Shown here: positions 1-64,000 of the stretch, one piece after another
How positions within the stretch are numbered: the first letter of the stretch is position 1
How the letters are laid out: every line of letters begins with the position of its first letter
Assembly (NCBI GenBank): GCA_964639295.1
Contig: CAZXDT010000003.1
Coordinates: 1,304-65,303 of the forward strand
Source: an uncultured Candidatus Saccharibacteria bacterium
GTDB taxonomy: Bacteria > Patescibacteriota > Saccharimonadia > Saccharimonadales > JALRHH01
DNA: 64,000 nucleotides
Reading direction: 5' to 3'
Notes under the pieces: model-generated
Databases searched by the model: none
Seen by the model: the letters and a program-made list of their open reading frames with translations, nothing else
Told to the model about the DNA's origin: nothing
Program-made: the position numbers and the translations under genes

Positions 1-65
1 GATAGTCAAAACCCTAGCAAGTTTTATTTTGCTAGGGTCTGTGACTGAGTGTGTATGTGCGTTAT

Positions 66-1385
66 TTAGAAAGTCGTTGTTGCTATGAAGTCTGCTTGTA
101 CAGTATACGCACCTGTTGGGGTCGTAATACCTGACAGAGCTGCAAACTTCAGGATGAGTGCTTCGTCATCAACCACTTTTACTGCTGAACCTGTTGAGGT
201 CGCGATGGTTGTGGTGTTAGCAGGGTTCGCATCCCAGGCGTAACCACCGTTAGTGGTACCACCGACTTGATCACTATCTGTTACGAATGTACCGGTACCG
301 TTACCATCATAGACTCCATCACGGACCATGTTACAGCCCGAACCGCCAGAAGCACATGTGTAAGCACTGGTGCTACCACCGTTGATACCGGCAATAGTCA
401 TACCGAACTTTTCGCCACTAATACCGACCGTGAATGCACCTTGTGAAGCACTTGTATTGAAACACTGGTCAGTGGTACTAGTAGAGACTGGGGAAGCAGT
501 ACAGGTTGCACCGGGCACTTTGAGGGAGCCAGAGCTGGTCTCTGAAAGCGAGTGATATGCAATACTCGCACCGTTAAAGGCGTTTGTACGGATCATCGCT
601 ATCGCGTTGGTGTTACTACCACCGTTAGTTGTACTCACCGGAGACACGTTAGTAGCACTGCTATCGATGTTACCGATATCAACACTAGAGGTACCAGCAA
701 GGGTGACTGCTGCACAGTCTGCACCAGGTGTCGTAGTATCGGTGTTAACTGTTGTTGATGCCACACAGAAGTCTAGACGTTCCTGGACACGTGCGTTGAC
801 GGTCAAGGTCTGTGAAGTACTTTGTGCGAAGACACCTTCCCACTTGAGGGTTGTACCGGTATCTGAGTAGATACGCATACGAGTGTAGTAGCTCTTGTTT
901 GGAGTTGTGTTGTTAACAATATCTGATGCACCTAGAGTGATCTTAAGTGCTGTTTTGCTTGTTGCATCGTCGGCAGTTGTCTTATCAAACTGAATTTGGT
1001 TATTAGAACCACCGCCTAGACCGTTTTCACGAGTAGTTGTCCCACCTGTTGAGGTCCATGGACCAGACAATGTGGCAGTTGGTGAAAGAGCGATTGTTGG
1101 TGTATTAACTGTAGTACAGGTAGTTAGTGGCGTGTCACAGAACTGAATTTCAATATAGTCTGCGTTGGCTGTGTCTGCAGTGGTATTAAATGTCCACTCT
1201 AGCTGGGTTGTTTGGCTAGGACGTGCACTAGTTGATGTTAGGTTGCGAGATAACAGTGTTGGAGCAGCAGACGCTGAACCGGTTATTAAAACCGGGGCTA
1301 CAGCAGCAAACGTCAAGACTAAGGCTGATAGCCCTGCTTGCGCCCTGCGGGAGAGATCCCGGAAACGATCTATATACACACTCAT
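66..1385 (-). CDS. Secreted Thr/Ser-rich surface protein, tandem paralog 1 (439 aa)
   Basis: Long ORF. N-terminal hydrophobic signal-like segment (..ITGSASA/AP). Paralogous to the 1779..3104 product, with an identical central block. AAGGAAA RBS-like sequence upstream. Confidence 0.8.
   Translation of the reverse strand: MSVYIDRFRDLSRRAQAGLSALVLTFAAVAPVLITGSASAAPTLLSRNLTSTSARPSQTTQLEWTFNTTADTANADYIEIQFCDTPLTTCTTVNTPTIALSPTATLSGPWTSTGGTTTRENGLGGGSNNQIQFDKTTADDATSKTALKITLGASDIVNNTTPNKSYYTRMRIYSDTGTTLKWEGVFAQSTSQTLTVNARVQERLDFCVASTTVNTDTTTPGADCAAVTLAGTSSVDIGNIDSSATNVSPVSTTNGGSNTNAIAMIRTNAFNGASIAYHSLSETSSGSLKVPGATCTASPVSTSTTDQCFNTSASQGAFTVGISGEKFGMTIAGINGGSTSAYTCASGGSGCNMVRDGVYDGNGTGTFVTDSDQVGGTTNGGYAWDANPANTTTIATSTGSAVKVVDDEALILKFAALSGITTPTGAYTVQADFIATTTF
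508..845. repeat. 338-bp tract 100% identical to 2221-2558 (inside paralog 1)
   Basis: Manual line-by-line comparison. Identity starts at gcaccgggc and ends at cccactt. Flanking sequence is only about 80% identical. Confidence 0.9.
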
Positions 1386-1515
1386 TTTGTTTTTCCTTTT
1401 ATATACTTTGTTTATTTTTTAGTATTAATGACCTATTTTTACCATAATACTCTGGGTAAACGCAAGCACTTTCACAGCATAGTTTTCCACAGGTAAGCAC
1501 TGAGGTGCACGCACT

Positions 1516-1666
1516 CCACACTTGAGATCATTTGGATTTGTTTGAGCGAAACGTAAAGGAGCCGTACTTAGGTACGGTGACTGTGTATCGTAAGCAAACA
1601 AATTCGAAGGAGCCAAGAGGCTGGCGGGTTACAAGCTCAGCTTGTAAGCAGGCCAGCCGGTGTGGG
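1516..1666 (+). ncRNA. Family-1 structured intergenic element, copy A (candidate ncRNA or REP-like repeat)
   Basis: Closing stem CCACAC/GTGTGG; hairpin GCCGTAC-ttag-GTACGGT; terminal hairpin GGCTGGC..TTACAAGCT-ca-AGCTTGTAA..GCCAGCC. Homologous to copies at 27247, 37809 and 61161. Confidence 0.6.
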
Positions 1667-1680
1667 GTGTGTTTGCAGTA

Positions 1681-1720
1681 AATAAATAAACGCCCTCTGC
1701 AATTATATGCAGGGGCGTTT
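1681..1720 (-). terminator. Rho-independent terminator after paralog 2
   Basis: - strand stem cgcccctgca/tgcagagggcg followed by tttatttatt. Confidence 0.75.
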
Positions 1721-1778
1721 ATTACCCGTTAGCTGAACTATGTCAGGATGGGATTTGATTAACCTAAAACATTCGTAC

Positions 1779-3104
1779 TTAGAAAGTAGCAGTTGCTATA
1801 AAGTCTGCTTGCACAGTGTACGAACCAGTTGGTGTCGTAATACCTGACAGAGCTGCAAACTTTAGAATCAATGCTTCGTCGTCGATAACCTTTACTGCTG
1901 AACCAGTTGAGGTCGCGATGGTTGTCGTGTTAGCAGGATCTGCGTCCCAGGCATAACCACCATTTGTGGTGCCAGCTACTTGGTCGATATCAGTTACGAA
2001 TGTACCTGTACCGTTGCCGTCGTATGCTCCATCACGGACTACATTACAACCTACGCCACCAGCGGCACATGTGTATGCACTGGTGCTACCACCGTTGATG
2101 CCGGCAATGGTCATACCGAATTTCTCACCGGTTGTACCAACTATAAATGCGCCTTGTGATGCACTTGTGTTGAAACATTGGTCAGTTGTACTTGTAGATA
2201 TTGGAGAAGCAGTACAAGTCGCACCGGGCACTTTGAGGGAGCCAGAGCTGGTCTCTGAAAGCGAGTGATATGCAATACTCGCACCGTTAAAGGCGTTTGT
2301 ACGGATCATCGCTATCGCGTTGGTGTTACTACCACCGTTAGTTGTACTCACCGGAGACACGTTAGTAGCACTGCTATCGATGTTACCGATATCAACACTA
2401 GAGGTACCAGCAAGGGTGACTGCTGCACAGTCTGCACCAGGTGTCGTAGTATCGGTGTTAACTGTTGTTGATGCCACACAGAAGTCTAGACGTTCCTGGA
2501 CACGTGCGTTGACGGTCAAGGTCTGTGAAGTACTTTGTGCGAAGACACCTTCCCACTTCAAACTCGTAGCAGGGTTGTCGTCGTAGATACGTACACGTGT
2601 GTAGTACGACTTGTTGACTGCTGCATTGTTAGTAATGTCAGCTGCACCAAGCGTAATTTTTAGTGCCGTTTTACTTGTTGCATCGTCGGCATTGGTCTTA
2701 ACGATATCAATCTGGTTATTTAAACCGTTAGATGATGCCGTACGACCATCCACTCGCGTGGTCGAGGTAACCGCAGTACTCGTCCACGGACCCGACAGTG
2801 TGGCAGTTGGTGCTATAGCAACACTTGGCGTGTTTACGGTTGTACACGTACCAAGCGGGCTGTCACAGAACTGGATTTCGATTGTCTTTGCATTCGCAGT
2901 ATCAGCCGTAGTATTGAACGTCCACTCTAATTGAGTGTTCGTCGAGGGTTGGGCACTCGTAGATGTAAGCATACGAGATGTAATGGTCGGAGCAGCTCCT
3001 GCTGTCGCTGGCAAAAGTGCTGGCAACACTCCAACTGCCCCAAGAATTACAACCTTAGTCCACAACGATACCCTACGCATTTGTAGAGTTATGTTTTGAG
3101 ACAT
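1779..3104 (-). CDS. Secreted Thr/Ser-rich surface protein, tandem paralog 2 (441 aa from the AAGGAG-preceded ATG)
   Basis: Long ORF. The ATG at 3104 is preceded by AAGGAG; the ORF track starts 21 nt upstream at 3125. Has a signal peptide and is a paralog of the 66..1385 product. Confidence 0.8.
   Translation of the reverse strand: MSQNITLQMRRVSLWTKVVILGAVGVLPALLPATAGAAPTITSRMLTSTSAQPSTNTQLEWTFNTTADTANAKTIEIQFCDSPLGTCTTVNTPSVAIAPTATLSGPWTSTAVTSTTRVDGRTASSNGLNNQIDIVKTNADDATSKTALKITLGAADITNNAAVNKSYYTRVRIYDDNPATSLKWEGVFAQSTSQTLTVNARVQERLDFCVASTTVNTDTTTPGADCAAVTLAGTSSVDIGNIDSSATNVSPVSTTNGGSNTNAIAMIRTNAFNGASIAYHSLSETSSGSLKVPGATCTASPISTSTTDQCFNTSASQGAFIVGTTGEKFGMTIAGINGGSTSAYTCAAGGVGCNVVRDGAYDGNGTGTFVTDIDQVAGTTNGGYAWDADPANTTTIATSTGSAVKVIDDEALILKFAALSGITTPTGSYTVQADFIATATF
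2221..2558. repeat. 338-bp tract 100% identical to 508-845 (inside paralog 2)
   Basis: Same manual comparison. The identical spurious + strand ORFs 552..758 and 2265..2471 in the ORF track confirm it. Confidence 0.9.
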
Positions 3105-3379
3105 ATAGTTCTCCTTAATTAACATACGTGGTGCGCACAGAGAGCCTGCATATCTTAGGATCTGGATTTAATAACAAGCAAGAGAAGCCTTCAAGCACAC
3201 GAACTAGACCAATTATATGGATTCGTTTTACTAACGGCGTCGCAAGCTGTCACTTTAGCGTCGCATATGTTTGATTTATATTGATTGTTTTTGTTTTAGG
3301 TTAATATGCACACTATTCATACCATATTATTGTGCATTAGCACAAGCAGTTATCCACAGATACACGTATCCCCTACTAC

Positions 3380-4126
3380 CTAATATGTTCCGCTCACCAC
3401 AACATCATGAACCATAACATACGTCCCGGCTGGCGTAATAGCACTCACATTTGCAATGTAGGAAATAGTGTAGTCAGTTCGTCCAACCGCTTGATTGCCT
3501 GCTGTCGCTGCAGAATGCGCAATAATATCACCCACACCATATTTAAACTGATTCACGGTGTTATAGCCGGCATTTACGGTGCCATCTGCAAAGCTATTAT
3601 CAGGAACATTTAATGAGTTTGCCCCGATATCTGGGCTTGAGTTATCTACTAGATTAATACCAAACTCTTCTGTTCCGGGTATAGGAGCACCCAGACTTGA
3701 TTTAGCAGCAAGCACCCTACCGCCTTCGCTTGTTGGGGGCTGGCTCATAGTCTGTACGACATATGCACTTGAGAGGTACGTTCGTACCCAAAAGGTTCCC
3801 GATCCCGTACCAGTTGTGCTGGTATCCAGATTGCCCAAATCAACTGTTGCGCTATTAATAAATAATTCAAGGAACGGTTCTGATGGAGTAATAAATCCAG
3901 CTTCAGCATCATAATTTGTACTTGATGATCTACCTACACCAAGTGAGCCAACATTACTCTGTGCCTGAAAGTTACTTGATGAAGAGTTACCCCCACCTGT
4001 ACCAAACTGATATTCATTGACCTTGTAGCTATTGGACGAAGACTCTTGTGCAAAGACAGGTACTTGAACAGCGAGTATCAATATCGCTAGTAAAAGTGTG
4101 TGTTTAAGTATCTGTTTCCGCCACAT
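3380..4126 (-). CDS. Secreted protein, unknown function (248 aa)
   Basis: Signal peptide MWRKQILKHTLLLAILILAVQVPVFAQ. The C-terminal strand motif ITPAGTYVMVHDVVVSGTY resembles the C-termini of the two paralogs. Confidence 0.75.
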   Translation of the reverse strand: MWRKQILKHTLLLAILILAVQVPVFAQESSSNSYKVNEYQFGTGGGNSSSSNFQAQSNVGSLGVGRSSSTNYDAEAGFITPSEPFLELFINSATVDLGNLDTSTTGTGSGTFWVRTYLSSAYVVQTMSQPPTSEGGRVLAAKSSLGAPIPGTEEFGINLVDNSSPDIGANSLNVPDNSFADGTVNAGYNTVNQFKYGVGDIIAHSAATAGNQAVGRTDYTISYIANVSAITPAGTYVMVHDVVVSGTY

Positions 4127-4159
4127 AATTTATCACTATTCTAGCATAACCAGTGTTGT

Positions 4160-4858
4160 TTAGCGGGTTTCGAATGTCTCGACGATATTGTCAAAGTCAC
4201 CGGCCGTAGGCTGTGCGGTAAGGTTTCTGTAAGTAATGCGGTATGTTGCAGTACCTCCACCTGGCCTACTAAGTACCATTGCATCAGTCCCGCCTACCAA
4301 TCCCGCAACCGCAACATAGTTTGATGTGTCAGGATTACAAATAAACGTAACTTCTTTGAATGTAAGTACGAGTGTGTGTCGGCTACTGTTTGGCTTAAGC
4401 CCAGTTCTACAGTGATCTGATACGGTGCCTTTGGGTGTCAGTTTACCGCTCTTAGAGGCAGTTACTGGGAGAACGCGGCTCGTCTGAGCAGCATCGAGCG
4501 TAACCGGGGACTCTTGGTTAATATCAATAGTTAGATCCTGTTCAATAAGTGGACCGTTGTATTGCCTGTATACAAAGTGGTTCGAACGACTTTCATTGGC
4601 AATTGCCCGCCATTTCTTTGAAGTTTGAAACTGGAAATAAGGGCTGGACTGTAACTGGGTATCAGCGACGATGAGTGAAGTTACGGCTTTGCTTTCATTA
4701 GAAGCTTCTTCGGATTTATTGTTATTGGCGATAATGTCATACGCAAAGAAACCCCCGCCAACTAACAAGCCAAAAATAATCAATGCCCAGACATAGCGTA
4801 GTTTGCGCAAGAACCGCTTGCGGCTATGGAAGCCTTGTTCTCGGTAGTAGCTCGACAT
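4160..4858 (-). CDS. N-terminally membrane-anchored protein, unknown function
   Basis: Start chosen at ATG 4858, preceded by GAGAGGGAAG; the ORF track extends to 4930. One TM segment (VWALIIFGLLVGGGFFAY). Confidence 0.7.
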   Translation of the reverse strand: MSSYYREQGFHSRKRFLRKLRYVWALIIFGLLVGGGFFAYDIIANNNKSEEASNESKAVTSLIVADTQLQSSPYFQFQTSKKWRAIANESRSNHFVYRQYNGPLIEQDLTIDINQESPVTLDAAQTSRVLPVTASKSGKLTPKGTVSDHCRTGLKPNSSRHTLVLTFKEVTFICNPDTSNYVAVAGLVGGTDAMVLSRPGGGTATYRITYRNLTAQPTAGDFDNIVETFETR

Positions 4859-5155
4859 CTGTTCTTCCCTCTCGGGACCCCCATATGGATTTACTGCCAT
4901 TATTGCACACAACACTAAAAACACAACCACTTACGAGGAGGGGTTGTTAAAGTGTGTACGCAACGCTGAACTGCAAAACAAGCTGAGAACGGTCAGTCAG
5001 AAGTTCAAAAATGTGCTTTACAGTGTCCAGTAATGTTTGTGTTGTTTGTACCAAATGTACCGTAGCATATTTTTACTACAAGCACAAGCGTGACTGATTG
5101 CGGTTATGTTTTTGACTGCAAACATAGTATTATTGATGCAAGAAGACCAGAGGCC

Positions 5156-6154
5156 ATGGATAATAAATCAGAAGATACAAATCAGCCAGAAAAACCTGAG
5201 AACACTGAGCCAGTGTCCGGTTCAAGCAACGCTGAAGGCGAAAGCCTTGAAGGCAGTACTGATGCAACTGCGTCTTCTGATGTAAAAGTAAGCGCGCCAA
5301 AACAAAGCATTGGTAAGCGTATTCAGGGACTCATAACAGGCTTGAACATCTACCTTATACTGTTTATTTTCATCGTGGTACTTGCCGCAGGTATCGTTAT
5401 GATTGGCATTCAGAAAAACAAAAAAGCTGCCACGCCAACTACTGTTAACACCCAGACGCTATCCGCTGACGAACTCAAGAAAATCGCCGAAAGCGAACAA
5501 AAAGTTGGCGATCCTAAGTCAACGCTATCTATCGAATCTAATGCTATCTTCAGCGGTAAAGTACTGATCCGTGACAGTTTAGACGTTGCGGGAACTATCA
5601 AGGTGGGTGGGGCATTGAGTCTACCAGGCATTAGCGTGTCCGGGGAGAGTAGCTTCGACCAGATCAAAGCTAACAACCTAACTATTACCGGTAACACGGC
5701 TATCCAAGGTCAATTAAGTATCCAAAAGGGTATAACCAGCAGTGGCGGTGCAAGCTTTGGTGGACCTATCTCTGCCCCTATCTTGACGGTTCAGAGCCTA
5801 CAAATCAGTGGTGATTTACAGATCACTCGACATATTGACGCAGGTGGTGGCACACCAGGAAAGGTAGATGGCAGTTCGTTAGGATCTGGCGGAACCGTAT
5901 CTATTAGTGGTAGCGACACAGCTGGGACAATAACCATCAATACCGGTGGTGGCCCGGGTGCAGGTTGTTTCGTGACCGTTAACTTCACGCAGAAATTCAG
6001 TGGCAATCCACACGTTGTTGTATCCCCTGTTGGTTCAGGTGCGGCGTCACTCCAGTACTACATAAACCGAAACAGCAGTAACTTTAGCCTCTGCACCGCC
6101 AATGCCCCAGGTGGTGGCCAAAGCTTCTCATTCGACTACATAGCCATCGACTAA
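5156..6154 (+). CDS. Membrane-anchored protein with Gly-rich beta-helix-like repeats
   Basis: ORF. ATG 5156 is preceded by AGAGG; the ORF track starts at GTG 5090. One TM segment, then repeated G-x-L/I-x-V/I-x-G motifs. Confidence 0.7.
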   Translation: MDNKSEDTNQPEKPENTEPVSGSSNAEGESLEGSTDATASSDVKVSAPKQSIGKRIQGLITGLNIYLILFIFIVVLAAGIVMIGIQKNKKAATPTTVNTQTLSADELKKIAESEQKVGDPKSTLSIESNAIFSGKVLIRDSLDVAGTIKVGGALSLPGISVSGESSFDQIKANNLTITGNTAIQGQLSIQKGITSSGGASFGGPISAPILTVQSLQISGDLQITRHIDAGGGTPGKVDGSSLGSGGTVSISGSDTAGTITINTGGGPGAGCFVTVNFTQKFSGNPHVVVSPVGSGAASLQYYINRNSSNFSLCTANAPGGGQSFSFDYIAID

Positions 6155-6177
6155 TCTAACACCTCACAAAGGGTTCT

Positions 6178-6293
6178 GAGCTTGAGTGTAGCTTGGGATG
6201 CTCATCGAGGCTTGACCTTGAGGCGTACTAAAAGTACGGCGAAAGGTCAGACGTAAGATAAGCGCCCAAGATGCGCCAAGGTCTGAAGCCGCC
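6178..6293 (+). ncRNA. Family-1 element, divergent/truncated copy E
   Basis: CTTGAG..TTGGGAT head. Stem GACCTT/AAGGTC encloses hairpin CGTAC-taaaa-GTACG. Then ACGTAAG and GCGC-ccaagat-GCGC. The long 3' hairpin is missing. Confidence 0.4.
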
Positions 6294-6294
6294 T

Positions 6295-6618
6295 TTAGAT
6301 ATCGAGAAAAACCACGACTTCGTCAGCTTTTACATGCATAATCCCACGCGCAATCTTAATATGCTCCTCATTATCATCCGTACGCACAATAATATCGCCT
6401 GAGTTTAGCAATGTCATGAAGTTGTGGTGCTTGGGCAATATGTCGAAAGTACCGGTATCGTTCACACCGGAAATACTGTTTGCCTCACCGTCAAAATACA
6501 CTTTAAATGGTGCATAGACCTTGACGTGCATCGTCTTGCCGTCAACTCGCGATTCAGGAATTGCGGCATTGGTAGCGGTATCTTTATGCTCGACAGGTTT
6601 GTTGTCATCTTCTGGCAT
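6295..6618 (-). CDS. atpC: F1 ATP synthase epsilon subunit
   Basis: Last gene of the atp operon. Epsilon-like beta-sandwich sequence (ILPKHHNFMTLL...). The true start may be the internal MHVKVY. Confidence 0.8.
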   Translation of the reverse strand: MPEDDNKPVEHKDTATNAAIPESRVDGKTMHVKVYAPFKVYFDGEANSISGVNDTGTFDILPKHHNFMTLLNSGDIIVRTDDNEEHIKIARGIMHVKADEVVVFLDI

Positions 6619-6788
6619 GATGGACCCTTCTCAGATCCTAGCTCTGTTAAGTGAAAACACTGCTGGCGAGTACCATTTTTCAGTTTTTGTGAGGAGACAT
6701 ATCCGTAGATACGTTGACGAGCAAAACTGGTAAATGGTGCCGCCAGGAGGGTTTGAGGCTGGAGGGAGGGTTTGAGAAGAGTCCATAC

Positions 6789-8982
<2,194 letters not shown>

Positions 8983-8986
<4 letters not shown>

Positions 8987-10641
8987 TTTGCTACCTCTGA
9001 GGGTTCTTTAGACTCTTCTTGAGAGGGCTCAGGTTGCTGTTCGGCGGTTTTTTCTGCTTCCTTCTTTGCAGCTTCAGCCGCTTTTTCAGCCTCTTCCTTT
9101 TCCTTCTTCTTTTCTTTCTTTGACTTTTTATCGTCTTCCTTCGGCTCTTCTGGTGGAGCAGGTGCTGCAGGGGCAGGCTCTGGCACACCCTTTAGTTCTG
9201 GTTGACACTTCTTCAGAAGCTCATCTCTCACCTGATCATACAGCTCATCAGCTGTAACTTTGACTGCGTATTCTGCAACATTGAGCTTCAAGGAGCTGAT
9301 GTCTAGTGGCACATTGCTGTCAGCGTGCAGTGCAATATCCAACATCAGTTGCTGGGCCATTAACGAATATGTGTCAGTTGGGGATTGTGTCATTACCTGG
9401 AAGAGGCGCTTACCTACCTCAAGAGCTCGTTTAGCCTCGACCGCAAGTTCGGAACCAAAGTGAGAGAACTCTTCTGCCTGACGGTAGTCTGCTAGCAACT
9501 TAAGTGTCTCGGCTGCAAGTGCCTTTTGGCGCTTGTTATGGCCAATACCACCAGCACGGGTCACAGACAAACCAATGTTCAATGCTGGGCGAACACCATT
9601 ACGGAAAATACCCATGTCCAGAATCCACTGACCATCGGTAATTGACATAACGTTGGTAGGCAAGTAGGCGGTGATGTCACCACCTGCAGCGTTAATAACC
9701 GGAATACTCGTCAAATGCGCGCCGTTACGATCAAGACGCCCTGCCCGTTCAAGCAAGCTCGAGTGCGCGTAGAACATGTCACCTGGATAGGAGTCGCGAC
9801 CTGGAGATACACCAGACATCAAGGCAACTTCACGGTATGCATGCGCGTGAGAGGTAAGGTCATCGTAAATAATAATTGTATCTTGGTTAAGCTGTTGCCA
9901 GAGGTATTCTGCCATAGCACAGGCTACGTATGGTGCGATATAGCTCATAATCAGTGACTCGAACATCGTACTTACCACCACTATCGCTTTTTCCATACTG
10001 CCCGTCTCTTGTAGCCGAGAAAGGAGTGTATCGACATCACTACGACGCTTTGCAATAAGGGCATAGACCACCACTTGGTCGGTATTCTTCTGGTTAATTG
10101 CCAGTTGTGTCACGACGGTACTCTTACCTGATTTGTTGTCACCAAGGAGTGCCATACGCTGACCACGTACGATAGGGAACAGAGAATCGATGCCCATTAC
10201 GCCACTTTCAAGCTGATCGCTGAGCAGTTTACGCTCATACAACGGTGGTGCAGTATTAAACACCGGCCATACTGCGTCAGCCGCAATTGGACCCTTGCCA
10301 TCAAGCGGTTCACCGGTAACGGTAACTACACGACCGATGAAGTCCTTGCCTACTTTACAAACCAATTCCTGGTGCTGGATAACTCCAATCATCCCGATAC
10401 GCAACACGTCACTACCAAGGTGCAAAATCGTAACATCAGTAGTAGATACCTGGTGTACAAATCCCTTACTGCCGTCTTCAAACATGACTAAGGCATGCAC
10501 TGCAGATGGCTGTAGGCCAGACATCTTGACCAGGAATTTATCCACAGCAATAACTTCACCAACAGGATTACCTGCCGCAACTAAACGGTCAAAGTGTTGG
10601 TTGCCGCTATCAGCCACCGGTGACCTCCACTGGGACAGCAA
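8983..10641 (-). CDS. atpA: F1 ATP synthase alpha subunit with a Lys/Glu/Pro-rich C-terminal tail
   Basis: P-loop GDNKSGKST; alpha-type core; roughly 65-aa low-complexity tail ([31 protein letters not shown]...). Confidence 0.95.
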
Positions 10642-11161
10642 CTGGAGCCGGTTGTGCCGCTGGTTGCCTGCCTGCCTTCAAAAGATCAGCCAAAATTTGG
10701 CCCTTTTCCTTGAACCTATTACGCAGGCTGAAATCAAAATATTTGTTGGTGGTACGCACTACACACCCTGCACCGATATTTGGCTGTAAGCCAACTTGAA
10801 GCAGAACTACCGGGTGGAGTTCTGAGCGTAACCAAGTAATGAGCTTTTGGGTGAACATTGGTGACGGATCCGCGCTAAAGCTCATATGCAACGTAGGCGC
10901 GCTGGACCTCACCTCTGTCAAAAACGACTTTAACCGTTGCCGATCTTCTTCGTGCAAGACATTCAGCTGGTTAGCGTTAATTGTCTCGTCGAATAAACGG
11001 CTCGTGCGAGGTAACTTTACTGGGGTGCCTGGTTCACGAATAGCCGACTGCTTAAGAAAGTCGTCAAGTGTCTCAACCTCACGGAGCAAACGACCTACGT
11101 CAACCCGGCTCACAACGGAGATGGGTAACTGGAGGTATGCTTCGCCCTTGTTAAGCTCCAT
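10610..11161 (-). CDS. atpH: ATP synthase delta (OSCP) subunit
   Basis: Position between atpF and atpA; size; OSCP-like C-terminal region. Confidence 0.75.
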
Positions 11162-11771
11162 TGCTCAAATCCTTTATAATCGCCTCTTTATTCGCGCTCA
11201 TATCGCTGAGAATAAATTCAAGCTGGTCATTCAAGTCAATCTGATCACCAATAGCCATCAAGACATAGTGGTTTACGATATCTGCCATGTTTTCTTCGAA
11301 TCGCTGTACCAAACGCTGCTTCTCTGCCTCAATCTCTTTGAGTAGCTGGCTGCCCATAAGCTGACGTTGTTCTTCGATGGCCTCTTGTGTTTTGGTAATT
11401 GATTCGAGAGCGAGCGTCTTGGCATCCGTAATAGACTGCTCATATTTAGTAAACTCTTCCTGAAGTTTCTGAGTAATCTCACTCTTCATGTACTCGTTAA
11501 GTTCAGAAGTTGTCAGACGAAGATCCTGCTGCAAGAACATAGCGTTCTCACCAATAATCTTTTCAAAGTGCAAACGACCCCTGTTACGGAGTTCTTCACG
11601 GAATTCTTCGTTGAAGATGCGTTCTACGTCTTTTTCAGCGCCCTCTGTCAGGGCATCGACTGCATTCTTACCCTTTTTATTCGGTGAAGACATGCTCAAG
11701 GCAAGCCAAATAAATGAAGCTGTTGCTGCACCGATAGTACTCAAGATCAGAACTAATCCCCAGATACTCAC
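11151..11771 (-). CDS. atpF: ATP synthase Fo subunit b
   Basis: Single N-terminal TM followed by a long charged coiled coil; operon position. Confidence 0.75.
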   Translation of the reverse strand: MSIWGLVLILSTIGAATASFIWLALSMSSPNKKGKNAVDALTEGAEKDVERIFNEEFREELRNRGRLHFEKIIGENAMFLQQDLRLTTSELNEYMKSEITQKLQEEFTKYEQSITDAKTLALESITKTQEAIEEQRQLMGSQLLKEIEAEKQRLVQRFEENMADIVNHYVLMAIGDQIDLNDQLEFILSDMSANKEAIIKDLSNGA

Positions 11772-11810
11772 GTATTTCCCACCCTATACATAGTTACTTT
11801 CAGGTTTCCC

Positions 11811-12659
11811 TTATATCTTTAGTAATAAATATACCCCAAATATACCGCTTATGAAAACAGTCATTCCAGTTAATACGACCTGGAACATGCCACGGACAAT
11901 AGATTTCTTGCTCAATGGGTTACGTCCTATAGAGATAATCGCGCTTCTAACACCGCCATACATCAAGCTAGCTGACACTATTGTACTAATCAAAAATACA
12001 ACGATTGCCACATAGACCCGGGCGGGATTAACGGGTTTATTAGCAACAGATTCACTCACCTTACGCAATATTTCTGGCAGATTAGGCTCTTGTGCTTTGA
12101 AAAGTGGGTTCTTGGACACAGCAATATCTGCCTGAACACGACCAATAGAGACGGACCTTTCGGCCCCTTCGCTATCTTTAATCTTGGCCGTACTCACAGT
12201 CAACCCCTTACCATCGAACCCAGCGAGTGCCCGGCCAATAATAATTGATTCTTTTTCGCCAGCCTTCATACCTATGCCGTCGATTGCAGACAGAGCCACG
12301 TAGTCACCAGGCTTTATCTCACCATTCTGGGTACTCACCAATACATCGTAGTGTCCAGCAGTGGCTACAAAGACTTTTTTACCATCAGAAGACAGCGTAA
12401 CGGGTGCATCATTGGCATCAACTACAACGCCATACATTTTCTCAGCAGAGTCTTGTTTCACAATTTCTACCTTGCTAGAATCACCTTTTTTAAGCTCAAC
12501 TAACATGCCACGCTGCATGGTTTGATCTGAGCCGTAGCCTTGGGTCACTGCCTGGGCTAACAGGGGATATCGGGTGCTAACAACACACAGAAGCGACAAT
12601 ATTGCGACTGCCGTAAGACGCTGAAAAGTACAGAGTTTCCGTATTTTTGTTTTTAGCAT
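11811..12659 (-). CDS. Membrane protein, unknown function (signal/anchor plus C-terminal TMs)
   Basis: ORF with an N-terminal hydrophobic segment and two C-terminal TM segments. Occupies the position where atpB/atpE would be expected. Confidence 0.7.
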   Translation of the reverse strand: MLKTKIRKLCTFQRLTAVAILSLLCVVSTRYPLLAQAVTQGYGSDQTMQRGMLVELKKGDSSKVEIVKQDSAEKMYGVVVDANDAPVTLSSDGKKVFVATAGHYDVLVSTQNGEIKPGDYVALSAIDGIGMKAGEKESIIIGRALAGFDGKGLTVSTAKIKDSEGAERSVSIGRVQADIAVSKNPLFKAQEPNLPEILRKVSESVANKPVNPARVYVAIVVFLISTIVSASLMYGGVRSAIISIGRNPLSKKSIVRGMFQVVLTGMTVFISGIFGVYLLLKI

Positions 12660-12700
12660 AAGTGATTACAGTATACTCACCACTGTCAATGGATGCAATA

Positions 12701-13843
12701 TTAACCAATAAGTTTAGCTAGAGCGTCAACCGTTGTTTGAACATCTTGTTCAGTTGTCTGTGCGCCCATACTGAATCGCAGGCTCGATTGCGCCTCTGCA
12801 TCAGATAAACCCATTGCCTTAAGCACATGTGATGGCTCTTCGTTACTAGCGCTGCAAGCAGAACCAACCGCACACAGAATACCCACCTCGTCTAATTGCA
12901 TCATGAGCCGCTCATTGTCGTAGCCGGGAAGTGTAAGATGGACATTATTTGGTAAACGGTATTTACGTGAACCATTGATCGTAGCCGTTGGTATAGCCTT
13001 CTCTACAAGCTCAAAAAACAAATCTTGAAGCTTCTGCATATGAACTATTTCGGTAGCTCGACGGGTTTGAACCAAATCAAGTGCCACAGCAAGTCCAATA
13101 ACGTTTGCCACGTTCTCCGTCCCGCTTCGGAGTCCTCGTTCCTGGCCCCCGCCAAGTAGTTGGCTTTTTAGGGAAATACCGGCCTTGCAGTACAACGCAG
13201 CAGTCTGTTTAGGACCATAGATTTTACTGGCGTTAATTACTACAAAATCAGCCCCTAGATGTGATGTGTGAATATCTAAATATGCCGGCGCCTGGCAGGC
13301 ATCAACATGAACGAGCAAGGGAAGGGTGCTACCCTGCTTTTGCCTGCTCTTTCGAACCTCTGCGACCAGCTGTGTAATCTTGCGGATTGGCTGAATGGTA
13401 CCAACTTCGTTGTTGGCGTACTGAATGCTAATAAGGACCGTGTTTTCATTGATTATTTTGGCTAAGTCATCCACTGCCACTCGCCCGTCCGGACGCACTG
13501 GTAATAAGGTGTGGTTATATTGCTTTGCAGGATTGAGGACGGAGTCGTGCTCTACCTGGCTGGCAATCATATTTGCCTCTGAATATTGCTGCATAACACC
13601 GTGGATCACCAAGTTGTTAGCTTCTGTGCCGCCAGCTGCAAAGGTGATTTCACTGGGACGTGAGCCAAACCAATGCGCCACATGTGCCCTGGCCTCCTCC
13701 ACTGCCTTTTTAACAGCCACAGCTGCGGAGTATTGAGCGGATGGGTTGAAGTATTGCTCAGTCAGATACGGCTGCATAGCAAGAAACACCGACTCATCGA
13801 GTGGTGTTGCTGCTGCGTTATCGAGATAAATAGTCTGGGACAT
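12701..13843 (-). CDS. Cysteine desulfurase (NifS/IscS-type class V aminotransferase)
   Basis: PLP-lysine context INASKIYGPK; active-site loop GSACSASNEEPSHVL. Confidence 0.9.
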   Translation of the reverse strand: MSQTIYLDNAAATPLDESVFLAMQPYLTEQYFNPSAQYSAAVAVKKAVEEARAHVAHWFGSRPSEITFAAGGTEANNLVIHGVMQQYSEANMIASQVEHDSVLNPAKQYNHTLLPVRPDGRVAVDDLAKIINENTVLISIQYANNEVGTIQPIRKITQLVAEVRKSRQKQGSTLPLLVHVDACQAPAYLDIHTSHLGADFVVINASKIYGPKQTAALYCKAGISLKSQLLGGGQERGLRSGTENVANVIGLAVALDLVQTRRATEIVHMQKLQDLFFELVEKAIPTATINGSRKYRLPNNVHLTLPGYDNERLMMQLDEVGILCAVGSACSASNEEPSHVLKAMGLSDAEAQSSLRFSMGAQTTEQDVQTTVDALAKLIG

Positions 13844-13869
13844 GATACTTGCTATGGTATCAGCTGGGG

Positions 13870-14235
13870 TTAACCAGCAAAAGTGTAGATCTCGCGCTTA
13901 ACACGTTCACGGTAGTGTCTGACGGCATCGCGGAAACGTAGTGCTTCACGACCTGTTACTTGTTGGTAGTGGCCGGCTTGAGACTTAAGAATGCCGTCAG
14001 GACGGACATCATAACGAGTTGTCTGTACATGCTTGTGGCCATTGTTATCAGTCCATTCTTCGTGCCAAACCCAAGTACGGGCATCAAGACAAAAGAATTC
14101 GCGACGGCGACCCTGAGGAATTGGGCCAAACAATTGTCCGCCAATACGTGCTTCATGACGAATCAAGTTACGGTACAGTTCAGCCTTACGTTGCTGTTCT
14201 CTTTGTCCGGCTATGTCTTTAAAGATTTTTAACAT
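13870..14235 (-). CDS. Hypothetical protein (121 aa, basic)
   Basis: ORF in an operon-like arrangement. No motif recognised. Confidence 0.6.
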   Translation of the reverse strand: MLKIFKDIAGQREQQRKAELYRNLIRHEARIGGQLFGPIPQGRRREFFCLDARTWVWHEEWTDNNGHKHVQTTRYDVRPDGILKSQAGHYQQVTGREALRFRDAVRHYRERVKREIYTFAG

Positions 14236-14239
14236 ACGT

Positions 14240-14494
14240 TTATGCGCCCTTAGGAAGGTTCTCTATCTGTTCGCGGGCTTGGCTTGCCATGTCGTCTTTT
14301 TCCGCCAGTTCAGCAAACTTACCGTAATATACGTTATTTTCAGGAGCAGGAGTAATTAGTGCGTCAACTTGTCGTTCAGCATCATAAATGGCAGGATTTT
14401 GCTCAACCAAATAAGAACCGTAGACGATATCATTCCATCGACTTTCCGGGATTTGTTCCGCATTTAATTGAGGTTCTTCCTCAAATTTACTCAT
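14240..14494 (-). CDS. Hypothetical acidic protein (84 aa)
   Basis: ORF tightly packed between neighbouring genes. Confidence 0.55.
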   Translation of the reverse strand: MSKFEEEPQLNAEQIPESRWNDIVYGSYLVEQNPAIYDAERQVDALITPAPENNVYYGKFAELAEKDDMASQAREQIENLPKGA

Positions 14495-14503
14495 TCTTAA
14501 CTC

Positions 14504-15316
14504 CTACAAGTTGAACAGTTTAGTAGCATTTTGTGTTGTGGCCTGCGAGATTTCTAGCACGGTTTCACCGCGTAAATTAGCCAGGTACTCGGCCGTCAAC
14601 ACAATATGTTTAGGCTCGCAGATTCTACCACGGAAAGGAACCGGTGTCAAGAACGGCGCATCGGTCTCTAGTAATAAACTTTCGCGGGGAATGGCCTTGT
14701 ACACCTGTAATTGGGACTCATTCTTAGAAAATGTCGCAATGCCGTTTACGCCAATATAGAGGCCATTTGCTAGGGCTTTCTCCATATTGGCCAGATTGTC
14801 AGTAAAACTATGTAAAACGCCCCTAATACCCTGGAAATTGCTCAGAATAGGCCAAAAGTCGTCAAATGCCTCTCTTACATGAAAGATTACTGGTAAGTCA
14901 CGTTTTTGGGCCAAATCCAGCTGATATTCCAAGATGGCAACCTGAGCTTCTTTAGGTGAGTGTGTATAGAAGAAATCCAAACCACACTCCCCCACTGCAA
15001 CAACCTTCTCTTCTGTGGCTAAAGCAGAAAATCGATCTAACTGCTCAGTGTTACTAACAAAATGTCGTGCTTCGTGTGGGTGGATCCCGATGCTTGCATA
15101 GAGATTTTCACGACTTTTCACAGTATCGACCGCAAGAATGCTGTCTTCAACATCACAGCCAACACAAATCATTTTAGCTACACCGGCCTCTTGTGCCCTA
15201 CTTACTATCTCGTCAACAGAGGTATCACCTGCCTTGGCCCACAATTCCCGCGTAGTGCGCTCTCCTACCGTCTGACCAGCAGACTGAATATGACAATGTG
15301 TATCAACAAATTCCAT
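14504..15316 (-). CDS. tatD: TatD-family metal-dependent hydrolase
   Basis: N-terminal FVDTHCHI motif and TIM-barrel His/Asp pattern. Confidence 0.9.
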   Translation of the reverse strand: MEFVDTHCHIQSAGQTVGERTTRELWAKAGDTSVDEIVSRAQEAGVAKMICVGCDVEDSILAVDTVKSRENLYASIGIHPHEARHFVSNTEQLDRFSALATEEKVVAVGECGLDFFYTHSPKEAQVAILEYQLDLAQKRDLPVIFHVREAFDDFWPILSNFQGIRGVLHSFTDNLANMEKALANGLYIGVNGIATFSKNESQLQVYKAIPRESLLLETDAPFLTPVPFRGRICEPKHIVLTAEYLANLRGETVLEISQATTQNATKLFNL

Positions 15317-15318
15317 AT

Positions 15319-16788
15319 CTATTTCCTGATGAAAGCATCAGTTGATTGCGAGACAGTTTCCCTACGGGGAAATAATGTCCCCTCAATCGGGCGGACGACG
15401 CCGTCTTCGAACACGTGGCGGATCTTTTGTGCGGTTTCGGGCATAAATGGCGCTAACATTTCAGCAATTTCGAGCAAACAGCTTACTTGGTACGCCAAGA
15501 CTTCACGAAGGTGATCTGCGTCACCAGTTTTGTTAATCTGCCATGGTTTTTCTTCGTCAATGTATTGGTTTAGCCCACGGACCTGTTCCCAGACCTCATC
15601 TAAGGCGCGGTCAAATCGGCAGTCTTCAAGTGCCTGGCGATACTGCGCCGTGTCGTGTTCGGCCTCTGGTATTCCGCCAATAATACCGTTTTGATACTGC
15701 TTAATCATGGCTGCGGTACGTTGTACACCGTTGCCGAGCTCATTCGCCAGCTCGTTATTGTAGGCGTCAGCTAATCTCTTCTTGCTGAATTCACCATCTT
15801 CGTATGACGGGATATGACGTAGTAAGTAGTACCGCAAAACATCAGCGCCATATTCATCAATAATCTCACGGGGGTCGATGACGTTGCCGAGCGTCTTGCT
15901 CATTTTGACGCCACCCTCACCATTGATAAATCCATGCACATACAGTGTCTTAGGTAACGGCAGACCAAGTGCTAACAGCATGCCTGGCCAAATAGCGGCG
16001 TGGAATCGCAAAATATCCTTACCAATAACCTGTACATTTGCTGGCCAGTATTCTTTAAAATCTTCGTGTTCTGGGTAGCCTAGCACAGTGATGTAGTTCA
16101 TTAACGCCTCAAACCAGACATACATAACCTGGTCTCTGTCACCGGGCACCGGTACACCCCAAGTAATCTTGTCTTTAGGACGAGAAATACTAATGTCGTC
16201 CAGGCCATCCTTAATAACATTGAGAATCTCATTACGGCGTGAGGCTGGCAGGATCTGGAACTCATTTGTCTCGATTGAATCGAGGATTTGTGGGGCGTAT
16301 TTGCTGAGTTTGAAGAAATAATTCTCTTCTTCAATTTTCTCATATGGACGATTGTGAGCAGGGCAGACGCCCTTATTTTCTTTAACAGTTTTCTCAGGGA
16401 AGAACGCTTCGTCACCAGTACAGTACCACCCTGTATAACTTCCCTTGTAGATGTCATCTTTTAGTGCTTTCCAGATAATACCGGCACGTTGTTCATGGCC
16501 AGCATCGGTTGTACGGATAAATCGATCGTTACTAACATTCAGCGCCTTAGCCAAGTCACGGAACAAGCCGCTTACTTCATCAGCGAAGGCCTTTGGTTCA
16601 ACACCTTTTTCTGCTGCCTTTTCCTCAATCTTGCCACCGTGTTCGTCAGACCCGGTACTAAAGATAACTGGCTTGCCTTCTGCACGTGCAGCACGAGCTA
16701 AGGTGTCTGCCATGACAAGCTCTAGGGCAAAACCAATGTGGGGCGGAGCGTTAACATAAGGAATAGAGGTGGTGATGTAGTACTTCAT
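15319..16788 (-). CDS. metG: Methionyl-tRNA synthetase
   Basis: HIGH-type motif PHIGFALE and KMSKT motif. Confidence 0.95.
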   Translation of the reverse strand: MKYYITTSIPYVNAPPHIGFALELVMADTLARAARAEGKPVIFSTGSDEHGGKIEEKAAEKGVEPKAFADEVSGLFRDLAKALNVSNDRFIRTTDAGHEQRAGIIWKALKDDIYKGSYTGWYCTGDEAFFPEKTVKENKGVCPAHNRPYEKIEEENYFFKLSKYAPQILDSIETNEFQILPASRRNEILNVIKDGLDDISISRPKDKITWGVPVPGDRDQVMYVWFEALMNYITVLGYPEHEDFKEYWPANVQVIGKDILRFHAAIWPGMLLALGLPLPKTLYVHGFINGEGGVKMSKTLGNVIDPREIIDEYGADVLRYYLLRHIPSYEDGEFSKKRLADAYNNELANELGNGVQRTAAMIKQYQNGIIGGIPEAEHDTAQYRQALEDCRFDRALDEVWEQVRGLNQYIDEEKPWQINKTGDADHLREVLAYQVSCLLEIAEMLAPFMPETAQKIRHVFEDGVVRPIEGTLFPRRETVSQSTDAFIRK

Positions 16789-16821
16789 TGTTATTAGTTT
16801 ATCCTGTTAGCTCGTTTCAGG

Positions 16822-16998
16822 CTAGTCGTCTGTAGGTGTTTGAGTCGTCAAATGCCAAAGACTACAATGTCGACACCGATACGCTTTTAATGTTGAGCCG
16901 TACTGCCAATCAGCTGCTGCAGCAGCACCTGTAGCTTGTTTTTTGGTGTCAAAAGCCAACTTATCAGCACATGGCAATTCGCTATTTTCCCCGGTCAT
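16822..16998 (-). CDS. Small Cys-containing protein (possible zinc ribbon)
   Basis: ORF with C-x-D...CRHCSLWH. Overlaps the 3' end of the trehalase gene. Start uncertain. Confidence 0.4.
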   Translation of the reverse strand: MTGENSELPCADKLAFDTKKQATGAAAAADWQYGSTLKAYRCRHCSLWHLTTQTPTDD

Positions 16999-18250
16999 AT
17001 AGCTCCTGGCAGAATCTTTCAAACACTGCGTTCGTCCAGCCAAACCCAGTCAGCGATGGGTAGACACCCTTCATTGGTGGCTTGTGCGGTTGGACCACAT
17101 TATATTTCTCTAGAAATAAGCCGTTTTGGTTAAACCAGTCTAAGTTAGTTTTGACCCATTTGCGCTGGAGTCGTTCAGCATCTTGTCTGTAGCCATACCG
17201 CTGCAAGCCTTTAATAACTATGAACTGCAAGGGCGCCCAGCCATTGGGGTGTGCCCATTGAGTTGGCAGCTTGCCCGGTACGAGTGGCAATAGCTGTTGC
17301 GCGTCAGTGGTAGCTAGGCCACCCTTTTCTTCAAATCGACGGAGCGCCTTAACCATTTGCTTGGCTTGTTTGTCGTCAACCATACCGGCCCACAACGGAT
17401 AGAATCCAGCCAGTGACGACACCGTACCACGGCGTTCTTTGTCATAGTTGTAGTCGTAGTACATGCCACGAATATTGCTCCACATGAGCTCGTTCATGGT
17501 GCTCTTGCGATGCCTGGCAGCTGTTTTCCACTCACCTGCCTCACGTTTATCGCCGGCAATTTCTGCGGCACGAGCAAAGTCCATTTCGTATTTGTATAGC
17601 AACGCATTCAGATCTACGGGCAAGTAGTTGAGTGCACGGCGATTGAAACGCGGTGTCATATCCCAGCCACTTTCCGCCTCTGCCAGGTCATGTAGGTAGT
17701 TCACGTCGTAGTAACGTGAAAGGCCTTTGTGGACTAATCGCACGTTAGGCTTAACTGTGCCGAGCCAAACACTGTTGTACTCGTCTTTGGCCACCGTAAT
17801 GGCTTCTTGCAGCCACTTATCACCCATATCGTAGGCATCATAGACATCAAATATAAAACTCGTTAGAAATGGTGGCTGTGAACGGCCCATCAGATACATT
17901 CGGGAGGCATTAGGTACAATGCCAAAACGTTTTTGCAAACTAATAAGATTTTCCAGTATGCCCACGACGAGCTTTTTATGCTCATCGTCCAACATGCCTT
18001 GGACCATAAAGTAACTATCCCAGTAATACATCTCGTTAAAGTCAAAATCATGACCCTCTTCGTAAGCCGGCACCAGATACGGATTTGGTAGTCCCAGGAG
18101 ACTTTCGTCGTCCTTTGGGTGGAATCGCTCTAGTTTCTCCCAGTATTTGGTTATGTATTCACGGGCTGGACGCACGTCATCAGCGCTCACTTGATCACTA
18201 CGAATAAAAAACGACTTGGCAAACTGTGTTGCCTTTTCTATCGCCGCCAT
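16982..18250 (-). CDS. Trehalase (GH37-like), cytoplasmic
   Basis: Motifs YYWDSYF, GRSQPPFLT, and WAHPNGWAPLQ (the QWDxPxGWAP-like signature). No signal peptide. Confidence 0.85.
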   Translation of the reverse strand: MAAIEKATQFAKSFFIRSDQVSADDVRPAREYITKYWEKLERFHPKDDESLLGLPNPYLVPAYEEGHDFDFNEMYYWDSYFMVQGMLDDEHKKLVVGILENLISLQKRFGIVPNASRMYLMGRSQPPFLTSFIFDVYDAYDMGDKWLQEAITVAKDEYNSVWLGTVKPNVRLVHKGLSRYYDVNYLHDLAEAESGWDMTPRFNRRALNYLPVDLNALLYKYEMDFARAAEIAGDKREAGEWKTAARHRKSTMNELMWSNIRGMYYDYNYDKERRGTVSSLAGFYPLWAGMVDDKQAKQMVKALRRFEEKGGLATTDAQQLLPLVPGKLPTQWAHPNGWAPLQFIVIKGLQRYGYRQDAERLQRKWVKTNLDWFNQNGLFLEKYNVVQPHKPPMKGVYPSLTGFGWTNAVFERFCQELYDRGK

Positions 18251-19026
18251 TACGTGCGTATATCTCTGTGATTAAATGCAACTGTGCCGACCGTTACCAA
18301 TACTACACAGACCGCACCTAGGAGCAGAGCATGTGCAAAGGAGATAAGGCCATTGCCATAGTAATAAAACGGTGTGAACTTGTTCAGAGGCTCCAGCCAC
18401 GACACCGATGCGGCCATAGAGGAAATCAGGTAGGTCAAGAAGGCTAGAGCGCTTGGCATGCCAATACTTGGCGCCTTGTGGCCACTTGCTGCGCCAACTG
18501 CATACGACAATATGCCAAAACACAGTCCCACCAACCATGCACCGACAGTACTCTGGAATATCTTGGCAAAACTGTAACTATCACCAATGAAGAACAGCGC
18601 CAGCTCTATGCCCAGGACAATTCCCATTGAAGCAAGGAAAGTAATAATCATTCCAGCAATCAATTTACTAAGAAGTAGTTTAGTGCGACTTATCGGCAGA
18701 CTAAGGTGTGTTTCTGTTACCCCTTTGTTTTCCTCACCCGCTACTTGGCCACCAAACACTACAATTGACAAAATAATGATCAATATGGGGGCGCGTAGCG
18801 CAAATACTTGTTGCTGCACATAACCACTAACTGTGGTGAAACTCAGATTATCACCCACTATTTTTTGCACGCCAGCTGGCAAGTTAGCAAACGAATCACC
18901 CAGAGCCCCGCCTCTAAATGCAGGGAAGAACGACATTGTCAGGCCAATAACAGCTGCCAGGGCTATAAACCACCACAGTAGTAACATGCGCTTTTGGTAG
19001 AGGATTTTGGCGATTATGAGTCTCAT
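18250..19026 (-). CDS. ABC-2 type transporter permease
   Basis: Six-TM-like profile. Translationally coupled to the upstream ABC ATPase. Confidence 0.75.
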   Translation of the reverse strand: MRLIIAKILYQKRMLLLWWFIALAAVIGLTMSFFPAFRGGALGDSFANLPAGVQKIVGDNLSFTTVSGYVQQQVFALRAPILIIILSIVVFGGQVAGEENKGVTETHLSLPISRTKLLLSKLIAGMIITFLASMGIVLGIELALFFIGDSYSFAKIFQSTVGAWLVGLCFGILSYAVGAASGHKAPSIGMPSALAFLTYLISSMAASVSWLEPLNKFTPFYYYGNGLISFAHALLLGAVCVVLVTVGTVAFNHRDIRT

Positions 19027-19928
19027 TTTTTGTCCTCGTAATAGGTAATAAACAACTCTTCAAGGTCTGGCTCCTGAATAGTAATGTCCCTGACTGGTAG
19101 TTTGGCAAATGTGGCCAGAAGCTTGGTCATGTCACCCTCGTACGCGTATACGGCGCTTGTATGATCATGTCTGACTTCTTTGAGCCCAGCAAGAGCTACG
19201 GTCGGTGCTTTCTTTGCTTCTTTACTCCAGATAACATGTACGCGTTTGGCTGTTTCTGTCTCCATCTCACTCAAAGATTGTACGGAAATAATTTCCCCAT
19301 CCTTGATAAATGCGACTCTGTCGCAAAGTTGCTGGACTTCGCCGAGTATGTGGGATGACATGAACACCGTACCGCCACGTTCGCGGTATTCACGGACCAA
19401 TTTCATAAATGTTTCTTGGACCAGCGGATCAAAACCACTTGTCGGTTCGTCTAGGATCAATAATTCTGGCTCGTGGAGTAGGGCAGAGATCAGGCCAATT
19501 TTTTGCCTGTTTCCACGTGAATAACTGCCTATTTTCTTGCTTAGGTCTGCCTGTAACACCGTAGCAAGCTCGGTTATACGCTTGCCGTGTGTGCCGCCAT
19601 ATACCCCGTTAATAAAGTTTAGATATTGCCTACCCGTCAGATCACTATCTGTGACCATATCGCCAGATAAATAGCCTATTCGTTTGTGCGCCTGGTGCGA
19701 AGTTAACGTTGGGTCACCAAACAGCACTACCTTACCCCCTGTTGGCTTCAGAATGTCCAAAATCACGCGTATAGTCGTGGACTTCCCCGCACCATTTGGC
19801 CCTAAGAATCCAAAGATCTCACCCTTTTTAACCGTAAAATTGGCCTCGCGCACTGCATGAAACTCACCAAAAGCCTTGGTCAGCTTCTGAACATCTAAAA
19901 TAGCAGTAGCGTCTTTCATTACATCCAC
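19023..19928 (-). CDS. ABC transporter ATP-binding protein
   Basis: Walker A GPNGAGKST; signature YSRGNRQK; Walker B LLILDEP. Confidence 0.9.
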   Translation of the reverse strand: MDVMKDATAILDVQKLTKAFGEFHAVREANFTVKKGEIFGFLGPNGAGKSTTIRVILDILKPTGGKVVLFGDPTLTSHQAHKRIGYLSGDMVTDSDLTGRQYLNFINGVYGGTHGKRITELATVLQADLSKKIGSYSRGNRQKIGLISALLHEPELLILDEPTSGFDPLVQETFMKLVREYRERGGTVFMSSHILGEVQQLCDRVAFIKDGEIISVQSLSEMETETAKRVHVIWSKEAKKAPTVALAGLKEVRHDHTSAVYAYEGDMTKLLATFAKLPVRDITIQEPDLEELFITYYEDKK

Positions 19929-19965
19929 AATAACACGAAGCGCATCGGAAAACTGTCTCGGCTAT

Positions 19966-21096
19966 TTAGAAAACAAGCCACTCTTCTTGCTGATGTGCGC
20001 CTCGATTTTTTATAGTAACCCCTGGTTTATCTTTCACGAAACCAATATCTCGAGCGTCAAGACCATGTTTAGCTGCTTCAGTTATGACTGTTTCAGGATC
20101 TGAGGTTGCAATTATCATCCCAGGTCCCATGTGCCACTTACCGTAGGCTTGTTCATCAGAGAATCCACGTAGTTTCTGTGCTTCTAGCATGATTGCCGGG
20201 GGATCAATTGGATTATCAATAACGACACCAAGTCCAGACGGTTCAAGCATGCGACCAAGCTTGCTTGGTTGACCTCCGCCCGTAATGTGCGAGACGGCCG
20301 TAATAGAAGCTTTTGGCTCTACATCTATGTCATAACCTCCAGTAAGTGAGGAAACAAATTTTGAATAGATAGTTGATGGTCTTTGGACTAATTTGCCAAG
20401 ACTCACCTCTCCAAGTGAGGGCACTACTACGTGCTGCCATTCTGGGCCATAATGCTCAAGCATCGCCTTACGTACATCTGTTATACCATTGGAACGAAAA
20501 CCATGTTCTTGAAGCCCGACCAATACATCACCTTGCCGTACTTGGTGACCGGTTAGTATTCGGTCTTTATGCGCGAGCCATATAATAGCTGCGCCCCAGT
20601 TATAGTTAAACTCACCGTAGCCACCTACTCTATCACCAAGTTCTGCAACTTCACCGTTCACGACTACAACACCTGCCTTTTCGGCAGCCTCAACGTATCC
20701 TTTTGCCAGTTGCTTAACGGCATTACGAGTATGCTCTGTGTTATCGAGTTGGCGTACATCTAAAATTGAGCCAATGGCGACGGGTTCTGCACCACGTACA
20801 ACTGCATCATCGCAGACCATGGCGAATAGATCATGTGCAACCACTGAGTGATCATCCATTCTTTCAGCAATTTCTACTTTCGTGCCAACTCCATCAAAGC
20901 CCATATTGATATACAGGTTTTCAGGATCCTTTAACCCTGATAGGGGTATAGCCCTCATTCCAGAGAATGACTCGTGAAATTCTGTTAGCAGTCCAGGTCG
21001 GTTTTCGTGTGTTAGTTTTGAGGCTTCATACAACATCTTAGAGATGTCGTCGCCTAGTTCAATGTTTACGTCTTGGATTGGTGCTCGTTCAGTCAT
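19966..21096 (-). CDS. purM: AIR synthase (PurM)-like protein
   Basis: DGVGTK motif, DLFAMVCDD..GAEP, and NGEVAE. Confidence 0.75.
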   Translation of the reverse strand: MTERAPIQDVNIELGDDISKMLYEASKLTHENRPGLLTEFHESFSGMRAIPLSGLKDPENLYINMGFDGVGTKVEIAERMDDHSVVAHDLFAMVCDDAVVRGAEPVAIGSILDVRQLDNTEHTRNAVKQLAKGYVEAAEKAGVVVVNGEVAELGDRVGGYGEFNYNWGAAIIWLAHKDRILTGHQVRQGDVLVGLQEHGFRSNGITDVRKAMLEHYGPEWQHVVVPSLGEVSLGKLVQRPSTIYSKFVSSLTGGYDIDVEPKASITAVSHITGGGQPSKLGRMLEPSGLGVVIDNPIDPPAIMLEAQKLRGFSDEQAYGKWHMGPGMIIATSDPETVITEAAKHGLDARDIGFVKDKPGVTIKNRGAHQQEEWLVF

Positions 21097-21140
21097 GCAC
21101 CTATTCTATTGTTAGTCTTGTGAATTACCAAGCATAAGCA

Positions 21141-21164
21141 AAAAGGCTCCCGGAGGAGCCTTTT
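21141..21164 (-). terminator. Hairpin terminator (bidirectional form) after the helicase gene
   Basis: aaaaGGCTCCcggaGGAGCCtttt. Confidence 0.75.
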
Positions 21165-21182
21165 ATCGCTAAACTGTGCTAT

Positions 21183-22412
21183 TTACGCTTCGACGAATGT
21201 CAGGGCGTGGCCAATTTTGCCAGCACGACCAGCACGACCAATACGGTGTACGTAGTCTTCGTATGACTGTGGCTGCGAGTAGTTGATCACGTGAGTGATG
21301 TCTTTTACGTCAATACCACGAGCCGCAACGTCAGTTGCAACCAGAATAGTTACTTCGCTTTTCTTGAAACGAGCAAGTGCGCGTTGACGCTGACCTTGGT
21401 TTTTACCACCATGGATAGCATCAGCCTTGAAGCCACGAGCAATCAGCTCTTCGCTTAGGCGTTCAACACTACGCTGCGTGTCATCAAATACGATAACTTT
21501 TTCTGTACCTTCTTGGTTTAGAATGTCGTGTAAACGTGACATTTTCTCTTCACGGCGTTCGTAAGGAACGATGTCCTGGTGAACGTTTTCACTTGTTTCG
21601 CCCTGTTTAACAGAGACAGAAACTGGATCCTTAGAGAAAGTGTCAATCAACTTACGGACTTTTGGTTCCATAGTTGCAGAGAAGAACATAGACTGGCGTT
21701 CAGGTGCCAAGTTGCTGAGGATTTCAGTAACGTCGTTAATGAATCCCATGTCCAACATACGGTCAACCTCATCGAGAACCACAGTGTCAAAGCCGTCAAG
21801 CTTCAATGTACCGCGTTCTATGTGGTCTTTAATACGGCCAGGCGTACCAATAACAACTTGTGGGTTGTTACGGAGGTCACGCAGCTGTGGACCCATAGAT
21901 GAACCACCGATAAGCAAAGCGCCAGTAAGGCGGCTTCCCTTGCCGATTTCTTTACATTCTTGCTCGATTTGCTGAGCCAATTCACGAGTAGGCGCGATCA
22001 TAAGAGCACGACTGCCAGGAGTTAGCATCAACTTGTGGATGATAGGGATTGCAAAGGCAGCTGTTTTACCAGTACCAGTGTTAGCAATACCTATAATGTC
22101 ACAACCAGTCAGTGCCAATGGAATGGTCTGGTCCTGGATAGGTGATGGTGTTACGAAGCCTTTGTCGCCCAAGTTCTTCTTGATCAGGTCAGAAACCTGA
22201 AAGTCGACAAACTGGTTAGCAGCTACATACTCTTCGCGCTCTACAGGCCGTGCGGCTTGTACGAAACGTGAAGGGTGGATGTAGTCTTTCTTTGGTCCAC
22301 GCTTAGAACCACCAGTATTTCGGCGTTGACCACCGAATGATTGTCCTGAGCGGCCAGAGTAACCACCTTGGCTAGGGCGTCCAAATGAACGTCGTTGTGT
22401 TTGATAAGGCAT
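21183..22412 (-). CDS. DEAD-box ATP-dependent RNA helicase with an RGG-rich N-terminus
   Basis: Motifs ANTGTGKTAAF, PTRELA, DEVD (the DEAD variant), SAT, HRIGRAGRAG. Confidence 0.95.
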   Translation of the reverse strand: MPYQTQRRSFGRPSQGGYSGRSGQSFGGQRRNTGGSKRGPKKDYIHPSRFVQAARPVEREEYVAANQFVDFQVSDLIKKNLGDKGFVTPSPIQDQTIPLALTGCDIIGIANTGTGKTAAFAIPIIHKLMLTPGSRALMIAPTRELAQQIEQECKEIGKGSRLTGALLIGGSSMGPQLRDLRNNPQVVIGTPGRIKDHIERGTLKLDGFDTVVLDEVDRMLDMGFINDVTEILSNLAPERQSMFFSATMEPKVRKLIDTFSKDPVSVSVKQGETSENVHQDIVPYERREEKMSRLHDILNQEGTEKVIVFDDTQRSVERLSEELIARGFKADAIHGGKNQGQRQRALARFKKSEVTILVATDVAARGIDVKDITHVINYSQPQSYEDYVHRIGRAGRAGKIGHALTFVEA

Positions 22413-22822
22413 ATAAATAGATCCTTTTGTTTGTAGGAAGATTCACGAATATCTGATTTCTAGGCAAAACTGTCTGACTACGTTTCTCGTTCTACGTCAG
22501 GTAGATTGTCTTGATCAAGAGAAGTTGATGATCGGTATGTTCCTGATTAATACATCGATTGTCGGAATGAATATCGAGTAATTAATCTACGAACAGACCC
22601 GGATTCATCAATAACAATACCGTAATATTAGCATAAATACTTCCGTAAGTCAACAATCTTCACTACAACAGTACATCTGTACAACAATAATGACTCACAC
22701 AGTGGCAACACAGTATTAACACCTTGAAATTGTATCTTTAGTATTGACTCAACCATTAGCACCGGGTAACATTGAATAGCAAGCATGCGCTTGTCGGCAT
22801 ACTTTCCGGAGTGTGCTTGCAC

Positions 22823-23021
22823 ATTTTCCCTTGAGCAACAAGACAAACTAGTCGGCCAATGTGCCGGCTTTTTTGGTTTGCAAATTATACAACAATTTAA
22901 GGGGCTGTGTGTATTGACGTCGTAAAATATCAAGGTGTATCATACATACAAGCTTGAGCTTAAGATCAAGTGAGGTTTCGACAAGGATATCTGACACACC
23001 CTAGGTTGCTCAAGGGAAAAT
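22823..23021. repeat. 17-bp perfect inverted repeat (22823-22839 and 23005-23021)
   Basis: attttcccttgagcaac and gttgctcaagggaaaat are exact reverse complements, 165 nt apart. Confidence 0.85.
22914..22943 (+). promoter_or_regulatory. Sigma70-like promoter
   Basis: TTGACG, 17-18 nt spacer, then (G)TATCAT. Confidence 0.45.
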
Positions 23022-23060
23022 GTTACCAAATAACTTTGTGTCGTTTGAACCGGGAAACTG

Positions 23061-23088
23061 GCCACCAGAGTAAGGTGGCTTTTTCTTT
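23061..23088 (+). terminator. Intrinsic-terminator-like hairpin 15 nt upstream of the 23103 start (possible attenuator)
   Basis: GCCACCagagtaaGGTGGC followed by tttttcttt. Confidence 0.55.
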
Positions 23089-23102
23089 GGTCTTGACTAA
23101 GA

Positions 23103-23717
23103 ATGTACCTTATACTGGGACCAATGCTCAGTATTATTAAGCCTAAGACAGAAAAGCTTCTGCAGCCTGTCGCCCAACTGCTCCGTCACGTTGACCCAAA
23201 CCTCATTACCCTACTCGGGATGATCTTCCCTGTTTTGTTCTTTATTTTTGTCATGAAGGGCTGGTACTTGCTTGCCCTAATCGCCTTTGTATTCAACGCG
23301 CTTGATCTGTTGGATGGACTTGTGGCACGCGCCCACAACAAGGTAACCGCATTTGGCGGATTTCTTGATTCAACAGTGGACCGCTTTGCTGACTTTGTAG
23401 TTATTGTGGCCTTCGGCTTTGCCGGACTCGTAAACTGGTACATCGTCCTGACACTGGTCCTATTCACCTACCTAATCAGCTATATCCGTTCGCGTACAGA
23501 ACTAGCAGCCAAAGATAGCAATCTCGTAGCCAACGTCGGCATAGTAGAGCGACCAGAACGCCTAATAACCATATTTATCGGCCTAGCAATCTACGCACTC
23601 TGGCCACATACAGAATTTATCGAACTGAACCTCGCTAGCATCACCTTTTTGGCCCTCATAGCCGGCTCCGCCTTCACCGTAGCCCAACGCATAGCCTTCG
23701 CCTACAAAAACCTTTAG
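23103..23717 (+). CDS. CDP-alcohol phosphatidyltransferase family protein
   Basis: Motif D-x2-DG-x2-AR-x8-G-x3-D-x3-D is present (DLLDGLVARAHNKVTAFGGFLDSTVDRFAD). Polytopic membrane profile. Confidence 0.85.
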   Translation: MYLILGPMLSIIKPKTEKLLQPVAQLLRHVDPNLITLLGMIFPVLFFIFVMKGWYLLALIAFVFNALDLLDGLVARAHNKVTAFGGFLDSTVDRFADFVVIVAFGFAGLVNWYIVLTLVLFTYLISYIRSRTELAAKDSNLVANVGIVERPERLITIFIGLAIYALWPHTEFIELNLASITFLALIAGSAFTVAQRIAFAYKNL

Positions 23718-23854
23718 TTTGAGCCGCTTACTAGAGCCGTGCCACCGATAATAATATTGCGACCGTTTATCTCAGCTCTACGCTCGGCATCCTGAATTGC
23801 TTTAAAGTCTCGCTCGGCGTGTAGCCACCCTCAACACCAAAGAGCTCCGCAAGA

Positions 23855-24838
23855 CTATTCCTTCCTATACTTCTCTTCATCGAAGATAGACCCTACACGG
23901 AATAGAACTAGCTGGACTTCGTTGGCTACATAAAACTTCGTAAGAGTAGACATTATATCTGCCTTGTGCAAATCCTCACCTAAACAAGATGACAATTTTT
24001 CACCCCATGACCTATCGGTAAAATCAAACAAAGGGGTAGGTTGATTTGCGTCTGGACAGTTATAATCACCCCCCACTTGACTGCAATGGAGACAGAAGGT
24101 GCCTCTTGTCACTTTATTTCTAATATCTTCGTTAGGACAATTCCCAGTATATGAATCAATCGAAATGCGATTAGGTAGCTTTCCGACCTCCATAAGCCCG
24201 TACACTGCTTCACTTAGCTCCATGCGGAAGGTCGACATTATTTTTAGAAGGGCTTCCTCATCGATCTGATCGTACTCTTCTAAGTACCTGGGTGGAAGTG
24301 CCATTCGACGTCCAAAATATTCACAAAAGTTTTCTTCAGTTCTTAATCCATCATTAAAGCCCATTATCTCTTTCCAGAAAAAATGACCAACTTCATGCCC
24401 AAAGGTGACTTGATGAAAATTCTGTTCTGGATTTAAGTGGATTCTAATTTCTTCCTTATTTGCATCCCCATTTAGACCAACTATTTGACCATGAGCAAAG
24501 AGTGTCTCGTCATGCATTCCCATTGTGTATGGTATACCGATCCTTTCACTCGTGAGATCCAAGTTTAGCCTTCCGTCATCATCGTACACAGCAAAAGTAT
24601 CAATATAAGACTGTGCCTCATACGCATCAAACAGACTCTCGACATAAAAATCATACTCTATCGGTGTTTTTCTTTCTCTGTCCGCTGCCATTCTTTCGAA
24701 CATGGCTCGAAGATTATCAGGAATCTCTACGTTCTCTTCTAATGCACGCTCAAAAATATCCTTTTTGAATCCCGGGCTTTTCCATTCAAAATCTGGATCT
24801 GGTATTGCAGGAACATCAGAGGTTGATCGCTCAGTCAT
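23855..24838 (-). CDS. ImmA/IrrE-like zinc metallopeptidase with a C-terminal Cys cluster
   Basis: HEVGH followed by EENFCEYFGRRMALP (the HExxH...E-x-N-x-F-x(6)-L-P pattern). Also CLHCS...NCP. Lower G+C than its neighbours, judged by eye. Confidence 0.6.
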   Translation of the reverse strand: MTERSTSDVPAIPDPDFEWKSPGFKKDIFERALEENVEIPDNLRAMFERMAADRERKTPIEYDFYVESLFDAYEAQSYIDTFAVYDDDGRLNLDLTSERIGIPYTMGMHDETLFAHGQIVGLNGDANKEEIRIHLNPEQNFHQVTFGHEVGHFFWKEIMGFNDGLRTEENFCEYFGRRMALPPRYLEEYDQIDEEALLKIMSTFRMELSEAVYGLMEVGKLPNRISIDSYTGNCPNEDIRNKVTRGTFCLHCSQVGGDYNCPDANQPTPLFDFTDRSWGEKLSSCLGEDLHKADIMSTLTKFYVANEVQLVLFRVGSIFDEEKYRKE

Positions 24839-24891
24839 TTCGGATTATTTTACAATGATATTTATATTTTTACAATTAATCATTCATATCT

Positions 24892-24927
24892 ATCAACAAA
24901 AAAGACCTTCGTATTGAACGAAAGTCT
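24892..24927 (-). terminator. ssrA terminator
   Basis: - strand agactttcg/cgaaggtct stem followed by a T7 run. Confidence 0.75.
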
Positions 24928-24931
24928 CTTA

Positions 24932-25312
24932 TGGTGGAGCTGGCGGGGTACCGCCCCCCGCGTCCGCTAGTTTATCTAATTAGTCTATCCTACAGGTATA
25001 GTTTGCTTGAATACAACATGGAGTGAAAGCAAACAAAAGTCCACGAGGTTTGATCCTTGTCTTAGTCCGACTACGGATCAATTGCCGGAAGCATCCAGAA
25101 ATATATGTTACGACTAGTGCTATCTGGCGTCACTCTAGGCGCAGCTGTAGGCAATTAAGCTACAGCGAAAGCAGGCTCAGGGAACAAACGTGCCTTGAGG
25201 TCTGCAATCAAAGAAGTGCGATCTGCAATTACTTTGAGTTTGTCTATAACGCTGACAAGCGACCTGCTGATCTAACTGATAAAGTCCAACGTCGAGCTTA
25301 AAATTCAGCCCC
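24932..25312 (-). ncRNA. ssrA: tmRNA (SsrA)
   Basis: 5' GGGGCTGAATTTTAAGCTCGACG. 3' ...CCCCGCCAGCTCCACCA. Acceptor stem with a G3-U pair. Internal tag ORF ...ADRTSLIADLKARLFPEPAFAVA-TAA. Confidence 0.9.
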
Positions 25313-25338
25313 GTATTTGCCTCTTTCAAGGTTACGAT

Positions 25339-25367
25339 ATTGTACCATTTTATAATGCTTGTGTCTA
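25339..25367 (-). promoter_or_regulatory. ssrA promoter
   Basis: TAGACA-17-TACAAT, 26 nt upstream of the mature 5' end. Confidence 0.55.
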
Positions 25368-25802
25368 GTGGTCTTGGCCGTGGCAGGTTGCTTGGTGCAT
25401 GGCGGTCAGTAGCTCTCGCAGTTGTGCCTGCTGACGCTCGGATAGCTTGTTGAATATTGGTTGGTGATAGTTGTTAAGTATCTCCATGGCCTTTTCGGTA
25501 ACCTTTACACCTTTGGGAGTCAGGGCAGTGATGTGCTCACGGCGATTTGTCGGGCTAACTTGGCTGCTTAACATTCCGTTTTCCTGGAGCAATTTGATCT
25601 GACGACTAATGCTAGCTTCTGTTTGGCCCAACTTCACCGCAATCTGCTTCTGGGGAAGGCCATTTGCCTGCTCTAGGATGAGTAGGATTTTAAACTGTGA
25701 AAAGCCGATCCCAAGCTGTTCCTGAAGAACTTGGTCAGACTGGCGGGCAAGTACGAAAGAGATGTGGTGGAAGAGGTAACCGAGATTATCGTGTAATTCC
25801 AT
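25365..25802 (-). CDS. MarR-family transcriptional regulator
   Basis: Winged-HTH pattern (LPQKQIAVKLGQTEASISRQIKLLQENGML); about 145 aa. Confidence 0.85.
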   Translation of the reverse strand: MELHDNLGYLFHHISFVLARQSDQVLQEQLGIGFSQFKILLILEQANGLPQKQIAVKLGQTEASISRQIKLLQENGMLSSQVSPTNRREHITALTPKGVKVTEKAMEILNNYHQPIFNKLSERQQAQLRELLTAMHQATCHGQDH

Positions 25803-25856
25803 AATAATTAAAGCTTAACATGTTAAGTATTATTATGTCAAAAGAGCAGGGGAGTA

Positions 25857-26663
25857 CTAAATAAGTTTGAACAGGGCATACCATTGTTCCAATGATAATT
25901 CCTGTGGCCGGGCTGACGGCTTGATCTGGGCAGATTCAAGAAGCTGATTTGTAGCTGGCTTATCCAATTGCAAGCCAGCACTCAGGGAGTTGAGAAGTGT
26001 CTTGCGACGGTTACTAAACCCTGCTTTGACTAAGCGGAAGAATGCCTTGGCATCGATATCAAATAGTGGCTCTTCCCTACGCTTCAGTACTAAGATCTGG
26101 GAGTCTACTTTGGGCGGAGGTGTAAACAGCTTGGCCGGAACCAGCATATCTTTTGATGTCTCCCAGTAGAACTGTGCCGTAACAGATAATAGGGACATGT
26201 CCCCTGGCCCAGCTGTCACCCGTTGTGCGACCTCTTTCTGAACTAACAGCACTGCGTGTGTCGGACGGTTACGACTCTCCGACAAGGTCCGTATAAGATT
26301 GCTCGTTAGGTAGTAGGGGATGTTGGCCACCAACTTGTAATCTGCCGGAAGACTGGTTAGATCAAAGCTCAAAATATCTTGCCTAACAACGGTCAGATTA
26401 CTCTCTGGAACGCGCTTTGGCAGATCCCGGGCTAAGGCTTCATCAAACTCCACTGCTACAACTTTGTCTGCCCGTTCTACAAGTAGTTCGGTCAAAGTAC
26501 CCAACCCTGGGCCAATCTCTAGTACCGTGTCGCCATCTTTAACATCTGCTGCGTCACACATCGCAGACAAACTCATAAAATCAGTCAGCCAATGCTGCCC
26601 AAGTGATTTCTTAGCGTAAGGTAACTCTTTCATCCCCAGTATTGTATCAGTAATCTCTCCCAA
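25857..26663 (-). CDS. rsmA: 16S rRNA dimethyladenosine transferase
   Basis: KKSLGQHWL and SAM-binding motif LEIGPGLGTLT. Confidence 0.9.
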   Translation of the reverse strand: MGEITDTILGMKELPYAKKSLGQHWLTDFMSLSAMCDAADVKDGDTVLEIGPGLGTLTELLVERADKVVAVEFDEALARDLPKRVPESNLTVVRQDILSFDLTSLPADYKLVANIPYYLTSNLIRTLSESRNRPTHAVLLVQKEVAQRVTAGPGDMSLLSVTAQFYWETSKDMLVPAKLFTPPPKVDSQILVLKRREEPLFDIDAKAFFRLVKAGFSNRRKTLLNSLSAGLQLDKPATNQLLESAQIKPSARPQELSLEQWYALFKLI

Positions 26664-26672
26664 GTAGCCTAG

Positions 26673-26687
26673 TGGTAGAATAAGTTA
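26673..26687 (+). promoter_or_regulatory. Extended -10 promoter, leaderless layout
   Basis: TGgTAGAAT, then 6 nt, then ATG 26688. Confidence 0.5.
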
Positions 26688-27224
26688 ATGAGCAAAACAC
26701 ATATTAGAAAGTTCAAGTGGGCGTACATACTGCTGTTTTTTGTACTAGCTATTGGTTATGTCATTTTCCGTTTCTTTAACCCCAGTGTTGGTTTTACCTA
26801 CTATGAACCCTCCTACGTACCAGCAAACATATCTGTTAAAACCAAAAGAATAAGCATCACTCGGGGGAATGTTCAGGTAGAGCAAGACTTCAGAACAGAA
26901 GATTGGGTCTACAGCATTAGTGAGTACAAATCCGACGAGTCAATTGGTGACGCAAAGCAAAACTACGACCCTAAAAGCATTACACCAACATGCGAGATCC
27001 GAATTTCACCAGTCAAGACACAGTATCGCTTATGTCACTGGATTGACTATGGAAAAATCGACGTTCACGAAATTAAGTTTATAAAGAATGGTACTTTTAT
27101 AGATGCACAAATTCCTACTGAACTAAAGGATCAGATCACCGTAGATCAGCTAGACACCTTTGTTGATTCGTTCAAGAAAAAGAGTACGATTGGCCTGCCT
27201 GTACTCCGTTCTAACGGAGCCTAA
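26688..27224 (+). CDS. Membrane-anchored hypothetical protein (178 aa)
   Basis: ORF with an N-terminal TM segment. Confidence 0.7.
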   Translation: MSKTHIRKFKWAYILLFFVLAIGYVIFRFFNPSVGFTYYEPSYVPANISVKTKRISITRGNVQVEQDFRTEDWVYSISEYKSDESIGDAKQNYDPKSITPTCEIRISPVKTQYRLCHWIDYGKIDVHEIKFIKNGTFIDAQIPTELKDQITVDQLDTFVDSFKKKSTIGLPVLRSNGA

Positions 27225-27246
27225 TAACTTGTGCGGACAACAGGTT

Positions 27247-27397
27247 CCACACTTGAGCCAATTTGGATTTTCTTCTGCGAAACGTAAAGGAAACGTATCT
27301 AAATACGTTGACTGCGTATCGTAAAGAAGAAAATTCGAAGTGGCCAAGAGGCCAGCGGGTCATGGGCTCCGCTCATGAGCAGGCTGGCCGGTGTGGG
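27247..27397 (+). ncRNA. Family-1 structured intergenic element, copy B
   Basis: CCACAC...GTGTGG closing stem; hairpin AACGTAT-ctaa-ATACGTT; terminal hairpin GGCCAGC..TCATGGGC-tcc-GCTCATGA..GCTGGCC. Confidence 0.6.
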
Positions 27398-27405
27398 ATC
27401 TGTGA

Positions 27406-28632
27406 CTACCAGTAGTGGTGAGCGATCCAGAAATTGTATGCTCCCGACCAGCTGCCATATCGCCCGGATGCATAGCCACTACACCACTTCAGCTGTGTTA
27501 CTGGGTTTGTTCCCCAGTCAGCACCAGCTGTAGCCATCTTGCTGCCTGGGAGTGCCTGACAGAGACCAAACGCACCACTTGGGTTACGTGCAGCCGCGTT
27601 CCAGCCTGATTCACGGCTGACAATGTAGTTCACATACGGGAAGTCAGATCGGCTGATACCTGCAGCAAGCATTGTTGCTTCCTTATCTGCTGGGATAAAT
27701 ACAGCGCGGCCACGGGCAACAATCTGTTTAACTGGTTCTACTGCGACAATCGACTGTATTTCCTTACGACCAACTTCTTTGCCGTTTTGTGTATCTACCT
27801 GATAAGTAACCAATTTTTTACCTGGAGTTCCCTTTTGCCTGACGGCAACAGATCCAAATGACAGACTCGGGTCCTCAATAGTCTGTACTTCGTTTGCAAT
27901 TACTTGTTCCTCAGTAACTACCTTACTACCGTTACGGACAACAAAAATCTGTGACTGAGGTGTAATTGGCGTCTCTGTTGCAGGCTGCACAGTATCGTCC
28001 TTAGCTAGTTCTACTTTCTTTTCCTTGAGCAACTCACCGACGGTCTTTGCGTGCGTACGTACTGGTACCTGCGTGCCGTATAAGTTCAAGTTAGTTGGCG
28101 TAGCGCGATCAATAACAACCTTCTCACCAATCGCTCCATCACGGAGGAAGTCAGTCTCCATTTGGCTTTCAATCTTGTCCTCCGGGAAGACATCTACTCC
28201 AGCCTGGCTCGCCACACTACGCGGTGTTGTAGCAGCGCTAAAGGCAAATGTCTTACGACCGTTATCAATGACGGTTACTGGACGTGATCGATAAATATTA
28301 ATACGGAACTTCTCATCCAAGATTGGCGTGTCAGCGCTCGGCTCAACAATATCACCTTCGTTAAGCGGAATGTTTACACGCTGCAGGAACTCACCAACTG
28401 TCTTGGCACGAGTTGGCAGTGTCTCTTGTTTCTTGTCATGGCTAAAAACAACCAAGTGGGAATCAGACGGAACAACCTTTTCTGCACTCGTAGAAACAAA
28501 AATAGCTAGAGATGCAAAAAACAGCACCAATATCATTACCACTGGGATAACTAATGGGTGTTTGTGCCAATTGTGGCGGGTCAACCATGCAATTGGCTTA
28601 CGCCAATGTATTGTAGGTTTAGGTATAGTCAT
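27406..28632 (-). CDS. RpfB/YabE-like cell-wall protein (DUF348 repeats, G5 domain, C-terminal transglycosylase-like domain)
   Basis: N-terminal TM; repeated KTVGE(F/L)L..(V/I).L motifs; G5-like VRQKGTPGKKLVTYQV; C-terminal SRESGWNAAARNPSGAFGLCQALPGSKM. Confidence 0.8.
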   Translation of the reverse strand: MTIPKPTIHWRKPIAWLTRHNWHKHPLVIPVVMILVLFFASLAIFVSTSAEKVVPSDSHLVVFSHDKKQETLPTRAKTVGEFLQRVNIPLNEGDIVEPSADTPILDEKFRINIYRSRPVTVIDNGRKTFAFSAATTPRSVASQAGVDVFPEDKIESQMETDFLRDGAIGEKVVIDRATPTNLNLYGTQVPVRTHAKTVGELLKEKKVELAKDDTVQPATETPITPQSQIFVVRNGSKVVTEEQVIANEVQTIEDPSLSFGSVAVRQKGTPGKKLVTYQVDTQNGKEVGRKEIQSIVAVEPVKQIVARGRAVFIPADKEATMLAAGISRSDFPYVNYIVSRESGWNAAARNPSGAFGLCQALPGSKMATAGADWGTNPVTQLKWCSGYASGRYGSWSGAYNFWIAHHYW

Positions 28633-28699
28633 AGTGTCGGCTGATTGATAACTCCACCTCTGTTTATGCAGTTATTTTGTCTCAAAAAGCCAGGTTACA

Positions 28700-29182
28700 T
28701 CATACCAAATTTTGAAATTCCCTCCAAGTAGCTAGAGTACTCCTTGTTGCCTTAAGCACGCCCTTTTCATCTGCCAGTAGCTCTTGTGGCGTCCGCCAAT
28801 CACTATCACAAATTTCAAAGTTATCTATTGTAACTAATTCCTTATTTGTAAGCTGCAATGTGAATAGGTGATATTTGTATCTAAGGCCGTAGCTATCTCT
28901 CACTGGATTACTCGTAACATATTGCAGGGCCTCTGGCTCAACGACAATCCCAGTCTCTTCTCTTAGCTCACGTGCTGCCGCAACTGCGCGGTCTTCACCC
29001 TTGTACATACCGCCGCCAGGGAGCATCCATTTGTTTGGCCCGTACCAGCCCTTAAGGACCAATATCTTGTCGTCAACCATCACTACCACTCGAGTTCGTT
29101 CGTCTTTTTGTAAATAGAAAAAGAGAGCGGGAATGGTCGCAAAAAATGCCAGTGTGCCAACAAGCTTAAAGCGTCGTAGCAT
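28700..29182 (-). CDS. NUDIX hydrolase
   Basis: Nudix box GGGMYKGEDRAVAAARELREETGI. Confidence 0.85.
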   Translation of the reverse strand: MLRRFKLVGTLAFFATIPALFFYLQKDERTRVVVMVDDKILVLKGWYGPNKWMLPGGGMYKGEDRAVAAARELREETGIVVEPEALQYVTSNPVRDSYGLRYKYHLFTLQLTNKELVTIDNFEICDSDWRTPQELLADEKGVLKATRSTLATWREFQNLV

Positions 29183-31335
29183 TAGACCTTCTTCAAGGGA
29201 GCGAAGGCCGTATTCAAGCGCTTGGTCCCCTTACCTTTAAAGTAAATAATTGCTGTTTCACCCTGCATTTCTACCACGGTGCCAGTGCCAAAGACATCGT
29301 GCTTGACGGTGTCACCTTCGTACAATTCAGGAATATACTGTGGTTCGTCATAACTTGGCATCTGCCCGTAGCCATCTTCAACTGTCTGATCATAGGTATT
29401 CTGCCAAGCAGAGCCACCCAGGGAAATACTGTCAATTTGGAAAGAGCCATCAATCTCGCTCAGGAATCTGGATGGGGGATTATGTTGCACACCACCATAG
29501 AGCATGCGACTTGTGGCGTAACTCAGATACAATTCTTCTTTTGCGCGGGTCATACCGACGTAACAAAGGCGACGTTCCTCTTCCATCTCTGACTGGTCGT
29601 AAAGCGCACGTGAATGCGGAAACATCGTTTCCTCAAGCCCCGTCATGAAAACCACTGGGAACTCCAAGCCCTTAGCCGCATGGAGTGTCATGAGCGTCAC
29701 CACATTACTGCCGTTCTCCATACTATCTACATCACTGACCAGAGCTACTTCCTCCAGGAAGCCGTCAAGACCTAATTCCTGGTAGCTCTTGGCTACACTG
29801 ATAAGTTCACGGACGTTTTCTTTGCGTGATTCACCTTGCGGTGTTTTGTCATCTAGGTAGGAATAATAATCGATCCTCCTAAGTAAACTCTCAATGAGGG
29901 CAGGCAAGGGGGTTTCGTCTAGCACTTCCCTGGCGCTGGTGAAGATATCACCCAGCTCTAGTAACCCCTTCTTAGCTTTACCACTTATACCCGAAGCATC
30001 GCTAGCTGTACTAAGAGCCTGTTGGAGCGTCATATCGCCAGTTTGCTGCCAAGCGTAGAAACTCTCTAGTGACTTTGTACCAATACCACGTGTTGGCACG
30101 TTTACGATACGTTCAAAGCTAACTCGATCTTCTGGCTGGTAGAGCAGGCGTAAGTAAGCAATAAGATCTTTAATTTCCTTGCGATCATAGAAGCGCTGTC
30201 CGCCAACAATACGATAAGGCACACCAAATCGTACAAAGGCTTCTTCTACGGAACGACTCTGGGCGTTAGTCCTGTACAGAACCGCAAACTCCGCATAGGT
30301 CCTAAATCGTGCGTCCACAGCGTTCTTAACCCGACGCACAATTCCCTCTGCCTCTGCCCGCTCATTAGCCACCTGCAATATACCGACAGGCTGGCCCGCG
30401 CCAGCATCTGTCCAGAGTTCTTTCTCCGAACGCTGTTCATTCTTAGTAATAACAGCGTGTGCAGCGTCAAGAATTGCCTTGGTGCTGCGATAATTTTGCT
30501 CTAGCTTTACGATAGTAACGTCTGGATAATCTTTCTCAAAATTCAAGATATTACGGAAGTCCGCACCGCGCCAGCTATAAATACTTTGCCAGTCATCACC
30601 CACTACAGCGATGTTTTTCTGATCATTTGTTAGGAGTTTGACCAGCTTATACTGAGCTGCATTGGTGTCCTGATACTCATCAATCATAATGTAACGGAAT
30701 TGCTGCTGCCATTTCTTACGGAGCTCTGGTTGCGTTTGCAACAGATTGACAGTACGCGCTATCAAATCATCAAAATCAAGCGCCCCTGCACCTTTAAGAA
30801 TCTTCTGATACAGCGGATAGACCTGTGCAGCGGCTCGCTCAACCGGGCTATTGCCGCTCGGAGTTATAAGTTCATTCTTGGCGTTACTGATCATAGATGA
30901 CAGCGTGCGAGCCGGAAAAGTCTTCTCATCCAACATCAGTTGCTTACTTGCCTGTTTAACGGCACTTTGCCTATCTGACTCGTCAAAGATTACAAAGTTA
31001 CGCGGTACACCAACAGACTCGCCATCCTGACGTAGTAATCGCACACAAATACCGTGGAAAGTGCCCATGTAGGGCATAAATGATCGATTATCTGCGTTCT
31101 CACCCAGTAGCGTCGCCACACGCTCACGCATTTCCTTAGCTGCCTTATTAGTAAACGTCACGGCGAGAATGTTATACGGAGTAGCCTTATGTGATGCAAT
31201 TAAGTGAGCAATACGGTGGGTTAGTGTCTTAGTCTTACCAGAACCTGCTCCCGCCAATATCAAAAGCGGCCCATCTGTAGTCTCTACAGCCCTGGCCTGC
31301 TCTGGATTTAACCCTTGAGTAAGTTCGTCTAGCAC
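29182..31335 (-). CDS. pcrA: ATP-dependent DNA helicase PcrA/UvrD
   Basis: AGAGSGKT, DEYQDTN, and UvrD-type motifs throughout; 717 aa. Confidence 0.95.
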   Translation of the reverse strand: MLDELTQGLNPEQARAVETTDGPLLILAGAGSGKTKTLTHRIAHLIASHKATPYNILAVTFTNKAAKEMRERVATLLGENADNRSFMPYMGTFHGICVRLLRQDGESVGVPRNFVIFDESDRQSAVKQASKQLMLDEKTFPARTLSSMISNAKNELITPSGNSPVERAAAQVYPLYQKILKGAGALDFDDLIARTVNLLQTQPELRKKWQQQFRYIMIDEYQDTNAAQYKLVKLLTNDQKNIAVVGDDWQSIYSWRGADFRNILNFEKDYPDVTIVKLEQNYRSTKAILDAAHAVITKNEQRSEKELWTDAGAGQPVGILQVANERAEAEGIVRRVKNAVDARFRTYAEFAVLYRTNAQSRSVEEAFVRFGVPYRIVGGQRFYDRKEIKDLIAYLRLLYQPEDRVSFERIVNVPTRGIGTKSLESFYAWQQTGDMTLQQALSTASDASGISGKAKKGLLELGDIFTSAREVLDETPLPALIESLLRRIDYYSYLDDKTPQGESRKENVRELISVAKSYQELGLDGFLEEVALVSDVDSMENGSNVVTLMTLHAAKGLEFPVVFMTGLEETMFPHSRALYDQSEMEEERRLCYVGMTRAKEELYLSYATSRMLYGGVQHNPPSRFLSEIDGSFQIDSISLGGSAWQNTYDQTVEDGYGQMPSYDEPQYIPELYEGDTVKHDVFGTGTVVEMQGETAIIYFKGKGTKRLNTAFAPLKKV

Positions 31336-31357
31336 CTGTATATTCTAGCAGACGTAT

Positions 31358-32542
31358 TTATGATTTTGAGTAGGTGAAGGTTACTGTTTTGAGTGCTTCT
31401 AGCAACCGGTTGTAGCTTGATTGCTTGAAGACATCTAGCACTTCTGCCTTTGTGTTGCTGGCTTCAATGCTCATATCACCCTCACCGCACTTATCATAGG
31501 GACCCATTACTGGCTTATTCAGATTGGCTTGCGTCATAACAATTGTTTCACCCGTTTTGCTTGTTTTAGCACGGAAGCAGAGATTACTAGTTGTTTTACC
31601 CAAGACAGTATATTTAGTGGTCAGTATGTATCCGTATTGTGTCTCCGTAAGTGCCGTCTCTTCATAAGTTGGGCATAGGTTCTTTGCAGCATGTGGTGTG
31701 TCCGTCTTTGCTGGTGTACACCTGCCCATATTGCCTACTGGGGCTATTAGTGTGTAGCCGACCGCATTATCTGAAGTAGAATCGGAAAAACTTACACGTA
31801 GTGCCCCTGTCTGCGCATCGGAAGTATCACTGCCTGGCCAATTACTTGGGATTACTATTGAAAAGTTATATAGTTTTCCAGTTATTTTCCTTGTTGCAGG
31901 TTGTTCTACTACGGGCTGAGGAGTCGATGATTGCTGAACTGCAGCTGGTTTGTCTTTTATAAAGTCAAAGGGAACTTTGAACCCAAGATTGATTGCGCCG
32001 GCATCTGCTGCCAGGCCAAGGCCTACCACTACTGGCAATAATGCACCGAGCAGCAAGAGGAATAGTCTGTTATTGCGGCGGGAGCGCTCCTGGCCAATGG
32101 GCACAAAGTATTTCTTATCTTCTACGAGCTTTTCTACGAGCTCCTGACGTTTTTGCTCTTCAACATCAACTGCTTCTTGTTTCTTCTTATCGGTAACCTG
32201 ATCGAGTACGGCGTCAACAACAGCGCCGTCACTAACTTCAGAATCAGATTCCTCTGATTTTTGCTCAGTTTCTGATGCTGGCTCTTCTTGCTCAGCAGTA
32301 TCGGAGGCCTCGGCTTCTAAGGGCTTTATGATCTTGTGTGCTGCTGATGGTGCTACCGCCTCTTTAGGAGCTTCTTCATTCTGTGCTAATGCGTCTGTAG
32401 TAACCTCTGTTTCAGATTCAGTGGCGTTGACCATAGGGTCTTTAAGAACTGCATGCCCGCTAATAATTGGACGAGAAGTAGCATCTGCGGGCGTTTCGCC
32501 CGGCTTGGATACATCCATGACGGGTTTCTTAGCCGCTGCCAT
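31358..32542 (-). CDS. Membrane-anchored protein with an acidic N-terminal region, unknown function
   Basis: ORF; central TM (LFLLLLGALLPVVVGLGLAA); no motif recognised. Confidence 0.7.
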   Translation of the reverse strand: MAAAKKPVMDVSKPGETPADATSRPIISGHAVLKDPMVNATESETEVTTDALAQNEEAPKEAVAPSAAHKIIKPLEAEASDTAEQEEPASETEQKSEESDSEVSDGAVVDAVLDQVTDKKKQEAVDVEEQKRQELVEKLVEDKKYFVPIGQERSRRNNRLFLLLLGALLPVVVGLGLAADAGAINLGFKVPFDFIKDKPAAVQQSSTPQPVVEQPATRKITGKLYNFSIVIPSNWPGSDTSDAQTGALRVSFSDSTSDNAVGYTLIAPVGNMGRCTPAKTDTPHAAKNLCPTYEETALTETQYGYILTTKYTVLGKTTSNLCFRAKTSKTGETIVMTQANLNKPVMGPYDKCGEGDMSIEASNTKAEVLDVFKQSSYNRLLEALKTVTFTYSKS

Positions 32543-33330
32543 TACACGCTTTCCTTTTCAATGGTTTGTAAGCGATATGCTGCATCAACAATACCAGAGA
32601 ATTTATGGTAGTTAAGGCTGGCACTACCGACAAGTACGCCGTCACATCCATCAATTTCCATATATCCACGAGCTAATTGATCATCAACGCTGCCGCCATA
32701 TAGAACTCTGACTTTTTCGGCTGTCTTAGCACCGTACAGCTCACGGATCTGGTGACGTATAAAGTCAAATTGTTTCTGAATGTCACTTGGCTTAGCGAGC
32801 TCACCGCCAAAGGTGCTGATAGCCCAAACGGGTTCATACGCAATCACAATATTCTCTATGTCTGCAGCAACAAGGTCGCTGAGCGCGGAGGTAATTTGGT
32901 CGTGTAAAACTTGCTTGGTTTCGCCGTTGTGGCGTTCGTCGTGTGTTTCACCGACACACAAAATCGGCATAATGTCATTACGGACGGCGGCCGTTACTTT
33001 ATCACGTACTGTTTCAAGTGACTCATTAAAGTAGATTCGCCTTTCGGAGTGACCAATAATCACGTAGTGCGCCAAATCCTGAAGCATTGTAAAGCTGACT
33101 TCGCCGGTATAAGCACCTTGATCCTTATGAAAAGCGTTCTGCGCAGCAAGCCGGAACTTGCGACGATCAATCTGCATACTGAGTGGCTGTAATACCAGCA
33201 TACTAGGTGCCAAAACTACTTCAATATCCCTGTGAATCTTGATACGTTCGTGCAAACGATGCAAAAGAAGACTCGCCTGAGAAGTATTCAGGTGCATTTT
33301 CCAGTTTCCGACGATTAGTTTCTTTCGCAT
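32542..33330 (-). CDS. tpiA: Triosephosphate isomerase
   Basis: GNWKMH, IIGHSERR, AYEPVWAI. Confidence 0.95.
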   Translation of the reverse strand: MRKKLIVGNWKMHLNTSQASLLLHRLHERIKIHRDIEVVLAPSMLVLQPLSMQIDRRKFRLAAQNAFHKDQGAYTGEVSFTMLQDLAHYVIIGHSERRIYFNESLETVRDKVTAAVRNDIMPILCVGETHDERHNGETKQVLHDQITSALSDLVAADIENIVIAYEPVWAISTFGGELAKPSDIQKQFDFIRHQIRELYGAKTAEKVRVLYGGSVDDQLARGYMEIDGCDGVLVGSASLNYHKFSGIVDAAYRLQTIEKESV

Positions 33331-33346
33331 AATACTTACGCTAATC

Positions 33347-34639
33347 CTACTCCTTATTTAACAGAGCATCAACTCCCGGTAGGGATTTTCCACTCATAAG
33401 TTCCATGCTCGCACCGCCGCCAGTAGAAACATGGTTGAAGCTATCTGTTAGTTTGCGGTCTTCTATATACCCAACCGTGTCGCCACCGCCAAGTACTGTG
33501 AACGGTTTGTGCCCAAACTGACCAAGCATAGCTTCGACCAATGTTTCAGTGCCATGTGCGAATGGCCCTATGGGACCCTGCACGCCATTAGTTTCCGTTA
33601 CGCCGAGTGCACCATTCCAAATAACCGTGTTAGCTAATTGCATACCACCAGCGATGAAAGCGCCAGAGAATGGGCCCACATCGAGAATCATCTCGTCTTC
33701 GGCGACTTCACTAGCAAAACGTTCAGGGCGCTTTGGGTAGTTTTCAATATTTGCAATCACGTGTGCATCCCAATCAACAATACGTGTCTGAGTTGTGCCA
33801 TCCACATTTTTGGCAACCACGCCATCTTGTGGCAAGTAAAAGACAAAATGTTGCTCAGCCGCCTTTTTCTTGGCCTTTTCAATTATTTCTTTGGCGAGCG
33901 GTACTTCATCCGGGTCAGCCTTACTTTTACCGACATGTATTCCCTCTGCAAGCAAGAATGTATTAGCCATGGCGCCCCCAACTGCTACAAAATCAGCAAT
34001 ATCTACCAAGCGATTCAGAATATCTATTTTGTCTTCTATTTTTGAGCCCCCAATAACTGCCATTAACGGACGATTTGGGTTTTCCATGACATTTGTGATG
34101 GTATCGACTTCTTTTTCTAACAATAATCCGGCGACACCCGGGATATATTTAGGAATTTCTGATACTGATACTGCACCATGGTGCACCACGCCAAAGGCAT
34201 CTTGTACGAATACATCAGCATATGAGGCTAGCTCCTTGGCAAAAGCTTCGTCGTTCGACTCTTCGCCAGGATTGAAACGAACATTTTCAAGCATTAGAAT
34301 CTCGCCAGATGGAAGGTCAGTAACAGCTTGTTTTGCTATATCTCCGACGCAGTCATCAACAAACCGAACGGTAGTACCAAGTAGTTGCCCCAACCTACCC
34401 GCACAGGGCTTGAGGCTGTATTTAGTGTCACGGTTGCCTTCTGGGCGGCCAAGGTGCGAGCATAAGATAATTTTGCAATTTTGTTCGAGTAGATATTGGA
34501 TGGTTGGTAGTGATTTTTTGATACGGTAATCATCAGTAATAACGCCTTTTTCATCCAAAGGTACGTTGTAATCAACTCGCACAAGAACACGCTTGTCGCG
34601 TAAGTCTATTTCTCGAATCGTCTTCTTATAAAAGCTCAA
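33347..34639 (-). CDS. pgk: Phosphoglycerate kinase
   Basis: RVDYNVP, SHLGRP, GGGDT. Confidence 0.95.
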   Translation of the reverse strand: MSFYKKTIREIDLRDKRVLVRVDYNVPLDEKGVITDDYRIKKSLPTIQYLLEQNCKIILCSHLGRPEGNRDTKYSLKPCAGRLGQLLGTTVRFVDDCVGDIAKQAVTDLPSGEILMLENVRFNPGEESNDEAFAKELASYADVFVQDAFGVVHHGAVSVSEIPKYIPGVAGLLLEKEVDTITNVMENPNRPLMAVIGGSKIEDKIDILNRLVDIADFVAVGGAMANTFLLAEGIHVGKSKADPDEVPLAKEIIEKAKKKAAEQHFVFYLPQDGVVAKNVDGTTQTRIVDWDAHVIANIENYPKRPERFASEVAEDEMILDVGPFSGAFIAGGMQLANTVIWNGALGVTETNGVQGPIGPFAHGTETLVEAMLGQFGHKPFTVLGGGDTVGYIEDRKLTDSFNHVSTGGGASMELMSGKSLPGVDALLNKE

Positions 34640-34660
34640 AGTACCCCACCCTTTTTGTCA

Positions 34661-36100
34661 TTATTCTAATACACGGACCTTGATTGTGTCAGTAGTTCCT
34701 ACAACTCCTGGGTATTTACCAGATGCCGTAACTACCATATCCCCCTTACCCAAAAGTCGTGTCTGGCGGAGCCAATCACTGAGCTTACTAGCCGCGTATT
34801 TATCCACCGGACGAACATAACTCTTCGTTCCATATACAAGCGCTAGCTGTTGAGCAGTTGTACTAGTAGAAGTTACCGCAATAATTGGTATTCCTGAACG
34901 GTGGGAAGAAATCTGTAATGCGGTCGCTCCAGACAACGTCTCTGCAACGATTGCCTTTGCCTGGAGGTTCTCTGCCAGAGTAATAATTGCTGAGCTAATG
35001 GCACCTTGTCTACTTGAATCATCTGGGCCTGCGAGATTGACCTTTTCGACTGGATCATTTTCCTGGGTATACAGGATAACTCGCTTCATGACATCAACAG
35101 ATTCGATTGGGTAGTTGCCGTTGGCAGTCTCGTCACTGAGCATGACACAGTCCGCACCCAAGATGACGGCTGTCGCAACATCAGAAACTTCTGCACGAGT
35201 TGGTTCTGGGATTTCTGTCATACTTGCGAGCATCTGTGTGGCGACAATCGTTGGCTTGGCGTATTTGGTACCGAGGGCGATAATTTTACGCTGTACAAGG
35301 GGTACTGATTCTGGCAAAGTCTCGATAGCCAAGTCACCACGAGCTACCATGACAGCATCTGTTTCAAGCATGATTCGTTCTATGTTTTCTACAGCAGCTT
35401 TGGTCTCAATTTTGGCAATAATTTTAGATGTACTCCCAAGGTTTTTGAGCATAGTCCGTAGTTTGCGAATATCCAGCTCTGTTTGAACAAAACTGAGTGC
35501 TACGTAGTCAATATCATGTGTTGAACCAAAGGTAATGTCTTTGCGGTCTTTGGCCGTAATGATATCACCACCAAAATCTGTGTCGGGTAGGTTGATACCT
35601 TTACGCTTAATGAGAATACCGTCGTTCTCTGCCTTAACGTGTACCACGCCGTCTTTCACGCTCGCAACTGTAGTACGAACCTTGCCGTCAAACAGATAGA
35701 GACGTTCACCACGCTTCATTTTCTTGCTTAGGTCGTACTGCGTTGGGATATGTCCAGAACGTTCCATATCAGCATCAAATTTAAAGCTGAGGCTCTGGCC
35801 TTTACGGACATTGATAATACCTTCGAAGTCACCTAGACGTATCTTGGGGCCTTGTAGATCTTGAATAATAGCAATTGGCTTGCCATACTCGCCACTCGCC
35901 CGACGAATCCACTGGATTTGTTGTTCTCGTTCCTCGTAGCTACCGTGACTAAAGTTAAGTCGGATGCCATTTGCACCGGCCTTAATCAGCTCTAAGATCT
36001 TTGGATAACTGTTTGTTGACGGACCGACCGTTGCAATGATCTTTGTCCGCTTAAAATGTTCAATAGGCACATTGGGTGCCTTGGATGTTGCTTCTGTCAT
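34661..36100 (-). CDS. pyk: Pyruvate kinase
   Basis: TKIIATVGP, MVARGDL, and the typical length. Confidence 0.95.
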   Translation of the reverse strand: MTEATSKAPNVPIEHFKRTKIIATVGPSTNSYPKILELIKAGANGIRLNFSHGSYEEREQQIQWIRRASGEYGKPIAIIQDLQGPKIRLGDFEGIINVRKGQSLSFKFDADMERSGHIPTQYDLSKKMKRGERLYLFDGKVRTTVASVKDGVVHVKAENDGILIKRKGINLPDTDFGGDIITAKDRKDITFGSTHDIDYVALSFVQTELDIRKLRTMLKNLGSTSKIIAKIETKAAVENIERIMLETDAVMVARGDLAIETLPESVPLVQRKIIALGTKYAKPTIVATQMLASMTEIPEPTRAEVSDVATAVILGADCVMLSDETANGNYPIESVDVMKRVILYTQENDPVEKVNLAGPDDSSRQGAISSAIITLAENLQAKAIVAETLSGATALQISSHRSGIPIIAVTSTSTTAQQLALVYGTKSYVRPVDKYAASKLSDWLRQTRLLGKGDMVVTASGKYPGVVGTTDTIKVRVLE

Positions 36101-36182
36101 TACCCTCTAGTGTAACTGGTTATGGTTATATTGAAAACGGTAATCGAGGTTAGTTTCGATTATAAGACTATATTGCGGCGGA

Positions 36183-36803
36183 TTATTTTATACTGACTGT
36201 TTCTTTATCACCCTGCACAACACTAGCACTCTTGAGGCTACCTGATTCATAACTAATTGAAGCAATGATGCTACTGTCGCTTATTGAAGCGCCGTCTTTA
36301 TAGACACAAACCTCATTGGCACCAATAGGAGTACACGTGGCCTCTATGCCGCCAAGTGCCTTTTCTGCATCAGCCTTTGACATGCCCTTTTTCAATGAAA
36401 TGGTTTTTGAGTCTGCGTTTTCCTTGAGAACTGATCCTGAACCCGTATTACCTGTACTGTTATCTGATTTACTCGACTTCATAAGTACAACAGCAAGAAT
36501 CACAACGACTATCACAATCACAACGGCAACAATAATCAATATGAGCTTAGTAGGTATCTTACTTTGGCTTGGCATCGATGCAGGTTGCATGGCGGGCATC
36601 GCATACTGCTGTGGGGGCTGTTGCATTGGCTGTGGAGCAGCTTGCTGTGGGGGCCCATACACCGCAGGCTGTTGTACGCCTGGCTGTGCGTACACTGCAG
36701 GCTGCTGCGGCTGAGTCGTTTGATCAACGTACTGCTGAGGCTGAACCTGTGGCTCCTGTGGTGGGTTTATATTTGGCTGCTGAGGGTTCTCGTTTGGGTT
36801 CAT
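36183..36803 (-). CDS. Pro/Gln-rich membrane-anchored protein
   Basis: ORF; AAGGAG RBS; low-complexity PQ N-terminus; one TM; small C-terminal domain. Confidence 0.65.
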   Translation of the reverse strand: MNPNENPQQPNINPPQEPQVQPQQYVDQTTQPQQPAVYAQPGVQQPAVYGPPQQAAPQPMQQPPQQYAMPAMQPASMPSQSKIPTKLILIIVAVVIVIVVVILAVVLMKSSKSDNSTGNTGSGSVLKENADSKTISLKKGMSKADAEKALGGIEATCTPIGANEVCVYKDGASISDSSIIASISYESGSLKSASVVQGDKETVSIK

Positions 36804-36869
36804 TTAGTATAATCTCCTTGATTCAAGCATATCAGACCATAAGCATATTAAGAAAATGAACCTAACCAC

Positions 36870-36885
36870 ATCTCGAGGGGAGTCG
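36870..36885 (-). repeat. 16-nt copy of the tRNA-Glu 3' end (third copy)
   Basis: atctcgaggggagtcg is identical to 37402-37417 and 37585-37600. It lies 2 nt beyond the stop codon of 36888..37358. Confidence 0.85.
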
Positions 36886-36887
36886 TA

Positions 36888-37358
36888 TTATCTTTGGCCG
36901 CGAATGCGTTCAATAATGCTTGTTGTCGAGACGTCACCTTCCGTACGTTCAACAACTTGCAGATGTGATGGATCCATAATGTTCCAGAAACGTGGGTCCT
37001 CACCATCAGTCGCATATAGATCTGGCTGTAGCTGAGCCACGATTTCTGCATGCACTGGGTCGATTTCGTCTGGGGGGCTTGTAGCCGGGTCAACGAATAC
37101 ATAATCCACAATTTTAAGCGCATCAAGCATCTCTGCCCTTTCGCCTTCAGGAATAATTGGCCTATCATCACCCTTACGAGCCTTAACCCTATCATCACCG
37201 CTCATCATGACAACCATAATGTCACCAAGAGCCTTCACTGTATCCAAGTAGTGCTTGTGGCCAACATGAAGCAAATCAAAGGTACCACTTGTGAGGACTA
37301 TTTTCTCGTCTTTGTGTTGGTTACGAACTTCTGCTAGGTTTTCAAGTCGTATAATCAT
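36888..37358 (-). CDS. Cytidylyltransferase-family nucleotidyltransferase (HxGH type)
   Basis: SGTFDLLHVGHKHYL motif. Start set at ATG 37358 (6 nt after the -10 hexamer); the ORF track starts at 37364. Confidence 0.8.
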   Translation of the reverse strand: MIIRLENLAEVRNQHKDEKIVLTSGTFDLLHVGHKHYLDTVKALGDIMVVMMSGDDRVKARKGDDRPIIPEGERAEMLDALKIVDYVFVDPATSPPDEIDPVHAEIVAQLQPDLYATDGEDPRFWNIMDPSHLQVVERTEGDVSTTSIIERIRGQR

Positions 37359-37364
37359 TGACAT

Positions 37365-37393
37365 ACATTAGCATAAGTATGATGAGTTGTCAA
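37365..37393 (-). promoter_or_regulatory. Sigma70-like promoter, leaderless layout
   Basis: TTGACA-17-TAATGT, then atgtca, then ATG 37358. Confidence 0.6.
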
Positions 37394-37400
37394 TGTAGAG

Positions 37401-37534
37401 GATCTCGAGGGGAGTCGAGTCACCTTCGGCGACCCCGCGACTTCTACCATGAAAGCACAGCTTTCAGGTGAAGATCACCTTGCGAATTGCCACTGGCAAT
37501 TCTCACCCTGTTACCGGTAACAGGAGTTCGAGTC
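37401..37534 (-). other. E1: tRNA-Glu 3'-half-derived composite module with an 87-nt structured insert
   Basis: Four parts: an inverted partial tRNA copy; a direct copy (palindrome CCTGTTACCGGTAACAGG, 37507-37524); the insert at 37419-37505; and an exact 18-nt tRNA 3' end at 37401-37418. Confidence 0.7.
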
Positions 37535-37540
37535 ACAAAT

Positions 37541-37570
37541 ACCAAAACAAAAACCCCAGACTAGCTGGGG
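37541..37570 (-). terminator. tRNA-Glu terminator
   Basis: CCCCAG-ctagt-CTGGGG followed by TTTTTGTTTT on the - strand. Confidence 0.8.
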
Positions 37571-37579
37571 CTCTTGTTT

Positions 37580-37654
37580 TGGTGATCTCGAGGGGAGTCG
37601 AACCCCTGTTACCAGGATGAAAACCTGGTGTCCTAACCGTTAGACGACGAGACC
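37580..37654 (-). tRNA. tRNA-Glu(UUC), CCA encoded
   Basis: Manual cloverleaf: GGTCTCG acceptor stem, anticodon loop TTTTCAT, T-arm GGGGTTCGACTCCCC. Confidence 0.95.
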
Positions 37655-37720
37655 GTACTGTGGCAAACATAATTCTGCCAATTGCAACCAAAAAATCATA
37701 ACATAACAGAGGCCAATTGA

Positions 37721-37752
37721 AAACCCCTCCCTAGTGAAAGAGAGGGGTTTTC
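37721..37752. terminator. Bidirectional hairpin terminator
   Basis: AAACCCCTC...GAGGGGTTT flanked by A and T runs. Confidence 0.6.
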
Positions 37753-37808
37753 TGGCCTATAGGCCGGAGCGGTCAGTCAAACTACTCGTTTGGCTGGGAC
37801 CGACATAT

Positions 37809-37959
37809 CCATACTTGAGACAATTTGGATGCGACTCTGCGGAGTACAAGGAGCCGTACTAAAGTACGGTGACTGCACCCCGCAAAAAGAGGCAAGTTCA
37901 AATGGTCCAAGAAGCCAGCGGGTCGCGAGCTCCGCTCGTGAGCAGGCTGGCTGGTATGG
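37809..37959 (+). ncRNA. Family-1 structured intergenic element, copy C (most divergent full copy)
   Basis: Closing stem CCATAC/GTATGG; stem GCGGAGTAC/GCACCCCGC; hairpin GCCGTAC-taaa-GTACGGT; terminal hairpin AGCCAGC..TCGCGAGC-tcc-GCTCGTGA..GCTGGCT. Confidence 0.6.
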
Positions 37960-37968
37960 AATGTCGGG

Positions 37969-39378
37969 TTAGCTACGACGAGCTAACACAAGGCGGTGAG
38001 CCATAGCACCAGCTACTGTAATAGCAGCAAAGATACCAAGGATATCGCCAGCACCAGTATCTACCAACTTAGTTGGAGTCTCTGGAGTGTTGTAGTTTAC
38101 TTTACCTTCACATACGCTTGTCTGATCAACGTCATTAACATTGAATCGAACAGTTGCGGTAAGTGAATATTCACCATCTTCGGCGTATGTGTGCTCTACA
38201 TTTGCTACCTTGTCAGTAACAAGTGGCGTAGAACCATCACCAAAGTCGTATGTTACGTTCTTGAACGTAACACCGTTCTTGGCAGTGTACTTAACACCGA
38301 GGTTGACCTTACGGCCATCAAGCTTAGCAACCTGCAAGAGATCACACTTGTACTCGGGAGCTGTAGTTACACAATCCTTTTGTACGTTAACCGTCGCAGA
38401 GTCGTTGTATTGACCAGTTTGGTCAGTATCAACAACTGCGATGTTCTTGATGTTGTTCATGCCACAAGCAAGACTTGTGCCTGGGTCTACTGTTGCCACA
38501 AATGTGATCAACGCAGAAGCACCTGGCAAGAGTGTGCCGACATTTTTACGGCCACTGAAGAAAGCGTTTGCTTCATCAGCAGTCATAACCGTACCATTGT
38601 ATGAACCGTAAAACTTCTTGGCTGTGCCAGGGACGAATGTTACGCCCTTTGGAAGTGGGTCACGGAGGTATACGTTAGTAAGGTTTGTGTTACTCAAGTT
38701 CTTAGCTTGAACAATGTATTCAACACGAGCACCAGGCTGTGCAACTAAGTTGTCAGTAGCCTGAGTTGTGCCACCTTCATTGTGCACGTACTTGTAGATA
38801 CCAACTGATGGGATCTTAACACGAGCCATGAAAGTAACGGTTGCTTCGAACTCGTGACAAGGCTTAACATCTTCAATAACTGCACCACTAAGGATAATGC
38901 TATCGTTGATTTGCTGTGTCACAAGGTTCTGGTCGGTACGAGTACCAACGTTGTGCTTCCAGTAGACGCTACCAGGAATAAATTCTAGGTTAGCGTCTGC
39001 ACGGTTTAAGTTAACCGTAGCGGTGTCGGTAATGGTGTTGGTGTTATCACCCTTCATCGTTACCTTTACAACTTGGTTCGTACCAGCAGCAGTTGGCATA
39101 TCAATCTTGATTTTAAAGTTTTCCGCAACACGGTTAGATTCCGGTAGTTCGCGGTTGTGGTAGTAGACAGAGAATTTTACAACTTCGTCATACTTCGCAT
39201 TTGTGCTTGTCTTGTATGTAGTTTCACCAGTAGTCTGGTTGGCTACGCCAATAGATCCTTCCATGAGGACATCAACTGCCATCACAGAGTGGATTGGAAG
39301 TGCAATCAAAGCAAGTAATGTAACCATAAATAGGCTCACTCGCTTTGGAGCACGCTTTAGGTATGAAAATAGTTTCAT
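37969..39378 (-). CDS. Cell-surface repeat protein (DUF11-like beta-sandwich) with a C-terminal sorting-signal-like tail
   Basis: Signal peptide. C-terminus LVDTGAG, then a hydrophobic stretch, then RLVLARRS. AAGGAG RBS. Confidence 0.8.
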   Translation of the reverse strand: MKLFSYLKRAPKRVSLFMVTLLALIALPIHSVMAVDVLMEGSIGVANQTTGETTYKTSTNAKYDEVVKFSVYYHNRELPESNRVAENFKIKIDMPTAAGTNQVVKVTMKGDNTNTITDTATVNLNRADANLEFIPGSVYWKHNVGTRTDQNLVTQQINDSIILSGAVIEDVKPCHEFEATVTFMARVKIPSVGIYKYVHNEGGTTQATDNLVAQPGARVEYIVQAKNLSNTNLTNVYLRDPLPKGVTFVPGTAKKFYGSYNGTVMTADEANAFFSGRKNVGTLLPGASALITFVATVDPGTSLACGMNNIKNIAVVDTDQTGQYNDSATVNVQKDCVTTAPEYKCDLLQVAKLDGRKVNLGVKYTAKNGVTFKNVTYDFGDGSTPLVTDKVANVEHTYAEDGEYSLTATVRFNVNDVDQTSVCEGKVNYNTPETPTKLVDTGAGDILGIFAAITVAGAMAHRLVLARRS

Positions 39379-39495
39379 AACAACTCCTTAAATTAAAATT
39401 ACAGTATCGGTTAATTCCGAAAGGTTCCCACATTGAACATTCTTTTTGCTGCTGAGAACACGAGTTGTTAAAGGTCGCCACCTGGCGCACTAATG

Positions 39496-39521
39496 CAAGT
39501 CAAATCATTACAAGTTATATA
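39496..39521 (+). repeat. Left 26-bp inverted repeat
   Basis: caagtcaaatcattacaagttatata versus the reverse complement of 41641-41666: 23 of 26 match, with a 17-nt perfect core. Confidence 0.85.
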
Positions 39522-39648
39522 GGGTGTAACAGGGTCAGGATGGTCGCTTTCGCGTAAGAATAATGCCTAAGCATCACTCACCAACCTGGCCCCTGTTTGC
39601 TACACCTGTAACCTATCTGTTGCAAAGCAACGTTGTTTCGAATGGGAT

Positions 39649-39730
39649 TGGTGGTCCCGGTGCTGCAGTAGCTGACTCGTCGGTGAGGACGAATCAAGAA
39701 CTGTGCGATTAAACGCAGCAACACCGGGAC
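39649..39730 (-). other. tRNA-like hairpin: 9-bp acceptor-like stem ending in ..CACCA
   Basis: GTCCCGGTG...CACCGGGAC followed by CACCA. No T-loop or anticodon arm could be drawn. Confidence 0.35.
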
Positions 39731-39788
39731 AACCAGAGATCACGCAGGCGAATGCCTCAAAGACCCAGAAGGGCGCGTGAACATGTGC

Positions 39789-40904
39789 TCAACAGGTGGG
39801 AATGACTCCACAGGGACTCGGCGTAGCCGATGGCGACGGTGAAGTCGTCTGTCCACTGTCAGAGTCGTCATCCGGAACGGTGGGAGTTGGAGCTCCTCCG
39901 TCACCAGAACCACCGTCGGGGTCACCCGTGGGACGACTCGTCGGACGAGGCGTGCCGCTGGGATTCGAAGGACCCTGAGGGTTCTCACCGACCGGCTGCT
40001 TCGCAGGACTTCCGTTTCCACCAGCACCACCAGGGTCGTTCGTACCCTTGGGCTTGACGCATCGGTCCTCATACGGAACGTACGGGATGCACTTCGGCTT
40101 CGGACACGTCCCCTGCTTCTCGCAGTTGGTGGTCGGGTGAGGCAGATCGAACTGCGGGTTGGTGCAGGCTCCGCGCAAGGCGAAGACCGAAGTCACCTTC
40201 CCACACTCGATCTGACCCGGAGGCACGAAGATCATGGTGATCGTTCCCGCCTTGTCCACCTTGGTGCTGCCAGCCATCTTGATGCCGTTGTGGTAGTAAG
40301 TGTTGCCACCCCAAGACGTCATCTCGTTGAGCTGTGCCGCAACCCAGTTGCTCGGATCGAGCAGCTGAGCCTTGGTGACCGGAGCACACCCATCCTTGGT
40401 TGCGTACTTCGCAGCCTTGATCGCGTCCTTAGCCTGGGGGGTACCCGAGCCGATGAAAGCAACCGCTTCTGCGGGAGTCGAAACCATCTCGCCGAAGACA
40501 CCGTGACCGGGGTCAGCAGTGTTCTCGGTGATGAGAGCAGGGTCGGTGACGATCTTGTCATCCTTGAAACCCTGCTGACGCAGAGCCTTGCGGACGACGT
40601 CGACAACGACCTCGTGCTTCTTGTCGTCAGCCTTCGGAGTAGGGCAGGCGTTCAGGGCGTCGATGGTGGCCTGGGCCGCCTCGATGTCCTTCTTGGCCTG
40701 CTTCTCGTCGGGCGTGCCCTTGACGTCCTTCAGCTTGCTGTCAGCCTTCTCCTTGGCGGAGGTGGCGTCCTTCAGCTGGACAGCCTGCTTGGAGCAGTCC
40801 ACCTTGGACGAAACGGGCTTGGTGCCACTACCGCAAGCGGTGAGCGTGACACCCATCAGAACAGCCACCAGAAGGAGGCCGACGTTCTTGATGTTGAACT
40901 TCAC
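39789..40904 (-). CDS. Lipoprotein with a Pro/Gly/Ser-rich C-terminus, foreign (high G+C) composition
   Basis: GTG start preceded by GGAAGGGG. Signal plus lipobox MKFNIKNVGLLLVAVLMGVTLTAC. G/C-rich third codon positions. Confidence 0.8.
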   Translation of the reverse strand: MKFNIKNVGLLLVAVLMGVTLTACGSGTKPVSSKVDCSKQAVQLKDATSAKEKADSKLKDVKGTPDEKQAKKDIEAAQATIDALNACPTPKADDKKHEVVVDVVRKALRQQGFKDDKIVTDPALITENTADPGHGVFGEMVSTPAEAVAFIGSGTPQAKDAIKAAKYATKDGCAPVTKAQLLDPSNWVAAQLNEMTSWGGNTYYHNGIKMAGSTKVDKAGTITMIFVPPGQIECGKVTSVFALRGACTNPQFDLPHPTTNCEKQGTCPKPKCIPYVPYEDRCVKPKGTNDPGGAGGNGSPAKQPVGENPQGPSNPSGTPRPTSRPTGDPDGGSGDGGAPTPTVPDDDSDSGQTTSPSPSATPSPCGVIPTC

Positions 40905-40926
40905 TTGAATCACCCCTTCCGGTGAT

Positions 40927-41313
40927 TTAGCTCCGCGACGGCTTGTCGAGGAACGGGATGTTGTCGAACAGGATCAGCGCGAGGTACACGAGGATCGCAG
41001 CGGCGACACCGACCAGAACCCAGAGGTCCTGCATTTCGATGCCATCGAGAACCTTGTTGCCCCAGACGACCACGACTGCAGTCAGAACTGCAGAAGCGAT
41101 GATCTTGAACTTGGAGGCGTCTCCCTTCAGCAGCCAGATGATGGCGCCGGCGGCGACTACGACACATACGGCCCACAGCAGACTCCCGAAGGAATCGCCG
41201 AAGCTGAACTTGTCCTTGTGCCACTCGTAGTAGTGAACGGCGTAGGCGGTGCCCACGATGCCCAGTACGGCGGTGATGAATCGACGGATGTCGACACGGT
41301 CGAGCTTGAACAT
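40927..41313 (-). CDS. Small 4-TM membrane protein, foreign (high G+C) composition
   Basis: ORF with an AAAGGGGA RBS and four hydrophobic segments. The overlapping ORFs in other frames are typical high-GC artefacts. Confidence 0.75.
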   Translation of the reverse strand: MFKLDRVDIRRFITAVLGIVGTAYAVHYYEWHKDKFSFGDSFGSLLWAVCVVVAAGAIIWLLKGDASKFKIIASAVLTAVVVVWGNKVLDGIEMQDLWVLVGVAAAILVYLALILFDNIPFLDKPSRS

Positions 41314-41390
41314 GAGATTTCCCCTTTCCTAGGGAGGTAGAACCAGTTCGAGAGCTCCATGCGGAACTCTTATAGCTGTAGTCTCCCTAG

Positions 41391-41443
41391 TAGGGACAGC
41401 ATGATTGCAGTCAAACTCGTTAACTGCGAACATGCTGTCCCTA
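41391..41443. repeat. 13-bp perfect inverted repeat hairpin
   Basis: tagggacagcatg / catgctgtcccta, with a 27-nt loop that itself pairs (TTGCAGT/ACTGCGA). Confidence 0.85.
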
Positions 41444-41530
41444 AGGAAATATCGAAACAATAGATTGGTTACAGTGTGTATTTGTTCTGCATGGGAGCTT
41501 CTAGAGGTAAACCTCAATAGACGCTGCAAC

Positions 41531-41598
41531 CAGTGCAGACCGTCTAATACTAGCGTGACAAGAAGAACTAACCACCTAATACTACTCGGTCTGCACTG
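41531..41598. repeat. 12-bp perfect inverted repeat
   Basis: cagtgcagaccg / cggtctgcactg, with a 44-nt spacer. Confidence 0.85.
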
Positions 41599-41619
41599 TT
41601 TACTTTCCTTAGCAGAACT

Positions 41620-41639
41620 CCGGTATCTGTTGATACCGG
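41620..41639. repeat. 8-bp stem hairpin abutting the right inverted repeat
   Basis: CCGGTATC-tgtt-GATACCGG. Confidence 0.8.
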
Positions 41640-41640
41640 T

Positions 41641-41666
41641 TATATACTCTGTAATGATTTGACTTG
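41641..41666 (-). repeat. Right 26-bp inverted repeat
   Basis: Its reverse complement caagtcaaatcattacagagtatata matches 39496-39521. Confidence 0.85.
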
Positions 41667-41806
41667 TTAACGTGCCCGCTGTCTATGAATTCCTGGCCTC
41701 TTAGAAGCAGCAAAAGCAGAGCCATTGCTGGTCTGCTATACTATTCCACCTCTGTAAAAGTCCAGTTACGGGTTAAAACCTCACACCCATAAACAAGGAT
41801 GCTCTA

Positions 41807-41835
41807 AATATACCACAAAATACCTTTTATGTCAA
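41807..41835 (-). promoter_or_regulatory. Strong sigma70-like promoter facing the high-G+C unit
   Basis: TTGACA-17-TATATT on the - strand. Confidence 0.55.
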
Positions 41836-41884
41836 TTACTTTCAACACCTTTACGGTAAAACACAAGCGTTTTGCAACCCCTGT

Positions 41885-43318
41885 TTAGGCCTTCTTGTCT
41901 GCCAAATGATCAGGTACTTTGAGTTTCTGCTTACTAAATGTGAATCCAAAGGTGCTTCCCTTGTTCTCTACGCTCTTAAACACGATTGCGCCACCCTGGG
42001 CGATAATCACTTTCTTAGCCATAAACAGTCCCAGCCCAGTACCATCCGGACGAGCCTTCTGAGCATTCTTAGCCCTATAGAACTTATTAAACAGATGGTG
42101 TTGTTCTGCAGGTGGTATACCGATACCATTATCGTTAACTGTAAACTCTACACTATCCTTTGTCTGCTTGAGCTTAATCTCTATCGCCCCGCCGGCTGGG
42201 GTGTAGTAAATAGCATTGTCAGCAAAGTTCATAATAACTTGCCGTATCTTAGTCTCATCGATCATGAGATTTGGGAAATCTTCTGGCTTTTTGTACTGAA
42301 GAGTTAAATTACGCCCAGCCGCAGCAACCTTGAGTTGATCTACTTCACTCTCAATAACGTCCGCTAGGTTAGTAGGCTTAGCCTCAATAACAAACTTACC
42401 GGTCCTAAGCCTAGACAGGTTCAACAGGTCGGCAATGAGATAAACCATACGCTGGCTACTCGCAAAAGACTGTTCCAATAACTTACGCTGCATTGGTTGA
42501 AGTTCTCCTGCATCTCCCTCTAGGACCATACTGACATAACCCTTAACAGAAGTCAGTGGTGTGCGTAACTGGTGTGATGCCATGCTAATAAACTCATCCT
42601 TGGTTTCATCCAAGGCCTTTAACTTCTCGTTGGTTTTCTGTAGCTGACGAAGGACTTGCTGGTTTTCTTCAAACAGTAGTTTGTTGTCAAGTGCGATCCC
42701 CACTGCTTCACTCAGACGCTCAAGTAACATTTTATCTTTCTCGGAAATTGCTTCTTGATCCTGCGTAAATCCTATTACCATAAGGCCTACTAGCCGATCT
42801 CTAGACAAAAGCTTAACGACGACGACTGACTTGATTGGTAATGCCGCCCTAAGTAATGCAACTTTTTGTTTCTTGTCGCCAAGAATAGCTGCAAGATGCT
42901 CATTTGTTATGTCCCGAACACTCCGTATTATGCTGCGCTCAGGTGTTGCTATCCACTCACTGTGATCATCAAGCCCAATTTTGTAGTGACTGATGTCCGG
43001 TACGTTTTGAAATGAGCTGGCAACGCCATATAAGGCTAAATAGTCTTTATGCGGCGGATTGGGCAAGATTGCCACCAATGGATACGAAGAATGGGTAACG
43101 ATGGCTTCAGCAACTTTTTGGCACAGTATCTCCAGCTCTTCGTGAGACTCAAGCACGAGGCTATCAATAGTACGGAGAAGAGAAAGAGCCTGATTCGAAT
43201 CAGCCAACTCAAGGTTTCTCTTATACATCTGCTGTGATATTTCAGCAAGATCCAACTCCAGCTGCTTTTTCTTGCTGGCGGTGAATACTTTCTTAAGACG
43301 TGTTTTTTGCTCTTCCAC
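41885..43318 (-). CDS. Cytoplasmic sensor histidine kinase
   Basis: H-box SHQLRTPLTSV; HATPase N, G1 and G2 boxes (DNGIGI, GTGLGL); no TM segment. Confidence 0.9.
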   Translation of the reverse strand: MEEQKTRLKKVFTASKKKQLELDLAEISQQMYKRNLELADSNQALSLLRTIDSLVLESHEELEILCQKVAEAIVTHSSYPLVAILPNPPHKDYLALYGVASSFQNVPDISHYKIGLDDHSEWIATPERSIIRSVRDITNEHLAAILGDKKQKVALLRAALPIKSVVVVKLLSRDRLVGLMVIGFTQDQEAISEKDKMLLERLSEAVGIALDNKLLFEENQQVLRQLQKTNEKLKALDETKDEFISMASHQLRTPLTSVKGYVSMVLEGDAGELQPMQRKLLEQSFASSQRMVYLIADLLNLSRLRTGKFVIEAKPTNLADVIESEVDQLKVAAAGRNLTLQYKKPEDFPNLMIDETKIRQVIMNFADNAIYYTPAGGAIEIKLKQTKDSVEFTVNDNGIGIPPAEQHHLFNKFYRAKNAQKARPDGTGLGLFMAKKVIIAQGGAIVFKSVENKGSTFGFTFSKQKLKVPDHLADKKA

Positions 43319-43352
43319 CCTTACCTTTCAAACAGCTAGAGTTTACTGGTAG

Positions 43353-43631
43353 TTATTTTAGCAGGTTAGGGAGTTCTTCGGGTTTTAGCCCACTAGAAAG
43401 GTATGCCACGGCATCCTTACTGACTTCCACCGCAATTTGACCAAATAATACCCTATAGGCTTCAATGAGGCTTTCTATTGCTACCTTTTCATCACCTGTG
43501 ATTGACACTGTGTGGTTTGGCCAGTCAATCGTAAGACCTTTAACTTGCTGGGCTTGTTGTACGGCAACAGGGCCAATAATAGTTTCTTGGTGCTCAATGA
43601 TTTTCTCAGCTATCTGAGCGTAGACATCCAT
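43353..43631 (-). CDS. Hypothetical protein (92 aa)
   Basis: ORF separated by 1 nt from the upstream membrane protein gene. Confidence 0.6.
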   Translation of the reverse strand: MDVYAQIAEKIIEHQETIIGPVAVQQAQQVKGLTIDWPNHTVSITGDEKVAIESLIEAYRVLFGQIAVEVSKDAVAYLSSGLKPEELPNLLK

Positions 43632-43632
43632 G

Positions 43633-44526
43633 TCAAACCTCCCCGCCTTCTGGGCTTGGATTTGCTGGAACTTCCGGAGGTGTTTCTTGTGGCGATTGTT
43701 CTACATCCGCTAATGGAGCCGTGGGATTAGTAGCAAATGCCAATACACCAAAAGTAATGAGGAATAAACCGGTAGTTAGCAATAAGTCACCCCAGTTAGC
43801 ATTGTAGTAAGTTCCCTCTGTTGTGGTATAAGAAAATACGGAGTCAGCAAAATACATAACCGCAAGGCCTGCAAGGATAGATACTACTGCCCGCCTGTAG
43901 AGCCCACCAAAGTACTTGTATGACAGTAGGAACACTACACTCGCAAAGACAACTGCCAAGAAGTCACCGAACGGATATACAATATCAAGCACGACTTTGA
44001 GGACTGTCTCACCTTCTGGGACAAGCGTTCCTCCCCTGGCAAGCACAACTTGGATATAGTACGACGGAATAAGGAGTAAGAGTGGTACCCCTATTGCAAG
44101 TATCTTTGCTTTTCGCTTTTTGCGTAAGGCATACATTGCACCGGTTGCCTTGGACAGTGAAGCTACCCCTAATATCCAGAAGAAAATACTCGGAGCAAAT
44201 CCAACATCAGCGAGCGATGGGTATGGGGCTGGAACATCTTTGACGAAGTTGTAGTATGACCATATGTTTTCTCCCATTCCCCAAAGGAATAGACCCAGAG
44301 ATATGAAGAATACTGCTCTACCCAGAGCGCTCTTGAGCCCACCCCATAGCCTTGCGGTGAACATGCCAATCAGACCCCCAAAAAATGGTATAAGCCCAAA
44401 CAGTAAAGAATACAGATAATTTAGATTACCCTCTGTTGTCTTGGTAACGAAGAGGCCAATCCAAAAGATCACGAGAACACCGTAAAATCCGGCAATCAGT
44501 TTCTGGTATATGTTGGTATTTTTCAT
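43633..44526 (-). CDS. Polytopic membrane protein, unknown function
   Basis: About 8 hydrophobic segments. Confidence 0.75.
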   Translation of the reverse strand: MKNTNIYQKLIAGFYGVLVIFWIGLFVTKTTEGNLNYLYSLLFGLIPFFGGLIGMFTARLWGGLKSALGRAVFFISLGLFLWGMGENIWSYYNFVKDVPAPYPSLADVGFAPSIFFWILGVASLSKATGAMYALRKKRKAKILAIGVPLLLLIPSYYIQVVLARGGTLVPEGETVLKVVLDIVYPFGDFLAVVFASVVFLLSYKYFGGLYRRAVVSILAGLAVMYFADSVFSYTTTEGTYYNANWGDLLLTTGLFLITFGVLAFATNPTAPLADVEQSPQETPPEVPANPSPEGGEV

Positions 44527-44575
44527 GAGCTACCCTGTTTAGTTACACTAAACGTAACCGCTTTCATCTAGATTG

Positions 44576-45712
44576 TCAATGAATGTATAGATCGGGCGTA
44601 GGGAAACCGTTGAATGGTGACGCCAAACTCAAGGTATAAGCGCCAGCATTTTCAAATATCAGCTTATCACCAATCTTGATATCCGCCGGCAATACGGCAT
44701 CACGAGCAATAATATCTAAACTATCGCCTGTAGGACCCGCTAAAGTACACAACATAGATTCATATTTACCCTTAGGCTGTACGAATGGCTGTACCTTATA
44801 CATAGTAGAGCCTTGGTGTATCATCGCTTCATATAGTGCATTGTAGATACCCGCGTCTAAGCACAACCACGTACGACCGTTCCTCACTGACCTTGATACT
44901 ACTGATGCAACAAGGACCGTTGAAGAAGCAACTATCCCACGACCAGGTTCCATGAGAATACTTGGCATATAAGGCAGCTCGTGCATGACATTGTGTAGTT
45001 TTTGGACAATTTCAGCTAAGTGAGGCGCATTCTGGTGATTCTCATACACCACAGGGAAACCGCCACCAACATTGATAACTTCTAGTTTGATCTTCTTGGC
45101 ATATAAATTATCAATCACGGGCTTGATTGTTCTCATGGCATTCGCCCATCGTTCTGCAACTGTTGCCTGCGACCCCACATAAAAACTCAAACCATACGGT
45201 TTGAGGCCATGTTTATGAGCATATAACATAAGGTCAGTGACCGTATCTACCGGAGCACCGAATCGTTCCGACATTGTAAAGACACTTCCTTCATCATCAA
45301 CAACAGTACGCACAAAGACTCTTGATCCTGGTGCATGTGCTATAAGCTTATCTAGCTCCTCAACTGAGTCAGCAGCAAAACGGTCAACACCGTTATTGAA
45401 TGCTTTTTGTATATGATCAATTGGCTTTACAGAAGTTCCGTAAATGATGTTCGTAGGTTCTACACCTAATTGCAGTAACTGATCTATTTCATAGGCGGAT
45501 GCCGCTTCAAATCCACAGCCGATCTCATTTAGGTAGGTCAGCACTTTCGGATCGGAATTAGCTTTCAGCGCATAACAAACTTCGGGCTTATCAAAAAGAT
45601 GCCTAAACATACCGTAGTTGTGCCTGAGTATTTCCCTGCTCGTGAAGAAATAGGGGGTCTGATAATCGTGCTCACGAACTTCTTTGAGTATTTCAACTTC
45701 GTTTGGGATCAT
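44576..45712 (-). CDS. PLP-dependent Orn/DAP/Arg decarboxylase-family protein
   Basis: PLP-lysine motif CYALKANS; GGGF motif; alanine-racemase-fold family pattern. Confidence 0.85.
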   Translation of the reverse strand: MIPNEVEILKEVREHDYQTPYFFTSREILRHNYGMFRHLFDKPEVCYALKANSDPKVLTYLNEIGCGFEAASAYEIDQLLQLGVEPTNIIYGTSVKPIDHIQKAFNNGVDRFAADSVEELDKLIAHAPGSRVFVRTVVDDEGSVFTMSERFGAPVDTVTDLMLYAHKHGLKPYGLSFYVGSQATVAERWANAMRTIKPVIDNLYAKKIKLEVINVGGGFPVVYENHQNAPHLAEIVQKLHNVMHELPYMPSILMEPGRGIVASSTVLVASVVSRSVRNGRTWLCLDAGIYNALYEAMIHQGSTMYKVQPFVQPKGKYESMLCTLAGPTGDSLDIIARDAVLPADIKIGDKLIFENAGAYTLSLASPFNGFPTPDLYIH

Positions 45713-45767
45713 TTTTGTTTTCTACTTTCCAGCCAAGAGTAACAGATAACGCTTTACTTTGCAAAAA

Positions 45768-46661
45768 CTATTTGAGAGCTATAGCCACAACTCCAAGGAT
45801 AATCAGGAAAGTCCCGGCCGTCTGAAACTTCGTAACCCCTTCTTTAAGGAACTTGTGTGCGAGAATCACGGTCGGGATTGAGAATGCAGCGCTTAGTACC
45901 GCAATAATGCTCGTCTTACTAGTCAGACTATACCCCAGACTTACCCCAACGTAGGCAGCTACTTCACTAGCACCAATTGCCAAAAACCATAGCCAATTGA
46001 TCTTATGTAGGACAGTCAGACTTACCCGTTGTGCACGAATGATAATAAGCGTTGTTAGCGTCATGAAGCCGTACATTAAGGCTGCGTATACCAACCAATC
46101 CCTATCAACCACGAAGTTACCCCAACATACTGTCCAGCCAGCTGCCAATACAGTTGCGACAAGAATATCCTTCAGTCCGTCAATCTTCGTAAGTTTTACG
46201 CGCTTGAGTGCAAATGACTCTTTATCAAGGCTAGCCAGGAACACACCACTGAATATGACAATCAAGCAGACCAGGCTCCAAGCCCCAAGTACTTCAGAGA
46301 ACAAGAGGACTGACATCAATACAACAAAACCTGAATAAGAAGAGAATATCGGGTTGAGAAGCGCCAGCTTACCCTTACCGAATGCACGGTATGCAAAGAA
46401 GTATACAAGAGCCTGAACGACCCCAAACGCTACTAAACCCAACCATTGTCCAAAGCTATCTGGCAATACCATTGTTCTCTCACCAGCAAAGAACCACGCA
46501 CCAACCAAACCCGTCAGGACACTCAGTCCAAAAACGTGTGCTAACGCAAGAGTTGCCATGTCACCTACAATATCTATAGTCTTCTTGGCAAAGAAATCCG
46601 CAAATCCCCAACCCAACATACCCGCAAGACCAGCCAAAATTGCAATCAGAGCATCGTTCAT
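45768..46661 (-). CDS. EamA/DMT-family transporter
   Basis: 10-TM-like profile with internal duplication. Confidence 0.8.
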   Translation of the reverse strand: MNDALIAILAGLAGMLGWGFADFFAKKTIDIVGDMATLALAHVFGLSVLTGLVGAWFFAGERTMVLPDSFGQWLGLVAFGVVQALVYFFAYRAFGKGKLALLNPIFSSYSGFVVLMSVLLFSEVLGAWSLVCLIVIFSGVFLASLDKESFALKRVKLTKIDGLKDILVATVLAAGWTVCWGNFVVDRDWLVYAALMYGFMTLTTLIIIRAQRVSLTVLHKINWLWFLAIGASEVAAYVGVSLGYSLTSKTSIIAVLSAAFSIPTVILAHKFLKEGVTKFQTAGTFLIILGVVAIALK

Positions 46662-46741
46662 ATTACGTATGAGTCTATACGTAATATGGTGCCTAGGAAA
46701 GGACTTTCTCGCACACCCGGCAATTCTATGGTGTGCAGAGG

Positions 46742-46861
46742 CTACTTATTCCTACGGTGTAATTGGCCAACTAACATTGGTTTATTAGTTGTTTTGTTTT
46801 GAGATTTAGCCCGCATCTGCAACATTTGCTGCTTTTGAGAAAAAGAAATTAAGTCTTTCAT
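46742..46861 (-). CDS. Possible small basic protein (39 aa)
   Basis: ATG preceded by AAGGAGGG. Sequence MKDLISFSQKQQMLQMRAKSQNKTTNKPMLVGQLHRRNK. Not in the ORF track because it is under 60 aa. Confidence 0.3.
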   Translation of the reverse strand: MKDLISFSQKQQMLQMRAKSQNKTTNKPMLVGQLHRRNK

Positions 46862-46966
46862 AACCTACCCTCCTTGTACTTACCATTATACGCTCGCTTA
46901 CAAGAAGGTGCTTGTGTCTGTATACCTCTGGTTACGGCGCAGTTACTCGGAAATACAAAGCAAGCT

Positions 46967-46995
46967 TTGAATTTCCTCCGTACTGCTTGTATAGT
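46967..46995 (+). promoter_or_regulatory. Sigma70-like promoter, leaderless layout
   Basis: TTGAAT-17-TATAGT, then 6 nt, then ATG 47002. Confidence 0.6.
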
Positions 46996-47001
46996 TAAGT
47001 C

Positions 47002-47373
47002 ATGTCGACCAAGATTGCGATTATCGAAGACGATCAGGCTATCAGCCAGATGTATCGTATTAAGTTTGAGGCAGAGGGCTACGAAGTCGAAACTGCCGAG
47101 AACGGTAAGCTTGGTCTTGAGCTGGCCGATAAAATGCGACCAGACATTATTCTCTTGGATCTCATGATGCCAGAAATGAACGGAGATGAAGCCCTACAAA
47201 AGCTCCGTGCCACGGAGTGGGGCAAAGACATCAAAGTAATCATCCTAACCAACATGGGTGAGCAAGAAGCGCCGGCAGTTCTAAAGACATTGAACGTACG
47301 GCGCTTTATTGTAAAGGCAGAAATGACCCCACGCCAAGTAGCCGAAATGGTGAAGCAAGAACTGAGTTCTTGA
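47002..47373 (+). CDS. Stand-alone response regulator receiver domain (CheY-like)
   Basis: DD..D..T..K receiver pattern (IIEDD, ILLDLMMP, LTN, K); 123 aa. Confidence 0.9.
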   Translation: MSTKIAIIEDDQAISQMYRIKFEAEGYEVETAENGKLGLELADKMRPDIILLDLMMPEMNGDEALQKLRATEWGKDIKVIILTNMGEQEAPAVLKTLNVRRFIVKAEMTPRQVAEMVKQELSS

Positions 47374-47407
47374 TAGTTTATAGATAATCCTTGATACAAT
47401 ATCTGTA

Positions 47408-48709
47408 ATGAAAGTAGCGATTGTCGGATATGACATTGAAGGCAAGGTGTCATATGAACACTTCCTGTCTCGTAACGACGAGATAACTATTTGTGATCAG
47501 AATCCTGATCTTGTAGTACCGGATGGGGTAGACTCACAACTTGGCGAAACATATCTAGATAATCTTGACCGATTCGATGTCATAGTACGTACCGCTGGGC
47601 TATATCCTGGCAAGATTCTGGCAAAGAACCCTACCGTGGCAGACAAAATAACCTCGCAGACCAACATATTCTTTAAGCACTCACCCACCAAGAACATCAT
47701 TGGCGTAACAGGAACCAAGGGAAAGGGAACCACCAGTTCCCTGATAACCGCAATGCTCGAAAAGTCCGGTAAGCACGTACTTCTTGGTGGAAATATTGGT
47801 GTACCACCCCTTACTTTCCTTGACGAGCTAACTTCAGATTCTTGGGTAGTTTTAGAATTATCTAGCTTCCAGCTTATTGACCTACGCCACTCCCCGCATA
47901 TTGCTGTTTGCTTGATGGTAGAGTCAGAACATATGGACTGGCACGAGGACATGGAAGAATACATCGCCGCCAAGCAACAACTGTTCATCAACCAAAATAG
48001 CGACGATGTCGCAATTTACTATGCCAAGAACGAGATATCGGAAAGCATTGCTGATGCATCCGAAGGTGTGCAAATACCATATTACGAGATCCCCGGAGCA
48101 ATTATCAAAGGTGACTCTGTCATTATGCACAATCAAGAGCTCTGTAAAACCAGCGAGCTCAAGCTACTAGGTAAGCATAACTGGCAGAATGTCTGTGCAG
48201 CAATTACTGCGGTTTGGCAGATTACCCAGGATGTTGAAGCAATTAAACAGACTCTAGTTAACTTCTCTGGCCTGCCTTTCCGTATTGAGTTCCGTCGTGA
48301 AGTTAATGGAGTGCGCTATTATAACGACTCATTCGCAAGCCAACCAAGCGCAACGATTGCTGCCGTGAGTGCTATACCAGGGAAAAAGGTAATCATCATT
48401 GGTGGTCATGAACGAGGCCTTGACCTGAGCGAATTTTGTAAATCGTTACAGTCACAGAAGTCTGAAATCAGAAAACTTGTTGTTATCGGCGCATCCGGTG
48501 ATCGTGTTGTTCAGAACCTCAAACGGTTCAATGTTAGTAACTTTGTACGCTCCAGCGCCAGTAACATGGAAGAGATCGTTCAGGCAGCAACCTCAGAAGC
48601 ACAAACGGGTGATGCAGTAATACTCTCACCTGGTTTTGCGAGCTATGATATGTTTAAAAACTTCGAAGATCGTGGAAATCAGTTTAACCAAATAGTAGAC
48701 GCATTATGA
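47408..48709 (+). CDS. murD: Mur ligase, MurD family (UDP-MurNAc-L-Ala:Glu ligase)
   Basis: GVTGTKGKGTT P-loop; Mur ligase middle and C-terminal domain patterns. Confidence 0.9.
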   Translation: MKVAIVGYDIEGKVSYEHFLSRNDEITICDQNPDLVVPDGVDSQLGETYLDNLDRFDVIVRTAGLYPGKILAKNPTVADKITSQTNIFFKHSPTKNIIGVTGTKGKGTTSSLITAMLEKSGKHVLLGGNIGVPPLTFLDELTSDSWVVLELSSFQLIDLRHSPHIAVCLMVESEHMDWHEDMEEYIAAKQQLFINQNSDDVAIYYAKNEISESIADASEGVQIPYYEIPGAIIKGDSVIMHNQELCKTSELKLLGKHNWQNVCAAITAVWQITQDVEAIKQTLVNFSGLPFRIEFRREVNGVRYYNDSFASQPSATIAAVSAIPGKKVIIIGGHERGLDLSEFCKSLQSQKSEIRKLVVIGASGDRVVQNLKRFNVSNFVRSSASNMEEIVQAATSEAQTGDAVILSPGFASYDMFKNFEDRGNQFNQIVDAL

Positions 48710-49998
48710 GCAAATACCAATCATTCGTATTTAAGTCATACGCTTTTGACCCCAATTCTAAAGTGCTGAGCCTCCAGTATGGATATGATGACTCGTTACT
48801 ATTTACAGAAACATTCAAATTTGACTTTGATTTTGTAGACTATGACCCAGCTGTGCTTGATAGAGCGTGCCAACTCCTCTTCTTTATAGCAGGTGTCTCC
48901 TACTACAAAGCTTATGTAGCGCCAAAAATCCGTATAGAAGCGGGCGAGCTTGACGAACAAACGGCAACTTTCTTACGTAAGACATACCAGAAGGGGCTTG
49001 GTGAGTTCTTCTACGTCAATCAGTTAGATCCTAGTACTTCGATTCCCTTCCAAGCCACCACGAGTAAAACACTTAACATGTTAAGTGTTAATGGAGCAGG
49101 GCAGTTGGTGGGATTGGGTGGCGGTAAAGATTCACTTGTGAGCATTGAACTACTTCGTGGACAGACGAACCTTGCGACCTGGAGCGTTGGCCATAAGTCA
49201 CAACTGACCCCCTTGGTTAAACGGATTGGTTTACCCCACTTTTGGGTTGAACGAACCTGGGGCAGGCAATTACTAGCACTCAGTGAACAAGATGCTCTTA
49301 ACGGGCACGTCCCCATCTCCGCCATATTTGCCTGTGTCGGTTCAGTTGTAGCAATACTCTCTGGCAAGCGAGATGTCGTGGTATCTAACGAACAGTCAGC
49401 AAATGAGCCCACGCTTGAATACAATGGAGTACCTATCAACCATCAATATTCCAAATCACAGGAATTTGAAATAGATTTTCAAGCGATACTGCAACATTAT
49501 TTCGGGGATACTTTACGTTACTATTCCCTGCTTCGTTCATATAGTGAACTGTACATTAGCGAATTATTCTCGAAAGTAGGATTCGAAAAGTACAAAGATG
49601 TCTTCAGCTCCTGTAACCGTGCATTCATACACACCAGCGATCATATGTCCTGGTGTGGTGAATGTCCTAAGTGTGCCTTCGTATTTCTTGCTTTAACACC
49701 ATTTATTGAACGATCCGAGCTAGAAAACCTCTGGGGTAAAAATCTTTTACTCGACCCTTCACTTGAGCCCACTTACCGACAACTGCTTGGTATCGAAGGT
49801 GACAAGCCGCTAGACTGTGTCGGCGAAGTCAAAGAGTCTCGTTCTGCCATGCAACTAGCTTTCGGAACCTACCCAGAGCTTAAGAACAAGTTTACTTTTG
49901 AGATTCCAAGTGACTATAACTGGCAAACTCCTGGGCCAAACGAGCTACCTGCAGAGATCTATGATATTTTGCAAACATCACTGCAAAATCAGCAGTAA
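48706..49998 (+). CDS. MurL-like protein (candidate UDP-MurNAc-L-Ala-L-Glu epimerase)
   Basis: 4-nt overlap with murD. PP-loop-like GLGGGKDS. C-terminal WCGECPKC. The assignment comes from my recollection of the MurD2/MurL gene pair and is not verified. Confidence 0.5.
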   Translation: MSKYQSFVFKSYAFDPNSKVLSLQYGYDDSLLFTETFKFDFDFVDYDPAVLDRACQLLFFIAGVSYYKAYVAPKIRIEAGELDEQTATFLRKTYQKGLGEFFYVNQLDPSTSIPFQATTSKTLNMLSVNGAGQLVGLGGGKDSLVSIELLRGQTNLATWSVGHKSQLTPLVKRIGLPHFWVERTWGRQLLALSEQDALNGHVPISAIFACVGSVVAILSGKRDVVVSNEQSANEPTLEYNGVPINHQYSKSQEFEIDFQAILQHYFGDTLRYYSLLRSYSELYISELFSKVGFEKYKDVFSSCNRAFIHTSDHMSWCGECPKCAFVFLALTPFIERSELENLWGKNLLLDPSLEPTYRQLLGIEGDKPLDCVGEVKESRSAMQLAFGTYPELKNKFTFEIPSDYNWQTPGPNELPAEIYDILQTSLQNQQ

Positions 49999-50506
49999 GT
50001 ACGTATACGGGGTACAAAAGAAGCTCAAAATTTAGCTTGCCGACTGATAACATTGCCAGAACTGCACTTACCGCGTACAAGAGCCAAGGTAAGGCCGTTT
50101 CTGAACGAGGGTGAGAGTATGTCTTAATGACCGTAGCGGTTACTCCAATTGCACGAACAATTACAACCATGACGAGCGAAAATAGTGCGTTATCTGTCAC
50201 GAGCCATGTAATGATTCCCGTCAACGCTAACAGGATAAGGAGAGAGTCGTTACGACTAAAACCGCCCTCGCCATACTTGAGTGAGAGCAGAGCAACTATT
50301 GCCACTCCCACGGTCTGAAGTCCCACAAACCATAATGAATCATGCGCCCCAATTGCTGCTTGGCTCAAAAATGCTACCGAACCCATAAGAAGCCAGATAA
50401 ACCAGGTTGCTCTTTCTGGTGATGATCTTTTCTGAAGAACGGCTGCAATATATACACCAGTTCCAGCTAAGTTTACGAGCCCACTGATAATACCTAGGCT
50501 AAGCAT
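49892..50506 (-). CDS. Polytopic membrane protein, unknown function
   Basis: Six hydrophobic segments. Its 3' end overlaps the convergent gene by 107 nt. Confidence 0.65.
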   Translation of the reverse strand: MLSLGIISGLVNLAGTGVYIAAVLQKRSSPERATWFIWLLMGSVAFLSQAAIGAHDSLWFVGLQTVGVAIVALLSLKYGEGGFSRNDSLLILLALTGIITWLVTDNALFSLVMVVIVRAIGVTATVIKTYSHPRSETALPWLLYAVSAVLAMLSVGKLNFELLLYPVYVLTADFAVMFAKYHRSLQVARLAQEFASYSHLESQK

Positions 50507-51323
50507 CGCTTTTTATTGTATTATTTGCCGCACGGATGACGTTGTCGAACAGGGCACAGACGGTGAGGGGACCTACCCCGCCCTTCTCTGGCGTAATAGT
50601 TATATCAGGTAATTCACGCACGTCTTGGGCAACATCGCCAATAAGCCCGTTGCTGTCTGTAGCGACACCAGCGTCGACAATTACCGCATTAGACTTGATC
50701 ATATCTGCTTTTACAAGGCCTGGCACTCCTGTTGCGCAGACTAAAACATCTGCATCTTTGGTTACTTCCGCAAGGTTTGGAACCGACTTATCAATAACTG
50801 TTACCTCGAGGTTTGATTCGCCCCATAATTTGGTAAGTGGCTTCCCTACTAACCGACCATTTCCAACAATCGTCAGTACTTTACCTCGTAGATCCACATT
50901 AAAACCGGCCAATAACCAAGTAATAGCTAGTGGAGTTGGGGCATCAAACGTAGTGTTTTCCCCTAGCCCGTCGACATCTTTTTCTGCTGCGACAGCATTT
51001 AGTATCTCTGTTGTTTGAGTGGGGTCAGGAACTGGAATCTGCACAATAATACCGTGAACTGACGGGTCTTTGTTAAGTTCCGCAATACGACCCAGTGCCT
51101 CTGACTGCTCAATTGTGTGTACATCAACATCAACATCGACTTCTTTGCCGTAGCTCTGCTTGATCTTCATGTAGCTATCAACTACTGGGTCTGGGTTGGT
51201 ACGAATAATTGCTAGTTTGGGTGCGATGCCGCGTCCTTGACGCAATGCGCGCACCTGCCCAACCTGCCGTTGCTGTATGTAGCCGGCTAATTCTTTACCA
51301 TTGAGTAACTTCATTGGCACCAT
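50499..51323 (-). CDS. folD: Methylenetetrahydrofolate dehydrogenase/cyclohydrolase
   Basis: FolD pattern (YMKIKQ, VQIPVP, GVGPLT). Confidence 0.9.
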   Translation of the reverse strand: MVPMKLLNGKELAGYIQQRQVGQVRALRQGRGIAPKLAIIRTNPDPVVDSYMKIKQSYGKEVDVDVDVHTIEQSEALGRIAELNKDPSVHGIIVQIPVPDPTQTTEILNAVAAEKDVDGLGENTTFDAPTPLAITWLLAGFNVDLRGKVLTIVGNGRLVGKPLTKLWGESNLEVTVIDKSVPNLAEVTKDADVLVCATGVPGLVKADMIKSNAVIVDAGVATDSNGLIGDVAQDVRELPDITITPEKGGVGPLTVCALFDNVIRAANNTIKSDA

Positions 51324-51419
51324 TGTACGCCATAAGGTGTTGCAAGAACAGAGGTAAACTGATACAATCGTCTGGTCTTTTGGGTGTATTACTCAAAAAT
51401 GCACCACATAGTTCAATAA

Positions 51420-51496
51420 GGGCCAGTAGCTCAGCTGGTTAGAGCACCTGCCTCTTAAGCAGGGTGTCGAGGGTTCGAGTCCCTCCTGGCCCTCCA
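51420..51496 (+). tRNA. tRNA-Lys(CUU), CCA encoded
   Basis: Manual cloverleaf: GGGCCAG acceptor stem, anticodon loop CTCTTAA, T-arm GAGGGTTCGAGTCCCTC. Confidence 0.95.
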
Positions 51497-51500
51497 TAAT

Positions 51501-51529
51501 AAAACACCCTCCTCGCCGAGGGTGTTTTA
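51501..51529 (+). terminator. tRNA-Lys terminator (T1)
   Basis: ACACCCT-cctcgccg-AGGGTGT followed by TTTT. Confidence 0.8.
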
Positions 51530-51544
51530 TTATGCTGAGCTATG

Positions 51545-51688
51545 TGGACTCGAATTCTCGACACGCCAAAGGGTGTCGAGGTGAGAACTGCCTGTGGCAG
51601 TTCGCAAGGGAGCCAACTCTTGCAAACTGGTTTGCAAAGATGTTGCGACGGGTCGGCTGAAAGTCGGTCGAGTCCCTCCTGGCCCTCC
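51545..51688 (+). other. E2: tRNA-Lys 3'-half-derived composite module with an 86-nt structured insert
   Basis: Four parts: an inverted partial copy at 51545-51563; a direct 12-nt copy at 51569-51580; the insert at 51581-51666; and an exact 22-nt tRNA 3' end including CCA at 51667-51688. Confidence 0.7.
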
Positions 51689-51852
51689 AGATGGCTTGCG
51701 CAAACTCAATGTTCCTCCCGGCTCTCCAAGCATAAGCATCATAAAAGGCTTCTCGCTAGTAGGGGTAGCCGAGGGCTACAGAGTAATTTTACCGGGTTGT
51801 TCTAATACAACGCCCTTCATTAGAGAAGTCGAATCCTTGGTGTTTTTAACTA

Positions 51853-51881
51853 TTGACAATTTAACTTGCTTATGTTAATAT
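51853..51881 (+). promoter_or_regulatory. Sigma70-like promoter, leaderless layout
   Basis: TTGACA-17-TAATAT, then 6 nt, then ATG 51888. Confidence 0.65.
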
Positions 51882-51887
51882 GTTCTT

Positions 51888-52415
51888 ATGAATCAAGCAA
51901 ACTTTCCAGGCCCCAACCCTAGTGAACATCCAGAAGTTGCCGATAATCCAGAAGCTATGCAGCCCGCCACGGAAGCGAGCAAGCAAGCGTTGCTCGACCT
52001 GATAGCAACTAACCCAGCTGACGACCGAACGCTTGCCTTTGCGGAAGAAGCAAAAGGCAGAATACAAACTACAAACTTTCCAGAAGATGTTTTTCCCCGT
52101 CTAGCCAGTATTCGTCGTGTTGAATGGCCAGATAATACATATGGGAAACAGCTCGTAACTAACTATTCTATTGTTGCATCTCCGGATGGTCCGCAAATAG
52201 AAAAACACGTGCACACATTTGACCCAAGCACAGAACTGGCAAATATTGATACAAACGCTAATGATGGTTCCTCACTCCTTACTAGTGCTCTGATAAGGAT
52301 GAGAGCACAGCGAGCATCAAGTACCGATGAAGATGAATTAGGTTTAAGTTTTGTTTCTGAAGCAGAGACAAAAGCCCTGATAGCCTTACTTGAAGAAGCA
52401 CACCCTCTTAGCTAA
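51888..52415 (+). CDS. Hypothetical acidic protein (175 aa)
   Basis: ORF directly downstream of the leaderless-type promoter. No motif recognised. Confidence 0.7.
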   Translation: MNQANFPGPNPSEHPEVADNPEAMQPATEASKQALLDLIATNPADDRTLAFAEEAKGRIQTTNFPEDVFPRLASIRRVEWPDNTYGKQLVTNYSIVASPDGPQIEKHVHTFDPSTELANIDTNANDGSSLLTSALIRMRAQRASSTDEDELGLSFVSEAETKALIALLEEAHPLS

Positions 52416-52536
52416 ATTGTACGAACCGGTTTTATATACTCTATTTTAAATCAGTAGTGGGGGAAATTTAACGTATTAGCTAGTATATGTAATCTCGTAT
52501 AGGTGCGCATATTTGCTGCTTACTGTTTAGAAGTGA

Positions 52537-52565
52537 GTCGAAGTCTCCGGGCTTCGACTTTTTTA
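52537..52565 (+). terminator. Rho-independent terminator
   Basis: GTCGAAG-tctccggg-CTTCGAC followed by T7. Confidence 0.7.
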
Positions 52566-52754
52566 ATTTTCTTAGAACATTCGGAATTTCTATATGTTCA
52601 GGATACGCATCTATCATATAACTCGCTGTATCACCACGGTCTATTACTGCGGACCCGAAGTTGTTTATGGATGGTTGACAAGAAATTTAAATAGGAATAC
52701 CATCAAAAAAAAGAAAAGTACATATATTAATCAATTACTATAAGGAGATTACAA

Positions 52755-52895
52755 ATGTCAGTAATCACTATGGATCGCAGAATAGCAACAATTGTAGTGG
52801 TCAGTGGACTAGTAGTTGTCGCTACTATCGTCTTCGGGCTCAGTAATAGTATGAGCCAGCTCACTCAGGCAGCCACATTTATGACAGGGCACTAG
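52755..52895 (+). CDS. Possible small membrane protein (46 aa)
   Basis: AAGGAG RBS 7 nt upstream. Sequence MSVITMDRRIATIVVVSGLVVVATIVFGLSNSMSQLTQAATFMTGH. Below the ORF-track cutoff. Confidence 0.45.
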   Translation: MSVITMDRRIATIVVVSGLVVVATIVFGLSNSMSQLTQAATFMTGH

Positions 52896-52927
52896 AATTG
52901 TTCATAGGAGTTAGCAGCTAGGCCAGC

Positions 52928-52963
52928 GTGTCGACTGGATACGTGTGCTAGCTGAGCGCTCCA
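52928..52963 (+). repeat. Degenerate copy of the tRNA-Lys 3' part (GTGTCGA....CTGAGCGCTCCA)
   Basis: Shares GTGTCGA and the ..C.CTCCA tail with tRNA-Lys. It is directly followed by a copy of the tRNA terminator. Confidence 0.5.
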
Positions 52964-52965
52964 AA

Positions 52966-53000
52966 CAAAAACACCTACCTCGCCGTAGGTGTTTTTGTTT
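52966..53000 (+). terminator. Terminator T2, a paralog of the tRNA-Lys terminator T1
   Basis: AAAACACC-TA-CCTCGCCG-TA-GGTGTTTT versus T1 AAAACACC-CT-CCTCGCCG-AG-GGTGTTTT. All four differences are compensatory. Confidence 0.8.
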
Positions 53001-53014
53001 GCTATAGTCAGCCC
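53000..53014 (+). promoter_or_regulatory. Extended -10 promoter, leaderless layout
   Basis: TGcTATAGT, then 6 nt, then ATG 53015. Confidence 0.5.
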
Positions 53015-53575
53015 ATGCACATGCCTATTGTAGATTCAGCACTCTCTAGAGACGAAGCAACGAAGCAGAACCCAGAATCCCCCTGCCCCGAAGAGATACT
53101 CAATCAGATCGTCCTCATTACTGTCAATTACTACTCCTTCGACCGCAAAGTCCATACCGGGCAGGTAGTCATCCACAAAGATCTGGCAGATGATGTAAAA
53201 GGCGCTTTTAAACTACTTCTTGAAGATAAGTTCCCCATCCAATCAGTAATTCCCATCTCAGAAGATAGATTCATGTGGCAGGACGATATTTCAACAGTCG
53301 AAAACAACACTTCGGCATTCAATTACAGGCTTGTTAGGGATACGGACATAATGTCGAACCATGCCACCGGAAGAGCAATTGATATCAACCCAAAGCACAA
53401 TCCCTACTTCCCGGGAGAAAAAGTATATCCACCCCACGCCACATACGACCCACATGTGTCTGGCACAATCTTACCGGACAGTAAACTTGTTAAGTATTTC
53501 CAAGATCTGGGCTGGCGCTGGGGCGGTAACTGGGATGAAGACTCAGACTATCAACATTTTGAAAAGGTAGCATAA
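53015..53575 (+). CDS. M15-family (VanY / D-Ala-D-Ala carboxypeptidase-like) zinc peptidase
   Basis: SNHATGRAIDI (H-x6-D) and DYQHFE. Confidence 0.8.
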   Translation: MHMPIVDSALSRDEATKQNPESPCPEEILNQIVLITVNYYSFDRKVHTGQVVIHKDLADDVKGAFKLLLEDKFPIQSVIPISEDRFMWQDDISTVENNTSAFNYRLVRDTDIMSNHATGRAIDINPKHNPYFPGEKVYPPHATYDPHVSGTILPDSKLVKYFQDLGWRWGGNWDEDSDYQHFEKVA

Positions 53576-53578
53576 GCC

Positions 53579-54388
53579 ATGAACAAGTCTGAATTTCTTT
53601 CGCGTATTGAGCGTTGGCCACTAGGGCACCTATGGACCTTTGCGATTAAACAAGCCTGGGCTGCATTGTTCGGGGGGCTTATGCTGCTTGCAATTATTGT
53701 GACTAAATACATTGACCTGCCGCTTCTCGCTAGATACGACTGGCTGTTTGTCATGGCAATAGCTATTCAGGGACTTATGCTGCTGACCAAGCTTGAGAAA
53801 CCACATGAAGTGATAACTATTATTCTATTTCACTTGGTTGGGCTCGGTATGGAACTATTCAAAACATCTTCTCAAATCAACTCCTGGTCGTATCCGGGTG
53901 AGGCATTTTTCCATCTAGGAAATGTACCTCTGTTCTCTGGCTTTATGTACGCAGCAGTCGGTAGCTATATGGCTCGCGCATGGCGAGTACTTAATCTTGA
54001 ATTTAGCCACTACCCAAAGCGGGTATTAACTTGCCTACTTGGTACAGCAATTTATATCAACTTCTTTACTCACCACTATATCTTCGATGCCCGTTACATT
54101 TTATTCGTAGCTATGGTGCTGATATATGGACGAGTAACCGTCAGCTACAGAATAAACACAAAAACAAGGCATATGCCCCTGTTAGTTGGCTTTGCGCTGA
54201 TAGCACTGGTTATCTGGATTGCGGAGAATTTGGCAACTTACACACATGTATGGCTGTACCCAAATCAGCTCATTGCATGGCAGCCTGTCGGTCTTCATAA
54301 AGTCGGCTCATGGCTCCTGCTTATGGTGATCAGCTTTATTATGGTAGATATACTGTACTACATACGTAGCCGGACAGCAGCCAGGTAA
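53579..54388 (+). CDS. Polytopic membrane protein (possibly DUF817-like)
   Basis: About 8 hydrophobic segments. The family guess is from memory only. Confidence 0.7.
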   Translation: MNKSEFLSRIERWPLGHLWTFAIKQAWAALFGGLMLLAIIVTKYIDLPLLARYDWLFVMAIAIQGLMLLTKLEKPHEVITIILFHLVGLGMELFKTSSQINSWSYPGEAFFHLGNVPLFSGFMYAAVGSYMARAWRVLNLEFSHYPKRVLTCLLGTAIYINFFTHHYIFDARYILFVAMVLIYGRVTVSYRINTKTRHMPLLVGFALIALVIWIAENLATYTHVWLYPNQLIAWQPVGLHKVGSWLLLMVISFIMVDILYYIRSRTAAR

Positions 54389-54712
54389 TTACCTTTTCTT
54401 GTCAGCCTTGTCTAGTTTAAGGCCTACGACGACATAGTAAATCACCGCAGATACTGCTAGCAGAACGATAAGTGCTGATACTACCGCTCCCCACATGAAG
54501 TCAGCCGTGCGATCACCAACAGTTAGTGAAAAGTGTGCAGCCTGTAAGCCATCTTGATTCCCCACCAGAAGTCCAACTAGAGGGTTAATAAACCCATCAA
54601 CAACCGCCTTTACCGCGGCACCCACTTGTGTACCGATAGCCAAACCGACAGCTAGGCCTACAACACCATGCTCACGCACAAATCCCATAAAGTTCTTTAG
54701 TTGCTTCTTCAT
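54389..54712 (-). CDS. mscL: Large-conductance mechanosensitive channel
   Basis: FREFxxRGNVVDLAVGVIIG-like N-terminus (FMGFVREHGVVGLAVGLAIG). Start at ATG 54712 after AAGGAG. Confidence 0.9.
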   Translation of the reverse strand: MKKQLKNFMGFVREHGVVGLAVGLAIGTQVGAAVKAVVDGFINPLVGLLVGNQDGLQAAHFSLTVGDRTADFMWGAVVSALIVLLAVSAVIYYVVVGLKLDKADKKR

Positions 54713-54800
54713 GCCTACTCCTTTACTAATGAATATTCTCAATGTACGCTAGCTGTCCGCAAAACTCCAGAGGTAACACAAATACTATTACACAATACAC

Positions 54801-54829
54801 TTGACAAATATAAACATAAGTAGTATAGT
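54801..54829 (+). promoter_or_regulatory. Sigma70-like promoter, leaderless layout
   Basis: TTGACA-17-TATAGT, then 6 nt, then ATG 54836. Confidence 0.65.
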
Positions 54830-54835
54830 GTAACC

Positions 54836-55387
54836 ATGAACGAATCAAACCAAAACACCCCACAAACAGCTGAAACAGATCAAACAACTGTAGAAGCATC
54901 AAAAAACAATAAATTTAGGAAAGCCCTTACCGCTGCAGCATCAGTAGTTGCATTGACCGGCTTAGTAGGTGGCGCAGCACTTGTCGAACAGTCAAACGAC
55001 ACTGCCTCACATGCAGTTAGCGAAAAGCCAGCTCCAGCAAACCCAGAAGTTACAGCGCCTGAGAAGCAAGTAGTTGTTCCTGGTGAGACACTCACTGAAT
55101 TGCCTCAGCCGGTACAAGTAGAGTCAACACAGGATTCTAATGAACAGGTTCAAACACCTGCTGAAACCTCTGATGACAACAATGTTAAAGAGTCTAGAAT
55201 GCCAAGTGAACCAATGGTTACTGAACCTTCTGAACCGAAGATGCCAAGTGAACCAATGGTTACTGAGCCTACTACTCCTGAAGTCACACCAACGGATACC
55301 CCAACTGAATTTGTTTCAGATGGTGGTCCTACCGAAGGACCTACTGAGTTCGTATCTGATGGTGGTCCCGTAGAACCCAAGCAGTAA
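54836..55387 (+). CDS. Membrane-anchored Pro/Thr/Glu-rich protein with tandem peptide repeats
   Basis: TM segment (ALTAAASVVALTGLVGGAAL). Repeats MPSEPMVTEP x2 and PTEFVSDGGP x2. Confidence 0.7.
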   Translation: MNESNQNTPQTAETDQTTVEASKNNKFRKALTAAASVVALTGLVGGAALVEQSNDTASHAVSEKPAPANPEVTAPEKQVVVPGETLTELPQPVQVESTQDSNEQVQTPAETSDDNNVKESRMPSEPMVTEPSEPKMPSEPMVTEPTTPEVTPTDTPTEFVSDGGPTEGPTEFVSDGGPVEPKQ

Positions 55388-55404
55388 ATTAGTTTTACAC
55401 TTCT

Positions 55405-55432
55405 AAACGACCAGCTTACGCTGGTCGTTTTT
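55405..55432 (+). terminator. Hairpin terminator (bidirectional form)
   Basis: AAACGACCAGC-ttac-GCTGGTCGTTT followed by TT. Confidence 0.75.
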
Positions 55433-55523
55433 GGTACACCGGGCTGGGTAGTGCACATCTTTAGCCATGCTCGGTGCGAGCACCTGCGCGTGGCTTTGAT
55501 GACCGAACCATGGATCGAGTCCA
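55432..55523 (-). other. E3: degenerate second copy of the tRNA-Arg 3' part
   Basis: Contains GGACTCGA. CAGGTGCTCGCA resembles tRNA CAGGTGTCGCA. It ends CCGGTGTACCA, versus CCGGGTGTACCA in the tRNA. Confidence 0.45.
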
Positions 55524-55545
55524 GGCTCGATAAATCGAGTTGAAA

Positions 55546-55573
55546 TTAAAACCGCCCCCTTAGGAAGCGGCTT
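55546..55573 (-). terminator. tRNA-Arg terminator
   Basis: GCCGC...GCGGT stem followed by TTTTAATTT on the - strand. Confidence 0.6.
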
Positions 55574-55583
55574 AAATTTCACC

Positions 55584-55660
55584 TGGTACACCCGGCAAGA
55601 TTCGAACTTGCGACACCTGGTTCCGAAGACCAGTGCTCTAATCCACTGAGCTACGGGTGC
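55584..55660 (-). tRNA. tRNA-Arg(UCG), CCA encoded
   Basis: Manual cloverleaf: GCACCCG acceptor stem, anticodon loop CTTCGGA, T-arm GCAAGTTCGAATCTTGC. Confidence 0.95.
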
Positions 55661-55714
55661 TTGAAAGCCTTTACAGATTACCATATCTGTTAATAACAGA
55701 ATAGGCTGGTTGTT

Positions 55715-56317
55715 CTACGTCTGGTCGGATTTTTTGGTGTCTTTTTTGATTTGTTCTGGGGCTGGGAGTGATTTTGGAGTTGATCCGGCTTCTTGCTGGG
55801 CCATGGTCTTCTCTAAAATTTCTAATACGCTTTTGGCGTGATCGTGGCTCATGCCGAGGCGTGATACGACAAGTGGCTGATTGTTAGGGCCACCTGTTTG
55901 CATAAAGTTCATGACCACACCGTGTTCGTTAACAATCACGTGTGCCATATCGGTGTAAACAATACGAGCATCAACCGGCATAACCATAACAGCGTTTTTA
56001 ACTGCACCCATTGCATCGGCACTCATGCTGATAGTACCGGTGTCAGATTGGTCGTAACCGGCTAGCTCCCAGAGTTTGGTTGCGTCGTCTTCTTTAATGG
56101 CAAAGTGGCTAATGAGGAGCAGTAGGATATCTTCGGCTGGACGGGTCATCCCCTGCTCGATTGCAGACAGATCAGTAGTATCAATCTCTACACTTCCAGC
56201 AACCTCGGCGAGGCTCTCGCGCAAAGATTCACGCATGCCACGTATTCGTGCACCGAGTGTTTTATATGGAAATTCCTGGTTTGTGTCTGCCATCTCTGTA
56301 ACCATGGTACGCTCCAA
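55715..56317 (-). CDS. XRE-type HTH protein with a DUF3467-like C-terminal domain
   Basis: N-terminal HTH-like LGARIRGMRESLRESLAEVAG. C-terminal DARIVYTDMAHVIVNEHGVVMNF. The family guess is from memory. Confidence 0.65.
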   Translation of the reverse strand: MERTMVTEMADTNQEFPYKTLGARIRGMRESLRESLAEVAGSVEIDTTDLSAIEQGMTRPAEDILLLLISHFAIKEDDATKLWELAGYDQSDTGTISMSADAMGAVKNAVMVMPVDARIVYTDMAHVIVNEHGVVMNFMQTGGPNNQPLVVSRLGMSHDHAKSVLEILEKTMAQQEAGSTPKSLPAPEQIKKDTKKSDQT

Positions 56318-56358
56318 ACCCTAGCTAATCAACCCCCGAAAAGGATATACTTGAATCA

Positions 56359-57387
56359 ATGTTTATTTTAGAAAACGTACCACTCACCGGCTACTCCACT
56401 ATGCGACTTGGTGGCGTGGCTGCTTATGTGACGGATGTGAGTAATCGACACGATGTCGTTGAGGCTATTGCATGGGCGGAACAACGACAGCTACCAGTAA
56501 TGATGATTGGTGAAGGCAGTAACATTGTCTGGAAGGACGAGGGTTACCCGGGGCTCTTACTGATTAATAAGATAGAAGGTTTTGAGGTCACAGGAGAATA
56601 CGATACGGGGACCTACATCACTGCTGGGGCTGGTATGAACTGGGATAGCTTTGTCGCACAAACTGTCACCAAGGGTTTATCTGGCTTGGAATTTCTATCA
56701 CTTGTTCCCGGTACTGTTGGTGCAACACCCGTGCAGAACGTCGGAGCGTATGGCGCGGAGGTATCCAGTACAATCACTACGATTGAGGCTTATGATACCC
56801 AGACCAAAGGTTTCGTAACACTACGGGGTAGCGACTGTGAGTTTGGATACCGTACAAGTCGCTTTAAGACTACCGACAAGAATCGGTTCTTTATAACTGG
56901 GGTGACATTCTTCCTCCAGAAAACCACTCCGCAACCACCGTTCTACGGAGCACTACAGACGTACTTCGACCAAAACAATATTACAGAAATTAGTATCCAA
57001 ACGATTCGTGATGCGGTAATTGCTATTCGCTCTGCAAAACTACCTGACCCTGCGCAAGTTGCTAATAACGGATCCTTCTTCGCTAACCCGATTATTGATC
57101 AGGGCGCCTTTGCACAACTATCTGCCGACTTCCCTGATGTGCCTCACTGGGCAATCGAGAACGACATGGTCAAGATTTCTGCGGCTTGGCTTATCGAACA
57201 AGCTGGTTTTAAAGACTTCCACGACCAAGAAACTGGCATGGGAACCTGGCCAAAACAGCCCTTAGTGCTCGTAAACGAACATGCTGAATCAACCGCTCAG
57301 CTACTCGCCTTCAAGCAAAAGATTCTCGATGCTGTCAGTAGCAAATTCAACATAACCCTTGTACAAGAACCAGAACTGCTGCCATGA
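56359..57387 (+). CDS. murB: UDP-N-acetylenolpyruvoylglucosamine reductase
   Basis: FAD-binding GEGSN motif and a MurB C-terminal pattern (GSFFANP, SAAWLIE). Confidence 0.9.
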   Translation: MFILENVPLTGYSTMRLGGVAAYVTDVSNRHDVVEAIAWAEQRQLPVMMIGEGSNIVWKDEGYPGLLLINKIEGFEVTGEYDTGTYITAGAGMNWDSFVAQTVTKGLSGLEFLSLVPGTVGATPVQNVGAYGAEVSSTITTIEAYDTQTKGFVTLRGSDCEFGYRTSRFKTTDKNRFFITGVTFFLQKTTPQPPFYGALQTYFDQNNITEISIQTIRDAVIAIRSAKLPDPAQVANNGSFFANPIIDQGAFAQLSADFPDVPHWAIENDMVKISAAWLIEQAGFKDFHDQETGMGTWPKQPLVLVNEHAESTAQLLAFKQKILDAVSSKFNITLVQEPELLP

Positions 57388-57773
57388 GTGCCGGGTATTC
57401 CGAAACACCGCTCTTGAAGAAATTGGGGTTCGAGATAGGTGACACAGTATACGTCGAAGATACTCCAGTGTGGTATTCGAAACTGCTCAGTGAAAATGAC
57501 ATTGAGCTTGAAGCAGGGTTACCTGCAACGCATGTACACTTATTTTGCGATACTAAGTCGACCCTTATAAACTTCCTCGATAACTATAATGTAGAAGAAC
57601 TTGAAAAGTCACTGTGGGTCAGTTGGCCAAAGAAAGCTTCGGGAATTAAAACCGACGTAACAGAGCAAGATTTGCGTGACTACATACTGCCGCTTGGTTG
57701 GGTAGACACAAAAGTGGCTGCAATCGATGAAACTTGGTCCGGCCTCAAATTCCTCCGCCGTAAGGTCGGCTAA
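57384..57773 (+). CDS. Hypothetical protein (129 aa)
   Basis: ORF translationally coupled to murB by a 4-nt overlap. Confidence 0.65.
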   Translation: MSAGYSETPLLKKLGFEIGDTVYVEDTPVWYSKLLSENDIELEAGLPATHVHLFCDTKSTLINFLDNYNVEELEKSLWVSWPKKASGIKTDVTEQDLRDYILPLGWVDTKVAAIDETWSGLKFLRRKVG

Positions 57774-58219
57774 TAGTTGGCTTCTGAATAGACATTGCCG
57801 GCTAGGATTTGCACAAGTGCATGTTTCACTTCAGGCACTACATTGTCAGGCAATGAATCTTTGGGTAGCCAACTGAGCTCATCGCATTTATCAAGCTCCA
57901 TGTTTTTTGGAATACCGGAGTATTTATCAACGATAAAGAAAAGTGAAACACGTTCATGATCCCCTTCGATTGACCGATATACCATGCAATGAGCCAAGCG
58001 CAGATCTTTAGGGTCTATATCAAGGTCAATTTCTTCCTTAGCTTCTCTTACAGCTGTAAAGGTAGGTGCCTCATTGCCATCAAGGTGACCAGCTGGAAAA
58101 CTGTAATTGCCGTCCTGGTAGCCAGTGTTGGCACGCCGCATGAGTAAATACTTGTCATCACGTTCAACTATAAGATACACGGCCGGTACTATTTTGTGCC
58201 TATCTTGCCAACGTGTCAT
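57770..58219 (-). CDS. NUDIX hydrolase
   Basis: Nudix box GHLDGNEAPTFTAVREAKEEIDL. Confidence 0.85.
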   Translation of the reverse strand: MTRWQDRHKIVPAVYLIVERDDKYLLMRRANTGYQDGNYSFPAGHLDGNEAPTFTAVREAKEEIDLDIDPKDLRLAHCMVYRSIEGDHERVSLFFIVDKYSGIPKNMELDKCDELSWLPKDSLPDNVVPEVKHALVQILAGNVYSEANY

Positions 58220-59496
58220 TTTGTATCGCTTGGGAGGGGGAATTTTTGGCAGAAGGCGGTTACTTCTGCGTGAAGTTTCTCGAGTGTTTCTGGATTATCA
58301 CGGTTGTCTATGGCTTGTTTCATCCATTCGGCAATCTGTTCCATGTGCTCTTCCTTGAGTCCTCGAGTGGTAATGGCTGGTGTGCCGAGGCGAATACCAC
58401 TGGGACGGAACGGTGGCAACGGGTCATCGGCTACGGCGTTCTTGTTGAGTGTGAGCCCAACGTCATCGAGTGCTGATTCTGCGACATTGCCATCAATACC
58501 AAAGCTCTTATAAACGTCAGCCAGAATCAGGTGGTTACTTGTACCACCGGTGACGAGTTGGAAACCGCGTGTTTGGAGTGCATCTGCTAGAGCCGCTGAG
58601 TTTTTGACTATCTGCTGCGCGTACTCCTTGAATGAAGGCTCAAGCGCCTCGCCAAAAGCTACGGCTTTAGCAGCGATCGCATGCATGTGCGGACCGCCCT
58701 GCATACCTGGAAAGATAGAACGATCAATAAGCGTTGGGATGTTTTCCAGTGTTTTCTCTGGAGCTTTGAGTGGGTTGCCAACGATTCCCTTGCTCAATAT
58801 CAAACCACCACGGGGGCCACGCAACGTCTTATGTGTCGTCGTTGTGATAACATGGAATCCGTAATCGAAGGGATTCTTGGCCACGCCGCCAGCAATCAGA
58901 CCAGCGATGTGGGCCATATCGGCCATAAGCAGTGCGCCTACTTCGTTGCCGATCTCTGCAAACTTGGCGTAGTCCAGTTCACGTGGGTAAGCACTGAAAC
59001 CTGCGAGGATGATCTTGGGCTTGTGCTCGATCGCCAGTTCACGAAGTTCGTCGTAATCAATCTCCCCTGTTTCTGGGTCTTTCATTTTGTAGCGTATAAA
59101 GTTGTACAACTTAGCACTGCGAGTAACTGGCGCACCGTGCGTAAGGTGGCCACCATGACTCAAATCCATTGCAAGTACAGTGTCACCGGGCTCTAGCCAG
59201 GCGCTATACACTGCCTCGTTAGCTGGTGCGCCAGAGTGTGGCTGCACGTTTGCGTGATCTGCTTTGAACAGTTGTTTAGCACGGTCAATTGCCAACTGCT
59301 CTACTTGGTCGGTGTATTCCTGGCCACCGTAGTAGCGCTTGCCTGGATAACCTTCTGAATATTTGTTAGTAAATACACTGCCAAGTGCATCTAATACGTC
59401 ACGGCTGACGTAATTTTCTGATGGAATAAGTTCCAGCCCATCGCGCTGGCGCTGCTCTTCACCCTTAATATATTTCTCTACAATTGTGTCTTTCAT
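58216..59496 (-). CDS. glyA: Serine hydroxymethyltransferase
   Basis: TTTTHKTLRGPRGG PLP-lysine motif. Confidence 0.95.
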   Translation of the reverse strand: MKDTIVEKYIKGEEQRQRDGLELIPSENYVSRDVLDALGSVFTNKYSEGYPGKRYYGGQEYTDQVEQLAIDRAKQLFKADHANVQPHSGAPANEAVYSAWLEPGDTVLAMDLSHGGHLTHGAPVTRSAKLYNFIRYKMKDPETGEIDYDELRELAIEHKPKIILAGFSAYPRELDYAKFAEIGNEVGALLMADMAHIAGLIAGGVAKNPFDYGFHVITTTTHKTLRGPRGGLILSKGIVGNPLKAPEKTLENIPTLIDRSIFPGMQGGPHMHAIAAKAVAFGEALEPSFKEYAQQIVKNSAALADALQTRGFQLVTGGTSNHLILADVYKSFGIDGNVAESALDDVGLTLNKNAVADDPLPPFRPSGIRLGTPAITTRGLKEEHMEQIAEWMKQAIDNRDNPETLEKLHAEVTAFCQKFPLPSDTK

Positions 59497-59623
59497 ATCA
59501 AAACTCCCTCATTAGCTACGTATTTTGTGTGGTTGAGAGATAAGTAGCTAGATCATGTTCCTATATTACAGTGGATAACTAAATTGACAAAGTCATTGAT
59601 TCCTATATCACAGGGAGTATAAT

Positions 59624-61153
59624 ATGGGCATTATGTCAGATACAAACGAGAAAATTGGTCACCTTATTTATCAAGTACGACAAGAACGCGGTATGACGCA
59701 AGCAGAGTTTGCACGCAAGCTCGGTACCAGTCAATCAGCCGTTAACCGTATAGAACACGGCAAACAGAATCTCAGCCTTGAGACACTCGGCCGCATCAGT
59801 GATGTACTGAAGAAGCCCTTGATTACCCTTGGCACCAACGCGATGAACTTCAAAATTGAAGGTGGCCATGAACTCAGTGGGACTATCCAAACAAATGTAT
59901 CCAAGAACGCTGCGGTTTGTCTCTTATTTGCTGCCCTACTCAATAAAGGAACAACGCGGTTCAAACGTATGCCTCGCATTGAAGAGGTCTACCGAATTAT
60001 CGAAGTGCTGACGAGTATTGGTGTCGGTGTTAAATGGCTACCTGGTAATGATTTAGAGATTAAACCCCCTGCTGAAATCAACATGAGCAAGATGGACAAT
60101 GTCGCTGCACGTAAAACCCGCAGTGTCATTATGATGCTTGGCCCACTCATGCACCTGTTTGACGATTTCCGGATCCCATACGCTGGTGGCTGTAAGCTTG
60201 GTACTCGTACCGTTCAGCCGCACCTGTTTGCTCTTGAGGAATTTGGCGTTGATATCATCGCCAAGACCGGCTTCTACCAGGTTAATGTAACCAAGAAGCA
60301 GCCAGAAGAGATTGTGCTGTACGAATCTGGTGACACCACTACAGAAAACGTCATTATGGCTGCTGCCAAATTTGACGGCGAAGTAACTATCAAGATGGCT
60401 AGTGCTAACTACATGGTCCAAGACCTGTGTATCTTCCTTAAGAAACTTGGTGTCAAAATTGACGGTATTGGTACCAGCACACTCAAGATCCGTGGCGTAA
60501 AAGACATTAAGAAGAACGTTACGTATTCACCAAGCGAAGACCCTATTGAATCTATGACCTTCATTGCTGCTGCAGTTGCTACCAACTCAAAGCTCACTAT
60601 TTCTCGCTCACCGATTGAATTCCTGGAGCTAGAACTCCTTAAGCTCAAGAAAATGGGACTCAAAGTTGATGTATCGGAAAAGTACAAAGCCGATAACGGA
60701 CACACTGATCTTGCGGACATTACCGTCCATAAACACAACGGCGAACTACGTGCGCTAGAAGAAAAGATCTATGCTCGTCCCTTCCCTGGGCTTAATATCG
60801 ATAACCTGCCACTATTTGTACCAATTGCCGCAGTCGCTAAAGGCCGCACATTGATCCATGACTGGGTCTATGAAGAACGCGCGCTGTACTACACAGAAAT
60901 GCGTAAACTAAACGTCAACGTCACCTTAGCCGATCCACACCGTGCATACATTGACGGGCCAACCAAGTGGAGTGCAGCTGATGTCGTCTGCCCACCTGCA
61001 CTGCGCCCAGCAATGCTGCTTCTTATTGGTATGTTGGCTGCAAATGGTGACTCTGTGCTACGTAACGTCTACTCCATTAACCGTGGATATGAAGATTTTG
61101 CAGAACGACTCAGTAGTGTCGGGGCGCATATCTCCCTAATGCACGAGATTTAG
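59624..61153 (+). CDS. murA: XRE-HTH domain fused to UDP-GlcNAc 1-carboxyvinyltransferase
   Basis: Residues ~10-65 form an HTH (RGMTQAEFARKLGTSQSAVNRIEHGKQN). The rest is MurA-like (SKNAAVCLLFAALL; active-site loop GGCKLGTRTV). The start may be ATG 59633. Confidence 0.9.
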   Translation: MGIMSDTNEKIGHLIYQVRQERGMTQAEFARKLGTSQSAVNRIEHGKQNLSLETLGRISDVLKKPLITLGTNAMNFKIEGGHELSGTIQTNVSKNAAVCLLFAALLNKGTTRFKRMPRIEEVYRIIEVLTSIGVGVKWLPGNDLEIKPPAEINMSKMDNVAARKTRSVIMMLGPLMHLFDDFRIPYAGGCKLGTRTVQPHLFALEEFGVDIIAKTGFYQVNVTKKQPEEIVLYESGDTTTENVIMAAAKFDGEVTIKMASANYMVQDLCIFLKKLGVKIDGIGTSTLKIRGVKDIKKNVTYSPSEDPIESMTFIAAAVATNSKLTISRSPIEFLELELLKLKKMGLKVDVSEKYKADNGHTDLADITVHKHNGELRALEEKIYARPFPGLNIDNLPLFVPIAAVAKGRTLIHDWVYEERALYYTEMRKLNVNVTLADPHRAYIDGPTKWSAADVVCPPALRPAMLLLIGMLAANGDSVLRNVYSINRGYEDFAERLSSVGAHISLMHEI

Positions 61154-61160
61154 CCAGCTT

Positions 61161-61309
61161 TCACACTTGAGCCAATTTGGATTTTGTTCTGCGAAACGTA
61201 AAGGAGCCGTACTAAGGTACGGTGACTGCGTCACGTAAAGAGGAAAATTCGAAGGGGCCAAGAGGCCAGCGGATGGCGAGCTCCGCTCGACAGCAGGCTG
61301 GCTGGTATG
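61161..61309 (+). ncRNA. Family-1 structured intergenic element, copy D
   Basis: TCACAC...GTATGA closing stem; GCGAAACGT/GCGTCACGT stem; GCCGTAC-taag-GTACGGT hairpin; GGCCAGC..CGAGC-tcc-GCTCG..GCTGGCT. Confidence 0.6.
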
Positions 61310-61436
61310 AATGCTGGCTAACGTAGAAGATCTTCTAGGTGAGACTTGTAGCCTGTCTTTAGATACATAATGTAGCTCAACGCTATAACAATGAGTGTCA
61401 CTAATATGACTGTTCGTTGCCATTCTTTGAGGTTTT

Positions 61437-62030
61437 TCATGGGCGAACCTCTGCAAGTTTAGCTGTAATTACTAACCTATCTTTTGCGGACCATAATGGA
61501 GTACATGTGTAGATCGTTAGTGTTGGATCTGCTGTTTGAGCTATGAGTGATGTATCTGTTGGGGGTACTTGGTTAACACCAGTTACCAAATAATCGTATC
61601 GTTTGCCCTGCCAATATAATGTCATTTCATCACCGGTATGTACTTTATCGAGGTAATAAAAAACTGCTTTGCCACTATAAGTGAATCGGTGCCCTGCCAT
61701 AATTGTGTTACCACCAATAATTGGCGTGCTGTTATCTGGTAGGTGCCATATACCTTTGTTAAGAGTGTGTTGATCTGGTCCATCAAACACCTCCTCTCGC
61801 ATATTGAGTACTGGAATGACCAATGTGTTTTGTTGAGGGATCGGGGCATTTACAGCAACACTGGTTGGAGCTTTATGTGAAATCACGGGCGCCTCATATC
61901 GCGTCCACCAGGTTAATGCAGGTAAAAATGGCCATGCAAGAATATACAACGCCAAAACAATAACTACTACTGCTAAACCATTATTAAGGCGACGATGGGT
62001 AATAATGCCATGCATGTACCTATTGTACAT
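61437..62030 (-). CDS. Sortase-family transpeptidase
   Basis: N-terminal TM; catalytic His context (MAGHRF); TLxTC-type motif LTIYTCTP; downstream Arg. Confidence 0.85.
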   Translation of the reverse strand: MYNRYMHGIITHRRLNNGLAVVVIVLALYILAWPFLPALTWWTRYEAPVISHKAPTSVAVNAPIPQQNTLVIPVLNMREEVFDGPDQHTLNKGIWHLPDNSTPIIGGNTIMAGHRFTYSGKAVFYYLDKVHTGDEMTLYWQGKRYDYLVTGVNQVPPTDTSLIAQTADPTLTIYTCTPLWSAKDRLVITAKLAEVRP

Positions 62031-62235
62031 AACTTATTTCCAAGATTTGTATGTAATCTGGATTACATAAAACTCTTGCATATTGTTAAGTAACGTTGGA
62101 TAATGTATTAAGAACAAAGAGCATCAAATGAGCGGTTGGGGTTTTATGGCATCCATTTAAGCAACGCTTAGAATGCCTTACTACTCAAGAGGACAACTCG
62201 CTTACCTCACAAATCTAATCCAAGGGGAGGTCCAT

Positions 62236-64000
62236 ATGAGACACCTTAGTTTCTCCAACATAAAACAAAGACTACGTAATGTCATAGTTGCATCGGTATT
62301 TATTGGTGCCCAAGCAGGGTTTGCTTTGGTTCCATTTTTACCAGCAGCTACGGTAAGTGCAGCACCCATTTGTGTAAACGACACGGCTGGTGCAAATGAT
62401 GAACCGGGGCAAAAGGACCTTACTAAACTATGTGTTGATTATGCAGGACTGCCTAGTACTGTTAACACAACATGGGGTTGGGATGAACTTGGGACAAGTG
62501 GCGCAAACACCCTTGACGCTTGTAACCTCTTCGATACAGACGGTGACGGCAACATTAACTATGCAGTCTGTGTAACCACAACTGGTAAGCCAGCTGTACT
62601 CCAAAGTACAACCACCTATTCATGTGGCGACGACAAGGTTGACCGCTGTACCTCACCTGCAACACCAATTGCAAACGGCGCTACTGTCTGTGCTGTAAGT
62701 CAGCAGAATTCTGATCCATTCCCTACCGGTGATGATTATCCAAAAGACACACAAGGCACCTGTACTGTCAGCACTGCTGCAGTCGGTGGTGCAACTGCAA
62801 AGTTGATTGATGTATGTTCATACCCATCATCACAGCCAAACTCAGACCCTTCTGACTGTGTAATTGCTCGTGAAAACGCCGGTAAACTTGAAGTCATAAA
62901 GAATCTCGTGCCTGATGCCGACTCTGGACTCTTTAACCTTCAGATAGATGCCGTGACCAAGGTTACAAACGTTGGCGACAACGGAACAACTGGTGAAGTT
63001 GTTGTCTCTGCTGGCAACCACAGTGTTGGTGAGCTTGCTGGTACAAACACTTCTCTTGCCTCATACACCTCTAGTATTGAATGTAAAAACTTGAACGGTA
63101 CAGGCGCTGTAGTTGCTAGTGGAGCAACAACAAGTCTTGCGAGCGTTCCAGTAGCAGATGGTTCCGATATCGTCTGTATCATTACAAACACTAAGCAACA
63201 AGGTAGCATTACTCTCATAAAGAACGTTGTAAACAACAACGGTGGTAGCGCAACTCCTGATCAATTTGGACTAAGCATTGCTGGTAATGGCGTAACTTCA
63301 GGACAAAAGGTGACCCTTAGTCCTGGCTCATACGCTATTAACGAAGCTGGTCTAGCTGGTTACAGCTTTGTAAGCATTACGGGTACTGGTTGTCCTGCGC
63401 AACTTAATGGACTCGTAAACCTCACAAACGGACAAGATATCACTTGTACTATTACGAATGATGACATTAGCCCAACACTCACAATTGTAAAGAATGTTAC
63501 GAACAACAACGGTGGAACAGCTACAGCAAGTAATTTCCAAGGCAAGATCGATGGCAACAATGTTGCCTGGAGCACAGTAGTTCCATTGAACGCTGGTTCA
63601 CACAGCGCAAGTGAATCTGCGATACTTCCTGGTGGCGCTGGCTACACCGCCTCAACATGGAGCGGCGACTGTACAAGTAATGGTAATGTAACGCTCACCC
63701 TTGCACAGAATGCAGTCTGTACGATTACAAACGACGATCAGGCCCCAAGCCTGACGCTCAACAAACTCGTTTCCAACCTACACGGCGGTACCGCAACAGA
63801 AAGCGCATGGACGCTAACTGCTAACGGACCAACGAGTATTTCAGGACAAGGTGCTGCTGGTAACAGTGATGTTATAAGCGGACCTACATTCTCTGCTGGT
63901 ACATACACATTGAGCGAAAGCGGTGGCCCAAGTGGCTACGCTGCGAGCGCATGGACTTGTACTAATAATGTGACAGTTACTAACAACCAGATTACTTTGG
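62236..64000 (+). CDS. Large cell-surface repeat protein, 5' part (runs off the window)
   Basis: ATG after GGGGAGG. Signal peptide. The frame is open for 588 codons to the window end. Contains about 95-aa repeats ...C(T/I)ITN(D/T)...P(S/T)LT(I/L)..K.V.N.(N/H)GG(T/S)AT... Confidence 0.8.
   Translation, partial: MRHLSFSNIKQRLRNVIVASVFIGAQAGFALVPFLPAATVSAAPICVNDTAGANDEPGQKDLTKLCVDYAGLPSTVNTTWGWDELGTSGANTLDACNLFDTDGDGNINYAVCVTTTGKPAVLQSTTTYSCGDDKVDRCTSPATPIANGATVCAVSQQNSDPFPTGDDYPKDTQGTCTVSTAAVGGATAKLIDVCSYPSSQPNSDPSDCVIARENAGKLEVIKNLVPDADSGLFNLQIDAVTKVTNVGDNGTTGEVVVSAGNHSVGELAGTNTSLASYTSSIECKNLNGTGAVVASGATTSLASVPVADGSDIVCIITNTKQQGSITLIKNVVNNNGGSATPDQFGLSIAGNGVTSGQKVTLSPGSYAINEAGLAGYSFVSITGTGCPAQLNGLVNLTNGQDITCTITNDDISPTLTIVKNVTNNNGGTATASNFQGKIDGNNVAWSTVVPLNAGSHSASESAILPGGAGYTASTWSGDCTSNGNVTLTLAQNAVCTITNDDQAPSLTLNKLVSNLHGGTATESAWTLTANGPTSISGQGAAGNSDVISGPTFSAGTYTLSESGGPSGYAASAWTCTNNVTVTNNQITL

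Follow-up and report, generated by a model that had tools for sequence, protein, structure and literature searches.

A gene-less cassette beside tRNA-Glu in a Candidatus Saccharibacteria genome belongs to a family of structured, tRNA-gene-associated elements in Patescibacteria

Introduction

The tRNA-linked repeats of Escherichia coli reproduce the final ~19 nt of a tRNA downstream of it, within the same transcription unit, and yield a small RNA (rtT). Other small elements with which a structured sequence beside a tRNA gene invites comparison are recombination sites and element-end RNAs. In integron attC and CTX-phi attP(+), imperfect inverted repeats fold to a hairpin that imitates a double-stranded recombination site; attC is an R''-L''/L'-R' imperfect palindrome found at the 3' end of promoterless gene cassettes, beside the intI platform. 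The bridge (seek) RNAs of IS110/IS1111 and the omega-RNAs of IS200/IS605 are structured non-coding RNAs at element ends, in which a scaffold is joined to segments matching the target and the donor flanks. The IS110 bridge RNA is located at the end of an element with a DEDD/RuvC-like recombinase, and has target- and donor-binding internal loops; IS200/IS605 elements have TnpA or TnpB/IscB close by or elsewhere in the genome and insert exactly 3' of a fixed 4-5-nt motif, the target bases being kept.

Some integrative elements that target tRNA genes cross over in the T-loop, and some pile up in arrays, as do the Prochlorococcus tycheposons (bioRxiv 10.1101/2020.12.28.424599). Genes for tRNAs may also be interrupted: the split, permuted and intron-containing tRNA genes of Archaea carry their interruptions in loops, including non-canonical positions (PMC3218864), and the published tRNA introns of Patescibacteria belong to group I and interrupt the anticodon loop at position 35/36 (PMC13011429).

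Here we describe E1, a module that adjoins a tRNA-Glu gene in a 64,000-nt stretch of DNA (the window) from an uncultured Candidatus Saccharibacteria bacterium (GenBank assembly GCA_964639295.1, contig CAZXDT010000003.1), together with its relatives across Patescibacteria.

Results

Anatomy of E1 at the tRNA-Glu locus

E1 is on the minus strand behind an intact tRNA-Glu(UUC) gene, which is the source of every tRNA-derived part in it (Table 1). The first-pass annotation had described four successive parts on this strand (an inverted tRNA copy, a short direct copy, an insert and an exact copy of the tRNA 3' end), all of which are present; we refer to them as the splint, the left flank, R1 and the right flank. 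ARAGORN and Rfam call only the intact tRNA at this locus; E1 is not a tRNA gene, as had also been stated, since it has neither D arm nor anticodon arm and no 5' acceptor strand.

Table 1. Positions of E1, E2 and their partner tRNA genes in the window, counted from its first nucleotide.
Feature	Position	Strand	Basis or remarks
Intact tRNA-Glu(UUC)	37580..37654	-	ARAGORN; Rfam tRNA model, 63.4 bits
Intrinsic terminator of tRNA-Glu, CCCCAGCTAGTCTGGGG plus T-run, separating tRNA from cassette	37542..37570	-	Sequence; hairpin caught by terminator scan
E1 splint, GACTCGAACTCCTGTTACC	37516..37534	-	Antisense to uninterrupted tRNA-Glu segment ~nt 42-60; 17/19 identity to reverse complement
E1 left flank, GGTAACAGGG	37506..37515	-	Sense copy of variable loop and T-stem 5' strand; tRNA nt 42-51
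E1 R1 insert, three-hairpin domain	37419..37505	-	Covariance model, 96.6 bits, E = 6e-18
E1 right flank, TCGACTCCCCTCGAGATC	37401..37418	-	Exact 18-nt tRNA-Glu copy; tRNA nt 55-71 of 75
Intact tRNA-Lys(CUU), partner of E2	51420..51496	+	ARAGORN; Rfam tRNA model
E2 sister cassette	51546..51689	+	Layout as E1; covariance model, 83.6 bits, E = 3e-15
E2 splint	51546-51564	+
E2 loop GCCAAAG		+
E2 left flank	51572-51581	+
E2 R1 insert	51582-51668	+
E2 right flank	51668-51689	+	Through CCA

The splint is antisense to the variable-loop and T-arm segment of tRNA-Glu and spans the insertion site. Its 3' half pairs with the left flank, which is one G shorter than the corresponding tRNA-Glu sequence, and the two joined form the perfect palindrome CCTGTTACCGGTAACAGG; its 5' half is able to pair with the first ~8 nt of the right flank, which runs from T55 in the T-loop to the acceptor end without the final ACCA. 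R1 stands in place of 2 nt in the T-loop of this tRNA-Glu 3' fragment, and has the order U-GAGAA-P1-UUCGCAAGG-P2-CGGG-P3, with a conserved G·U pair in P3. The terminal hairpin of the original description is present, closed by a variable pair around a GAA triloop rather than having the strict GNRA loop proposed; likewise, the 87-nt span of the insert is retained, with the qualification that its last base is ambiguous, being the same as the first retained tRNA base. Folding of the whole module is stronger than that of shuffled sequence for E1 (z = -3.8) and for a sister cassette in the window, E2 (z = -4.5).

With regard to a possible att site, the direct repeat of the distal tRNA is present at E1 (exact 18 nt), and a recombinase gene between the repeats is absent; terminator and splint are all that lie between the tRNA repeats of E1 or E2. 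The window had been described as free of integrases, which agrees with the absence of a recombinase domain from the 18 window ORFs scanned and of a match in the window to a large serine recombinase (LSR) query (tblastn). Both E1 and E2 sit behind a terminator, and no promoter of their own was detected for either. The gene after E1 has its own promoter, located between E1 and the start codon; given this and the upstream tRNA terminator, a riboswitch or cis-regulatory leader was rejected as an identity for E1.

The sister cassette E2

The predicted fold of E2 is a five-way junction closed by the splint and the right flank. Homology and structure had been proposed for the two inserts from the outset, and both are borne out by the covariance model scores (Table 1); within the 28-nt core, E1 and E2 are identical at 25 positions, and a compensatory T-A to C-G change is included among the differences. 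A degenerate form of the core has 2 matches in the window versus 0 expected (100 shuffles), and a search of the window with the covariance model, filters off, gave no third copy of R1. The cassette E3, which follows tRNA-Arg in the window, contains an insert of another family.

A relative (L017) retains the E2 cassette at its syntenic FolD/tRNA-Lys locus, with FolD 52% identical; the hairpin loop GCCAAAG is conserved between the two loci, and the adjoining spacer is unalignable. Retention at a syntenic locus that is so deeply diverged implies that the R1 cassette is not an inert scar, and is no worse a fit to a host-beneficial RNA than to a mobile element.

Distribution and association with tRNA genes

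We define an R1 cassette as a three-hairpin R1 domain situated in a partial copy of the adjacent tRNA and accompanied by an antisense splint; E1 has all three components, with the bit score, flank positions and splint identity given in Table 1. The covariance model, which was built on 65 relatives, gave 144 matches (at least 142 copies of R1) in 120 Patescibacteria loci, mostly from Saccharibacteria, with at least 15 tRNA types as partners. Nearly all matches adjoin a tRNA, in line with the proposed tie of the core to tRNA loci: 106 of the 144 are within 100 nt of one, and most of the others are at locus ends. Whether the core always lies 3' of its tRNA had been raised as a check, and it does not: besides the 65 cassettes downstream on the same strand, 29 are upstream on the same strand and 3 are antisense to the tRNA, such that 94 of 97 share the tRNA orientation, the insert being antisense in three genomes. 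The proposed specificity for the T-loop also proved too narrow, R1 being inserted in the D-arm, anticodon loop and variable region as well.

R1 cassettes are 150-250 bp in size, and ~95% are without any gene or ORF. Several further insert families adopt the same layout, giving at least four related insert families in such cassettes, and more than half of the tRNAs in the examined loci bear a cassette of one family or another. Copies of R1 differ at ~0.3 differences per site, as much within a genome as between genomes, with recent bursts not evident; distances are ~0.30-0.32 in all classes, with no clustering by tRNA type or genome, and the nearest R1 neighbour shares its tRNA in 8 of 97 cases versus 4.2 expected.

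R1 as a structured element under selection

Across the 65 relatives, 98.1% of predicted pair cells in R1 are formed, versus 26-45% when the partners are slid, and double-change cells number 352 versus 22-32 in the slid controls; 20 of the 32 pairs show compensatory change. Invariant nucleotides cluster at the helix junctions, and most copies are intact, with few decayed. Judged by these patterns of substitution, purifying selection acts on the R1 insert and on the helix that closes it, against which the early suggestion of a plain att scar does not stand. G·U pairs are conserved at one position in 54 of 65 copies and at a second in 29 of 65, on the tRNA-sense strand only; this conservation identifies the tRNA-sense strand as the one in which R1 folds, and the active form is most likely RNA that arises from transcription of the tRNA gene.

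At the gathering threshold, Rfam 15 models recovered only tRNA and tmRNA in the window; at E <= 10 nothing was found over E1 or E2, and at E <= 0.01 nothing over the R1, F2 or F3 cassettes of nine related loci. The only families recovered across the window, the E1 region and these nine loci were tRNA, tmRNA and RNase P, upholding the initial view that the layout falls outside known RNA families. Full-text literature searches on Saccharibacteria and Patescibacteria likewise gave no description of an R1-type element. The R1 cassette is an uncatalogued structured RNA element, with a layout unlike that of any described element.

A phage origin for R1 was rejected, the core pattern having 0 matches in 2.9 million viral contigs. 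A hammerhead or other small ribozyme motif, considered on inspection of P2 by eye, was rejected, P2 being no more than a long covarying hairpin.

Junctions, splint and flanks

In 65 of 68 clean cases, the R1 model match takes the place of exactly 3 tRNA nt; the last of the three replaced nucleotides equals the target base, hence the net loss is 2 nt. The base 5' of the insert is always G, and the motif is otherwise loose. Among 47 downstream cassettes, 42 have a splint that bridges the uninterrupted site, and pairing of the splint with both flanks is seen in almost all cassettes; this inverted tRNA copy is not a by-product. Complementarity of the splint to the intact tRNA extends over 17-25 nt, and splint and flanks track changes in the tRNA sequence; the splint bases that face the junction drift, and the paired parts are retained. 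As a test of RNA-level pairing, G·U was counted against A·C in the splint/flank helix; the counts are 43 versus 27, a modest excess in an imperfect register and hence no decisive result. With the splint paired to both flanks, R1 is closed into a junction of several helices that imitates the target site in its double-stranded form.

The flank facing the tRNA measures ~12 nt, and the flank pointing away from the tRNA reaches the tRNA end in 39 of 57 downstream cassettes, often with a second terminator included. In 18 of these 57, the 3' acceptor tail is trimmed to 8-15 nt with the insert still intact; the tail is thus dispensable, contrary to the idea of a tRNA mimic with a free 3' acceptor strand. 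Promoter-like sites of upstream cassettes score 7.48 of 12, equal to those of real tRNAs, versus 5.42 for random positions.

Signs of recombination, islands and turnover

Tandem arrays of cassettes are present at four loci (L094, L118, L016, and L068) and nested copies of R1 at three (L021, L045, and L053), and direct repeats of a whole cassette bracket islands of 1.5-2.6 kb at L017 and L037. A 4.2-kb island at L096 starts at tRNA-Gln with a large serine recombinase gene and closes with an R1 cassette; this is the only locus with a recombinase gene between the tRNA repeats, and the sole case of recombinase linkage among about 97 cassettes. Large serine recombinases that target the T-loop do occur in relatives, and a related recombinase island with a T-loop crossover occurs at L071; the far junction of the latter is without R1, which indicates that R1 is not required for that recombinase. 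Plain tRNA repeats are found in relatives at L088, L108 and the attR of L071.

The same far junction at L071 led us to reject R1 as the P arm of a serine-recombinase attP. Similarity of the L071 junction to the R1 3' end was not significant (p about 0.08) and showed no excess relative to all inserts. Integration of R1 as a mini-circle by a serine recombinase was also rejected, since the R1 ends lack inverted-repeat symmetry and the dinucleotide at the target goes missing instead of being duplicated.

Orthologous loci at 71-78% protein identity vary in the occupant, its side and its presence. At the cytidylyltransferase locus, the window has R1 downstream, L122 has R1 upstream together with a different insert downstream, L129 has a third insert family, and L128 has no insert.

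Discussion

A proposed cassette family integrating at tRNA genes

Our leading interpretation, which we hold tentatively, is that E1 belongs to a cassette family, devoid of genes, whose members integrate at tRNA genes and have a functional structured-RNA core. The cassettes would arise and spread through recombination at a tRNA-gene loop: the incoming unit would bring its own copy of the part of the tRNA distal to the crossover, plus a terminator or promoter, so that an intact tRNA is rebuilt and the old tRNA end is displaced outward. The topology would be that of classical tRNA-gene integrative elements in a gene-less unit of cassette size. R1 with the splint/flank hairpin may be the recognition or guide component of integration, with catalysis provided in trans by a recombinase encoded elsewhere; such a role would explain their conservation while the outer tRNA tail decays. 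In its favour are the selected structure, the tie to tRNA genes, the exact junction, the splint, a duplication topology of the kind that integration predicts, the signs of recombination, the turnover at orthologous loci and the sharing of one layout by several insert families. Against it stand the recombinase linkage of 1 in about 97 cassettes, with no recombinase among the scanned window ORFs, the missing R1 at the far junction of L071, the lack of recent bursts, the retention of E2 at the FolD locus, and the terminators ahead of E1 and E2, for which no promoter of their own was detected. A sequence-reading protein could not serve at least 15 tRNAs and four loop positions, and the model would consequently need nucleic-acid-guided specificity. 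It leaves the acquisition of a new splint and flanks upon change of target, and the 2-nt loss, without a worked-out mechanism. A miniature non-autonomous integrative element and a guide-like RNA, two of the three ideas offered in the first-pass annotation, remain the best fits among those three.

Resemblance to tRNA-gene integrative elements lies in the distal tRNA part repeated in direct orientation behind the intact tRNA, in the arrays of partial tRNAs, in the repeat-bracketed islands and in the one R1 cassette that closes a recombinase island. The R1 cassettes nonetheless differ from such elements in being small and ~95% gene-less, in having the repeat split by a covarying domain and an antisense copy of the target, in their use of the D-arm, anticodon loop and variable region and of both sides of the tRNA, and in a target that misses 2 nt rather than sharing them. 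Like attC and CTX-phi attP(+), R1 cassettes have imperfect inverted repeats whose hairpin resembles a double-stranded site, conserve structure over sequence, have strict polarity and show a cassette-like association with cargo. Unlike those IntI- or Xer-dependent sites, their arms are copies of tRNA genes, the conserved domain is an internal branch at the crossover and not a hairpin tip, and the RNA form is at least as likely as single-stranded DNA. E1 was rejected as an integron attC, given that the cassettes stand beside tRNA genes, ~95% of them without an ORF, and have arms that are tRNA copies.

By analogy with bridge and omega-RNAs, the specificity of R1 could be re-programmed by nucleic acid. 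R1 is, however, much smaller and without an Rfam match, its cassettes adjoin no DEDD recombinase, TnpA, TnpB or IscB, and the guide-like segments are fully paired in cis, whereas those of bridge RNAs are in internal loops. An IS110-type bridge RNA was rejected because no gene for a DEDD/RuvC-like recombinase is adjacent in the window or the inspected islands, and an IS200/IS605 miniature element because its motif is loose, the target loses 2 nt and the scanned ORFs contain no TnpB-like domain. The structured insert, antisense splint and upstream mirror form distinguish R1 from E. coli rtT, to which it has no sequence relation; the Rfam RtT family gave no match to R1 cassettes.

A stronger form of the favoured interpretation, which we consider doubtful, is a self-contained nucleic-acid-guided recombination system with R1 as scaffold, the flanks as a copy of the donor junction and the splint as an antisense guide to the target. 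Its RNA or single-stranded DNA form, together with a generic enzyme acting in trans, would insert small DNA at any tRNA-gene loop and rebuild the tRNA. If true, Patescibacteria would have in their reduced genomes an integration system that is re-programmable by nature and different from IS110 bridge RNAs.

Alternative explanations

The alternative that survives best, possible although in our view somewhat unlikely, is that R1 and the other inserts are host-beneficial small RNAs, co-transcribed with the tRNA as a leader or read-through trailer. The splint/flank helix would then serve only as a stem for processing or stability, much like the RNase III stems on either side of rRNAs, and R1 a regulatory RNA that binds a protein or ligand, the tRNA sequences being an accident of local duplication. 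Such a role is consistent with the strong purifying selection on R1 structure, the preponderance of intact copies, the aptamer-like placement of invariant nucleotides at helix junctions, and the survival of the whole E2 cassette with its GCCAAAG loop beside a FolD gene only 52% identical and a randomised spacer. The lack of within-genome bursts, the near-uniform orientation (94 of 97), the promoters retained by upstream cassettes and the occurrence of a cassette at over half the tRNAs of these loci point the same way. It leaves unexplained, however, why dozens of independent cassettes contain an antisense copy of their own tRNA across the insert site and why the flanks track the tRNA sequence, as well as the arrays, nesting, island bracketing and swaps of insert family at orthologous loci; furthermore, downstream cassettes lie behind an intrinsic terminator without a promoter of their own.

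It is improbable that the cassette is a guide RNA for a nuclease or Argonaute-like effector, with R1 as scaffold and the tRNA flank or splint as guide, after the fashion of transposon omega-RNAs, whose guide is built of scaffold and flanking sequence. The effector would cut foreign DNA in which the tRNA segment is uninterrupted, for example the attP of tRNA-integrating elements. An 87-nt multi-hairpin domain abutting 10-22 nt of target-derived sequence does resemble a scaffold plus guide, R1 strand polarity is strict, and T-loop-integrating elements occur in these genomes; but no TnpB-, IscB- or Cas-like gene is beside any examined cassette, the 3' flank is dispensable past about 10 nt, the candidate guides are base-paired in cis, and the effector would also target the tRNA gene of the chromosome. 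Quite improbable, too, is an antisense switch on maturation of the cassette's own tRNA, in which a conformational change in R1 frees the splint from the decoy flanks to pair with the matching stretch of the nascent tRNA. The 17-25 nt of complementarity, which follows tRNA changes, and the co-transcription of upstream cassettes with the tRNA would suit a switch, yet the drifting splint bases are at the centre of the would-be duplex, two thirds of cassettes are downstream of the tRNA and its terminator, where the tRNA would already be folded, and three genomes have the insert in antisense orientation to the tRNA.

R1 as a tRNA intron or other intervening sequence removed from the transcript is very improbable, and largely refuted. 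R1 does sit in tRNA loops, as do the interruptions of split, permuted and intron-containing tRNA genes, whose exon ends are likewise brought together by complementary sequences; a complementary strand lines up the R1 flanks in the manner of an internal guide, and Patescibacteria are rich in tRNA introns (PMC13011429). However, the copy is incomplete and an intact tRNA always adjoins it; in silico removal of R1 gives a complete tRNA in 1 of 144 cases (ARAGORN, 12 junction fillings each); neither a BHB motif nor a group I core is present, and there is no match to an Rfam intron model (E <= 10 at E1; E <= 0.01 at nine loci); 87 nt is far under the size of group I or group II introns; and the introns described in Patescibacteria are of group I and in the anticodon loop (PMC13011429). 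As for E1 being an inert attR remnant or pseudo-tRNA from a lost integrative element, which we regard as scarcely credible, the tRNA 3' end repeated in direct orientation behind the intact gene and the plain repeats at L088, L108 and the L071 attR are what a scar would leave, but the compensatory evolution and conserved G·U pair signal selection and the cassette is kept at the FolD locus amid randomised DNA, such that this reading is refuted for the insert and closing helix and holds only for the outer tRNA tail.

Significance

Whether mobile or host-beneficial, R1 cassettes account for recurrent, confusing partial-tRNA matches near tRNA genes, and the R1 covariance model could join RNA family databases. 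Ultrasmall, host-dependent bacteria normally shed non-essential DNA, so the cassettes probably either have a use or persist very well. If host RNAs, they would be a new, abundant class of non-coding RNA that originates from tRNA genes and is expressed along with them, its related insert families numbering at least four. If mobile, they would be the smallest known elements that target tRNA genes, with the choice of target written in nucleic acid and not in protein, and would bear on genome-engineering tools and on how islands enter Patescibacteria, which are poor in classical mobile elements.

Two related cassettes behind tRNA genes

The first-pass annotation described E1, the cassette behind tRNA-Glu(UUC), as four consecutive parts on the tRNA strand, and the minus-strand sequence agrees: the tRNA terminator is followed by an antisense copy of an uninterrupted tRNA segment (the splint, GACTCGAACTCCTGTTACC), a left flank (GGTAACAGGG), an insert with three hairpins, P1 to P3 (R1), and a right flank (TCGACTCCCCTCGAGATC). 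The same parts, in the same order, form E2 behind tRNA-Lys(CUU). The proposed homology of the two inserts also holds, as they have in common a 28-nt core (two occurrences in the window, none expected) and a single covariance model, likewise named R1, fits both (E1, 96.6 bits; E2, 83.6 bits). Run over the window with filters off, that model detected no further copy. No Rfam 15 family matches E1 or E2, even at E ≤ 10, and the ARAGORN and Rfam calls support the earlier judgement that E1 is not a tRNA gene. For E2, RNAfold predicts a five-way junction closed by pairing of the splint 5' half with the right flank, in which the splint 3' half and left flank form a hairpin and P1, P2, and P3 are branches.

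Also present in the window is a tmRNA gene of the one-piece type (Rfam RF00023, 59.1 bits). Upstream of tRNA-Glu lies the gene for a probable surface protein of 469 aa, which has DUF11 and PKD domains and an ortholog that occupies differing positions among relatives.

Coordinates of cassettes and associated features in the window and in related loci (L-numbers)
Feature	Sequence	Position	Strand	Remark
tRNA-Glu(UUC)	window	37654..37580	-	
Terminator hairpin and T-run	window	between tRNA-Glu and E1 splint	-	
E1 splint	window	37534..37516	-	
E1 left flank	window	37515..37506	-	
E1 insert R1	window	37505..37419	-	87 nt
E1 right flank	window	37418..37401	-	exact tRNA copy, T55 to acceptor end, without ACCA
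E2	window	51546..51689	+	
E3 (F3 insert)	window	55432-55541	-	third window cassette, after tRNA-Arg(UCG) 55584-55660
tmRNA gene	window	24932-25312	-	
DUF11/PKD gene	window	37969-39378	-	
Nested twin R1	L021	249-408		
Nested twin R1	L045	7669-7829	-	
Nested twin R1	L053	1710-1884	-	
Large serine recombinase gene	L096	1888-3597	-	
Large serine recombinase gene	L071	1105-2673	-	
Large serine recombinase gene	L099	5401-6096	-	
Recombinase island	L071	~1127-6457		
F2	L122	2325-2460		
F2	L016	4534-4610	-	
F4	L080 (tRNA-Arg tct), L114, L077, L081, L036, L048			40-200 nt downstream of tRNAs
P1 core repeats	L028	1511-1635		Patescibacteria MAG
Bare tRNA-Gln end copy	L088	6876-6920		
Bare tRNA-Gln end copy	L108	downstream of tRNA-Gln 4188-4262 (-)		

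Distribution and fold of R1

A relaxed core pattern, searched over species-representative genomes, recovered at least 120 stretches, in which the covariance model identifies at least 142 R1 copies. Among the matches listed, the stretches originate nearly throughout from Candidatus Saccharibacteria/Saccharimonadales, with a few from MAGs labelled Parcubacteria, Woesebacteria or "Patescibacteria group"; one match, in a Calothrix MAG contig, is taken as putative mis-binning, and another (L085), in sequence without a visible cassette, as a putative chance match. A phage-borne R1 was rejected, as the core had no match in a viral contig collection.

The consensus of 65 typical copies comprises U-GAGAA, P1 (YUGCC WGU GGCAR), UUCGCAAGG, the long and variable hairpin P2 with the tip CUNUG, CGGG, and a 7-bp P3 with a GAA triloop. 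RNAalifold predicts 32 pairs in this alignment, with compensatory double changes at 20 of them. On the R1 structure 98.1% of pair cells form, versus 26–45% when partners are slid by 1–3 columns, and double-change cells number 352 versus 22–32 in the slid controls; no shuffle reached the observed covariation score. G·U occurs at one P3 pair in 54 of the 65 copies and at the outermost P3 pair in 29; because such pairs would be A·C mismatches on the opposite strand, the folding strand has tRNA polarity. After P1, an invariant CAAG could pair with the P2 tip CU(N)UG, to which it is complementary and which is itself nearly invariant (alignment columns 24–27 and 48–52); this possible loop-to-junction tertiary pairing would lie beyond the reach of covariation, as both sides are invariant.

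A longer variant ("type B"), which differs in P2 and has P3 extended, scores lower but is clearly related to R1. In L028, P1 core repeats with a 92-nt period run up to the sequence end; the repeat unit (P1, a different P2, and TATACAGTCCCTGTAAGGT) looks like part of a head-to-tail array of a shortened variant.

tRNA partners and insertion sites

The tRNA association extends to the relatives: 106 of 144 R1 copies are within 100 nt of an ARAGORN tRNA, most of the others being at locus ends, and the partners represent at least 15 amino-acid specificities. The 97 well-scoring copies near a tRNA are mostly on the same strand (65 downstream, 29 upstream); the three antisense downstream copies are all at tRNA-Phe(GAA) (L010, L027, and L064), where R1 is inserted at variable-region positions 45–49 in antisense orientation relative to the tRNA-derived flanks. 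In L027, R1 is surrounded by a ~64-nt perfect direct repeat that comprises the terminator and tRNA nt 50–76, an arrangement that suggests a recent event.

Both R1 flanks are copies of the neighbouring tRNA. Exactly three tRNA nt are replaced by the model match in 65 of 68 clean cases, and the last base of the match is the third replaced base, so that in net terms U plus ~86 nt replaces two target nt. The lost pair is GT, TT, CG, GC, AG or GA, and the preceding base is G in every case. The T-loop position noted in the first-pass annotation is correct for E1, E2, and most cassettes, but the D-arm, anticodon loop, and variable region are also used: same-strand downstream insertions are in the T-loop (48), anticodon loop (2), and variable region (1); same-strand upstream insertions in the T-loop (11), D-arm (9), anticodon loop (3), and variable region (3); and antisense insertions in the variable region (3).

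Of the two flanks, the one distal to the intact tRNA is long: among 57 downstream cassettes, 39 have it extending to the tRNA 3' end, often with a second terminator included, and its upstream counterpart begins at tRNA nt 1 or, at a minimum, fills the whole 30-nt stretch examined. The tRNA-side flank is short (median 12 nt downstream, 10.5 nt upstream), and beyond it the splint, recognisable in 42 of 47 downstream cassettes, spans the insertion point; in upstream cassettes a shorter splint is present 3' of the right flank. Splint bases drift where they face the junction (C replaced by T, A or G) but are kept where they pair; what selection acts on is therefore the intramolecular helix rather than complementarity to the intact tRNA. 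The outer tail is only 8–15 nt in the remaining 18 downstream cassettes, though their R1 scores 95–100 bits; this tail is dispensable, and the conserved unit is therefore the splint, short flank, R1, and ~10 nt of the long flank. In six tRNA-Pro and tRNA-Val cassettes (L060, L054, L044, L004, L045, and L065) the left flank has diverged to purine-rich GAGGAGG, GGAGGGG or GTGAAGG and the splint still matches the tRNA, so that part of the splint is unpaired.

Conservation, turnover, and signs of recombination

The order FolD, tRNA-Lys(CUU), E2 is syntenic with L017, where FolD identity is only 52%. The alignment of the cassettes runs from the splint through to CCA and takes in GCCAAAG, a hairpin loop that is not tRNA sequence, whereas the terminator and spacer before E2 and the DNA after it are unalignable; a T-stem change from GAGGG/CCCTC to CGGGG/CCCCG is mirrored in both flanks and the splint. 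Turnover is evident beside E1, at the cytidylyltransferase gene, in orthologous loci at 71–78% protein identity: R1 is downstream of tRNA-Glu(UUC) in the window, and upstream in the D-loop in L122, where another structured insert occupies the downstream side; in L129 a third insert family accompanies tRNA-Glu(CUC), L121 has a 3' remnant only, and L128 has no tRNA.

Tandem cassettes follow a single tRNA in L094, L118, L068, and L016. Eight loci contain a mixed array or two R1 copies; the score of the distal copy is lower in five of them (L016, L068, L091, L113, and L115), about equal in two, and higher in one. In nested twins, P3 of the first R1 is replaced by a complete second R1 that starts directly after CGGG; this position shares the G|GU context of the T-arm site, and R1's own GGG|GU motif thus behaves like a target site.

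Two islands are bounded by whole-cassette direct repeats: one of 2.6 kb in L017, with an S24/LexA-like repressor, and one of 1.5 kb in L037, encoding two small membrane or secreted proteins. The first gene of a 4.2-kb island in L096, next to tRNA-Gln, encodes a large serine recombinase (Resolvase, Recombinase, and Zn_ribbon_recom domains); the island also contains an HEPN-like gene and ends in an R1 cassette and then the tRNA-Gln 3' end. Homologous recombinases are encoded in L071 and L099, and all three genes directly abut the 3' end of a tRNA-Gln or tRNA-Gly. At its far junction the L071 island has a plain tRNA repeat from T-loop to 3' end, without R1; the recombinase therefore does not need R1, and its clade appears to integrate in tRNA T-loops. 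Separately, L088 and L108 contain bare copies of the last ~19 nt of tRNA-Gln, 14–24 nt from the tRNA and without a structured insert, which may be excision footprints or minimal att repeats.

Expression

A tRNA terminator precedes E1 and E2, neither of which has a promoter-like site of its own, and the gene after E1 has its own promoter (TTGACA-17-TAATGT). Upstream cassettes, starting at tRNA nt 1, keep promoter-like sites: mean scores are 7.48/12 for these cassettes and for intact tRNAs versus 5.42 for random positions, and scores of at least 9 occur in 33%, 29%, and 4%, respectively. An RNA product is favoured by these sequence features combined with the G·U pairs, which are strand-specific, and the 94:3 ratio of co-orientation with tRNAs; folded ssDNA is a possible alternative form.

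Other inserts in the same layout

Several structured inserts use a generic layout of splint, optional short flank, insert, tRNA 3'-end copy, and terminator. The first hairpin of F2 (GGATATGCC-AGT-GGCATATCC) resembles P1, which suggests that F2 and R1 belong to one superfamily; in L016, a single tRNA-Val is followed by both F2 and a decayed R1 cassette, arranged in tandem. F3 (signature CACGCGCAGGTGCTCGCACCGAGCA) includes E3, the insert of which differs from R1; its structured segment ends in CCCGGTGTACCA, which nearly reproduces the tRNA-Arg 3' end, its own terminator follows, and its core CGCGCAGGTGCTCGCACCGAGCA recurs behind other tRNAs in L103, L112, and L129. F4 comprises a P1-like hairpin (GAAAACAGCC-NNN-GGCTGTTTGAG), TTTTCCTTGCTTGGCC, a further domain, and a tRNA 3'-end copy. 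An Rfam search over F2 and F3 cassettes matched no family. R1 is within 130 nt of 107 of 175 tRNAs, and a splint or 3'-end copy is downstream of 27 of 83 scanned tRNAs without downstream R1, fractions biased upward because the loci were chosen for containing R1.

Interpretation

We tentatively rank first, at somewhat under even probability, the reading that these are gene-less cassettes that integrate at tRNA genes and have a functional structured-RNA core. A small circular unit carrying the distal tRNA part with a terminator or promoter, the splint, the short flank, and the insert would recombine with a tRNA gene at a loop, giving the observed duplication topology; the tRNA would be rebuilt from the unit's copy and its old end displaced beyond the insert. 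Recurrent events would build arrays in which the older copies are distal, and islands would come from units that bring cargo, so that the model matches the cassette anatomy, arrays, islands, and turnover. The splint/flank hairpin imitates the target duplex, the insert being looped out at the crossover, and is similar in principle to folded attC or CTX attP sites, or to a guide matching donor and target at once.

Against integration are the lack of a linked enzyme in about 95% of cases, the absence of recent bursts, and the deep conservation of E2 at the Lys locus; it also leaves the acquisition of new splints and flanks and the 2-nt loss unexplained. The main rival, a small RNA of the host that would be expressed and processed along with tRNAs, accommodates these points; we consider it rather unlikely overall. 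A guide RNA for a nuclease seems improbable, and an antisense switch acting on the cognate tRNA slightly more so. An intron is very unlikely, since in-silico removal with 12 junction fillings restores a whole tRNA in only 1 of 144 cases and an intact tRNA copy always adjoins the interrupted one; Patescibacteria tRNA introns described so far are group I, at anticodon-loop position 35/36 (PMC13011429). An inert scar is equally unlikely, given that the E2 cassette is kept in L017 amid unalignable DNA.

The R1 cassette is undescribed in the full-text literature searched and has no Rfam model, and each known family considered departs from it in at least one defining feature among those testable. 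The closest analogies are tRNA-gene integrative elements, folded ssDNA att sites, bridge/omega RNAs, and E. coli tRNA-linked repeats, none of which unites a covarying insert, tRNA-copied flanks, and an antisense target copy. Our confidence in the proposed mechanism is moderate to low; that the R1 family and its anatomy are real we hold with high confidence, and as an architecture we rate the R1 cassette as categorically new.

Follow-up and report, generated by a model that had tools for sequence, protein, structure and literature searches.

A repeat that lies between genes in Candidatus Saccharibacteria folds, on one strand, into a three-way junction with covarying helices, and we consider it probable, with some reserve, that the copy studied here (copy C) is one insertion of a non-autonomous, MITE-like, strand-specific structured element of about 165 nt. 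On the same assessment, the family to which it belongs, F1, is known so far from a narrow clade of Candidatus Saccharibacteria and is part of a wider structured intergenic set. We analysed a stretch of 64,000 nucleotides (the window), which contains genes for ATP synthase, glycolysis, MetRS, PcrA, a helix-turn-helix (HTH)-MurA fusion, a sortase, a G5-domain protein and tmRNA. Named homologues come from Candidatus Saccharibacteria. The original prediction had placed copy C at 37809-37959; these coordinates turned out to be the core of a real, full F1 element at 37801-37966 on the plus strand. BLASTN and nhmmer searches with the copy C region found the three other copies of the window. F1 repeats are 164-171 nt long, and all four copies in the 64-kb window are on the plus strand:

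1509-1672, plus strand: copy A, 171 bits, downstream of the minus-strand gene 1779-3125
27240-27403, plus strand: copy B, 178 bits, between the plus-strand gene 26688-27224 and the G5-domain gene (stop at 27406)
37801-37966, plus strand: copy C, full-length F1 (covariance-model positions 1-164), cmsearch score 145 bits, E about 1e-32
61154-61317, plus strand: copy D, 163 bits, between the murA stop (61151-61153) and the stop of a 39-aa ORF (61318-61320)

Copy C has the lowest covariance-model score of the four (145 bits, in a range of 145-178). Its divergence from the other copies, put at about one third in the original prediction, is 22-32%, with identities of 72% to copy B, 78% to copy D and 68% to copy A. 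The copy had also been said to end 10 nt from the stop of the neighbouring surface-protein gene. This proved incorrect: because the closing stem extends further (CCGACAT...ATGTCGG, 37800-37967), a single base separates the element from the stop codon at 37969-37971.

The F1 consensus is a three-way junction with a closing stem (P1), a long left arm and a right arm (P3). Its parts in copy C are as follows:

37801-37815, plus strand: 5′ strand of P1, pairing with 37953-37966
37816-37909, plus strand: left arm (P2a-P2d), a long irregular hairpin in which P2a is UGAGACA/GGUCCA
37913-37952, plus strand: right arm P3, AGCCAGCGGGUCGCGAGC-UCC-GCUCGUGAGCAGGCUGGCU, with a conserved asymmetric internal loop
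37953-37966, plus strand: 3′ strand of P1, followed by one more paired base (37967), one unpaired base and then the stop codon

All four stems that had been drawn for copy C are present. The closing stem, described as the 6-bp pairing CCATAC/GTATGG, is there but is 14-15 bp long plus one further pair; its outer part (CGACAT) is specific to copy C, and its inner part (TCCATAC) is conserved across F1. P1 forms a terminal inverted repeat of 13-17 bp in every F1 copy. Its sequence is conserved only at the first base (C) and the inner TCCACAC; the outer 4-7 bp always pair but differ among copies, which is atypical for terminal inverted repeats. The left arm is capped by a 7-bp hairpin (CCGUAC-loop-GUACGG) bracketed by tandem G·A/A·G pairs within GGAG...UGAC, and in copy C this apical hairpin is GCCGUAC-UAAA-GUACGGU at 37853-37870, with the same flanking pairs. 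One of two copies at a related locus (L022a) has a right arm nearly identical to that of copy C and a very different left arm, and arms therefore appear to have been exchanged between subfamilies. When copy C is folded with its flanks, the minimum free energy structure contains about 13 bp of further pairing beyond P1 (37785-37799 with 37969-37983), which reaches the last DUF11 codons, includes several G·U pairs and may be due to chance.

The region 37809-37959 folds with -73.6 kcal/mol (z = -6.1 against shuffles), and 63 of the 68 consensus pairs are standard in copy C, the five exceptions lying midway along the left arm and in GCGGAGTAC/GCACCCCGC (one A·C there). Between copies C and B, pairing is retained at 14 pairs in which both sides have changed and at 9 in which one side has changed. 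Across nine F1 copies, standard pairs make up 94.4% of cells, compared with 34-38% after displacement of the 3′ partners by 1-3 columns. Both sides change in 37 of 68 pairs, and none of 500 shuffles reaches any of the observed measures. Double-sided changes affect 9 of 14 pairs in helix 1 (P1) and 9 of 16 in helix 6 (P3). With ten copies, including two more divergent ones, compensatory changes are found in 32 of 60 predicted pairs. Paired columns of the F1 alignment vary more (0.291) than unpaired columns (0.199), as expected of a structured nucleic acid, and the conserved loop and junction nucleotides are AAGGAG, UGACUG, CCAAGA and GCAGG. The earlier view that copy C preserves its stems by covariation has thus held up under both a covariance model and pair statistics. 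Helix covariation goes beyond phylogeny, as in structured non-coding RNAs, the folded molecule being RNA or DNA. We conclude that the F1 fold is maintained by compensatory substitution.

The two strands differ in how well they support this fold. Consensus pairs include 66 G·U cells versus 9 A·C cells, and three G·U pairs vary little or not at all. In each of the 14 elements compared, the element sense folds more stably than the complement, by 5.5-29 kcal/mol, with the smallest difference in copy C (-83.9 kcal/mol in the plus sense versus -78.4 for the complement). This G·U excess and the uniform difference in stability indicate that the selected fold is on the plus strand. Searched on the opposite strand, the covariance model scored at most 30 bits at F1 loci and at most 27 bits at the four window loci. 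The plus strand is the folding strand and is antisense to almost every surrounding gene; the orientation is antisense in 9 of 9 elements that lie between co-directional genes or beside a tRNA gene. By GC skew the minus strand is the leading strand; the plus strand is C-rich (negative GC skew), which makes it the template of the leading strand and not the strand exposed on the lagging-strand template.

Ten F1 copies are known, with scores of 54-178 bits: the four of the window, one each at L001, L003, L004 and L008, and two at L022. The covariance model (R1) was built from the first eight. L022, a locus with a 90% identical PcrA, carries the two others, which are far more divergent but full length (63 and 54 bits with R1); an R1 search of 48.7 kb from L028, L029 and L030 returned zero copies. 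Pairwise, F1 copies differ by 15-50%. They are dispersed (four in the 64-kb window, two over 22 kb of L022), and those of the window lie at intervals of 10-26 kb amid housekeeping genes (ATP synthase, glycolysis, murA). Exact-pattern scans were overly strict and recovered few true copies: one in the genome collection (L001, from a Saccharibacteria MAG) and three in metagenomes (L003, L004 and L008, all from one metagenome). A further seven viral and six metagenome pattern matches were rejected as a phage protein-coding gene or chance. The phage gene, a conserved protein-coding gene unrelated to F1, was matched by a 21-base pattern in seven IMG/VR contigs and one metagenome contig (L009, L011-L017), and these loci vary in a third-codon-position manner. 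Viral scans with right-arm and apical patterns gave no match, nor did BLASTN of F1 against plasmid and phage collections. At the gathering thresholds of Rfam 15 the window matched tRNAs and tmRNA alone, and a permissive Rfam 15 search around copy C gave nothing above 17 bits at E ≤ 10. The tmRNA gene (24932-25312, minus strand; Rfam 59 bits) was missed by ARAGORN. Literature searches on structured RNAs, MITEs and small RNAs of Saccharibacteria or Patescibacteria gave no description of F1.

F1 has structured relatives in the window:

6167-6294, plus strand: F2 hairpin-only element of 128 nt, R2 122 bits, R1 15 bits, fold z -6.1
6620-6786, plus strand: superfamily hairpin element of 167 nt, R2 18.7 bits, fold z -9.2, filling the atpD-atpC junction

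The F2 element at 6167-6294 has the same apical motif without the right arm; it adjoins the atpC stop (6295) and has a plus-strand gene on its other side. Further F2 elements, at 5460-5585 of L001 and 14103-14228 of L022, occupy the same kind of site as F1. R2, the model built from F2 elements, matches the left arm of F1 copies at 17-37 bits, and the apical GGAG-hairpin-UGAC motif is common to the F1 left arm and F2. The same motif occurs in the 6620-6786 element, which folds with -83.7 kcal/mol versus -61.0 for its complement. At L003, where AtpD is 98% identical, a full F1 copy stands where the window has the F2 element, with different boundaries. The two families alternate in this way at two sites, one following atpC and the other the G5 gene, with F1 in one genome and F2 in a close relative and again with differing boundaries, which suggests repeated independent use of a few permissive sites. 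Other intergenic regions of the window also fold better than shuffles (z -4.9 to -7.0; 39379-39788, 41314-41884, 51497-51887 and 55388-55583), and there is weak similarity between 39444-39521 and 41641-41715.

The surroundings of copy C are as follows:

37580-37654, minus strand: tRNA-Glu (UUC), the nearest gene 5′ of copy C
37722-37755, either strand: G+C-rich hairpin followed by a T run, the probable terminator of the DUF11 gene transcript
37969-39378, minus strand: DUF11/PKD surface-protein gene, 469 aa (Pfam DUF11 1.2e-10, PKD_4 9.6e-08)

The product of the DUF11/PKD gene has, in translation, a C-terminal LVDTG sorting-type motif, and its stop codon (37969-37971) adjoins copy C. As copy C lies between this stop and the terminator-like hairpin, the 3′ untranslated region of the DUF11 mRNA probably includes its complement. 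A second repeat family, of about 190 nt and 63.5% identical, is present at 37393-37578 and 51498-51692 in inverted orientation; each copy begins immediately 3′ of a tRNA gene (tRNA-Glu on the minus strand, tRNA-Lys on the plus strand), and both regions are strongly structured.

In 9 of 10 F1 copies, an opposite-strand gene has its stop codon 0-2 nt from the 3′ end of P1 or overlapping it. The exception is copy A, which is separated from the minus-strand gene 1779-3125 by the terminator hairpin of that gene (1694-1715). Copy D adjoins a 39-aa ORF that is annotated in relatives. This hydrophobic ORF (61318-61437, minus strand; MKNLKEWQRTVILVTLIVIALSYIMYLKTGYKSHLEDLLR) lies between murA and the sortase gene and is conserved in relatives; in the mechanical ORF list it is masked by a spurious 106-aa ORF spanning copy D. 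MurA itself (EPSP-synthase fold; 59624-61153, plus strand) has an N-terminal Cro/C1-type HTH domain, a fusion conserved in more than 100 Saccharibacteria homologues. Scans for sigma-70 promoters and terminators around the four window copies found nothing common for a plus-sense transcript. Copies B, C and D lack a T run after P1, whichever strand is read, and so do not have the form of intrinsic terminators; separate terminator hairpins adjoin copies A and C. Within operons, the complement of P1 bears the Shine-Dalgarno sequence of the downstream gene, as judged from the placement of AGGGAG 6 nt before the NUDIX ATG in L022a, where it comes from the P1 complement of the element, and of GAAGGG ahead of the atpC ATG in the complement of the 6620-6786 element.

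Comparison with relatives identified five sites that are filled in one genome and empty in others with 82-91% identical proteins. At site D, where the window carries an element, L020 (MurA 91% identical) has none: its sequence reads CTCTAGCGC, and the stops of murA and the 39-aa ORF share an overlapping CTAG. These stops stand on either side of the window element as TTAG...CTAA. The gene tables of P0002 and P0004 likewise leave no intergenic gap at this site. The PcrA/NUDIX (L022a) and PK/PGK (L022b) junctions are filled in L022 and empty in the window, L028, L029 and L030, and the empty junctions measure 1-21 nt, some with overlapping stop and start codons. Site B, occupied in the window, has no element in L028, L029 and L030, and at site C no element follows the homologous DUF11 gene of L022. 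On the gene strand, L022b reads GAG-TAG-[element]-TAG-AAT, and its empty counterparts have a single stop codon. Some PcrA homologues of Saccharibacteria (P0182, P0193 and P0220) are about 1080 aa long and contain intein/Hint domains (PF14890, PF01079), which the window PcrA lacks.

Direct repeats of at least 3 nt flank 4 of the 10 F1 copies at symmetric boundaries (GTTAC in L001, CTAG in L003 and L004, CTA in L022b); of the others, two have TA or AT and four have no flanking repeat. An unbiased longest-common-substring test for target duplication was not significant (p about 0.45), and the claim of a duplication therefore rests on this subset of copies and on the filled and empty sites, whose pairs would fit a duplicated TA or TAG. 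The apparent repeat consists in part of the palindrome CTAG, indistinguishable from an extension of the stem. From these comparisons, target duplication at F1 insertions is likely, and F1 is probably mobile. Given the presence/absence polymorphism, selection may act on propagation of the element itself and not on a host RNA.

These properties are those of a MITE: F1 is shorter than 500 bp, non-coding and dispersed, with terminal inverted repeats and presence/absence polymorphism. On the reading that we favour, a transposase encoded elsewhere would insert F1 with a short target duplication of about 2-4 bp. The target would often be YTA or CTAG on the element strand, that is, a stop codon on the gene strand, so that insertion there would rebuild the stop. 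Where genes leave almost no intergenic space, as in this genome, insertions at stop codons would be the ones to survive, and inside operons the complement of P1 may equip the downstream gene with its ribosome-binding site. Conservation that is specific to one strand suggests that the single-stranded plus-sense form would be recognised for propagation, either as the transcript of a master copy or as a single-stranded DNA (ssDNA) intermediate. The host would tolerate only the orientation that puts the weaker-folding complement into mRNAs.

Several findings fit a MITE less well. The outermost 4-7 bp of the inverted repeat vary, which is unusual for ends that bind a transposase. DDE-type cut-and-paste alone leaves the conservation of a fold on one strand unexplained. 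The scans of the four window copies gave no conserved plus-sense promoter or terminator, and the placement of the plus sense off the lagging-strand template argues against an ssDNA route of the IS200/IS605 type. Moreover, copies are 15-50% apart, yet some insertions postdate the split of relatives with 90% identical proteins, which would require many diverged active lineages. Neither a transposase nor an autonomous parent was found among 40 window ORFs, which by Pfam were housekeeping or without match, or in the other loci examined.

The enterobacterial ERIC/IRU and neisserial Correia/NEMIS sequences are bacterial MITEs that fold as RNA. Like F1, they are non-coding, dispersed, 100-170 nt in length and bounded by terminal inverted repeats; they occupy transcribed intergenic space by gene ends, show insertion polymorphism between strains, and have RNA folds that depend on orientation, G·U becoming A·C on the other strand. 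Their target duplications contain TA, as the likely ones of F1 would. They differ in being one long imperfect hairpin with sequence-conserved ends, whereas F1 has a three-way junction, variable outer ends, heavy compensatory change, antisense orientation and a spacing of 0-2 nt from stop codons; F1 shares no sequence similarity with them and has no Rfam match. The pneumococcal BOX, RUP and SPRITE repeats resemble F1 as structured intergenic repeats that have been modelled by covariance, are concentrated at gene 3′ ends and show an orientation bias with respect to transcription. Mobilisation of RUP has been attributed to an IS630-type transposase that acts in trans and duplicates TA. F1 comes from another phylum, differs from these repeats in sequence and architecture, and has no candidate mobilising IS in the window and loci examined. 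As these elements and REPIN are described, F1 is set apart from ERIC, Correia, RUP/BOX and REPIN by its architecture, ends, orientation and stop spacing.

Alternatively, F1 could be a family of genes for trans- or cis-antisense small RNAs, transcribed from the plus strand as three-way-junction RNAs of roughly 165 nt, possibly with read-in to the 3′ end of the convergent gene and a protein partner for the GGAG-hairpin-UGAC motif. We consider this fairly unlikely. It would account for the plus sense as the selected folding strand, for the convergent arrangement with gene 3′ ends, and for loops and junctions that are conserved as in functional RNAs, where unpaired columns vary less than paired ones. 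However, no conserved plus-strand promoter or terminator was found; where copies fill the PcrA/NUDIX and atpD/atpC junctions without spacing, a promoter would sit inside the downstream coding sequence. The polymorphism and the reuse of sites by subfamilies fit insertion and not conserved genes.

It is unlikely, to a slightly greater degree, that F1 acts in cis within host mRNAs and is read in the sense of the genes (minus strand), as a 3′-untranslated or intercistronic structure serving transcript stabilisation, processing, insulation or translational coupling, as for REP and ERIC. The complement is very likely transcribed in host mRNAs, judged from position (copy C precedes the terminator hairpin 37722-37755), some intra-operon copies bear the downstream ribosome-binding site, and the distance of 0-2 nt to stop codons would suit such a role. 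In E. coli, REP sequences that lie no more than about 15 nt from a stop codon have been reported to affect translation. The gene-sense fold is, however, the weaker one in 14 of 14 elements. Wobble pairing is conserved on the other strand (66 versus 9), the three near-invariant G·U pairs become A·C mismatches, and close relatives have no element at the same junctions.

A folded element mobilised as ssDNA, by an HUH enzyme (RAYT or IS200/IS605-type) or a tyrosine recombinase in the manner of REPINs or attC sites, is improbable. Such a route would explain a conserved structure with variable end sequences, a strand-specific fold that tolerates G·T pairs and the strict orientation bias. REP sequences and RAYT-mobilised REPINs are, like F1, extragenic, often placed right after stops or between convergent genes, dependent on a hairpin and possibly active as single strands. 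A REP measures 20-40 nt and has a conserved GTAG, and a REPIN is a doublet that forms a simple hairpin, whereas F1 is a single unit of roughly 165 nt with three helices; F1 has no GTAG signature, and no RAYT or Y1 transposase was found among the 40 window ORFs scanned. Integron attC sites also conserve structure over sequence, fold on one strand and lie immediately 3′ of ORFs. They are placed in cassette arrays next to an integrase and have R and L core boxes (GTTRRRY), whereas F1 copies are scattered and carry no such cores; we rejected an attC identity for F1, whose copies are 10-26 kb apart among housekeeping genes. The flanks of F1 are variable, with no constant target tetranucleotide on one side, and some copies have direct repeats on both sides. 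REP and attC hairpins are much simpler than the three-way junction, neither a Y1 nor an IntI gene occurs among the 40 ORFs, and the folding strand is the leading-strand and not the lagging-strand template. Variable 5′ flanks, inverted-repeat ends and this choice of strand likewise distinguish F1 from IS200/IS605 ends and the TnpB omega-RNA.

Three further candidates were rejected. A retron non-coding RNA does not fit a multicopy element with no reverse transcriptase nearby and the wrong order of arms on the folding strand. The substitutions are compensatory and not adenine-specific, unlike those of DGR template repeats. A type I toxin-antitoxin system was excluded because the 39-aa ORF beside copy D is conserved in relatives without the element.

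A small protein gene on the minus strand is refuted: the peptide-like frame (PLRFAE.NPNWLKC), although open over most of the element in several F1 copies, has no conserved start, contains in-frame stops inside the conserved stretch in copies C and L004 and is shifted by indels. The original prediction was right that this frame is broken in copy C, and it is broken in L004 as well. It had named third-position excess and a conserved start in this frame as the pattern that would favour coding, and both were looked for and absent. The codon-position comparison it had called for gave flat variation (0.246, 0.238 and 0.227 differences per site at positions 1, 2 and 3). A profile of the pseudo-peptide found nothing at E ≤ 10 among 5.8 billion proteins, which counts against coding, and gave no new F1 copies by way of spuriously called ORFs. 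All tests run agree with the proposal in the original prediction that an RNA or DNA structure, and not a protein, is under selection, and we conclude that F1 encodes no protein.

Returning to insertion as the preferred explanation, we raise one speculative form of it, which we consider unlikely: F1 would propagate through its folded plus-sense single strand (RNA or ssDNA), by an enzyme that reads the shape and the GGAG-hairpin-UGAC motif and not the sequence of the ends, inserts at stop codons and rebuilds them. If true, such shape-recognising propagation would be a kind of mobility distinct from DDE-type MITEs, REP/RAYT and IS200/IS605. In a variant of this reading, copies may have been domesticated as antisense or insulator RNAs in ultra-compact genomes of the candidate phyla radiation (CPR).

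Saccharibacteria and other CPR bacteria have tiny, tightly packed genomes, in which mobile elements and regulatory RNAs are believed to be few. F1 is a structured repeat that occupies the sole free positions of such a genome, the stop-codon junctions, including those of essential operons (atpD-atpC, PK-PGK and PcrA-NUDIX). Its three-way-junction fold shows unusually rich covariation and is absent from RNA databases (Rfam searched). F1 insertions are markers of recent genome change between close strains and possible modulators of operon expression, and if the strand-specific fold reflects a transposition intermediate, they would point to a mechanism of mobilisation not yet described.

Follow-up and report, generated by a model that had tools for sequence, protein, structure and literature searches.

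Among the described systems closest to the locus examined here are the tRNA-anchored islands and islet arrays, which include the integrase-mediated genomic islands and the tycheposon-like arrays of Prochlorococcus. In the Thermoproteales, archaeal tRNA introns transpose, and related short inserts occur at non-canonical T-loop and D-loop positions of different tRNAs. Protein-less palindromic mobile elements are represented by the Rickettsia palindromic elements, mitochondrial GC clusters, and double-hairpin elements. The genomes of Saccharibacteria and other Patescibacteria are tiny and contain few recognizable mobile elements, and gene gain and shuffling in these bacteria are poorly understood.

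We examined a region of about 1.5 kb behind tRNA-Lys in a stretch of 64,000 nt (the window) from an uncultured Candidatus Saccharibacteria bacterium. As in the tRNA-anchored islands, the cargo at this locus immediately follows a tRNA gene on its 3′ side, incomplete copies of the tRNA 3′ end mark its bounds, insertions are stacked, and the content differs from one close relative to another. Direct repeats of the 3′ part of a tRNA, a criterion for integrase islands, are present as the tRNA-Lys copies and as three exact 16-mers at tRNA-Glu. The features of the tRNA-Lys locus are as follows.

51420..51496, + strand: intact tRNA-Lys(CTT) (ARAGORN and Rfam tRNA, 72.2 bits)
51495..51534, + strand: T1, a 17-bp hairpin resembling a terminator and set flush against the CCA (homologue of T2; 5 pair changes, all compensated)
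51536..51564, + strand: antisense copy of the tRNA 3′ half (inverted repeats, RNA fold, CM alignment)
51570..51581, + strand: sense copy "a," AGGGTGTCGAGG (direct repeat, 12/12 identical to tRNA positions 51461-51472)
51583..51667, + strand: conserved E core, GAGAA...AGTCGG (pattern matches; CM R1, 144.8 bits; covariation)
51668..51689, + strand: exact 22-nt copy of the tRNA 3′ end, TCGAGTCCCTCCTGGCCCTCCA (0 mismatches, 0 expected by chance)
51707..51728, + strand: weak third tail copy, CAATGTTCCTCCCGGCTCTCCA (15/22)
51853..52570, + strand: ORF175 cassette (promoter, leaderless ORF, own terminator-like hairpin)
52675..52895, + strand: ORF46 cassette (promoter-like site, AAGGAG, hydrophobic ORF)
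52925..52963, + strand: degenerate, displaced tRNA-Lys tail (the chain of two blocks scores 28, as does 1 of 3116 control windows)
52962..53001, + strand: T2, the terminator at the ancestral position (positional equivalent of T2 in relatives L024 and L025)

The segment that is copied downstream is the last 36 nt of tRNA-Lys (51461-51496), which span the variable loop, the T-arm, the 3′ strand of the acceptor, and the CCA. From the tRNA onward, the interval opens with an E unit, made up of T1, the 144-nt element E2, and the exact 22-nt copy of the tRNA tail. A decayed tail follows, then the cassettes of ORF175 and ORF46, and finally the displaced ancestral tail with T2. The original prediction viewed this interval as one 1.4-kb insertion that had duplicated, or brought with it, the tRNA 3′ end and terminator. 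The duplication is supported, in that the tail and the terminator copies are statistically real and the locus varies among relatives; the single insertion is not, as the interval is a composite of at least three layers. We slightly favor the view that small insertions have piled up between tRNA-Lys and the M15 gene and that each left behind a copy of the tRNA tail.

The two terminators are similar in detail. T1 has arms at 51495-51511 and 51518-51534 around the loop CTCGCC (51512-51517) and is followed by a T-run, while the arms of T2 (52962-52978 and 52985-53001) are 100% complementary and enclose the same loop. T2 is located just upstream of the promoter and gene of M15 (53015-53575). The local alignment score of T1 and T2 is 37, compared to a maximum of 25 among 6234 control windows from the 64 kb. 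The four compensatory differences initially reported in a 28-nt core are confirmed, and the full hairpins have 10 differences, all of which fall within 5 paired positions that are still complementary.

The degenerate tail in front of T2 begins with AGCGTGTCGA (52925-52934), which matches AGGGTGTCGA of the tRNA, and continues through a 17-nt filler to CTGAGCGCTCCA (52952-52963), which corresponds to CTGGCCCTCCA. Its first block is weak on its own (equalled by 2.6% of control windows). The alignment statistics of this tail had been set beforehand as a test capable of refuting the prediction, and in the two-block form the alignment is significant. The original prediction missed both the exact 22-nt tail at 51668-51689 and the weak third copy at 51707-51728, the latter of which is probably a remnant of an older layer.

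E2 is a conserved folded 144-nt element of an apparently undescribed family that sits inside tRNA fragments beside intact tRNA genes. Its antisense part starts with a decayed c′ (51536-51545), followed by b′, GGACTCGA (51546-51553), which forms the 5′ strand of helix P1, and by a′, CTCGACAC (51557-51564), which forms the 5′ strand of P2. The sense copy "a" supplies the 3′ strand of P2 and ends in GGT immediately before the core, and the exact 22-nt tail supplies the 3′ strand of P1 and a free tail. Within the core, P3 (51582-51606) has an invariant lower stem, UGAGAA/UUCGCA; the variable hairpin P4 (approximately 51614-51645) is followed by a GGG linker; and P5 (51653-51667) has 6 bp, a GAA loop, and a conserved G.U. 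Positions 51464-51564 constitute one long imperfect palindrome of inverted repeats, centered at the T1 loop. The original prediction understated E2, which is a tRNA-derived scaffold bearing a conserved core. Because the terminator-like hairpin T1 lies between the tRNA and E, strong sense transcription of E appears doubtful.

All three tRNA genes of the window carry a trailer of such architecture. The other features involved are as follows.

37400..37579, − strand: parallel unit at tRNA-Glu (37580-37654) (CM, 131.8 bits)
36870..37399, − strand: cytidylyltransferase cassette (leaderless promoter and ORF 36888-37364)
55405..55583, − strand: analogous trailer of tRNA-Arg (55584-55660) (X block common to the tRNA-Lys trailer of L025-L027)

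The tRNA-Glu unit comprises a T1 at approximately 37540-37579 and the element E1 (37400-37538), which includes a tail copy at 37402-37417. The proposed parallel between this locus and tRNA-Lys holds: E1 and E2 are homologous, and the cytidylyltransferase cassette lies between exact 16-nt repeats of the tRNA-Glu tail, with the third copy (36870-36885) closing it. The rightmost tail copy is followed by GTGG, unlike the CACCA of the tRNA, and the cassette must therefore have entered the tail of an E element rather than the tRNA. The tRNA-Arg trailer has T1, then GGACTCGA..GGTTCGG, and then a core different from E, designated X (CGCGCAGGTGCTCGCACCGAGCA), followed by a tail copy (55432-55448) and a second terminator (approximately 55405-55431).

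Using CM R1, we found 30 distinct E copies, a few of them partial or weak, across 18 loci in Saccharibacteria, one Parcubacteria genome, and unassigned metagenome contigs. Under a strict pattern, which is biased to tRNAs with a TTCGAGT T-loop, matches were restricted to CPR genomes and metagenome contigs, and the named hosts were again Saccharibacteria and one Parcubacteria. In each copy, a three-hairpin core of about 87 nt follows GGT inside a partial copy of the neighboring tRNA, and copies downstream of a tRNA are framed by local antisense and sense copies of its T-arm. The GGT precedes 27 of 28 cores. The exception, AGT, equals the GGAGT54 of tRNA-Gly itself, and the T is therefore part of the target. 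At the right junction of the core, nothing is repeated. The carriers are partial tRNA copies without an ARAGORN call.

The E alignment is conserved at GGT-GAGAA, UUCGCAAGG, GGG, and the G.U of P5, where one pair is G.U in 23 of 24 copies. Paired cells make up 86.8% of the alignment, compared to 31-41% when the partners are slid, and double changes are found in 40 of 46 pairs (covariation score 0.39 versus 0.04-0.07), counts that are somewhat inflated by the fitting of the CM alignment to its own model. In P2-P5, G.U combinations outnumber A.C ones by 54 to 12, which identifies the strand as given as the functional strand. A further candidate motif, GGACTCGAA, was rejected, as the antisense strand tracks the local T-loop in the L014-Pro, L034-Glu, and L001-Gly copies.

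Several arrangements are suggestive of mobility. On one 3.6-kb contig, each of two different host cores contains a nested core, the two nested cores being 95% identical, and a third case of nesting is found in L001. Tandem units are present in L016 and L011; the intact and decayed parts of the L016 array segregate consistently only if the unit is defined as [b c T antisense loop a core]. E copies are found on both flanks of tRNA-Pro and tRNA-Ala in L014. Similarity between cores does not follow the identity of the tRNA: E2, at a tRNA-Lys, shares 91% identity with a Val copy and 88% with a Lys copy.

Relatives, whose synteny was drawn from protein look-ups, differ in what they hold between tRNA-Lys and M15 (L024, L025, and L026), as a synteny check proposed with the original prediction was meant to establish. 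L025 (M15 67% identical) lacks cargo: its tRNA-Lys is followed by T1, an element of about 120 nt, and a 17-nt tail, after which T2 immediately precedes M15. L024 (M15 86% identical) carries another small element and another membrane-protein cargo, and L026 has a multi-gene island that ends at GGCCCTCCA. Large islands abut tRNA-Lys and tRNA-Val tails in L026, L017/L018, and L013. At tRNA-Glu, L034 has E without cargo, and L032 has neither E nor the cytidylyltransferase cargo; these two share TTCCAGAGTA, and the bases before it are too diverged for boundaries to be drawn. In L031, the cytidylyltransferase gene is located away from any tRNA and lacks tail repeats. A genome with only 83% identity in pyruvate kinase has E at the same place behind tRNA-Glu. 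No clean pair of empty and filled sites with identical flanks was found among the relatives compared, nor was a circular junction observed. In a tblastn comparison of the window proteins with L001-L020, folD in L016 was the sole match.

The ORF175 cassette has a TTGACA-17-TAATAT promoter with TG (51853-51881), and the gene (51888-52415; 175 aa, pI 4.48) is leaderless because its ATG lies 7 nt after the −10 box, in agreement with the acidic, leaderless product proposed initially. A terminator-like hairpin of its own (52535-52560) is followed by a T-run. The GC content of the gene (0.453) is near that of the window (0.463), its GC3 is 0.318 versus 0.40-0.49 in neighboring genes, and the spacer at 52416-52754 has a GC content of 0.34. 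Only 10 homologues were found. Homologues are located directly behind tRNA-Pro, there followed by a degenerate tRNA-Pro tail, and behind tRNA-Asp, and one (L039) adjoins a fragmented large serine recombinase. A Pfam search with ORF175 gave no match, and the AlphaFold2 model (mean pLDDT, 66) gave best Foldseek PDB TM-scores of about 0.2, which are not meaningful. The ORF46 cassette has a promoter-like site (52675-52703) and AAGGAG (52742-52747) 7 nt upstream of the ATG. As anticipated for a possible membrane peptide, ORF46 (52755-52895; 46 aa) is hydrophobic (GRAVY, 1.04); it was found only in the same-strain contigs L021 and L022.

A search of the window (Pfam, ORFs of ≥110 aa) found no integrase, transposase, reverse transcriptase, or TnpB, and no mobility enzyme recurred among 95 ORFs around 20 E loci (Pfam). 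Y1 HUH transposase (TnpA) was likewise not found in the window or among the families common to the 95 neighboring ORFs. At the gathering threshold, Rfam 15 identified only tRNA and tmRNA in the whole window, and permissive Rfam searches of E gave no match at E-values up to 10 (51300-53100) or 5 (four other loci). Two scans for the E pattern in 2.9 million viral contigs returned 0 matches, blastn of E2 against phage and plasmid records returned none, and a search of the published literature that included the conserved motif strings yielded nothing relevant to E.

Known classes were compared with E as well. A tmRNA-like RNA or split-tRNA half was rejected, since the acceptor 5′ partner is absent; an IS110 bridge RNA or TnpB guide RNA was rejected, since neither a recombinase nor TnpB is present and the "guides" base-pair internally. 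Group I and group II introns exceed about 200 nt and have a catalytic core (P3-P9 or domains I-VI), whereas the E core has about 87 nt with three simple hairpins and matched no intron model; threading it as an HDV-like ribozyme, hammerhead, or K-turn gave no fit.

The layout and homology of the parts, their covariation and strand bias, the nesting and tandem arrangement of copies, and the differences among relatives are established, and we propose as their best explanation, with a probability of roughly 55%, serial recombination at tRNA tails combined with a small, structured mobile element active in single-stranded form. Incoming DNA with its own version of the stretch from T-loop to CCA would recombine with the chromosomal tRNA segment or with an earlier tail copy, possibly as a small circle or a Campbell-type unit. 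The incoming piece would provide a working 3′ end and terminator, and the previous tail would be shifted downstream and decay. The outermost layer would be the ancestral tail with T2 ahead of the M15 gene; the next would be the ORF175 and ORF46 cassettes, with the further decayed tail at 51707-51728; and the layer at the tRNA would be the E unit, b-c-T1-antisense-loop-a-core, with the exact 22-nt tail behind it. The E core would be a separate non-coding mobile element of about 87 nt, moving as folded single-stranded RNA or DNA and landing after the T of GGT in hairpin loops of dispensable tRNA-like copies. Its putative landing sites are T-loop U54, D-loop U20, and nt 6, as well as GGGGU^CGCG, where the P5 of another core begins. 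In downstream copies, P1 and P2, built from local antisense and sense T-arm copies, may hold the core at a multi-helix junction. A trans-acting enzyme would be encoded outside the window; because no enzyme is found in the window or recurs near 20 E loci, it is hypothetical.

Some observations fit this explanation poorly. The antisense copy is locally derived, for which a simple mobile unit does not account, and the retention of the tRNA-Glu position at 83% pyruvate kinase identity fits long vertical retention of a functional RNA equally well. The GTGG behind the rightmost tRNA-Glu tail copy and the terminator-like hairpin ahead of E also weigh against it. More tentatively, we conjecture that the E core represents a novel type of structured, mobile nucleic acid of Patescibacteria without an adjacent enzyme. 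Joined with sense and antisense tRNA segments copied from the locality, it would build a folded single-stranded mimic of the att site of the tRNA gene, and this site would capture cassettes such as ORF175 and cytidylyltransferase. The core would enter after U54 of T-loops, or after the equivalent GGU in D-loops or its own P5, and the outcome might be a tRNA-anchored, integron-like cassette system or a ribozyme-type RNA.

E and X could instead be vertically inherited functional noncoding RNAs of tRNA operons, located in the leader or trailer, with roles such as tRNA processing, quality control, or decoying of the att site of the tRNA gene, with the tails and cassettes being unrelated integrase scars. 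We consider this unlikely. The conservation of the three-hairpin core, its lower P3 stem and its G.U being invariant from Saccharibacteria to Parcubacteria, the location of 5′-type copies between promoter and tRNA, and thus their transcription with the tRNA, the constant place of E behind tRNA-Glu in the 83% relative, and the trailers on 3 of 3 tRNA genes all agree with such a role. However, cores nested in cores, tandem arrays, and decayed copies are difficult to reconcile with it, as is the absence or replacement of E in the closer relatives L032 and L024. Core similarity is also independent of tRNA identity, the 3′-type copies lie behind a terminator-like hairpin, the partial tRNA flanks are pseudo-fragments, and one copy lies at the end of a protein gene. 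Still less probable is that the locus is debris of integrase islands or prophages in tRNA genes, nearly all of it deleted, with E and X as leftover attP arms. Although direct tail repeats are the classic att signature, large islands abut tRNA-Lys and tRNA-Val tails (L026, L017/L018, and L013), and a fragmented large serine recombinase neighbors an ORF175 homologue (L039), attP arms would not be expected to show 40 of 46 covarying pairs with a conserved G.U, 5′-side D-loop positions, nesting, or conservation between phyla, and E had no match in 2.9 million viral contigs or in phage or plasmid records.

The long imperfect palindrome at 51464-51564, centered on the T1 loop, raises the alternative that no mobile element was involved and that template switching during replication or repair at the palindromic terminator and T-arm produced a fold-back inversion and triplication. 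The near identity of T1 and T2 in L007, their homology in the window, and antisense copies that follow the local tRNA are in line with it. Template switching, however, leaves unexplained why a conserved 87-nt core that is foreign to the tRNA recurs at one nucleotide position in many tRNAs and genomes, as well as the 5′-type copies, nested cores, and promoter-bearing cassettes, and we regard it as quite improbable. Chance matching between A/T-rich terminators and short GC-rich strings might account for the first block of the degenerate tail, which 2.6% of control windows equal or exceed, but as a general explanation it is refuted by the control distributions (T1/T2 score of 37 against a null maximum of 25; two-block tail in 1 of 3116) and is further contradicted by the exact 22-mer, with 0 expected, and the CM E-values of 1e−42 and 1e−38.

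The tRNA-Lys locus represents a repeatable route of gene gain, in which self-contained small cassettes pile up behind tRNA genes between tail copies. E, in turn, is a conserved folded element at a single nucleotide position of tRNA loops that has no counterpart in Rfam 15 or in the searched records of phages and plasmids. If E is mobile as a single strand, or is a cassette attachment site, it would represent a new minimal mobility or recombination system and possibly a site-specific insertion tool for the naturally competent Saccharibacteria; if it is a functional RNA instead, it would be a new tRNA-linked RNA class. Either way, it accounts for "empty" structured DNA beside tRNA genes in automated annotation.

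Compared to known systems, the serial recombination that we propose differs from that of tRNA islands in that neither the window nor the surroundings of the E loci yielded an integrase, units without a gene can be as short as about 200 nt, and the tail copy is split by a structured core with an antisense copy before it. Similar to integron attC sites and the folded attP of CTX phage, small cassettes form promoter-proximal arrays beside a fixed site, conservation of E is structural and strand-specific, which implies a folded single strand, and the stacking of P2 and P1 restores the target in duplex form. Integrons have an IntI gene, an attI site, and a Pc promoter, whereas the window contains no integrase and the anchor is a tRNA gene; unlike attC, E has no R/L boxes and no RYYYAAC or GTTRRRY core sites at its conserved positions. 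With the IS200/IS605 miniature elements (PATEs and the REP/BIME type), E shares a size of about 90-190 nt, the lack of terminal inverted repeats and target duplication, and insertion directly 3′ of a short fixed motif (GGT). The end hairpins (P3 and P5), strict strand bias, and G.T pairs are compatible with such an affiliation and do not prove it. Its putative cleavage points, however, lie at hairpin feet, so the end geometry differs, its targets are tRNA-like hairpin loops, and the local sense and antisense duplications are foreign to that family. E resembles archaeal tRNA introns in its insertion at T-loop and D-loop positions of different tRNAs and differs from them in its bacterial host, in having pseudo-fragments beside an intact gene as carriers, and in the lack of a bulge-helix-bulge at the junctions (by inspection of the feet of P2/P3 and P5). 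Lastly, E is, like the protein-less palindromic elements, a short, structured, selfish insert without its own enzyme that is tolerated in RNA-gene contexts, but it is unrelated to them in sequence and is distinguished by a three-hairpin covarying core and a single-nucleotide target in tRNA loops.

For the interval between tRNA-Lys and the M15 peptidase gene (53015-53575), the most plausible reading is a hot spot where tail-directed insertions have stacked up. The newest layer of that stack belongs to a family of small structured elements, set in tRNA fragments, that seems not to have been described before. We call the copy behind tRNA-Lys E2 and its homologue behind tRNA-Glu E1.

Features of the window and of two other contigs
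51420-51496: tRNA-Lys(CTT)
51495-51511 and 51518-51534: arms of T1, a 17-bp terminator-like hairpin directly 3′ of tRNA-Lys, loop CTCGCC
51546-51564: antisense copy of the tRNA-Lys T-arm region
51570-51581: sense copy of tRNA positions 51461-51472 (12/12), after a short loop; followed by a foreign core of 85 nt that starts GAGAA
51668-51689: exact 22-nt copy of the tRNA-Lys 3′ end
51707-51728: weaker tail copy
52962-52978 and 52985-53001: arms of the T2 hairpin, same loop as T1
37400-37579, opposite strand: same layout behind tRNA-Glu, homologous core (E1)
55405-55583, minus strand: tRNA-Arg trailer with T1, T-arm-like antisense/sense hairpin, X core, tail copy (55432-55448) and second terminator
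24932-25312, minus strand: tmRNA gene (Rfam, 59.1 bits)
L014, 6641-6786 and 9423-9563: 5′-type copies of E (tRNA-Pro, tRNA-Ala)
L039, 41-1315, minus strand: fragmented large serine recombinase (Resolvase N-terminal piece and Recombinase domain), divergent from an ORF175 homologue

The original prediction described a second terminator copy with compensatory differences, preceded by a degenerate tRNA tail, and both parts were borne out. T1 and T2 differ at 10 positions, all within 5 base pairs that stay complementary, and their local alignment score is 37, compared to 25 for the best of 6234 control windows from the same 64 kb. Two tail blocks lie in order within the 39 nt before T2 (AGCGTGTCGA resembling AGGGTGTCGA, and CTGAGCGCTCCA resembling CTGGCCCTCCA); the first is unremarkable alone (equalled by 2.6% of control windows), and the score of the two-block chain is attained in 1 of 3116 control windows. 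The islet as reported is real and was somewhat understated.

Two cargo cassettes lie between E2 and T2, and both resemble what had been proposed for them. ORF175 has a leaderless promoter (TTGACA-17-TAATAT, with the ATG 7 nt past the −10 box), an acidic product (pI 4.5), and its own terminator-like hairpin; its GC content equals that of the genome, with low GC3. ORF46, the candidate membrane peptide, is a hydrophobic 46-mer with AAGGAG upstream. Only ten homologues of ORF175 were found, all with the leaderless TTGACA-17-TAnTAT promoter; they are located directly past tRNA-Pro, with a degenerate tRNA-Pro tail ~270 nt beyond the stop codon, directly past tRNA-Asp, and in one case (L039) next to a fragmented large serine recombinase. 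No other mobility enzyme was seen near this family. Elsewhere in the window, a cytidylyltransferase cassette has exact 16-mers of the tRNA-Glu tail on both sides.

Synteny agrees with the proposed insertion at tRNA-Lys, as the content of the tRNA-Lys/M15 interval differs among three relatives. In L025 (M15 67% identical), tRNA-Lys is followed by T1, a different core that we call X, a 17-nt tail, and T2 immediately before M15. L026 encodes the same M15 protein as L025, yet carries a multi-gene island that terminates at GGCCCTCCA. In L024 (M15 86% identical), a glycosyltransferase gene is inserted upstream, other filler, tail and T2 follow, and the cargo is a different membrane protein between repeats of the T2/M15-promoter junction. 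At tRNA-Glu, two relatives (L034 and L035; pyruvate kinase 83% identical) carry T1 and E behind the tRNA gene but no cargo, another (89%) has a DUF1801 gene without E, and in a third (96%) the cytidylyltransferase gene has the same promoter but lies away from tRNA genes and lacks tail repeats. The last 6 to 9 nt of the tRNA tail (GGCCCTCCA, but CCACCA in L013) also mark where larger islands end, just before T1 and the E or X unit, at ~4760 in L026 (genes for PLD, HTH and ABC transporter/MacB), ~800 in L017/L018, and ~4270 in L013. Therefore, a second, classical insertion type uses the same tails.

Between T1 and ORF175 are found, in order, the antisense T-arm copy, a loop, the sense copy, the core, the exact tail and the weaker tail, and positions 51464-51564 form a single long imperfect palindrome centered at the T1 loop. 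The parallel that had been drawn with tRNA-Glu holds in layout and in core homology. In three independent same-strain assemblies (Logan contigs L021-L023), E2 is interrupted by breaks at ~51583 and ~51636 of the window, which probably reflects the repeat in common with E1; population-level variation may be another reading.

A search pattern derived from E1 and E2 matched 4 species-representative genomes (3 Saccharibacteria and 1 Parcubacteria) and 16 metagenome contigs, mostly ~50 nt past a tRNA gene and its terminator. A covariance model, R1, built from 13 copies yielded 40 matches in the window and 18 of the fetched loci, of which 30 are distinct and a few of these partial or weak; its matches within the window are E2 (144.8 bits) and E1 (131.8 bits) alone. 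In the alignment fitted to R1, standard pairs occupy 86.8% of pair cells, versus 31 to 41% with partners slid, compensatory double changes occur in 40 of 46 pairs, and the covariation score is 0.39, versus 0.04 to 0.07 in slid controls. Covariation in hairpins P3 and P4 was already visible in an earlier, independent MAFFT/RNAalifold run. In addition, 23 of 24 copies have G.U at one P5 pair, and G.U pairs outnumber A.C mismatches in P2-P5 (54 versus 12). E is therefore under selection as a single strand that folds in the given polarity. No matching model exists in Rfam 15, searches of phage and plasmid records and of 2.9 million viral contigs gave no match, and a literature search returned nothing on E.

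The conserved part of E is a three-hairpin core. The lower stem of P3 (UGAGAA/UUCGCA, including an A.G) is invariant, P4 is conserved in structure and variable in sequence, and a GGG linker leads to P5, a hairpin that either is extended or has 6 bp and a GAA loop. Of 28 distinct copies, 27 have GGT directly before the core; the sole exception is preceded by AGT, exactly tRNA-Gly's own GGAGT54, and hence the T before the core belongs to the target. Most cores lie within the T-loop of 3′ partial tRNA copies. In L014, cores also lie in 5′ partial copies upstream of intact genes, in the D-loop after U20 for tRNA-Ala and after nt 6 for tRNA-Pro; a promoter-like TATAAT is located further upstream of each, so the core would belong to the pre-tRNA leader. 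Both tRNAs additionally carry 3′-type copies. An E-type core without tRNA context (L010, 413-500) lies at the extreme 3′ terminus of a protein gene, the reading frame of which stops inside the core; judged from sequence, the gene product has a putative CCA-adding-enzyme-like C-terminus. Our tRNA-biased search pattern thus covers less than the whole core family.

The surrounding scaffold has the order sense-antisense-sense, [a b c T1] [c′ b′ a′] loop [a core b c], where a, b and c are segments of the tRNA 3′ half. Where the neighboring tRNA's T-loop departs from the common TTCGAGT, the antisense segment matches it (ACTCAAA at tRNA-Pro in L014, AATCGAA at tRNA-Glu in L034, CTAAC at tRNA-Gly in L001), so that helices P1 and P2 derive from local sequence. 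The X core (block CGCGCAGGTGCTYGCACCGAGCA), unrelated to the E core, occupies the same kind of scaffold at two places: behind the window's tRNA-Arg, with a tail copy and second terminator, and behind tRNA-Lys in L025-L027. The two trailers have a 22-nt block, GCGCAGGTGCTYGCACCGAGCA, in common, and L024 has still another filler. Because the tRNA-Arg trailer has the same architecture, all three tRNA genes of the window carry such trailers.

Some cores are nested inside GGGGT^CGCG, the start of another core's P5 (once in L001, twice in L009). The two nested cores of L009, a single 3.6-kb contig, are 95% identical, each in a different host core. At ~2790-3060, that contig has a nearly full-length pseudo-tRNA-Val(CAC) whose T-loop contains two nested E cores (Rfam tRNA 19.8 bits, under threshold; acceptor and T stems now unpaired). 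Core similarity does not track tRNA identity: E2 shares 91% identity with a Val copy and 88% with a Lys copy, and E1 resembles a Val copy more than it does the L034 Glu copy. Nested near-identical cores and similarity across tRNAs speak for movement or exchange and against a static gene. The main rival, that E is a functional tRNA-linked RNA, we regard as improbable; this reading and mobility are not exclusive.

With a probability of roughly 0.55, we favor tRNA-tail recombination by a hypothetical trans-acting enzyme, combined with an independently mobile core active as a single strand. In L016, two E units lie in tandem behind tRNA-Lys: in the proximal one the antisense, a and core motifs are decayed but the tail behind them is an exact 21-nt copy, whereas the distal one, intact and with an exact a, has a decayed tail behind it. 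These intact and decayed parts segregate consistently only for the unit [b c - terminator - antisense - loop - a - core]. Such a unit could arise if a small circle or incoming piece with E and a terminator recombined within the b-c segment (T-loop to CCA), and a single crossover would likewise yield the 5′-type copies (promoter, tRNA 1-20, core, 22-26, spacer, intact tRNA). Neither a circular form nor an empty site was seen. Pfam searches of every window ORF of at least 110 aa detected no integrase, transposase, reverse transcriptase or TnpB, only housekeeping functions (e.g., ATP synthase, MetRS, PGK/TIM/PK, MurA/B, SHMT, UvrD) and unknowns, and 95 ORFs around 20 E loci have no mobility family in common.

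The window also holds a ~160-nt minus-strand repeat in four copies (1500-1670, 27231-27401, 37794-37964 and 61145-61315), absent from Rfam, that starts directly after the stop codons of minus-strand genes, mostly for surface proteins (DUF11/PKD, G5, sortase and a 448-aa ORF without assigned function). The fold predicted by RNAalifold has 56 pairs, and 20 of these show compensatory changes; the repeat may be a 3′-UTR structured RNA. At 63-3125 are tandem minus-strand paralogues (ORFs 66-1385 and 1779-3125; DNA blocks 74 to 83% identical), neither with a Pfam match.

As an islet, the tRNA-Lys locus is a variant of an already known type; the E element may be new in kind.
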